64,000 nt of DNA. Origin: Bugula neritina (Eukaryota; Animalia; Bryozoa). Position 1 is the first letter of the stretch; each line of letters opens with the position of its first letter. Below the pieces are notes generated by a model, which made no database searches, was not told where the DNA came from, and saw nothing but the letters and a program-made list of their open reading frames with translations. Of this stretch, positions 1-64,000 are shown one piece after another. Where the stretch lies: the NCBI GenBank assembly GCA_964035545.1, contig OZ037770.1, positions 13,010,642 through 13,074,641 of the forward strand, written 5' to 3'. The translations under genes and the position numbers were made by a program.

Positions 1-714
1 AGGAGCAAGAAGAAATTACTGGCTGCCGCTGTTTTCATGTAAACTAATCATTAATTTGAGGTCATGCAGGTGTAGTAGCAGAGAAATTGAGATAGCATAA
101 GTTCATAAATTTTCTTTTAAGACTTTGGTTGAAATCCTCATGAGAACATAGCTTTTTTGCTACATTTGTAATTTAGAACACAGGCTTTTCGAAGTTTCAC
201 CATTACTGCACCTATAATCTCATATTATTTACTAGTAAACCTCTGCAGATAAGATGCAACACACAGCAGTCACAATCTAAATTCTATATCATATGCAGTA
301 TATATTGTATAATAATAATATTAGTCTCAGTTTGTTACCTTTGGCTCTCCAGTTTGTTGATACAAGTCTTTAGAGATACAGAGAGATGTGTTTACAGTAG
401 CTTCATATAAACATTCCTTGTGTCTTTCAATTCAGAGTAATCTGGCTTGTCACCTTTTGATCCTGTCAGTCTAAAAACAGTAGCAGTTTATAGCAAGTAT
501 AAATTCTTCCTCATTAGTAGCCAAAAGGAAATATAAATCATTTAAATAAACTTAATGCATTATTTTACTATACTTACTGCATATTCTTAACTAAGAAATA
601 CCAATGTTAAAGTAGCTTAAGCTTCCTATAAGAGACGATACATTTAAATATCAGTTTAAATACTTGCAAAGTTTTTTACTGATCTGACTCAATAAAGGAT
701 GGAATAAAAAGCTA

Positions 715-843
715 ACGTGAGTTCACAGTTGCCATCCCTGCAGTGAGAATCTCTGGTAGAAAAAAATATTTTTAAACCGGCCAAGGACTTATTCTAACGG
801 GAGGCATAAGCAATCATGACTAGATATATTGCTTGATATTACA
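715..843 (-). mobile_element. Degraded 3' half of tRNA-derived SINE (copy 1)
   Basis: Aligns by eye to the SINE at 1493-1704 (gttcacagttgccatccc..gtgagaa..aaggacttatt..gcaatcatgactagat); tRNA head missing. Confidence 0.65.
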
Positions 844-1492
844 TATTTTTTCTTAGAATATATGTTGCTGTGTTTTGAGTAGACTGAAAGAGGAGATTCA
901 AAATGCTTCACTTGATTAAAGATGTTGAAAAGTTGGAGGTTTTTCTAAGAAAATGTTAGCAACATGCGGAACTGTTCAACTGCATCAAACCAGAACTTAT
1001 GAGCCGCAGAGAGACAAAAATTTACATCTCTGTACCTAACAGAATTAATGAGTTAATAATTTGATTAGAATGATTAATTAAAATTACTATTATGACAGTT
1101 CCATCACTAGATGACTACTTGCCTACCATGCAGTATAAGTTATTTATGAATTCATTAGTATTTTGGCTGAGCAAAGTAACACCAGTATAGGAATTGGTGA
1201 ATTGCTAATCTTTATAAAACTTTTTTGTAATTCACAGCAGCTACATCATAACATGTCTAGCTCACTGAGTTTCTACTGGGTCATATGAGCAGATCTGTTC
1301 CCATGGAAACCATCAATAATATCTACTAACTCTAGCTTAACAATTAATGTATATTAGAAGATTATAACTTCAGATATCATTAAACTCAGAAGCTACAAAG
1401 CAATAATATATTATGTTGAGCAATAATGCATCTGTAATGTGCTAACAGCTATTATAAAAACCTATAGTTATAACTATAACGTAACAATATAC

Positions 1493-1704
1493 TCACGCAA
1501 GTTTACAGTCACTATCCCGTGAGAAACCCCTGATAGAAAGGGTTTTTGTTAAAGCGGGCTAAGGACTTATATTTAAATGAGGCACAGGAGCAATTATGAC
1601 TGAATGCTTTTCCTAACATCACCAATGGCCTTTGTCAGGGCTTGAACCCATGACCATCGTGTTTACTAGGCAAACGCTCTAACCCCTAGACCACGGCTGC
1701 TCCT
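1493..1704 (-). mobile_element. Full-length tRNA-derived SINE (copy 2) with 18-bp target-site duplication
   Basis: Minus strand starts GGAGCAGCCG-TGGTCTAGGGG (A box)...GGTTCAAGCCC (B box); flanked by perfect direct repeat TATAACGTAACAATATAC at 1475-1492 and 1705-1722; five other copies in window. Confidence 0.9.
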
Positions 1705-4700
1705 TATAACGTAACAATATACCAAGAAGTAATTATATAGCCATCAACTGCATCAGTAATTATACAATTACTTTCTTTGATATATTATGGTTAAGCTAGT
1801 ATTAAAGTATTACGTAGATCTGCACTGTTTTGTTGACTTGTGGAACTTAGCAAACTATGGTTTGATGCATTTTCCTTAAACGTTATCACTGCAGCTTTCA
1901 CAAGGTCACCAAGGTTTAATTTTGTAACATAAAATTTGGCATGCAAAAGGGAATACAAAAACTTCACTGTCAGATTGACTATTTATGATAGTTATAATGA
2001 TAGTCATCTCAATTCTACATCTACTTTTGAAATAAAGGTTTAAGCTCCTAGGCTAATGATTTATCCAGTTACATGTAACTCTGGAAATCTAAAGTTTTGG
2101 CAAAACTAGCTGTCAAAATGACTACAATTCAGTATGAAATTATAATAATATATAACATAGTCTACGTATAAGACCATCTCCAGCTGCATGATTTTTACTC
2201 ATTGTGTCTTCTATTGAATAAAAATATTATGTGCATCCATTTTTTCTCATTTGGATTTGAAATTCTTATACTGTGGTTTAGCAAGAGTAACATATGACCT
2301 AACACTAATTACTATATCAAGCTTATACTGTTTTGTTCAGGTTTTTTCTTCTGAAATATGCTGTTTTGGTTGTGTTCTATGTGCATTTAAGATAATATTG
2401 CTTTCGATATTAAATTCATTGATCGCCATTTGGAGTTGAGGTTAAATTTGCATATTTAAAAAAACTATAAACCAAGGTTAGATATATCTTCTAACATCTC
2501 TAAACCTTGATATATATCAAAGCATCACTCTGGAAGATAGAATAACCATTGCTAAATACCAGAGTAATGAATTCATATACCATCATGTCAATTCTGAAAT
2601 GAAGTGATGACTCAGGGTCATCCAAAACCAGGCATCTGCTCAAATTACTGTTTGACAGCAAATGACATTTCAACTCTGTTTGAAATTGGGCTAAAGGAGA
2701 TGATTCAGTTAGCTGGTCAAATTTTTAGTTTCTAATCACCTATTACTGCTGAGTATGGCTATTTCATGCTATAACTGTCAATTACTATTACTGGTACTAT
2801 TGAGTACATACTATAATACTACGTCTATAACTTGTATCATTGAGTATTACTATTGTTACAATTGAATACGATCATTACTAATACTGAGTAGTGCTACTTA
2901 TACTATTGGGATAAATATTCACAATTAATCAGAAAACTACTGAGTGATGGCCACAGCTGCAATATGCTCAGTTAATAACTTTTACTGCTGCTGTTTTCAA
3001 CAAGGAGGATATTTTTCTTGGTTAAATCATAGATTAATTTCGAAACTGACTTGTCTCTTTGAAAAGTATAAGCTTCACTCACCTGGTATGTAGAAATATG
3101 TAGAAATAGGTCTATTGAATGTGAAATTCTAATAACACTTCATACATCTCCACAGCAACTCCATTTGTTTCACTATGGTATACTAAGTACTGATCAGGGA
3201 AAATTAATGACCAATCAAGTATCAGAAACGGTTGCCATTGGCCAATCAACTATAAAAGTGCATGTTTATAGAAAATAAATACCAGTTTAGTAGGATAGAA
3301 TGGCTATATAGTAGTTTGTATAGTAACCTGATATATAATTTCTCAAAATGAGATTTTAGTTTGATAAACATTTCCCTATTCTATAGATAGACACACTATG
3401 TTACTGGGTGTGTCTGCAAATTTGAAAATTGATCCTTTGACAAGATTTTCAGATATACGCCTTTTGTCTAGCAATTTTGTAAAGTGAATCAAGTGAAAAG
3501 CGTGCAGTTTACGAGGTTTTGTTTATTATTCTAAAAATTGTTAAAATAAAATAGGTCAACTTTGTCATTGATGGGTAAAAAAAATTGAACTCAATAAATT
3601 TTTAAACCCCATTTTAAACTCACATATAATAGATTATTTACCAATTGAAATTTGCTGCAAGACCGATATTTCTGTCCCTTGTGTTGAGGGTGACATGCAT
3701 GGTAGATATCAGTGAACATGCAGTCTGCAGCCCAACTCTGCTAGACTACCTACTTTCTCAGCACAGATTACTTACCAATCCAAAAGTCTCACTCTCTGAC
3801 ACTGCGTTCAATAATTCTGATTAATTATAGTTTATTTGACACACTTGGAGCTTCTGCTTCTGTATCTTTTATTCTCATCACCATGACAACTGTAATGCCG
3901 TGGTACTAACAAACTATCAAGAACTTCCTATTATTGCTAAAACACTTACAACATAAAACACTATTCAAATTAACATAATATGTTTATTATAGTACTTATA
4001 GTTTCAGCTTTGCCAGTGCAACAGCTAGCTTTTTATATTACATCAACAATTATTTTGTACTACTTTTAAACTTGTAGATAGTTATAACTACAGATTTCTC
4101 TACACCGCGATCTGTCTTCATAACTGCTATGCGTTATAATTATTGCCTAAGATCAAATTCTGTTTAATATTGTTGGATTTAGTAGAAACTGCACGGAATA
4201 TAAGATGGTTTATAGTATTTATCATACTATCTACAAGCTAACCTAAGGTGATTGGCTAACTGCCCTACAAGCATTAGGATTTCCTAACAGCTTAAGTAGG
4301 GCTTGGATATTGGCTATCGGAGTGGTAAAAGTAAAGACTGCACTCTTACACTGAGTAGAACTTTACGTTGCAGAAACAGCATCTCAAACTGCAACCTGAT
4401 GTATGGAGAATCCTCCAGCCAAAGTTCTATAGCTCTCCTCTTGTAGTTTGGGGGCCTTTTGTCACTGACTATCAGCTTTGCGTCATTGAATAATGCAGAT
4501 TTAATAATAAAATCCCTTTGCTGCTGCTGAACTGTATTCTTACAAATCAATGCGCCCTAGAGAATATGACTTGCAGAATACGAATGGTTAAATTAACAAC
4601 AAATTATGATAATTTCTTGGCTCTTGACAATTCAGCAATCCCCCACTTATTTCATCCTCCAATCATAGCAAACAACTTAGGCGTATATGTTAATTCTGTG

Positions 4701-6943
4701 TGGGTGACTAAAAAAATAAAGTTGCATATTTTTATCTCTTATAATTTTTGGCTGCCAGATGCTAAAAGTTTAAGCTAGCAATTTTAGTATTATATATTTG
4801 ATATTCCATGAATTGGGCTGTTAATTTTCAATTTTACAGTTTGTAACTTATAGTACATGTATATATAATTGCTATTAGTAATTAAGGAATTTTTTTAAGA
4901 TTATAGTCATTACCTTTTTAGTGCTTATTCTATTTCCTTGTTAAATGTTGAACTTACTAATACCTCTGCATGTAATATAAGTTATCTTCTCTTGTATATA
5001 AAAATAATATGGTATAATACAGTGCACTTTCTATATAGTTGATTCTGTTTCCCACATTTAAAAATTAAAACCTTGTGAGTTTCTCAAAAAAATAACTCAA
5101 TTGTAAGTCTGTGAGGACATTTATGAAATTATTTATATTTTTTTAAGGCCTGTGAGTTGTCCACATAGAAGACTGAAAAATATAAACTTCTGATTTTTGA
5201 CATAAATAATAAAGTTATTTGCTTTCTAGCGCTGCTGTCTGCATAAAGTGCATCAACTTTCGCATTGGTGATGAATTTGTGATGTCAACTGATAACAGAA
5301 ATGTTAAAGCTTCAACAATGATTCATCAACTTATTATAGCTTAGCTTTAGGAATACATTATTCAATTTCTCTAAACTCTATGAACCTCAAAGACATGCAC
5401 CTAAAAGCCTACTGCTGATCCAGCAGAAAAAATATTCTCGGATATAGCCAGCACCGGTAAAATGAATATACTGCATCAGTAATATAAACTTGATTATATG
5501 TGTAAACATAATATATATTTTGTCTCCAAACACCCTTGCAGCGCCATTAACCTCATTTGTTATACTTCCTGGTAGACTATGTTTACAGATAAGAGTTTTT
5601 TTTCTTTAGAGGTCATTGACTCTGCCTGTGAATGTGAGTACTAGTTAGAGATCAAATTACTGTGCTGCTAATATATACCAGTATCTGATTGTTATATTAT
5701 ATATATTGATGATTAGGAGAATATCACTTGTATGTTATTTTAACATAATATATTATGGAAATACTAGGTTAATTATAGGAATTTCTGCAAGTACTTTAAG
5801 CAGTAATAAAATATACATTACTTGGTGCAGTACACTCTATTTATACCTGAGAATTCAATAATATTTAATCAGTTATGTGTTATTTTCGGTATTTACAAGC
5901 ACTATGTTGCTAAATGAGTGCTTTTATCCCAATACATGCACTTTGCAAATGAATGATTACATTGTAATCATAAACATATTAAACTACAAGTTTCCGTTTC
6001 CATAATTATGCTAAATCTTATTATAGCTAGGTTAGTATGAATGTTAATAGTTATATACTGCTCACAGTAGCAATTGTTTGTACCGATTCTGATCGTATTT
6101 ATTACACTTCCTGTTGGTTTATTTTTGCACGTTGATAAGCTCATGCATGTGTAAATTATATGCATTTATACAACACCATAAATCAACAACAGCTAGTGTC
6201 TAAAAGTGAACAACATGTAACCCTAAATTTACCATTGAGAAATTATTTCATCAACTTTTGATCTTAAGTAAACAAACAATTCCATCGTAAACTAGTTGAA
6301 GAGTGGCTTGAACATGAAAAGACAAATCCTCTATCCGTCATTTAATTTCCTATGTCTTGATTGTTTTAGACATGAAATTATTATTTTTGTTGGTGTTTTA
6401 CAATATCACAAAACTAATTAAAAATTTGACACATTTTATTAGACATTAAAGGAAATTATGAGCAGTAGTTTTGCCTAATGATAAATAGTGAAGAAAGAGA
6501 AGATAACTCTAGAGCTACAACCTTTTGACAATTATCAATAGTTTCAATAGGTTTTCTTCTATTTATGCATTGCATTTTAAAACCAGAAGAATTTGTGACA
6601 TGATTAGTTTCACTTGCATCACCAAAAACAAATTAGAATATTATATTTGTACTTATATGACCACACAGCTGCAAAAGTCAACTGCTTTTATAAATTAAAG
6701 CAGTCAGTCCCAATGATACGCTTAAAACTCTAATTTTATGTTCTACTCAATAACACAATTTTAAACATAATGATTTTATATAAAATTGATCAGATTTTCA
6801 CAGTTAAATATATTAATAAATAGTATTATTGTTAAAGTACAGTATTCACTATTATAGTATAAAGAAAACACAATCTAGATTCACATTGACAAGTTGTTTG
6901 ACAAACATCTAAGATGGGGAAAACTTTCAACTGTCAACTCTAG

Positions 6944-8032
6944 CTACGTATGGTTCTCATTTAACATCAAAGTTGTAGTAACCAGAGTCCTAGAAGTCTT
7001 TCGCAAACTGGTAGCAGAACTGTATATTTTGACACTGGAATTTACCCCTTTGGCTGCCTGGTGGCCACTACAGAAACATTTGAAAATTTTCCATTCAACT
7101 AAAGCACTTCTAAACTTTGACCCGGAAATACAGTAGATCACAAATGTGTTCGCAACTCCAAAGTATTGTATGGCGTAGCATGCTGATCGAACCAACTCTG
7201 TCTTAGGATTGTCATTGTCCATTAACTGTACAATGGACACTGGCAATGTTGTCACTACGAATAGTATATTGACTACTGTTAGCATTACAGTCATCGATCT
7301 TCTTGTTTTCACAAGAGTTTTGTTTTTGTGTTCCGATTTAGTCTTGTTCAAGGAGCGCCGTGTTGCAAGGATGACTACAACATTGCTGATTATTATGATA
7401 ACAGCTGGCAGTATGGAAAAACTGATCAAATCAAATACAGACCAAATAAACCAAGCCGATGATGCCTGAAGATAAAAACACCCATTTTTATAATCTAAGA
7501 CAAGAACTATGAAACTATTTAGTCCCAGACATACCAACAACTCTACACTCACTATAATCAGCCCCTTCTTCCAATTCAGATGTTGTGAACCGCAATACTT
7601 GGTTTTCCAAAAATGTCTAGCAATGTGATACATCCGATCTAAGGCTATAGTAGCTTGGATCCATGCTACATATTGTAACGAGGTGTAAGTCAACATCACA
7701 TGAAAGATGCAGCCCATTTTTAAATGCTGACGGATATTAAACGTCCACATTGTAAATCCTGGAATGGTCCAGTGTAGAACGCCAGTGTACAGTGTGAGTA
7801 GACCGGCTAGGGATAGTGCGACTATATACACTCCAAACGTCTGAATTCTAAATGACCTTTTCGTGAGTATAACTAACAGAGAGAGAATATGGCCTATTGT
7901 CCCTGTTGCAAGAATAACTGTGCCACCATATTTCCGAAGGTCTAGAATAACGCATTCTATGTATGTTGGGTCATAGTCTGGGTGGTATTTGTCACAAATG
8001 TTAGTGTAGTTTGGTGGATCCGTAGTATTCAT
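6944..8032 (-). CDS. Class A (rhodopsin-like) orphan GPCR, peptide-receptor/chemoreceptor-like, intronless CDS
   Basis: Seven hydrophobic segments; ALDRM (DRY-like) at end of TM3, ILPAV in TM5, TTLP in TM6, FVIYCISGSKFR at TM7/helix 8, Cys at top of TM3 and in ECL2; N-terminal NTT/NYT sequons. Likely start ATG 8032, just after a splice acceptor (tgtatatttag|AGACAGAATG, 8040/8039); ORF track extends to 8119. Confidence 0.88.
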   Translation of the reverse strand: MNTTDPPNYTNICDKYHPDYDPTYIECVILDLRKYGGTVILATGTIGHILSLLVILTKRSFRIQTFGVYIVALSLAGLLTLYTGVLHWTIPGFTMWTFNIRQHLKMGCIFHVMLTYTSLQYVAWIQATIALDRMYHIARHFWKTKYCGSQHLNWKKGLIIVSVELLVCLGLNSFIVLVLDYKNGCFYLQASSAWFIWSVFDLISFSILPAVIIIISNVVVILATRRSLNKTKSEHKNKTLVKTRRSMTVMLTVVNILFVVTTLPVSIVQLMDNDNPKTELVRSACYAIQYFGVANTFVIYCISGSKFRSALVEWKIFKCFCSGHQAAKGVNSSVKIYSSATSLRKTSRTLVTTTLMLNENHT

Positions 8033-8123
8033 TCTGTCTCTAAATATACAAAACAGTTTTTGCATAAACTTCTCATGGTATAACAACTCAGAATGTCTAC
8101 AGGATCTTGTACACAGCATAATA

Positions 8124-8321
8124 AGGAAGCAGCCATGGTCTAGGGTTAGATCATTGGCTTAGTAAACATGATGTCATGGGTTCAATCCCCAGTGAATACC
8201 GTTGGTGGTGTTAAGAAGAGCATCCAGTCATAATTACTCCTATGCTGCATATATGAATAAGTCTTTATAGTCAGCTTTAATAAAACCTTTTTTACCAGTA
8301 GTTTCTCAAAATTGGATGGGC
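8124..8321 (+). mobile_element. tRNA-derived SINE (copy 3)
   Basis: GGAAGCAGCCATGGTCTAGGG (A box), GGTTCAATCCC (B box), body AAGAAGAGCATCCAGTCATAATTACTCC shared with the other copies. Confidence 0.85.
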
Positions 8322-9690
8322 AGAAGAAAGAATATAATTTATGTGACAAACACTCTAACTGTGTTATACTATGCTAGGTTCTTTCAAAGTATTAGACAAT
8401 AAATTTAAGATATGCGTTTATATTTACGAAACAAATTAGTGTTGTCACTGTTTTACACACGCTAAGACCAAATTAAAATTCTTCTTCCAATGTTTTGTTG
8501 ACTAATGCAGTTCAAAATTTACATGCCCACATATTTCAATAAAGCACAATGCAATTTCTGAACTGATAGAGGATTGTCTATAATCTATAAATTATTGTGT
8601 AACAATTCTATGAAATACAAGCCATCAACAAATCAACAACTCAGCCTAAAAGTTATAGCATTTTCAGGTCAAAGTAAACACCTGTAGAAATCTAAACTTA
8701 AACCCCGCTGAAACACTTGATTATCCTAAACAGGAAATAACTAATTGACCTACATATTAAATATAGTTTGCTTTTATTTTGTTAATCACAAATAAATTCT
8801 TTTTCCCCAATAAAATGGTAGAAGAAATATCCAACTAGTACGGGTATTACTATATGTCGAGTTCAAACTATCATTCAAGTATATTTAAGTATATTTAAGT
8901 ATATCAACAAAAAGTCTAATGTGCATTATGCTTGACTGTCTTGGAGGTACAGCCACTCAAGTTAATTAGTTTCAGTTAAAAAGATTTCAAATTAGAATAA
9001 TTAATTTTACGTAGTAAAATGGGCATCAGAAGTTATTATGTTACGTTATTATATAATTTTTTTATTATGTAGTAGCCCTAGCTGCAAGATAATGAGATAA
9101 ATCATAGGGGCATGATTTTATTTTACAAACCCTAAGCCGCCCTTTGATGCTGTAAAATGTGATCACTGATCTATTACTTCATATTTGCATCATAGCTTAA
9201 TTAAGAAATTAGTTCTGTACACTAGTACACCTATTTCAAAGCAATAGAGGAAGTTGCATAACCTATACGTTCTATAGTATTCTTAAGAGAGTTTAGTTTG
9301 GAGCGCAGGGTGAGATTCCCTTCAACTCTATTACAATATCTCATGAGTATTAGGAAGCATGTAGCCTGAAACGCAACAAACAAGCATTAATTTGTATTAA
9401 CGCAATACCTAAATTAATGCTTCTCTTCCCAACACTTTAGCAGCAATTACACGTAGTTTATTACATTTTAGAATTATTGCATTGCAATTATTCCATAGCA
9501 ATAAATGGCGGAATGAGGCTCATACACTAGCATCTACAACAAACTCCATAACTTAATCTAAGCGTTAGTACAAGAGGGAACAAAACTAGCCTATATTCTG
9601 AAAAAGTAAATAGTTTGTAGATTATTCTCTCACACAAAGTAGAAGCACATTGATTGACATAGCAACCTATCAAATAATAACTCTGTTAAA

Positions 9691-9691
<1 letters not shown>

Positions 9692-9771
<80 letters not shown>
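9692..9771. repeat. (TA)n microsatellite
   Basis: ~80 bp of pure TA. Confidence 0.97.
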
Positions 9772-9775
<4 letters not shown>

Positions 9776-9942
9776 AACTTGTACTATATCTCAAGTTTGT
9801 TCAAAACAGTGACCCAGATGTCAGCAAAGTTGATTACTGCCAACGTGTAAATAATAATGAAATGTATTGACTTTCAGATATGTTATGTAACGTTATAATA
9901 AGGGATGCTATATATAGCTATAGATTAAAGTACAAGATGATC

Positions 9943-10025
9943 CACATATAGCAATATGTTTACAGTAACGTATATGCATAAAGAAACATGTTTATACATA
10001 TATATATATATAAATATATAAATAA

Positions 10026-10057
<32 letters not shown>

Positions 10058-10130
10058 TTATATATATATTTATATGTATAAACATGTTTCTTTATGCATA
10101 TACGTTACTGTAAACATATTGCTATATGTG
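9943..10130. repeat. Long inverted repeat with TA-rich centre
   Basis: ~58-bp arm CACATATAGCAATATGTTTACAGTAACG...TTTATACATA is repeated as its exact reverse complement ending at 10130. Confidence 0.95.
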
Positions 10131-10251
10131 ACCCCTAGGTGACCCCTAGAGTCACTTGAGCTCTCTGGCTTGAGTTTACACACCTTTTAAATATGCTTTA
10201 GTAGAAACATAAGTTTCTACTATTGCGAAGGTGTGGGCCATGGTACTCTGT

Positions 10252-10298
10252 TCTGTGCTGATGAGGGGATTAACCCCGAAACAACTGCTGTCCACAGA
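10252..10298 (+). ncRNA. Type I hammerhead ribozyme
   Basis: TCTGTG-CTGATGA-GGGG(ATTAA)CCCC-GAA-ACA(ACTGC)TGT-C-CACAGA: intact CUGAnGA/GAAA core, stems I, II and III all pair, GUC cleavage triplet ending at 10292. Confidence 0.88.
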
Positions 10299-10301
10299 TT
10301 G

Positions 10302-10304
<3 letters not shown>

Positions 10305-10381
<77 letters not shown>

Positions 10382-10501
10382 TTAAATACATTTATATACA
10401 TTTATATGCATTTATACATATTTATATATATTTATATACATTTATATATATTTATATTATTTATATGCATTTATATATATTTATATATAATTATATATAT
10501 A
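10305..10501. repeat. (TA)n microsatellite decaying into (ATTTATATAT)-type repeat
   Basis: Direct reading. Confidence 0.95.
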
Positions 10502-10944
10502 CACATAAAAAAGTTATACTGGGTTAGCAATAGCTGCTAAAAAGCTTAAAACCTTGAATTCTGATAAAATTGACAAAACTAAAGCTTTGCTGTGGACAAA
10601 CTATTGATAATTAACATAACACAAACCTGGTCTGAAGATGCGTAGCAAAGAACTATTAAGTAAGGAAATGCTGACTTTGGCTGACATACAGTAAATCAAT
10701 GCTATCTGTTAAGGAGTACGAGCCGTTGACCAATCAACTTTCTACATACACTAATAGCTTTTTAGTCTTTACATAATGTAGAATCAAACTTGCTGTATCG
10801 CTAATTACATTACTAAAGGTTTTATGTCCTACTTTGCTCATCATTTTATGCTTTGAGAGAAACTATAAAGTTAGAATTTCAAATTAAGTTAGCTTTGCTA
10901 GCTTGTGTAATAACCTCTGGTTATACGAGTAGCTAGTGACAGAC

Positions 10945-11082
10945 GTTTCTCTTATAATATGAATTTTTATTCTTACAATATTGCGTATGTAGATCGGTGA
11001 TAGAATACTTATATATAAGTATTCTATCACCGATCTACATACGCAATATTGTAAGAATAAAAATTTATATTATAAGAGAAAC
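10945..11082. repeat. 138-bp spacerless palindrome
   Basis: Symmetric about 11013/11014 (ACTTATA|TATAAGT); one mismatch in 69-bp arms. Confidence 0.95.
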
Positions 11083-11105
11083 CGATAAGAAATATTATAA
11101 GAAAC

Positions 11106-11161
11106 ATTCAAAGTTACTTATAAAGTAAAGTTATAACTTTACGTTATAGGTAACTTTGAAT
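11106..11161. repeat. 56-bp spacerless palindrome
   Basis: ATTCAAAGTTAC...GTTA|TAAC...GTAACTTTGAAT, two mismatches. Confidence 0.85.
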
Positions 11162-14100
11162 TTTCTACACAGTAGCCGATTTTAAATTGGCCAGATATCC
11201 TATTTACTTCCTTTTCAAATTATTCCTGTCGTTATAAAATGTAGGAAAACTCCTGACGACAAACTAGATTTAACTTATGAAATCTATAAACTATGATTAT
11301 CTTTTTTTAAGCCACAAATTTAAACTTTCATTTGTTTGAACAACATTTGTGATGGCAAAAATTCTTTTTGCGATTAAGCAATTTATGCTTATATAATACT
11401 TTGTGTACAAAAAGGTACTGATAAAAGTTAGCTTTCACCATAGGTACAAAACACACAAAATATGTCAAGATTTTATTTCAGATTATTTAAGAAGAAAATT
11501 TCAAACATTAAAAAAAGATTTTTTTTTTTCTGAAAACTTTTCACAATCCCATAAATGACATCATAACTTAAAGCCTACAATTTTTATTTTCAGTTTTGTG
11601 TCTGCTAATTTTTCATCCCTTCTTTTTGTATGTTTGTGTACATTTGATCTTTAAGTGAAACTCTTAGAGTATGCGCTTTGTTAGAAAGCTTCTATTTTTG
11701 TGTGAAGAGGTCGTAGTGATGCAATTCTGTAGATCAGACAACTTCAAATTTTTATCTAACAGTCTTGTTAAACAACAAAATTAAAAAAAATAGTCGACAA
11801 TGAAAGTAGGCAAGAATTCATGAGTGTGACATTTGAGATGGGGATGTGTGGGAAATCACAGCTAAATTGAATAATATGTCTACTATGTGAAGTTTTCTGC
11901 CTGTGAAATAAAAAAGTTTCACTTCAAAGGATATAACAAAGTCAAGCCAGGTAAATTCTTTATATTATTTGCATTTAACATTTGTTGATATAATGTTATA
12001 TAAGATAATATACGATGCTTTAGTGATATTATTACTAAAATGCAATAGAATAGCATAATACTACAATAAGATACCACAATAATATAATATAATATAATAA
12101 TACATAATGATATTTTAATGTAAAGCTCTAGAAAAACAAGTATTGAAATAATTTTTTAAATCACATAAATTTCAACTCTAAAATCAAAAAGTAAATGCAG
12201 TTTTCTAAAAATTGTTTGAATTTTTTATCATTTTAGAAAAAAAGTATATAGCAGGTCAACTGCATCAGTTTGCATTTTTTCCTATAAAAATGTTGACGCA
12301 ACTGAATTTTTTTTAATAAATTCTTTTCAGCTGCTTGAAGTTTGCATTAAAAATTGTAACCTTACTCAGTAATAACTACATTTAAAAAAGTCATTTAATT
12401 TCTTAGTTACAATATGAATTAACATTTTAAAATTCTCCCTCCAATTGCAACTGAACGTCTCAATGATTTTGCTTGTCACCAACACTCCATAATCCAGTCT
12501 ATTTATGATTTCAGAAGAGTGGAAACTGGCGACAACGGAAGATTAAAAATAGAAACCAGAGTCTATGTTTTGTTAATCCCTTTTCTAGACGGACCCCATT
12601 ATCCTGCAAATCCCATATTCATTGAAAACAAGCTAATCATTACAATAACTTTAGTATGACTGAAAAAGAATAATACTCTTTATTTCCTATTATTTTGTCT
12701 GCCAGATGTCACGGATAGATTAGTAACTTTTGGTAATCCTATTCAATGTTCTAATTTGACTTTAACTGTTACTAATTGAGCTAACATTATGTAATATAGC
12801 TCACAGCTGGAGCTAGTATTGATGCTACAGTAACCCTCATTACGTAACTTGTTTTAATAGTTTAATGGTCATGTTATACACATCCAATATATAAAAATAT
12901 ATTGGTTATAAATGAAAGAATTTATAAAAATTAAACTTATATTTTATTTATTTACCTTCTTATTAGGAGTTCTTACGCCAATTTGTTTACATTTACATTA
13001 AATTTTCTGTGCTTGATTTTTAAGCAACTAGGCTAAGATAAATCAAAATGTGCTAAAATTCTTCTGCCATCAAATATTTTTTGCAGTAAAATGATGGTGC
13101 ATATACTGCAGTAAATTCATTACTAATTATACAAATTTTTTAATTCATTTTCCAATGACATGACAAAGTCTTTTGGTTTAACTTGGAAGTTGTTTTACTT
13201 TCAGTAATCTGTTGAATACAAAACAGAGAGATGTACTTCACCAGCTTGAGATAAATAGCCCAAACTTTTAATTCAAGAGTATATCATTGTTTAATACCTC
13301 ATTAACAAGAGCGAGAGTTTAAGACCATCTTAATATTACTTCATGTCCGCATTAACTAAAATGTATTTAAAATATTGGCATGCAAAACATAACAAGAGTT
13401 ATCTGTTCTTTTATATTATGTATGGAAACTATATTATGGTTCACACAATCAATACTTTATTTAATTACCGAAATTTTATATGTTGTATGATTTGTGAAAT
13501 AAAAAGTCAACTATCTGCATGTAATCATATTCTTTAAGACGGTTTCCTGCAAACTCATTCTAGAATTTTCTCAATTCATTTTTCTTGAGAGGTGAATGAT
13601 ATGTATGTGTCTATTATGTTCTTGAGGAAGACTAAAGAAGTCATTGTCTTACAGATGAGGTTTTGATTGCTGGTAAATGATCGATCTCACATAAGTTTGT
13701 CTGCTTTCTAACGATGCAGACGTAAACAAATTTACTTATTCACGCTGCAGGTGTTGAGTTTAGCTGTTTCACAAGTTGTTACATAATTGAATTTGGCTTT
13801 TGTCATCAAGATTAATTTAATATCCCAGTGAATAAAAAATGAACTTCAATCTTCAAGTAGTTTTAATTATTCTTTGTTTATTAATTGCTCAGGTTTCTAT
13901 AAAGCTGTTTGCATGCTTTGGGGGCTAAATTTGTTTGAAGTCCTTTGTATAAATAGGCTTTATTTAGCTTTGTCAGTATCCATTCAAGTAAATTGTAATT
14001 TTACTGCAATTCTATATAACTCAAGAGATAATAATATTATAGTTGCCTTGGTATTTTCTCTTTTGACTGAACTGCTATAAATATCCAATTACTGACAAGA

Positions 14101-17100
14101 CAACAATAAGACTTGCTACAACTGTTCAAGACTGAAAACCACAGCCAGATAGACTAAAATAAAAACACAAGCATGGCATATAAAGTTGCATAATGATATT
14201 TCAAATAATTTGCATGGCATTTTTTTGTACTTTTAGTTAAAGTGTAAATTAACAATGAATAGTTGCATTGCTCTTGCTGGTGGACCTAGAATTCTGGGTT
14301 ACTACCAAAAACAGCCAGGGCATAGGAGTATATGAAGCAGTCAATATTTTAATATTATCCAACAACAGTATGAATACTGGAAGGTTTACATATACTTTTA
14401 CTAATTAGCAAACCAATAAATAAATAGTTTATTCAAAACAATTTGCTTTATCTAAAGCATGAATTAATTAGGCGTTGAACAAACATTGGTGTTGACCAGC
14501 GAGAGATAGGTGTGTGGTAAATTTCAGAGTGAAGTTTATCTCAAGGGTTGACAGATGTTGCGTATCTAACTCTCTCTTCTACTCTCTCTATTTACTTCAA
14601 CAAATATAATGTAATACTCTACTATCTGTGCTGTCTAACCAATGTTTGTTTGTAGTAGCAGGGAAACTCAAGCGGCTGGGTTTTGTAAAGTGTGGCCTGT
14701 TTATCTCTGGTGGTGAATTTTACGAAGCTAATTGCTTGACAGGGCAAAGCTGTTTTAGGAACTATTTTTAGTTTACTTGAGTTGAAAGCTTACATTATTT
14801 TGTTTTAATTTCTGTAAACCTGCTACAGTTTATATATCTAGTTAGTTTGAGTAGAGTCATTAGCCTAATAGTGCCCGTAAAATAAGCTTGTTTATATGTT
14901 TTCATTCTAAGGTTTCCTATATGACCATATACAATCAATGAAGTTGATATGCTTAGAACAGAATTTGTTAAACAAAAAAGTTTATTATAGTTTATAAAGA
15001 AAACTATACATGCCTTAGTTACAATAATTGTTAAACAAGTAAAGTCTTTTTCATACAGTTATTTTATTTCATTGCTAAAAGTTTGTTTTATCTTACGTAG
15101 TATTTGAAAATAATCATCAACGTAACATAACGATTTTAAACTAAAGCTCCAATGGCTGGAATATGGGTATCCTTAAAAAATGCAGTATCCCGTTGGCTCA
15201 AAACTACACGCAAGCTTTGATAACATGGCTATTATTAGGCTAGTGAATTAAGTTGCTTTGTTTACAGTAACTACACCTTTTACTTTGTATTCTGCATATC
15301 TGTTTCATACAAACAAATATTCTTATCTTTTGAGGAAAAGTTTTATCAACAAAAAGTGAGAGTTTCACTTCACAGGTTACTTAACACGTTCCTTATCTAC
15401 AAATGCTCTAACAAAGCTACAGGTACTCTGCGCTAGTACATTTCTAAAAGTAACACCTCAAGGTAAAACTAGCTTATCATTAATGGTAGAGTTTTTAAAA
15501 CAATTAAATTATTTTGAAACTTCAGAGAAGAAATTAGGCCAAAAAAATCTGTTTTCTATGAAATTAGAATTTATAGCTGAAACTTCCAGAACTGCTGGTT
15601 AAAGTGTGCAGCGGTAAAGCAATTTTATATGCCACTGTCAGCTTTTTGCTAAGGTTTCATTGCTCTTAATTTGATCTCTTTTTATAAAGTCGAGGGTAGC
15701 TTTATTTAGATAAATATAGTTAAATTATTGACCTACATTACTCTTGAAGTTGTATAAGAGTGGTGGTGCCTAACAACCACATTATTAGATAAAAAGTTGT
15801 AATTTGAGTCACGTAATGTTATGTTAGTTGAATCTTTCATTTCCTCACTTTTTTTCTGGAAGCAGCAAACTTTAAATACTTTTATGCAATAGTCATCAGC
15901 TATTTATTTGATTTCTACATTACTTTTAAGATACACTAGTTGCCCGAAAATTAGAAAGTACTCTTGGTAAATGCAGGGATAAACACAGCCAGCAAACTTC
16001 ACCAAAGCTGCATTGTCATTCAAAACTTAGCTTGTTGAATTTCAATTTTATGACTTTTGAATAAAATTTAATAAAATCTATATTCTTAGTTTACCAATAT
16101 TTTTTTATATAGAATGTATTTTTTATTATTCTTTACAGTTTGAAAAGGTGCCTGTCAATTGGTTTGTTGTGACTTTTATATTCTTTTCAAATGATTGCTC
16201 AAGCCGGTGATTCTAATTGGTCTCTCATATCAGCTTCTAGTCACTGCGTGTTGACAATGTTTACTGTTTATAGAGCATTAAAGGTGGTCCAATTCAATGT
16301 TTATGATTGTCATTTCCTTAGTCGTATCACATGCTTTTGGGGCGTTGAAGAATAAGCAGCAAATTATCTGGTAGCATTGAGAGTAAAGACTAACTTTTTA
16401 GTTTCTTGCTAAGGTAAGAATTACGCTTCAGAAACAAATTAAAAATGCACAAATTTAATATATTTGCTTAAAAGTATGCAAATGTATATACAACGCAACT
16501 TAATTTGCAACTCAGATATTTTGTAACAGAACCAAGTTGATTATTTTCATGCTTAAAATTTTTCAATGAAAAAGTACATTCAAATTATATGATATCAAAA
16601 TAAAAAGCAAGTTAAAACCTTTATATGTTTGTAACAGATTTTACATAAACTTTACAGTTTTGAAATATGATCATAAAGTATTGATGTATTTTCCAAATAT
16701 TTTCAGACCAAATTTTCAATTTTTATTGAAATAATGATTTTTTTGGATTGTTTAGGTAAAATACATTTTATGTTGATATAAAAATTTTATACACTTTCAT
16801 AGCTCATACATAATTTAAAAGTGTTTTCTATTGAAAATTTTTAAATGTAACTGCATTTTTTCTTTTAATTCTTTTTTGTCTCTTTACTTTTTTGCTATCT
16901 TAAAAGTAACAAAAGATTTAGAATAGTAGTTTGTAAAAAATGTATTTTTCAAAAAGAATATTGCATCATTTTACTAAAACTAATGTATACGCATCATTTT
17001 AAAATAATAGTATCTTTTACATTCAATTAATATTTTAAGATAGAATATAAATCATTTTTTTTACTTAAATAAGTTTCTAGAAATCAATTTAAAAAAGTGG

Positions 17101-19974
17101 TATTGAAGTTGCAATATTCTTATATTTAAGATTACGTTTTAGAAAAAGTGCCAAGTGTTGTAAAGCTATAACTTTTCAATCCTTATCTAAACCTTGAGGT
17201 AATGGTTAAGCATGTTTAAAGCTATCTTGGTATATGTCTGTAATATACATTAAAATCTCAGCCTATTTAATGTTGCTTATGGGATGTAGTTTATTTAATG
17301 AGTAATTAATCTAAATTTTCATATAATTTAGGTTTTTAATTGCTTGGCTCTAAAAACTTTTATTATTTAAAAGCTTTTCAGCAACAATTAGGAAACAAGT
17401 AAATAATATAACTACAAGTTATTTATAGGCTGCAAGCCTGCAACTACATAGAATTAAAGTATAGCTTCTATAGCTTGCATAAACAGTGACACTTTTAGTA
17501 TCACTGTTCAGTTTTTGACATATGCATTAAATAACACAAATACCGATACGTAAAACTCAGTTCTCATTTTTACAATTTTTAACATAAATGTTGGTTGATT
17601 AATGGTGCAAGACAAACATTATAGGCATATTTTGAAAGTAAAACAAATTTTATAAATCAAGCCCGACATACCAAATGAAAAGCGTGTTTTTCTGTAAATA
17701 ATCAAGTTCACTTATTTTCTTTTGTATATAGTATTTATATGTAGGGCATGTGAATTAGACATGAAGCCTGTTGAAGATTATAAGTGCAATAACTGAGAAA
17801 TTAAGAAAAACCTGCGTTCCAGATTTGAAATGTAGCAAAAGAAGTTAGGTTGTTTCTTAAGCCCCAAGTCAAAGCTTAAGAAGAAAATTAAAGAGCTGGG
17901 GCTAATAAATTTTCTCCACTAGGGCACCTAAATGTTGTTGATGATGTGTCTAATTATATTTGTGGGCTAAATAACAACCCTGTGCATAATATTCCATATA
18001 GATACTTGTATTGAGAAAGAACAATAGTAAACACCCATAAATTCAACCAGTGTAAATGTCAACTGTAAGCAAGTGACTGCTGGTGTTTGTGATGCCCAGA
18101 ATCTTTTGTAAATAGCAATATATTCAGCGTGTTTATCATTCACACCTATTCATTAATTACAGGAAACAATAAGACAGTAAATTCAAACACATTACTGGCC
18201 ATTAGTTTCCCTGTGGATATTGCGCAATAAAGAATATGTCTCATTACTAGCAGAAAGTACATGTAGAAATCACTTAGATTTGTCAAGTAGAGTGTCAAGT
18301 TGTATCTATTGATACAGAGCTCTTAATTTTAAGCACTAGCTAATTTTAATATTGTTAAATTAAATTTGCCAAAGTTTAAAGTATTCTATTAATAAAGCTG
18401 TATGGGGCAACTCCGTATTAAGTATATTATTATTATACTAGTCCTTTATTAGTCCCACAAACTGCATGCTGTATTAAATAATATATGCAAACTAAATACT
18501 TTATGAATCTATAAACAGTAAATTACACATTAATCTGTAAATGCTAAATATCATACTAATTTGTAAAAGAGAAATAATATATTAACCTATACATAGTATA
18601 TGGTAAAAAATATATAAAACTAAATGTTATACAAATCTAGGAACAGCTAGTGATATGAAAATATTGTATGAAAATGATTGGTTAAATAATATACAAAAAT
18701 TAAATGGTATATACGAATCTATGAACAGCCAATTATATGAAATATATAAGCAGGAAATTATATAATAATATATTGTAAACAGTGAGTTATACATATAATA
18801 ATAAGTAAACGGTAGTTATGCACTACTGAGCGTATAAATCTAAATGGGACTATAAAAGTCCTGCAGCGAATATGTCTGAGATACTGTGCAACCTTTTAAG
18901 TTCCCAATTTTTTGATGCTATTTCAGCTGACCATTTGAAAGCTGCTTTTTAGCTTATTGTAAGTAATAACTTGAGTCCATAAGGAAAGTAGTATGGGGAA
19001 CAAGGAAGCACCCGGTGTGTAATAGCTGCAGTTAACACTTTATCTTATCAGTGTTTTATATATTCTTGATTTTAAGATACGAGAAAGTAGAAATATGATA
19101 TTTACTTTTACTATGGAGTGCAAAGTTGATTGAATTTAAAGGAAGTTTTGATATGCATTGGTGAAAGTTTGTAGCTTTGTAAATTTGTCAAGGTCATGTA
19201 TTCAGAGGTCTGATCTGAATCTATTATGTAATAGCAAACCAGCTAAGGGCCTAAGTTCTCAACTTTTCAGCTTCTATAGGGGCTTACCTTCCCCTTCCAA
19301 ATTAGTATTAATATCATGCTAATTCTTGTAAATTTTTTAGCCTTTCCAAAAGCTCAAAACTAAACTTATAAGCGAAGCAATTAATTGGATTTGAGGGTTT
19401 GTCTACGAATTAAAATAACTTCTCCCAGCATGTCACCAGTTTCACTAGGTTTAGTGAAATGTGAGGCAGATTATTTAACTCTTTTGCTGGAGGCAAGAAA
19501 TGATTAAAATGGCTCCTGATTGAGACAGAATTAAGCTTGTTTAGTAAATGCAAAGTCACTCTAATTTTTACACCTTCAAATGTCATTACATACCTTTCCT
19601 GAATTGAGTGAATGTTAATTACAAGATATATTTTTTAAATGCAATTAATTTTGACATTTTGGTTATTATCTCTGCGTGATTTAGTACTACAAGCCTATTA
19701 GGTAACTCAGCTCGAAGGCCTGTTGACACTGCACTTTCTGGATTAAATTTCTCCTTACAAATGACATTTCAAGCAGTAATTATAGCCACAAAACCCTATC
19801 TTTGTTAAGGCAATACAACTCAAGACTTTGTTTATTTAATTAAAAAATGACATCAAATACAGCAGATAATGTTGTACGTTGTTGCATAACACCTGCTTAA
19901 GGTTGTGATGTCTTATTTGTATTGCCTATTCCCATATTAAGAGTATCACACTGCCTTTGTAGCTTACACATCAC

Positions 19975-20142
19975 TATCCACTGCTGATCACCTTTACCCA
20001 CCCATACACACCCCTGCTCATCTCTATCCACCCCTGCTCACCAAAATTCACCTCTAACCACCCCTGTTCACCTCAGTCTATACTTCTGTCCACCCCTGTC
20101 ATTCCTATCCACTCCTGCTAACAATCTCCACCACTCACTCCT
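19975..20142. repeat. Degenerate C-rich ~10-bp tandem repeat (CACCCCTGYT-like)
   Basis: Repeated cacccctgct/cacccctgtt/cactcctgct units. Confidence 0.7.
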
Positions 20143-20772
20143 CAGCCGTTTAGCTAGAGATATTATTTGTTGAAAAGTAATAATGTTCTTTGAGGTTCAC
20201 TTCTTTCCTTATATAATCAAACAGTTCTATTGGCAGAGAATTGGCATTGTCCTTGTTCATGTACAAAGCCACTATTACAGTATAAGAGCATTAATATAGT
20301 TATATCTGTACATAGTCACCATATACTACATTGCAAGTATGTACATTGATAGTTGTCAGTTCCCACAAACAAATTTTGACAAGTTATTGATTTTGCATGT
20401 CACAAAACAATGGCTCCCATCAAAGAAGTCACTGGTCGCAACGTTTTATCTATAACAATTTTTCCTTGTATCTGGTTGTCACAATAGAACTTTATTGATT
20501 AAATATTAAAATTAAGATAGAACAATGGGTGTTGAGTGTGATTTAGCCAAACATTTGAACAGTTTAGCTGTGAATATATCCTGAAAGTTCATTGAAAGTT
20601 TAATGGAATTATAAGAGATTGATATTCCTGTTGCTGCCATTGGTTGCTGTCAGGGCATTGCAACTGTTGCTTTTAACTGTATTTATAAAACTGATAAGTT
20701 TTAGTCATCTATAAACCTTTTATTGATTGGTAAAATTTTACTGGCAAATCGGTAACAATTTCTAAAAAAAGA

Positions 20773-20954
20773 TCACACAAGTTTATAGTCACTATCCTTG
20801 TGAGAACCCCTGACAGAGAGGGTTTTTTAAAGTGGACTAAAGACTTATTTAAATGAGGCACAGTAGCAATTATGACTGGATGCTCTTACTAACATCACCA
20901 ATGGTTTTCACTTTACTAAGCCAGTGCTCTGACCCCTAGACCACGGCTGCTCCC
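20773..20954 (-). mobile_element. tRNA-derived SINE (copy 4), internal deletion removing B box
   Basis: Same head (ctagaccacggctgctccc on +) and body as copy 2; B-box segment absent. Confidence 0.85.
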
Positions 20955-22927
20955 TAGCGTAGTAATTTCTGATAATTAGTAATAATAATAGTAATAAGTT
21001 TCTAGAAAACCTAAAATATTTATATTGAATTTGTAAAAGATCATGCCTATATCCTGTTTTATATTACACTGACTACTATTTTGTCAACTTTTCTACAATG
21101 ATGTCTATTCTTTTTAAACTTCGTAATTGAGGCAGTTTGAGTTTTTAATGTAAAGACAACTAAACTAATTTGGTTTGCTTTATCAGCGCATGAAATGCTG
21201 CTTCTAAAGCATACAGTTAGTTCAATGAGATCTTCCATCAACCCTAATTTCCTCCTCCATGATTCTTTCAATGGCACTCAACGGGCAGTAAAATTTTCTG
21301 AAATTTTCATTTACAACTCATAAAGTGGCTAAGTACCATTGAGCACCCCATAAATTCTTTTTAAACTAATTTTAATCAACCTCAGTAGATTGCACAAGTA
21401 TCATATACGCCTATCACTTAACTTTCTGCTCTTTTAACCTTATCAGTTTTATTCAAGTTGTTGGTATCAGAGCTGATAATTCAATGTATTGGAGGTACTC
21501 TTTTTTCTCTTTTATATCGAAATAGATAAGGGTTTACAACACTTGAGCAATCTAATTTACTCTGCAATTTGACCACTCTTTGACAATTATTAGCATCAAC
21601 TCTAACTTTTACCTGTTAGCAGTAGTCAAAGCCTGGAGTAAATGGTGGAAGTACAGCATCGCCTTTGTACCTATCCCCTAACTTATTACGCTGCCTGTTT
21701 GAGAATAAGGAACTAAAACCTACATTTTATATTTGACATGACTATTCATTTTTTCGTCCCAATTTTTGCTGATTAGGCATGTCTGCAGCACCAAACCTGA
21801 AAGAGAATTAAAAATAAGCATACAAGTAATCGAAAGTAATAGTCTTGGGTCTAGACTCTATAGTCTGTAGTAGCTCCTAACAATTGCTGAGAGTGAGTCA
21901 TGGCCTGGCTTGTATCTTAGTACGTCTGCACTCAGTTATACGACTCAGCCAATCAACAGCAGACTAAGTCTTCCATCTCGCAGAAAGTGAAGCTTTCAAC
22001 AGCCTGACATGTGTGAAACCAGTCAGACTGTTTTATTGCCATTCATTGCCTGTAGAAATGTTTTGTGTACACTTGTCAAATTGCTGACTTTCTTTGCTTG
22101 TATGGTATCCACCTGGTATGTGAGTTACGTAATATTTGACCTCCCACTGTTGATTTGTTGAGGTTAAGAAAATGCTGCTGTTGTTGTTGGCTCAGTGAAT
22201 TATCACCAATCCATGATGCCGGTAACAGCCAGTGTTGACAGTCTTCGGCAGCAGCACTTTTCTACAACATTCCAATGATGTCTGACGTTGGATATTATTG
22301 CATAAAGTGTGCCAGAATTCTTTCTGTGTAGAGGCATTGCAAGGAGAGCCTAATAACAATAATAATCAATTTTGTAGTAAAAACACTCTCATTTGTCAGT
22401 AATTGTGTACAAGACAAAGGTGCATCCTGTATCTGGAACTTTGTCCCTGCCAGCTTGTAATGCCTGTAGAACTTAATGGCTTTTTTAGTGTTATGTAACA
22501 TTCCAACGATGCATATAGATATTTAAGGCACTGGATAAATACACTGGTTGTTTAGTCAGCAACAATATGGCATTCATTAGATTTAACCAGCAACAGTTTT
22601 GGGTGTGTTTTGGGAAAATATAACTCACCTTTCTTCTTTTGCCAAAAGTGCTTGTGGCAATTTTAACACGTTTTTCTCATTCAGCTTCGCCTTATATGCA
22701 AGTCAATTTCATTGCGCCGCCTGATGGCTTGAATTTGCGCACTTTTACATGTTAGCAAATAATAGCAGCAGGTATATGACAAGTCTGATTTTCACTAAAT
22801 GTTTGGCAAGTTTGAGAAGTAGTTTTCAATGCTCTTTTTTATGTGTTTTACTGCACCTGCAGCTATGTGTAATACTGCCTAGTTGTACTGTTACGTAATA
22901 ATGCAAACAATGATACTCATTTGTTAG

Positions 22928-49494
<26,567 letters not shown>

Positions 49495-50077
49495 CAGCCA
49501 ACTGTCGTCTGCCAATGATATTATGATAAACAATCAGCAGAATCAGAGGGGTGACTCTTCTAGTCATTGATAGTCCCAATTTTTTAGTCTTATTTATGTT
49601 ATTTTACGGTTTCCTTCATGTACTCGTCATTATTTCTATCGCACTATGAAGTCACTACTTTTGAATAATTTGAATTCCACTCTTGTTGGTCAATTATCAA
49701 TTAAAAAAATTGGTAGAGCTTTTACTATAATAATATTTTTGATTGTCAATGTGATCAGATGTTATATAACTTCAATTTCTTTGTAAATATATTTGGTGCC
49801 GGTTCTTTCTTGTCTACTACATATAGATACTTCCTCATACTCTATTGTCAATTTTTATTCCTGTACACTAAAATCTTGGTCATGCTAGAGAGGAAACCAA
49901 TGTTAGTAATAATACTTACCAATCTGATATTATAGCTGTACAGATTCCTGTGTTACACTATTTATAAATCTATTGTTATTGTGTACCTTTCTATAACTTC
50001 ACTTAATTATCATTATTATCTGAATACTCACAAGTTATAATGGTTCTTTCATTTTCTGTTTCTGTCAACACAGCTTG

Positions 50078-50087
50078 AATAAATAAA
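50078..50087 (+). terminator. Probable PRDM1 polyadenylation signal (AATAAA)
   Basis: aataataaataaa ~590 nt after the stop codon, followed by T/GT-rich sequence. Confidence 0.55.
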
Positions 50088-50640
50088 TCTTGTGGAAAAT
50101 CTTATATAACCTGGTTTTTTTTCTTTGCCAGAAATCTTGGAGGTCAGGTGAAACTTTACTACTAGAAGCGCTTTTTCAAAGATTTGCTTTACTGAATAGT
50201 TTCTGGAAGGTTAGAATGAGTCATAAAGTTGACCTTCAATCAAAATTGACTTTAATACTTGCTTCTTTAAGGGCATCTTTTGATAGATTGATTGCCTGCA
50301 TGGCGTTACTATAAACACAGTTTTGTCTCAATCCATTAGCAATATCTGCACTAAAATTCAATATAACACCAGGAGAAGACAACCAAGAAAACAGAGTGCA
50401 AAATAGTGATGGTGAAAAATTATTTTATTTACAAAATGCAAATAGAGTTTCTCACATCATTCACTACTTACAGTGGAATATACAAGAAGAAAAAGAAGAA
50501 CTGTACATGAATTATATAAGAATCACTAAAATTTTGAGCCTTAGAAAATTACATTTCATCATTCCGATCAGTAAATACTCAAGGCTGCACAATATTTGAT
50601 AGACAATAACAAAAAACGAAGATGCGGGCCAGGGAGACAG

Positions 50641-50803
50641 CTAAACATCGCCAACAGCTATTGGTTGCTGATCACCAAGCCACCTAGAGCTCTCCAGCGC
50701 TTCATAGACCTCTCCGCTCATGCTCACAAAGTCCCGGTTGATTTCAGTAGTTTCGTCGACTAGTACAGGTTCACAGGCAGCTTCCTGGTCATCATATTCT
50801 TCA
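50641..50803 (-). CDS. TRNAU1AP: TRNAU1AP terminal exon
   Basis: cctacag|T EEYDDQE...VYEALESSRW...DV*. Confidence 0.88.
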
Positions 50804-53800
50804 CTGTAGGAAAAAGGGAGTGTTATATGACGTATAATATATATGATGTATAATATATATGATGTATAATATACAGTATATATGACGTATAATATATATG
50901 ATGTATAATAAACAGTATATATGACGTATAATATGTAGTAGAGTGTACTACAGTATATAATATGACGTATGATATATACAGTAGAGTGTAATGCAGTATA
51001 TAATATATAGTAGAACGCATTATAGTATATCATATACGGTAGAGTGCAATACAGTATAATATAATATGACGCATCACATATAGTAGAATGTATTACAGTA
51101 TATAATATTATATGGTAGAATGTATTATATTATATAGTATATACGGTAGAGTGCAATACAGTATATATAATATGATGCATCACATATAGTAGAATGTAAT
51201 GCAGTTCATATGATATGATTCTATTTAGCACTTAGTAACTATTCAAGGGAAGACAACTAATAATCTAGAAACTTACTACTGAGAAGTAGCAGTGGTGTTT
51301 CTATAATACTGAGGTCTGTACCACTGATTCTGGTTGTACATCATGCTATACCCGTCCCCGTACACCTGCAAGAACACAGGGCTATGTGTAGCAGATCATA
51401 AGGCTATAAATGAAGCATTGAACAAACATAATATTTTTTAAAGTAACATATGAAAACAGACCGTTTGAAAAAATTTCAATCCATTTGCTGCGTTAATGTT
51501 GAAGAAACAACAAGAGTGAGTTGTTAAAATTCATAACAAAAGTTGTCTTCTTTATGCTAATTATAAATCTGACAATTCTTTGACTCATGAGAGAATAACT
51601 CCAAATAAGACTAGTGAAAATACAAATATGTGATGGCTGCTGTCATTTTTGGTCTCTTGGGGGTCATCCAAGATTTTTACTTTTTAATGTGGATGAATAG
51701 AGTAGAACTTTGTGATCACATTGCATTTTAAATTTTTAAAATCAGTCAAATAGAACCAAAAATAGGCCAGGTTATACACACAACGGTCTACAACAAACAA
51801 CTTTTATTATTGCGAGTAATTAACAGTCAAAGTTCGGCGACTCCAAATTGTACTGAATTCGTTGTTTATCTACCTAGCAACAGTCTCTTCAATTAGCTCC
51901 ATCAGCCCAAAAGTTAGCTACCAGGGGTGGTTTTTTATGCTGATCATGAAAATATTAATTTAAAACTCATATCTGCAATATCTTAATCAATATTTCAGAG
52001 TTGAGTTCAGTATAATGAGAACATTTTGATGATTATCCTGAGAGATTAATACTATAATGCCATGTGGGTTCATAATAATATCAAACTCTTTTGTATCACT
52101 GTTGTCACTAAGTTCATCATTACTGTTATCACCACTACTCTTCAGTACTTGTCCTTAATTGTCAATGTAGAAACATTCTTTTAAATTGTCAATATCTGTT
52201 ATCTATTAACTTGCAGCCGCGATCCAGTCGCCATGTTTATTATTAGTAACAATTCTCAGTCAAATTTTACCTAACTACGTTGCGCTCTACACTACGCCGC
52301 TATTTCAACTATTGTTAAAGGTCGCGCTATTATGCTCTAATCACGTGAACAGCTTGCCAACCATGGAATGGCTCATTAAAACACCAATCATTCATAAACC
52401 ATAGCAAATATCACAAAACTGATTGGACAGCTGGAAAGAGCACATGTTAATTGACTATAACACACTAAAAGCTGAAATTGACCTATTTATGACAACTGTA
52501 GATAAAACCCCTTATAACTAACAATAGCGAATAATGCCAAGAGACCAAAACTGACAGGAGCCATCACATATGCAGAAATTAAAAACAACACAGAAAACTT
52601 GGATATACAGCAATGCAGTCAAGATATAATATTTATAACATGTGAGAAATACACTAAACTGCATAAGAGAACACTAAAATGATACACATGTGAAGTAATG
52701 CAAATACACACACTTTAAGTCACAGCTTCTCGCCAAAAGATATTTCAGCAGCACACAACTAGCGCAGCACACAACTAGCGCAGCACACAACTAGCACAGT
52801 TTACTTGGTATATAGGAGTACAGTACACTTGGTATATAAGAGTACAGTACACTTGGTATAGAAGAGTACAGTACACTTGGTATATAAGAGTACAGTACAC
52901 TTGGTATATAAGAGCTCAGTACACTTGGTATAGAAGAGTACAGTACACTTGGTATATAAGAGTACAGTTCACTTGGTATATAAGAGTACAGTACACTTGG
53001 TATATAAGAGCTCAGTACACTTGGTATAGAAGAGTACAGTACACTTGGTATATAAGAGTACAGTACACTTGGTATATAAGAGTACAGTACACTTGGTATA
53101 TAAGAGTACAGTACACTTGGTATATAAGAGCTCAGTACACTTGGTATATAAGAGTACAGTTCACTTGGTATATAAGAGTACACTTGGTATATAAGAGTAC
53201 AGTACACTTGGTATATAAGAGCCCAGTACACTTGGTATATAAGAGTACAGTACACTTGGTATATAAGAGCTCAGTACACTTGGTATATAAGAGTACAGTT
53301 CACTTGGTATATAAGAGTACAGTACACTTGGTATATAAGAGTACAGTACACTTGGTATATAAGAGCCCAGTACACTTGGTATATAAGAGCTCAGTACACT
53401 TGGTATATAAGAGTACAGTACACTTGGTATAGAAGAGTACAGTTTACTTGGTATAGAAGAGTACAGTACACTTGGTATATAAGAGTACACTTGGTATATA
53501 AGAGTACAGTACACTTGGTATATAAGAGCCCAGTACACTTGGTATATAAGAGTACAGTACACTTGGTATATAAGAGTACACTTGGTATATAAGAGTACAC
53601 TTGGTATATAAGAGTACACTTGGTATATAAGAGCTCAGTACACTTGGTATATAAGAGCACAGTACCTGCTGCTGCTGCTGTTGCTGCTGATACTGGTTGT
53701 AGTTGGTGCGGGGTTGTGCGGCTCGTATTTTGATTCGTCTCCCCATCAGCTCGGTATTGCTCAGCTCTACCATGGCTCTCTGCTGCTCCGTCTCGTCGGA

Positions 53801-55872
53801 GAATCTCACAAATGCGAAACCTGCACAGGAAACCACTTATTTGTATTAACAATACACTGAAATATTCACAGTTGCCGTTGTAAAGACCTGGTTAATTAAA
53901 TCTTCACATAACCTACTAGGGTCGGAATAAATACATATACTTTATTAGTATTTATAATATCTAGTGAAATGAAGGAATAAAAAAAGGCTTTCTATCAACT
54001 GGAACTTTCTAGAAACGATCCGAGAGCTTTACTAAATCTACTTTACATATAAAATGTGGCTCAGATAATAACTGCAACACTACAGAGGGAAAAAGTCTTA
54101 ATTTAATACATTATAACAATACATTATGATCATACATTAAAGTAAGATGTTACAGTGATACATTACAATAATAAGTGATGCAGGTTTTCGAGTATTTTTG
54201 TTTCAAAAGAATTGACCAACTTAATGTTTTTCTGAGCAAATTTTAAGCATCAGAAATATTACATCATCAGAATAACTGATATCAAGTGATGGCCGCCACT
54301 GCATAGTTTACATCAGCTCACCTCTGGAATATCCTGTCGTTTTGTCACACACAACCTTCGCTGCCGTTGTACTGGTAAAATGAGCAGAGAAGTGTTTGTA
54401 CAGCGTCAAGTCATCGACATTTGGGTCAAGGTCACCGACCCAGACCGACCACTCAGTAGATTTCTCTTGACTTGTGCCTGACCGGTCACCAACTGTGTTC
54501 AACTTGAACCTGGTAACACAACATACTGTCTAGAGGAAGAGAGATGGAGAGGAAGGGAGATGGAGAGGGAGAGAAAAAGAGCTGGAGTGACTGGGGATAC
54601 ACACTGTGTTTCCATGACGTGCTCACCATTATGTGAATGGATGTTCGTACAGATTAATTTGTGCTTGCGGTTTGCATCAACTTATGATTGTAGTTTCCCT
54701 CAATGTCATGAAAGTGTAATGATATGCCTTTTTACCTTCAACTCATATCGAATTAGTAGTAGAACAACTCCAGTTTTTTGTAAATAGAGTATTTAATAAT
54801 AAACAACCTTTATAAAAGCAAACCAACAGAAGTTTGTACGAAAATATCATATCATCGAATCTAAGTCTATGAGTTAACATTCAATACAAATTTGACTTTA
54901 AATAATAAAAAGATGAACTATAGAGACATTAAACCTTACAGGAAATAACATAATTTTCTAGAAAGAAGAAAGAGTTAAACCTAACTAAATCATAATCTGA
55001 GTTTGATATAACAAACATGTCACAGATATATATATAGGTAGATACCTTTTCATAGGGTTAGTGTTGGGTATGGGTTTACCCCCAAGAGTGTGTAGAACTT
55101 GCGAGGCGGTTGTCTGATCCCCAAACTCCACGAAACAGTAGCCCATGGGCAATCCTGTACAAACACAGATCGAACATAATTATGATTCTTAGGGCATAAA
55201 ATATCTTAGAGACTTCAGCTGCACTAAAAACTACTCCATCATATACTTGGAAAACACAAGTATTGATAATAGCACTTGTTTAAAGAGACTGAATTTTCTG
55301 ATAGAATAGAACAGCCTGTAAATCATTTGAGATATTGGGATTGTCTTCCCTCTAAAAACAATTAAATCCACATGCAGATAGTAGAATAGCTGAAATGTCA
55401 AAAGTGCTTGTAAAAGCACAGAAGATTCAGACTTTCACATCAAATGCCTTCAGCTTCTTGACAACATTTTTTCAGGTTTTACGATTTAATTTTTCTACTA
55501 ATTTACTAAATTTAATAAGTGAGTGAGTCAGACTTTAGATCTCTGTTAACTATCCAAATATTTTAGACAGTCTATAAAAATACATAAAAACAATCTATAT
55601 ACTCAAATTGAAAATATTTGGGTTATAGCCAATGTTAGTAAAAAGTTAGACATCTGTGAGCTACCAGTTAGTGAATTTTACTATTGAACTATCACTACCT
55701 GGTATTTACCTGTCATTTTATTGAGAGGGGCTTTAATGTCCCTAATTATATTATCAGTCCTCATAAGGGCCTCTCGAAAAGCATGGACAAGAAAGTTGTT
55801 GTCCATATACGGTTCCAAATCTCCCATCCACAGGGTTGCACTTCTGCGCGCATCTCTATTAGCTATGTCCAT
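50641..55872 (-). CDS. TRNAU1AP: tRNA selenocysteine 1-associated protein 1 (SECp43), two RRMs plus Tyr-rich/acidic C-terminus, ~288 aa
   Basis: Exons (minus) 55872-55710, 55154-55046, 54509-54322, 53820-53666, 51365-51277, 50803-50641; phases consistent (867 nt). ATLWMGDLEPYMD, GYCFVEF, GKPIPNTNPMKRFKLN, VWVGDLDPNVDD, SRGFAFVRFSDETEQQRAM, C-terminal EINRDFVSMSGEVYEALESSRW. Confidence 0.92.
50823..51215. repeat. Degenerate AT-rich tandem repeat in last TRNAU1AP intron
   Basis: Recurrent atatgacgtataata and agtagartgtaatacagtata units. Confidence 0.8.
51277..51365 (-). CDS. TRNAU1AP: TRNAU1AP Tyr-rich exon
   Basis: cttgcag|VYGDGYSMMYNQNQWYRPQYY...TA|gtaagt. Confidence 0.85.
51626..52571. mobile_element. 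Non-autonomous TIR DNA element (~945 bp) in TRNAU1AP intron
   Basis: 35-bp TIRs ATATGTGATGGCTSCTGTCAKTTTTGGTCTCTTGG (51626-51660) and reverse complement (52537-52571), 2 mismatches; no transposase ORF. Confidence 0.8.
52749..52794. repeat. 16-bp tandem repeat (CAGCACACAACTAGCG) x~3
   Basis: Direct reading. Confidence 0.85.
52795..53665. repeat. 24-bp minisatellite (AGTACAGTACACTTGGTATATAAG), ~36 copies with 19-bp variants
   Basis: Direct reading; begins exactly at the TRNAU1AP exon donor. Confidence 0.97.
53666..53820 (-). CDS. TRNAU1AP: TRNAU1AP RRM2 exon with poly-Q end
   Basis: GFAFVRFSDETEQQRAMVELSNTELMGRRIKIRAAQPR...QQQ|gtactg. Confidence 0.92.
54322..54509 (-). CDS. TRNAU1AP: TRNAU1AP RRM1 end/RRM2 start exon
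   Basis: FKLNTV...EWSVWVGDLDPNVDD...TGYSR G|gtgagc. Confidence 0.92.
55046..55154 (-). CDS. TRNAU1AP: TRNAU1AP RRM1 exon
   Basis: GLPMGYCFVEFGDQ...GGKPIPNTNPMKR. Confidence 0.92.
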
Positions 55873-55876
55873 TGTG
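55710..55876 (-). CDS. TRNAU1AP: TRNAU1AP RRM1 start exon
   Basis: Acceptor tttctgttccag|CACAATG; MDIANRDARRSATLWMGDLEPYMD...NKMT G|gtaaat. Confidence 0.9.
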
Positions 55877-56582
55877 CTGGAACAGAAACTACTACATCCC
55901 ACATCACATGTCAAAGTCGTATTGTGTCAGACTCATAAGTCAAGACAAATAATTGAAGTAAGCAACAGGTCATCATAGCATTCACTTAAAATTTATTTAG
56001 TTTAAAACATGAAGGTTGCCTCAAGAGCTACCCAGTAGTAACTTAGAATTAGAAAACAAAAGAATTATCCAATTTAATTCCCCTGATACAAAATAACTAC
56101 TAGACGCACTATCAAAGCAATGTTCAAAAGAATTATAGAAATATATGTATATTAATGCAATAATAATCAGAATATAAAAGTAAAATCATAAGTATGACCA
56201 AGAATAAGAGCAAAAGCTGATAGTAATAAAAACTTTTTGCTAAAATTAAAATACTTGTGCATGCATCTTAATAAAAAATGATAATACTATCATTATTATC
56301 AAGTATAACTATAAGACTAAGAGAAAGGCTGATAAAATCTGTATTTTAATTTTTAGCCTCAAGACTTCAAGAGACAGAGTCGTTTTCACGTTAACTTTTA
56401 GACTTACCTCCAGTTACCTCCAGATTACGATCATGCTAGACCACTAGGTAGCAGAAGCGGCATGCCTCATATGTTTATGGTTGGTCAGAAAGTAAAATGC
56501 ATACAATAGTCCATAAATTGGTTGCAGTGTGTGTTGCAATATTGTTTATTAGTACAGGTAAGTTAACCTGTCAATGTTTAGA

Positions 56583-59357
56583 TTATTCTGTGTGTAAATT
56601 AGTCTTGTAAGGATTGTTCCCTTTAAGGTCACGGATTGTTCGTGGCAAGAAGCTGTTATAATAGCAGTTATTATTGGTGCTGACTGATCTTGGCTGTCCT
56701 AGTGTTTGGGCCCTAGTTTGGATAAAACTTTCCGGGGTGTTTATTAGTTCTTCATACGCTGCAGAGAGTGCTGGGTGATATTCTTCCTTTTGGAGTATCC
56801 TCATAAGGAGTCTTAGCCGTTGAGTTCTTCTTCTTTCATCGAGGGCGGCCAGGTCCAGTCTTTCTTTTGCTTCTCGCACTCCTCTTCTACCCTTGATGTT
56901 AGCTATGGCTCTTACTGCCCGTGTTTGTACCTCTTCGATGGAATTTATTTCTTTTGTAGTATAGGGGTCCCAAACAGCAGAAGCATAGTCTAGGTGAGGA
57001 AGGCATAGGGATTTGTAAGCCATGAGTCTCACTTTTTCGGGTGCCCAGTGCAAAGCTCTTTTGATCATCCCCAGTTGTTTGTTTGCTAGCAATATTTTGC
57101 TCTGGATATGATTATCAAACTTCAGGTTGGCCTGTAGAGTCACTCCGAGGTATGTTGATTTGTCCACCTGTTCTAGAACTGTGCCATTTAACGTGTAGTG
57201 TGCTGGTATATCTTGCTCTTTGAATGCCATAATTTTGCTCTTTTTAACATTGAACTCCATACCCCACTTTGAAGCCCAACTTCCTGCTGCATCTATGTTC
57301 CTTTGAAACCTTAGTCTGTCTTGGTCATCTGAGACAGGCTGGTAGAGGAGGGTGTCATCTGCGAAGAGACCAACTTCACAATCAACACAGTCAGGGAGAT
57401 CATTTATGAACACGAGAAACAGTATGGGGCCGAGCACAGAGCCCTGAGGTACCCCAGACGTCACTGGCAGTGGTTCTGACTTTTTGCCATCGAGTACGAC
57501 CCTCTGAGATCGGTTTAGGAGGAAGTTGTGTACCCATCCGAGCAGATAGTTTTCCATTGGTGCAATTGTTCGTAGTTTCTCCATTAGAAGGGCATGGGGG
57601 ACCCGGTCAAATGCTTTTGTAAAATCTAGGACTGCTGCGTGAACAGCCTTATGTTTATCGACATAGTTCAGTATCTGATGGAGAGTGGCGCATAATTGGG
57701 TCTCGCAGGACAAGCCCTGGCGGAAGCCGTGTTGTCTTGTGCTCAGTACATTGTCAACGTTGGCAAGTATTTTACGTAGGATGAGATGTTCTGCCATTTT
57801 ACATGGGATGCTAGTGAGTGAGATGGGTCGATAGTTTTGAGCACAATCCTCTGCACCGCTTTTATGGATGGGGGTCACATACGCCTTTTTCCACTGGGTG
57901 GGGAGCTTCTGTTGATTCATAGAGGTTTTGTATATGATCGCAAGACAAGCGGATATTAGTGGGAGATCAACCATCAGATCTGCCTTCCTCAGGCCATCCG
58001 GACCTGGAGCTTTTCCAGGCTTGAGTTTCTGTATTAACTTGGCAATACCATTGCTGTCGATATCTGGTGGATTATCTATGTTTGTTGAGTTGGGACCAAG
58101 TGATGTCAGTTGGTGCCCACTGTTGAACTGGGAGTGGAAGAATTTGTTGAAGGTTTCCGCACAGTTTTCTGGATCTGCATTAAGGGTACCATCAGTCATT
58201 TTGAGTTTTATGCGATTTTTGTTATTTGAGTTTCCTTTGAGGTGCCGGTAAAAGGGCTTACTGTTGCCTTCTAGGAGTGGTTGGATGATTTTATTGTGAC
58301 CATATTCACTTTTTACCATCCTAAAGACTTTCTTAGCTGTTTTCCGGATTTCCTTGTATTTCGCATAACTGAATAAGTCCCGGTTTGTTTTGTAGTGATT
58401 ATAGCTTTTCCTCTCTTTACGTGATATCCGTCTACACTCTTTGTTAAACCAAACAGGTTCATTTTTAAGCTTAGACGACAGTACTTTTGTTGGGACATGG
58501 TCACATATGGCCTGTTGTAGACTAGATGAAAAATGATCCCACATTTCCTGTACATCTTCCAATTCATCTAGGTCATGTTTAGTTCTTTGCATATCTTCCC
58601 GGAATTTGTTGATATCTACTCTGTGGTAATCTTTGACAGTTTTGGAGGTTACTATATGGTGGTTTTTTGCTTTGTTCCATCGGATATTTGCTTTTATCAT
58701 GGCGTGATCACTTAGCCCTGGGAAGATTACGTCTTGGGATGTTAAGTCTTGGGGGGAGTTGGTGCAAAGTAAGTCGAGCGTGTTGCCATGAATGTGGGTT
58801 GGTGAGGTTATTAGTTGACTTGGGTTATAGAAGTTCAACATACATAGGAATGAGTTATGAAGGACCTTATCCTGGGCCTTCAGTTTGGGTTGATACGTGT
58901 GCCAATTAATGTGAGGGAGATTGAAATCCCCGGCTAAGATGATGTGGTCATTGGGGAACTGTTGAGTTAATAATTCTAGGTTGCTACACAATATGGATAC
59001 ATATCTATCATGTGGGGGTCTGTAGTAACATCCGACAATTAAGCTCTCCTCTATTCTTACAAATATGATCTCGGCACTAGTTTTATCTTCTATGTTAATT
59101 TGGGTAGAGCGCAAGTTGTCATTAATGGCAATTAAGACCCCACCCCCATTTACATTACGATCCTTTCTGTAGATCCTTTTGTTGTTATAATCAAAGATGG
59201 TGTGACTTGGTATCATCTGATTTATGTGTGTCTCAGTCAGGCAGATTATGTCGGAATTACATGTTTGTGATGATATTTCAATAGTTTTGCCTTTGAGAGA
59301 TCTCACATTGGCAAGAAATAATTTTAAACACTGGTCTGTTTGGTCATGTATCGCCAT
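56583..59357 (-). CDS. LINE ORF2: apurinic endonuclease + reverse transcriptase (924 aa)
   Basis: APE motifs NVRSL, LTETH, GDFNLP, TLDL, SDH; RT motifs KAPGPDG, NYRPISLTS, QHGFR, DFTKAFD, GVPQGSVLGP, FADD, YLGV; C-terminal SFLPRTIRD. Confidence 0.97.
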   Translation of the reverse strand: MAIHDQTDQCLKLFLANVRSLKGKTIEISSQTCNSDIICLTETHINQMIPSHTIFDYNNKRIYRKDRNVNGGGVLIAINDNLRSTQINIEDKTSAEIIFVRIEESLIVGCYYRPPHDRYVSILCSNLELLTQQFPNDHIILAGDFNLPHINWHTYQPKLKAQDKVLHNSFLCMLNFYNPSQLITSPTHIHGNTLDLLCTNSPQDLTSQDVIFPGLSDHAMIKANIRWNKAKNHHIVTSKTVKDYHRVDINKFREDMQRTKHDLDELEDVQEMWDHFSSSLQQAICDHVPTKVLSSKLKNEPVWFNKECRRISRKERKSYNHYKTNRDLFSYAKYKEIRKTAKKVFRMVKSEYGHNKIIQPLLEGNSKPFYRHLKGNSNNKNRIKLKMTDGTLNADPENCAETFNKFFHSQFNSGHQLTSLGPNSTNIDNPPDIDSNGIAKLIQKLKPGKAPGPDGLRKADLMVDLPLISACLAIIYKTSMNQQKLPTQWKKAYVTPIHKSGAEDCAQNYRPISLTSIPCKMAEHLILRKILANVDNVLSTRQHGFRQGLSCETQLCATLHQILNYVDKHKAVHAAVLDFTKAFDRVPHALLMEKLRTIAPMENYLLGWVHNFLLNRSQRVVLDGKKSEPLPVTSGVPQGSVLGPILFLVFINDLPDCVDCEVGLFADDTLLYQPVSDDQDRLRFQRNIDAAGSWASKWGMEFNVKKSKIMAFKEQDIPAHYTLNGTVLEQVDKSTYLGVTLQANLKFDNHIQSKILLANKQLGMIKRALHWAPEKVRLMAYKSLCLPHLDYASAVWDPYTTKEINSIEEVQTRAVRAIANIKGRRGVREAKERLDLAALDERRRTQRLRLLMRILQKEEYHPALSAAYEELINTPESFIQTRAQTLGQPRSVSTNNNCYYNSFLPRTIRDLKGNNPYKTNLHTE

Positions 59358-59620
59358 TCCCCCGAAGGAGATTTTGTCTGTATTCTCATATTTCTTATCC
59401 GATAGTCAGTTTCTTGGTCAGTGTCACTGTTTTCCCCTTTCATTCGCTTTATCTCTTGCCGAAGGGCATACTGCTGGTCACGAATCTCTTTGCATTCATC
59501 AAGTTTGCAGTAGATCTTGCGTCCACGTAGTGTAGCATTTGTTCTTTTTAGGAATTCCCACTTTGAATATTCGTCTGGAAATTCTATTTTAATCGGCCTT
59601 GGTTTGTTTTTGTTTTTAAT
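59324..59620 (-). pseudogene. LINE ORF1 C-terminal fragment (5'-truncated, no start codon)
   Basis: Open frame KNKPRPIKIEFPDEYSKWEFLKRTNATLRGRKIYCKLDECKEIRDQQYALRQEIKRMKGEN...YRIRN...TSV*, resembling the PRPIxVxF..K..L...IYxxxD...R..LR.ELK.R pattern of CR1/L2 ORF1 proteins; overlaps the ORF2 ATG. Confidence 0.75.
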
Positions 59621-60050
59621 AACTCTAAGTCTAACTATAAGTAATTACATATATTATATAAATATTCATATTGTAGGGTTATCAATTTCAAATTAAAATC
59701 AATCATTCAATGACAATAGTCATACTGATACTCATAGAGTTAGACATACTCATAGTGATAGTCAAAACATGAAAAACTTGTCTTATTTTACTTATAGTTA
59801 TAGCAAGCTCAACTCTTAATGTTATTAATTATTTAATAATACCTATACAGTATACTGATAATTATAGTAATTACTCATTACTGATTAGTGATACTGATAA
59901 CATTTATTTTTTGTAAATAACTTACTGACAGTGATACTAAGGGTGATATTGAATCTCCTAAGTGCTACAGGGCTGTCTTTACTGGTGTTTTAGATTTAGG
60001 TCTCGCATATCAAAGAGTATTAGTTTGAGAGCATAGCGTGAAAAACGTAC

Positions 60051-60085
60051 AAGTTGCTCAGATACGGGTGTACATAGAAGCCCAT
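60051..60085 (-). CDS. TRNAU1AP: Probable TRNAU1AP first exon (MGFYVHPYLSNF)
   Basis: ATG...AAC TT|gtacgt joins in frame to C ACA ATG at the 55876 acceptor; no homology support. Confidence 0.45.
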
Positions 60086-60326
60086 CTAACAAAAGTTTCT
60101 GCCACATATTGTGAAACAGCCTTAGATAACTCATCAATTACCAATAAAATATGCATTTTATTGGATTAGATGTAAAATAGATAAAGGATTTTGTTTTGTT
60201 GTGTGATATGACTTTGCTATTTAAAGTCTTTTCGCCAAACCAACCCCAGTCAAATCTAAATTGATAGATCTACAACCAGCTTGTTCTATTTCACCTTCAC
60301 CTTGACTTTTTAGTTTTTTCACACAA
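60086..60326. promoter_or_regulatory. Candidate bidirectional promoter (TRNAU1AP / stefin)
   Basis: ~240 bp between two divergent candidate first exons; CCAAT at 60141 and ATTGG at 60160. Confidence 0.4.
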
Positions 60327-60404
60327 ATGCCAATGGCGAGGAAATCTAGTGCTCTCCAATCAGCTGCTGTTATTGTATTTTTAAGTCTCAGCCTGTGTCT
60401 CCGA
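60327..60404 (+). CDS. Candidate first exon of the stefin gene (signal-peptide-like)
   Basis: MPMARKSSALQSAAVIVFLSLSLCLR followed by strong donor CGA|gtgagt; linkage to the stefin exon needs intervening exon(s). Confidence 0.3.
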
Positions 60405-62589
60405 GTGAGTCAGAGTGTCAGCACCAAACTGAGTGAATTTCAAATTAAAAGGTGTCGTGAAAAATCTATATTTACTTCTCAATTTTATTTTTGTGACAAC
60501 AATTATCAATACTTTATACTTATACTAATACTTATACTTATAGTTATAGTAATAGTTATACTATAACTATAAGTATAAGTATAAGACTAGGCTACTGACT
60601 TACAGTTACACTTACTCTTAGTCTTACTCACTCCTCTTAGGTCTCTTACACTTACAGTTTGAGTTACTTTTAGAGTTAGTGTTACTGTTACACTTTCACT
60701 TTGAGTTTGACTCACAGTTACTGAGTGAGTTAGACTTAGTGAGTTAGTGTTACCATAACTGCTACTAATACTAATAGTAATAGTAATACTAATACTAATA
60801 GTAATACTTATGCTGGCCTTAAGACTAAGTTATACAGCTTATACTGATACTTAAATTTATTATTTTATGGTAAGTTTAACTTTCAAAGTTTTAATATACT
60901 TTACTTTATTACCTATCAGTTATCATAATGGCTATAATACTATTAGTATTAGTATTACTTGCGGTTATGGTTTTAGTATAATAATTGATTATATAAGACA
61001 GATAAAATTAGATGTAACACTAGCTGTAAGCAAACTACACTTATTCCTAATCTTAAACTAACACTTACACTTAAATAGTTATCCAGTATGAGTGTCACTA
61101 TGACTGTGATTATCAACAGGGTGCAGGCTATTTTAGACACAAGCTGTTTTGTACTCCCTTTTTCAGGTCGTTTAGTGCACATCAATATAAATGTTAACTA
61201 AAATAAATTATCTTATTTATTTATTATTTGGATTTGGGGTTAGCTCATTATTCATTTTGTGTGCAGCAGTTTGTGTGCTAAACCTCAGGAACCGTATCAA
61301 CATAGCTAAAAGTCTACAACTTACTCGTAAACTTGCAGTTATTGTAAGACTAAGTGTACTGAATATCAATATGATGCCGAGAGTTAAGGTTAGTTCATAT
61401 TTCTACGCCTACCGTAAAGACCTAATACTAATAACTGTAAGTAATAGTAATAGCTACTAATACTATTAGTCCTACTCATTCTCAAAGTGAAAGTGTTGTG
61501 CTATTAATTACTAAAGTTAATGTAAATATTAATAGAATATTATTTAATGTTAAGTAATACTTGTAGTTCATATTAACTATTACCTAAGTTATTATTATTA
61601 GTGTGAGTTTGAGCAAATTGAATTAGCATTATATGTAGCTCCCAAAAAAGTATTTGTAAATTTCGATGCCTATTCAATAAGTAAATAAAGTCAATTATTG
61701 AACCTTTAGACAAAAGAAAACAATTCTAATATCTTATTCATGAGAGTTTGAAACTCTGTTCTGATATTACAATAATATTTATACTAGAGCTTGATTGTGG
61801 TTGTTTTTTGCTATAACCAAAGGGAGTATTTCTAAAGTAAACATAAAACTAAACCAATTGCATGCAACTTTAATACTTTAATTCATCGCTTGTGTCTGAA
61901 TTATACTCTAAATTCTAAGCCATTTGTATAGGGATACATCACCATGCAGTAAAATGCAGATAACAAAATAACTGTATACTAATATTTAAAGAAACAGAAT
62001 AGAATGGCTAAAATAGGCTCCCAGTGGTGTTATTACTAAGTCATAATGACCATTGATTTCAGATGAACATAATGTAATGTTGTTAGTAGCTTGCCAACCC
62101 TTTCCAACTTAGTGCAGTATATCTTGCTAAGTTAAAAATTACTGTAAGGTTCTAAATCTCAATAACAACTTTTTAATTTCTTTATTTTAGAAAATACAGC
62201 TTAAATAATACAACTACTATTGTCAATTTCATTTTTAGCTAATATTCATTCCATCTTCATTCTCATGGTTATAAAATTATGCTGATTCAGTTGTATTGAA
62301 TTACTATTTAGATTCTTATAGGCACACCAGACCATGCGTAGTAATCATGTATTGTACATACAGCGGTCACATGTCAATCATAATGATAAATAGTGGTAGT
62401 ATGGTATAAGGATAAGTAGTGGTAGTATGGTATAAGGGTAAATAGACTGTATCTTTATCCTTGTCCTGGTTTGACTCATGATTGCTTTTGGCATAACAAG
62501 GAATAATCTTAGTTTATACTGACTTTGTACATTGCCAGCCTGTTATTTAATGGAACATATTTCTGTTGGGTGTATCGTATATGTGCTGT

Positions 62590-62865
62590 TTTGTGTAGTG
62601 TACCATACGGTGTATTGTGCTGTAGTGTATTGTGCTGTAGTGTATTGTGCTGTAGTGTGTTGTACTGTAGTGTGTTGTACTGTAGTGTGTTGTGCTGTAG
62701 TGTGTTTTACTGTAGTGTGTTGTACTGTAGTGTGTTGTGCTGTAGTGTGTTTTACTGTAGTGTATTGTACTCTAGTGTGTTGTACTGTAGTGTGCTGTAC
62801 TGTAGTGTATTGTACTCTAGTGTGTTGTGCTGTAGTGTGCTGTACTGTAGTGTGTTGTGCTGTGC
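62590..62865. repeat. 15-bp minisatellite (TGTAGTGTGTTGTRC)n
   Basis: Direct reading; source of CCSVL/VVCCT ORFs. Confidence 0.95.
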
Positions 62866-63228
62866 ACCTTGAAGCTATACAGTGGAGTCTTTGCACCCTG
62901 ACATGTATTTAGACAAGTGTTAGTAGAAGAAAATGAATCAACTGTGTTGTAAAATGTTACAGCGCAGCAATTATTATTAAAAACTTGATTTGATAGCATT
63001 TTCAAAATGTGAGCTTTTCTAGTGACGCACTCATGGGCAGAAATGCATAATTTTGCTTAGCTTAAGTTCATCATTATGGTGTGACGTTTGAGGTGCATTA
63101 TTTTACTAGCAGACAACTCCTAATGTACAAGCAGGGCCAGCAATGCTACTTTGTCATATGATGTCTGTCATGTGGTGTGAGTTTACTGTTTGACTTGCAG
63201 AGACTTTGAGGCAGTCAGATCCAAGAGA

Positions 63229-63300
63229 ATGGCACAGCTGGCAGGTGGTCCCTCTGGTGTCAAGGAGGCAGATGCAGAGATACAGACTATCCTTGACAAG
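63229..63300 (+). CDS. Stefin (cystatin A/B family) N-terminal exon; gene continues beyond window
   Basis: MAQLAGGPSGVKEADAEIQTILDK|gttggt matches the stefin N-terminus (cf. MIPGGLSEAKPATPEIQEIVDK) including the conserved Gly and the phase-0 intron after ..DK; acceptor at 63200. Confidence 0.8.
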
Positions 63301-63399
63301 GTTGGTTGGTGCTACTTTACAATCAGTGAGGAGTGGAGGGGGAGAGGGGATAGTGTAGTATCATAAAATAGCTGTATATGTTAGACTTTAATAATCTTG

Positions 63400-63768
63400 C
63401 ACACGTTTATGGTCAGTATCCCTGTGAGAAACCCTGATAGAAAAGTGTTTTGTTAAATAGGGCTAAGGACTTAATCAGATGGGGCAGGGGAGCAATTATG
63501 ACTGGATGCTCTTCCTAACATCACCAATGGCATTCACTGCGTTTCCATGACTGCGCATAATGCGAATGAATGCCCCGTACGGATTATTTGTGGTTTGTGG
63601 TTTGCATTAACATATAGTTGCGGTTTCATTCGATTTAACTGTTTCCATTAGCCGAATGAAAAAATCCATTCGCATAATGCGATAATGGAAACGCAGTGAT
63701 TTGCTGGGTTCGAGCCCATGACTGAGTTTTTAAGCCAGTGCTCTAACCCCTAGACCACAGCTGCTCTC
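63400..63768 (-). mobile_element. tRNA-derived SINE (copy 6) interrupted by a MITE
   Basis: Body 63400-63534 and head 63699-63768 align continuously to copy 2 once the insert is removed. Confidence 0.88.
63535..63698. mobile_element. 164-bp MITE with 14-bp perfect TIRs and 3-bp TSD
   Basis: ATT|CACTGCGTTTCCAT...ATGGAAACGCAGTG|ATT; subterminal CGCATAATGCG at both ends. Confidence 0.9.
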
Positions 63769-64000
63769 TAACATGTTTTGCTTCAATACAAGTGTGATAA
63801 TATTTTCGTGCTGTATACTATATTACCAATGAAATAATATTGTCCTATTGGTTGTTCACAGCTGCAAACGGTTGTATGTAAACTCTGCGTAGCTTGTTTA
63901 TTAAATATTAAAGGTTCAATCATAATGAACAGTATGTTTATAATAACGCAGTGTGTTTATAATGACCCAGTGCTAACCCAATGTTGACCAGTGGCTATTA

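Follow-up and report, generated by a model that had tools for sequence, protein, structure and literature searches.

The sequence at 10128-10306 of the window (the whole 64-kb stretch of DNA analysed here) is very likely a 5'-truncated, single-hammerhead retrocopy of a young 272-nt non-LTR retrozyme, belonging to its subfamily A and inserted in (TA)n. The hammerhead motif that it carries is real. What is new is the 5' junction of the copy, which holds a perfect 58-bp inverted duplication of the unique DNA upstream. The family to which the copy belongs is probably a young non-LTR retrozyme, a known kind of element, and probably one mobilised by Penelope-like elements (PLEs). The features of the copy, its hammerhead and its surroundings are collected in Table 1.

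Table 1. Retrozyme copy, hammerhead and flanking features, in window coordinates
Feature	Position	Strand	Description or basis
(TA)40 microsatellite	9692..9771	.	left of unique block; regex scan, sequence
Palindrome left arm	9943..10000	.	end of 9773-9999 stretch
TA-rich palindrome centre	10001..10072	.	symmetry centre 10036.5; all 6 arm mismatches inside
Inverted duplication of 9943-10000, perfect 58-bp	10073..10130	.	100% over 58 nt; abuts retrozyme 5' end
Likely 5'-truncated retrozyme copy, subfamily A	10128..10306	+	unit positions 108-272 plus 14-nt tail CACAGATTGAGGTA
Type I hammerhead motif	10252-10298	+	helix I open, helix II 4 bp, helix III 3 bp (4 bp in family consensus)
Helix I, 6 bp	TCTGTG 10252-57 / CACAGA 10293-98	+	sequence
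Hammerhead core CTGATGA	10258-64	+	sequence
Helix II GGGG/CCCC	10265-68 / 10274-77, loop ATTAA 10269-73	+	sequence
Hammerhead GAA	10278-80	+	sequence
Helix III ACA/TGT	10281-83 / 10289-91, loop ACTGC 10284-88	+	sequence
GTC (GUC) at cut site	10290-92	+	sequence
Predicted self-cleavage site GUC↓C	10292..10293	+	from H17 position in motif
(TA)33 target microsatellite	10305..10370	.	takes element 3' end; degenerate TA-rich DNA to about 10500

BLAST of 10128-10310 against the genome returned at least 65 matches at 97-98% identity, spread over all large contigs. The 216-Mb genome has 469 exact matches to the core pattern CTGATGAG-N8-22-CGAAAC, compared with 14 to its reversed control, and 441 of the 469 carried a GGGG-type helix II (the other 28 did not). 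Units also stand in tandem, as in the array at locus L004 (5.1 x 272 bp, 99%), which has (TA)n on both sides. The family therefore shows both the tandem repeats and the dispersed copies by which non-LTR retrozymes are recognised, the window copy amounting to 0.66 of a unit. Two subfamilies can be told apart: A (GGGGACAAACCCC, 272 nt, tail GAGGTA), which includes the window copy, and B (GGGGACAAATCCC, 271 nt, tail GAGATA). About 14 positions separate the two consensus sequences, and inside helices the changes are solely G-C to G-U. Unit GC is 45.6%/43.2%. The unit is non-coding, the longest ATG ORF in it having 21-22 aa, and its sequence contains no terminal repeats and no LTR, PBS or PPT. Its RNA folds at -109.9 kcal/mol (z -7.4 relative to shuffles).

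The sequence-only reading had taken the single motif as the sign of a probably uncatalogued mobile family of Penelope-like or non-LTR-retrozyme kind. Such a family is borne out by the 272-nt unit, the 469 versus 14 core matches, the tandem arrays and the dispersed copies, and further by the fixed 3' and variable 5' ends in (TA)n and the RT/GIY-YIG PLEs with similar short-helix-III hammerheads described below. That it was uncatalogued also holds for Rfam, which gave no significant match, and for the papers searched, which yielded no report of bryozoan hammerhead retrozymes. The search for papers pairing hammerhead ribozymes with bryozoans found none except one on twister ribozymes.

Four runs were compared with one unit, two of raw RNA reads and two of contigs, the contigs showing neither ends nor strand. 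The two raw-read RNA runs, which carry another organism label, placed 0 reads on the unit. Contigs described as 'metagenomic RNA-Seq' covered the whole unit at summed depths of about 5,000-45,000 and those of an oligo-dT metatranscriptome covered it at about 10, the record of these contig runs as RNA being partly a guess. In both contig runs, some contigs pass from the unit end into the unit start. This coverage fits abundant multimeric or circular RNA; tandem DNA would fit too. Self-cleavage and a circular RNA of the retrozyme are predicted from its sequence. Separately, at position 2353 of L004:2200-2470 in the high-depth run (X1), about 84% of depth had the subfamily B letter (UCCC), and a rough count by eye put about 60-65% of the first 100 listed genomic core matches in B. 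Subfamily B may be more expressed, or the sample may differ from the assembly.

The ends of the copies indicate how they arose. Among 57 insertions delimited in the fetched loci, 50 share one 3' end, ...GUC↓CACAGATTGA(G[G/A])TA (arrow, cut site), running into (TA)n. The distance from the cut site to this end is 14 nt, which places the end at the TA-like patch GGTATTAT of the unit. The 5' ends are distributed along the entire unit; 17 of them fall at unit positions 1-16 and mark whole-unit copies, and eight of the 57 insertions hold at least two units. The copies thus have the fixed 3' end and the 5' truncation of retroposed copies, and target-primed reverse transcription is recognised by just such constant 3' and variably truncated 5' ends. 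Given the 14-nt offset of the fixed end from the cut, the template would have been a multimer still uncut or a circle closed again by ligation, rather than a linear monomer freed by cleavage. The position of this end at a TA-like patch likewise suggests that TA microhomology was used in priming.

These ends also bear on whether the 272-nt unit might instead be a satellite DNA with a hammerhead, comparable to newt satellite 2, that spreads as DNA, for example by unequal exchange, rolling-circle replication or reinsertion of extrachromosomal DNA circles, and not by reverse transcription. We consider this improbable. Tandem arrays do exist, some of them segmentally duplicated (e.g., C8:2722281 and 2722871, C3:19440339 and 19440800), and contigs run round the unit as tandem DNA would give, but most copies are single, at most about one unit long and dispersed on all large contigs. 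The one fixed end opposite a variable one in 50 of 57 insertions also speaks for reverse transcription, and the target is always (TA)n, as it is for the PLEs of this genome.

These PLEs were found by reading the ORFs that adjoin other hammerheads. At locus L068, a 714-aa ORF (3443-5584, minus strand) runs without stops and contains YRDD, a Cys motif and GIY...YIG. Pfam found no match at E<=0.01 in this ORF, though its RT and GIY-YIG motifs are visible, and the Pfam GIY-YIG profile gave one match in the genome. The ORF itself is matched at 63 or more places in the genome, which fall into three classes by identity (88-100%, about 50% and about 45%). Since the 714-aa frame is open in at least four genomic copies, the PLE family may still be active. 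In these elements the hammerhead lies about 100 nt past the stop codon, and another 100 nt or so leads to the end of the element in (TA)n; a family 2 copy has the same layout with a different hammerhead (CUGAGGA). PLE copies occur head to head, and at L068 a 5'-truncated copy (5593-6552, plus strand) lies head to head with the full-length ORF.

The shared (TA)n target, the shared ribozyme type and the shared end logic suggest that the retrozyme is probably mobilised by the RT/GIY-YIG PLEs of the genome. Insertion bias towards (TA)n is known from Naiad PLEs (PMC8557442), and for Neptune PLEs the hypothesis is that the Cys-rich linker mediates a bias towards microsatellites (PMC8557442). Retrozymes have been described as non-autonomous PLE derivatives (PMC7229834; bioRxiv 10.64898/2026.07.22.740005).

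A closer tie, in which the unit would be the terminal repeat (pLTR) of a PLE and its copies solo or 5'-truncated PLE ends, is unlikely. None of the 57 insertions continues 5' into an ORF, and the arrays only repeat the 272-nt unit. In a BLAST comparison, the retrozyme and the 3' UTRs of PLE families 1 and 2 shared nothing beyond the hammerhead core, and tblastn of the PLE ORF against the 64-kb window gave no match. These results have to be set against several points in favour of a pLTR: PLE hammerheads are located near the 3' terminus, 5' truncation is common among PLE copies, retrozymes and pLTRs are sisters in Xenopus (bioRxiv 10.64898/2026.07.22.740005), and besides the two families whose 3' UTRs were compared there is a third, with a protein sharing about 45% identity with that of the first.

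Other ORFs adjoining hammerheads proved unrelated (Integrase_H2C2, Tctex-1, MULE). Two loci on two chromosomes, L069 4600-7749 and L070 4650-7763, are identical in build: an inverted pair of family-D hammerheads stands 646 nt apart, and about 1.4 kb after the pair comes a 347-aa ORF with a MULE transposase domain. This build could be a composite or a segmentally duplicated element. At L019 2167-2215 (minus strand), about 650 nt from a retrozyme copy, there is a distinct type I hammerhead, ACAC / CUGACGA / GUGCAG-UUCA-CUGUAC / ACU-AUUC-AGU / C / GUGU.

The window copy is 97.6% identical to the unit over 165 nt, with four mismatches (10133, 10270, 10271 and 10284). Three of the four substitutions fall in the hammerhead: two are in loop II, and the one at 10284 turns the fourth helix III pair from G-C to A-C, so that helix III is down to the 3 bp given in the sequence-only reading. 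The window contains no second retrozyme copy. Having only one hammerhead and no upstream unit, the window copy cannot release unit-length RNA, and it is probably inert. Its position had been described as between (TA)n tracts. This is right for the 3' side, with its (TA)33 tract; on the 5' side the hammerhead is preceded by roughly 125 nt of retrozyme body and the 58-nt inverted duplication, and only then by TA-rich DNA.

At this 5' junction, 10073-10130 is the reverse complement of 9943-10000, and the two arms with their centre form a 188-nt palindrome. The trinucleotide GTG at 10128-10130 is common to the inverted duplication and the retrozyme, as microhomology. A genome search with 9773-9999 matched only its own 57-nt inverted copy in the window. 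We had considered this stretch as the 3' end of another (TA)n-inserted element ('Element X') and dropped the idea, there being no other genomic match. Directly after (TA)40, at 9773-9800, lies a small hairpin, ACAAACTTG-tactatatct-CAAGTTTGT.

The arrangement suggests that the 58-bp inverted duplication is a fold-back scar. In the order of events that it would imply, the broken (TA)n end on the upstream side folded onto itself and was extended by copying 58 nt from its own flank; the extended end would then have switched to the cDNA at the GTG microhomology, leaving the 188-nt palindrome. A second such case was found at L051, with perfect 111-nt arms, a centre in (TA)n, about 70 nt of inverted flank and an AAC microhomology. 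These two were the clear cases in an inverted-flank search of 28 junctions, an exact-match search restricted to junctions whose last 20 nt were below the TA threshold, in which decayed cases would be missed. The L051 retrozyme (1024-1770; G000:C1, about 14584266-14585012) stands between two PLE-like hammerhead fragments of roughly 170 nt. The fragments carry the 3' half of the hammerhead, UGUACA-UUCAA-UGCACA-UGAAAC-UAGUAGUA, and each starts with its own small hairpin duplication, AATCTTCAGAT...ATCTGAAGATT.

Its truncation and its place beside an insertion scar make it very improbable that the window hammerhead has been co-opted by the host, for instance in transcript processing, as the conserved intronic hammerheads of amniotes appear to have been. 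The core is intact and the motif lies within 0.6 kcal/mol of the minimum free energy, as host use would have it, but the copy is one among hundreds of near-identical young copies. Taken alone, the window copy is one probably dead copy of a known kind and changes little; the family is more useful.

The motif itself was re-read from the sequence, and all the coordinates that the sequence-only reading gave for its parts, with the cut after 10292, were correct. Read as RNA, 10240-10310 gives UCUGUG-CUGAUGA-GGGG-AUUAA-CCCC-GAA-ACA-ACUGC-UGU-C-CACAGA. The invariant core is present (C3 U4 G5 A6 N7 G8 A9 ... G12 A13 A14), the A15.1-U16.1 pair is A10281/T10291, and H17 (not G) is C10292. The topology is that of type I, with three helices round the core, of which II and III are loop-capped and I is open. 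The description of the hammerhead as intact is accurate for this core, but not for the whole motif, which has three substitutions inside and belongs to a 5'-truncated copy with a single hammerhead. The proposed extension of stem I past an internal loop survives in part: the isolated 69-mer folds in this way, but the full unit pairs CUC/GAG only. The sister subfamily has GAGATA where the extension would have GAGGTA. The 69-mer fold has a z-score of -0.46. In energy, the hammerhead fold is 0.6-2.9 kcal/mol less favourable than the local minimum free energy structure.

A descriptor combining stem I of at least 5 bp, stem II of at least 4 and stem III of at least 3 with the core CUGANGA...GAA, A15.1/U16.1 and H17 matched once in the 64-kb window (both strands) and never in 300 dinucleotide-preserving shuffles. 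The loose core pattern alone had 9 matches in the window versus 3.6 expected, which is not significant, so the site stands out because of its helices. The sequence-only reading had proposed Infernal with Rfam Hammerhead_1 as a check and counted a blank result against the motif, and with Rfam the result is blank. The whole window at the gathering score gave no significant hammerhead match, nor did the tandem array L004, and 301 nt searched at E<=10 gave no hammerhead match. A 69-nt query at E<=10 returned only RAGATH-1-hammerhead (11.1 bits, E 9), a local match with the core aligned. Rows such as CLRN1-AS1 and mir-297 were set aside as low-complexity or chance matches. RF00163 run on the genome is an unfair test of the retrozyme, since 73 of 16,234 candidates were scored and the best match, at 25.4 bits and below the 34-bit threshold, was a PLE hammerhead.

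For a non-circular test we built a covariance model (R1) from an alignment (A1) of seven hammerheads of the same genome, located next to PLE ORFs or in other non-retrozyme contexts and including no retrozyme sequence. With filters off, R1 matched 10252-10298 (plus strand) over its full length at 24.6 bits (E 3.8e-4), the sole significant match in 64 kb, the runner-up in the window reaching 12.5 bits. The family consensus hammerhead scored 18.3 bits under R1 (E about 0.02). With default filters, R1 missed the window motif. As the same model finds the motif without filters, the Rfam blank may be due, at least partly, to the speed filter and not to the structure. The practical warning is that filtered covariance-model scans can miss type I hammerheads with a short helix III. 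R1 with filters off also gave extra hammerhead-like matches that our regular expressions had missed, at L067 5512-5563 (plus strand, 50.5 bits), L071 5389-5441 (plus strand, 38.4) and L068 3193-3228 (minus strand, 29.6).

Covariation was measured in a second alignment (A2) of 25 matches, representing 15 distinct hammerheads of the genome fitted to the model structure; these are distant families, not orthologues. In A2, 96.8% of the cells form standard pairs versus 69% after shuffling, and both sides have changed in 10 of 14 pairs. Covariation was 0.627 versus 0.19 in shuffled alignments (0 of 500 shuffles reach the observed value), and slid partners gave at most 0.148. A chance match to the hammerhead consensus, for which one could cite the Rfam blank and the 69-mer z-score of only -0.46, is already refuted by the shuffle and core-pattern counts and runs against both the E value of the independent covariance model and the covariation across families that backs the fold, leaving it a negligible probability.

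For a non-LTR retrozyme with a real hammerhead, the following course of events can be proposed. The type I hammerhead would cut tandem or multimeric transcripts at GUC↓C, probably while transcription is under way or in the form of a double hammerhead joined by the self-complementary helix III. Cofolding of two consensus motifs gives a predicted double hammerhead in which helix III is extended, its energy being -37.9 kcal/mol versus 2 x -14.8 kcal/mol for the single motifs. The unit-length RNAs would then be ligated into highly base-paired circles. An RT, most likely from the RT/GIY-YIG PLEs, would prime at nicked (TA)n on the UAUUAU patch of the unit, 14 nt past the cut, and would copy part of a unit, one unit or several.

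On this basis we tentatively suggest, as a possibility rather than a likelihood, that the insertion scars record two biochemically undemonstrated steps of Penelope-type retrotransposition: priming on an internal UA patch, and second-strand synthesis from a snapped-back (TA)n end. Should priming take place at a UA-rich patch inside an RNA that is circular or an uncleaved multimer, 14 nt beyond the cut, then a linear monomer released by cleavage could not serve as template. If true, the snap-back second strand would explain the inverted 5'-truncated copies that are a hallmark of Penelope-like elements. There is no in vitro system for reverse transcription and joining by PLEs (PMC8557442). Its youth, its hundreds of near-identical copies and the clean junctions of these in palindromic (TA)n make the family good natural material. 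Together with its presumed PLE helper, the retrozyme would be useful for working out both reactions.

Several known systems resemble parts of this picture. Elsewhere, DNA breaks are known to carry fold-back inverted duplications (e.g., PMC11724301). Like these fold-back (snap-back) duplications and L1 twin priming, the junction described here has an inverted copy beside a break, a self-complementary centre and a join at microhomology; unlike them, it is coupled to the 5' junction of a retrozyme and centred in its (TA)n target. In the two cases found, the fold-back arms reach 58 and about 70 nt beyond the TA tract, and the mechanism proposed for them is read from the junctions. The hammerheads of newt satellite 2 and Schistosoma Sm-alpha (Rfam RF00163) are also of type I, lie within repeats of a few hundred bp and have a short helix III, which by modelling is compatible with double-hammerhead cleavage here as well; in contrast to them, the window motif is not reported by RF00163.

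The hammerheads of PLE pseudo-LTRs (Cervera & de la Pena 2014; Craig et al. 2021, PMC8557442) share with the window motif the type I fold and a very short helix III, and they too lie near the 3' end of the element, with a (TA)n bias and inverted head-to-head junctions. As in known PLEs, those of this genome carry an RT, a Cys-rich linker and, at the C terminus, GIY-YIG. Unlike PLEs, the 272-nt unit has no ORF in it or beside it, and its helices I, II and III all differ in sequence from those of the PLE hammerheads of the genome.

The nearest parallel is with the non-LTR retrozymes of metazoans, which have units of 170-400 nt, tandem and dispersed, with a type I hammerhead and linear and circular RNA (Cervera & de la Pena 2020, PMC7229834). 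What sets the present family apart is its strict (TA)n target together with the constant position of its 3' end, 14 nt past the cut, a description of these not having been found in that paper, and the window copy, unlike a tandem unit of such retrozymes, is a truncated fragment. Expression of metazoan non-LTR retrozymes yields both linear RNA and circular RNA, whereas the present family is known from DNA sequence and contigs. In the remaining respects the two agree: the 272-nt unit is small and non-coding, lies within the 170-400 nt range and has one type I hammerhead; its copies range from tandem dimers to multimers and are also dispersed; and it combines a GC content below 50% and the lack of LTR, PBS, PPT and ORF with a highly base-paired unit RNA.
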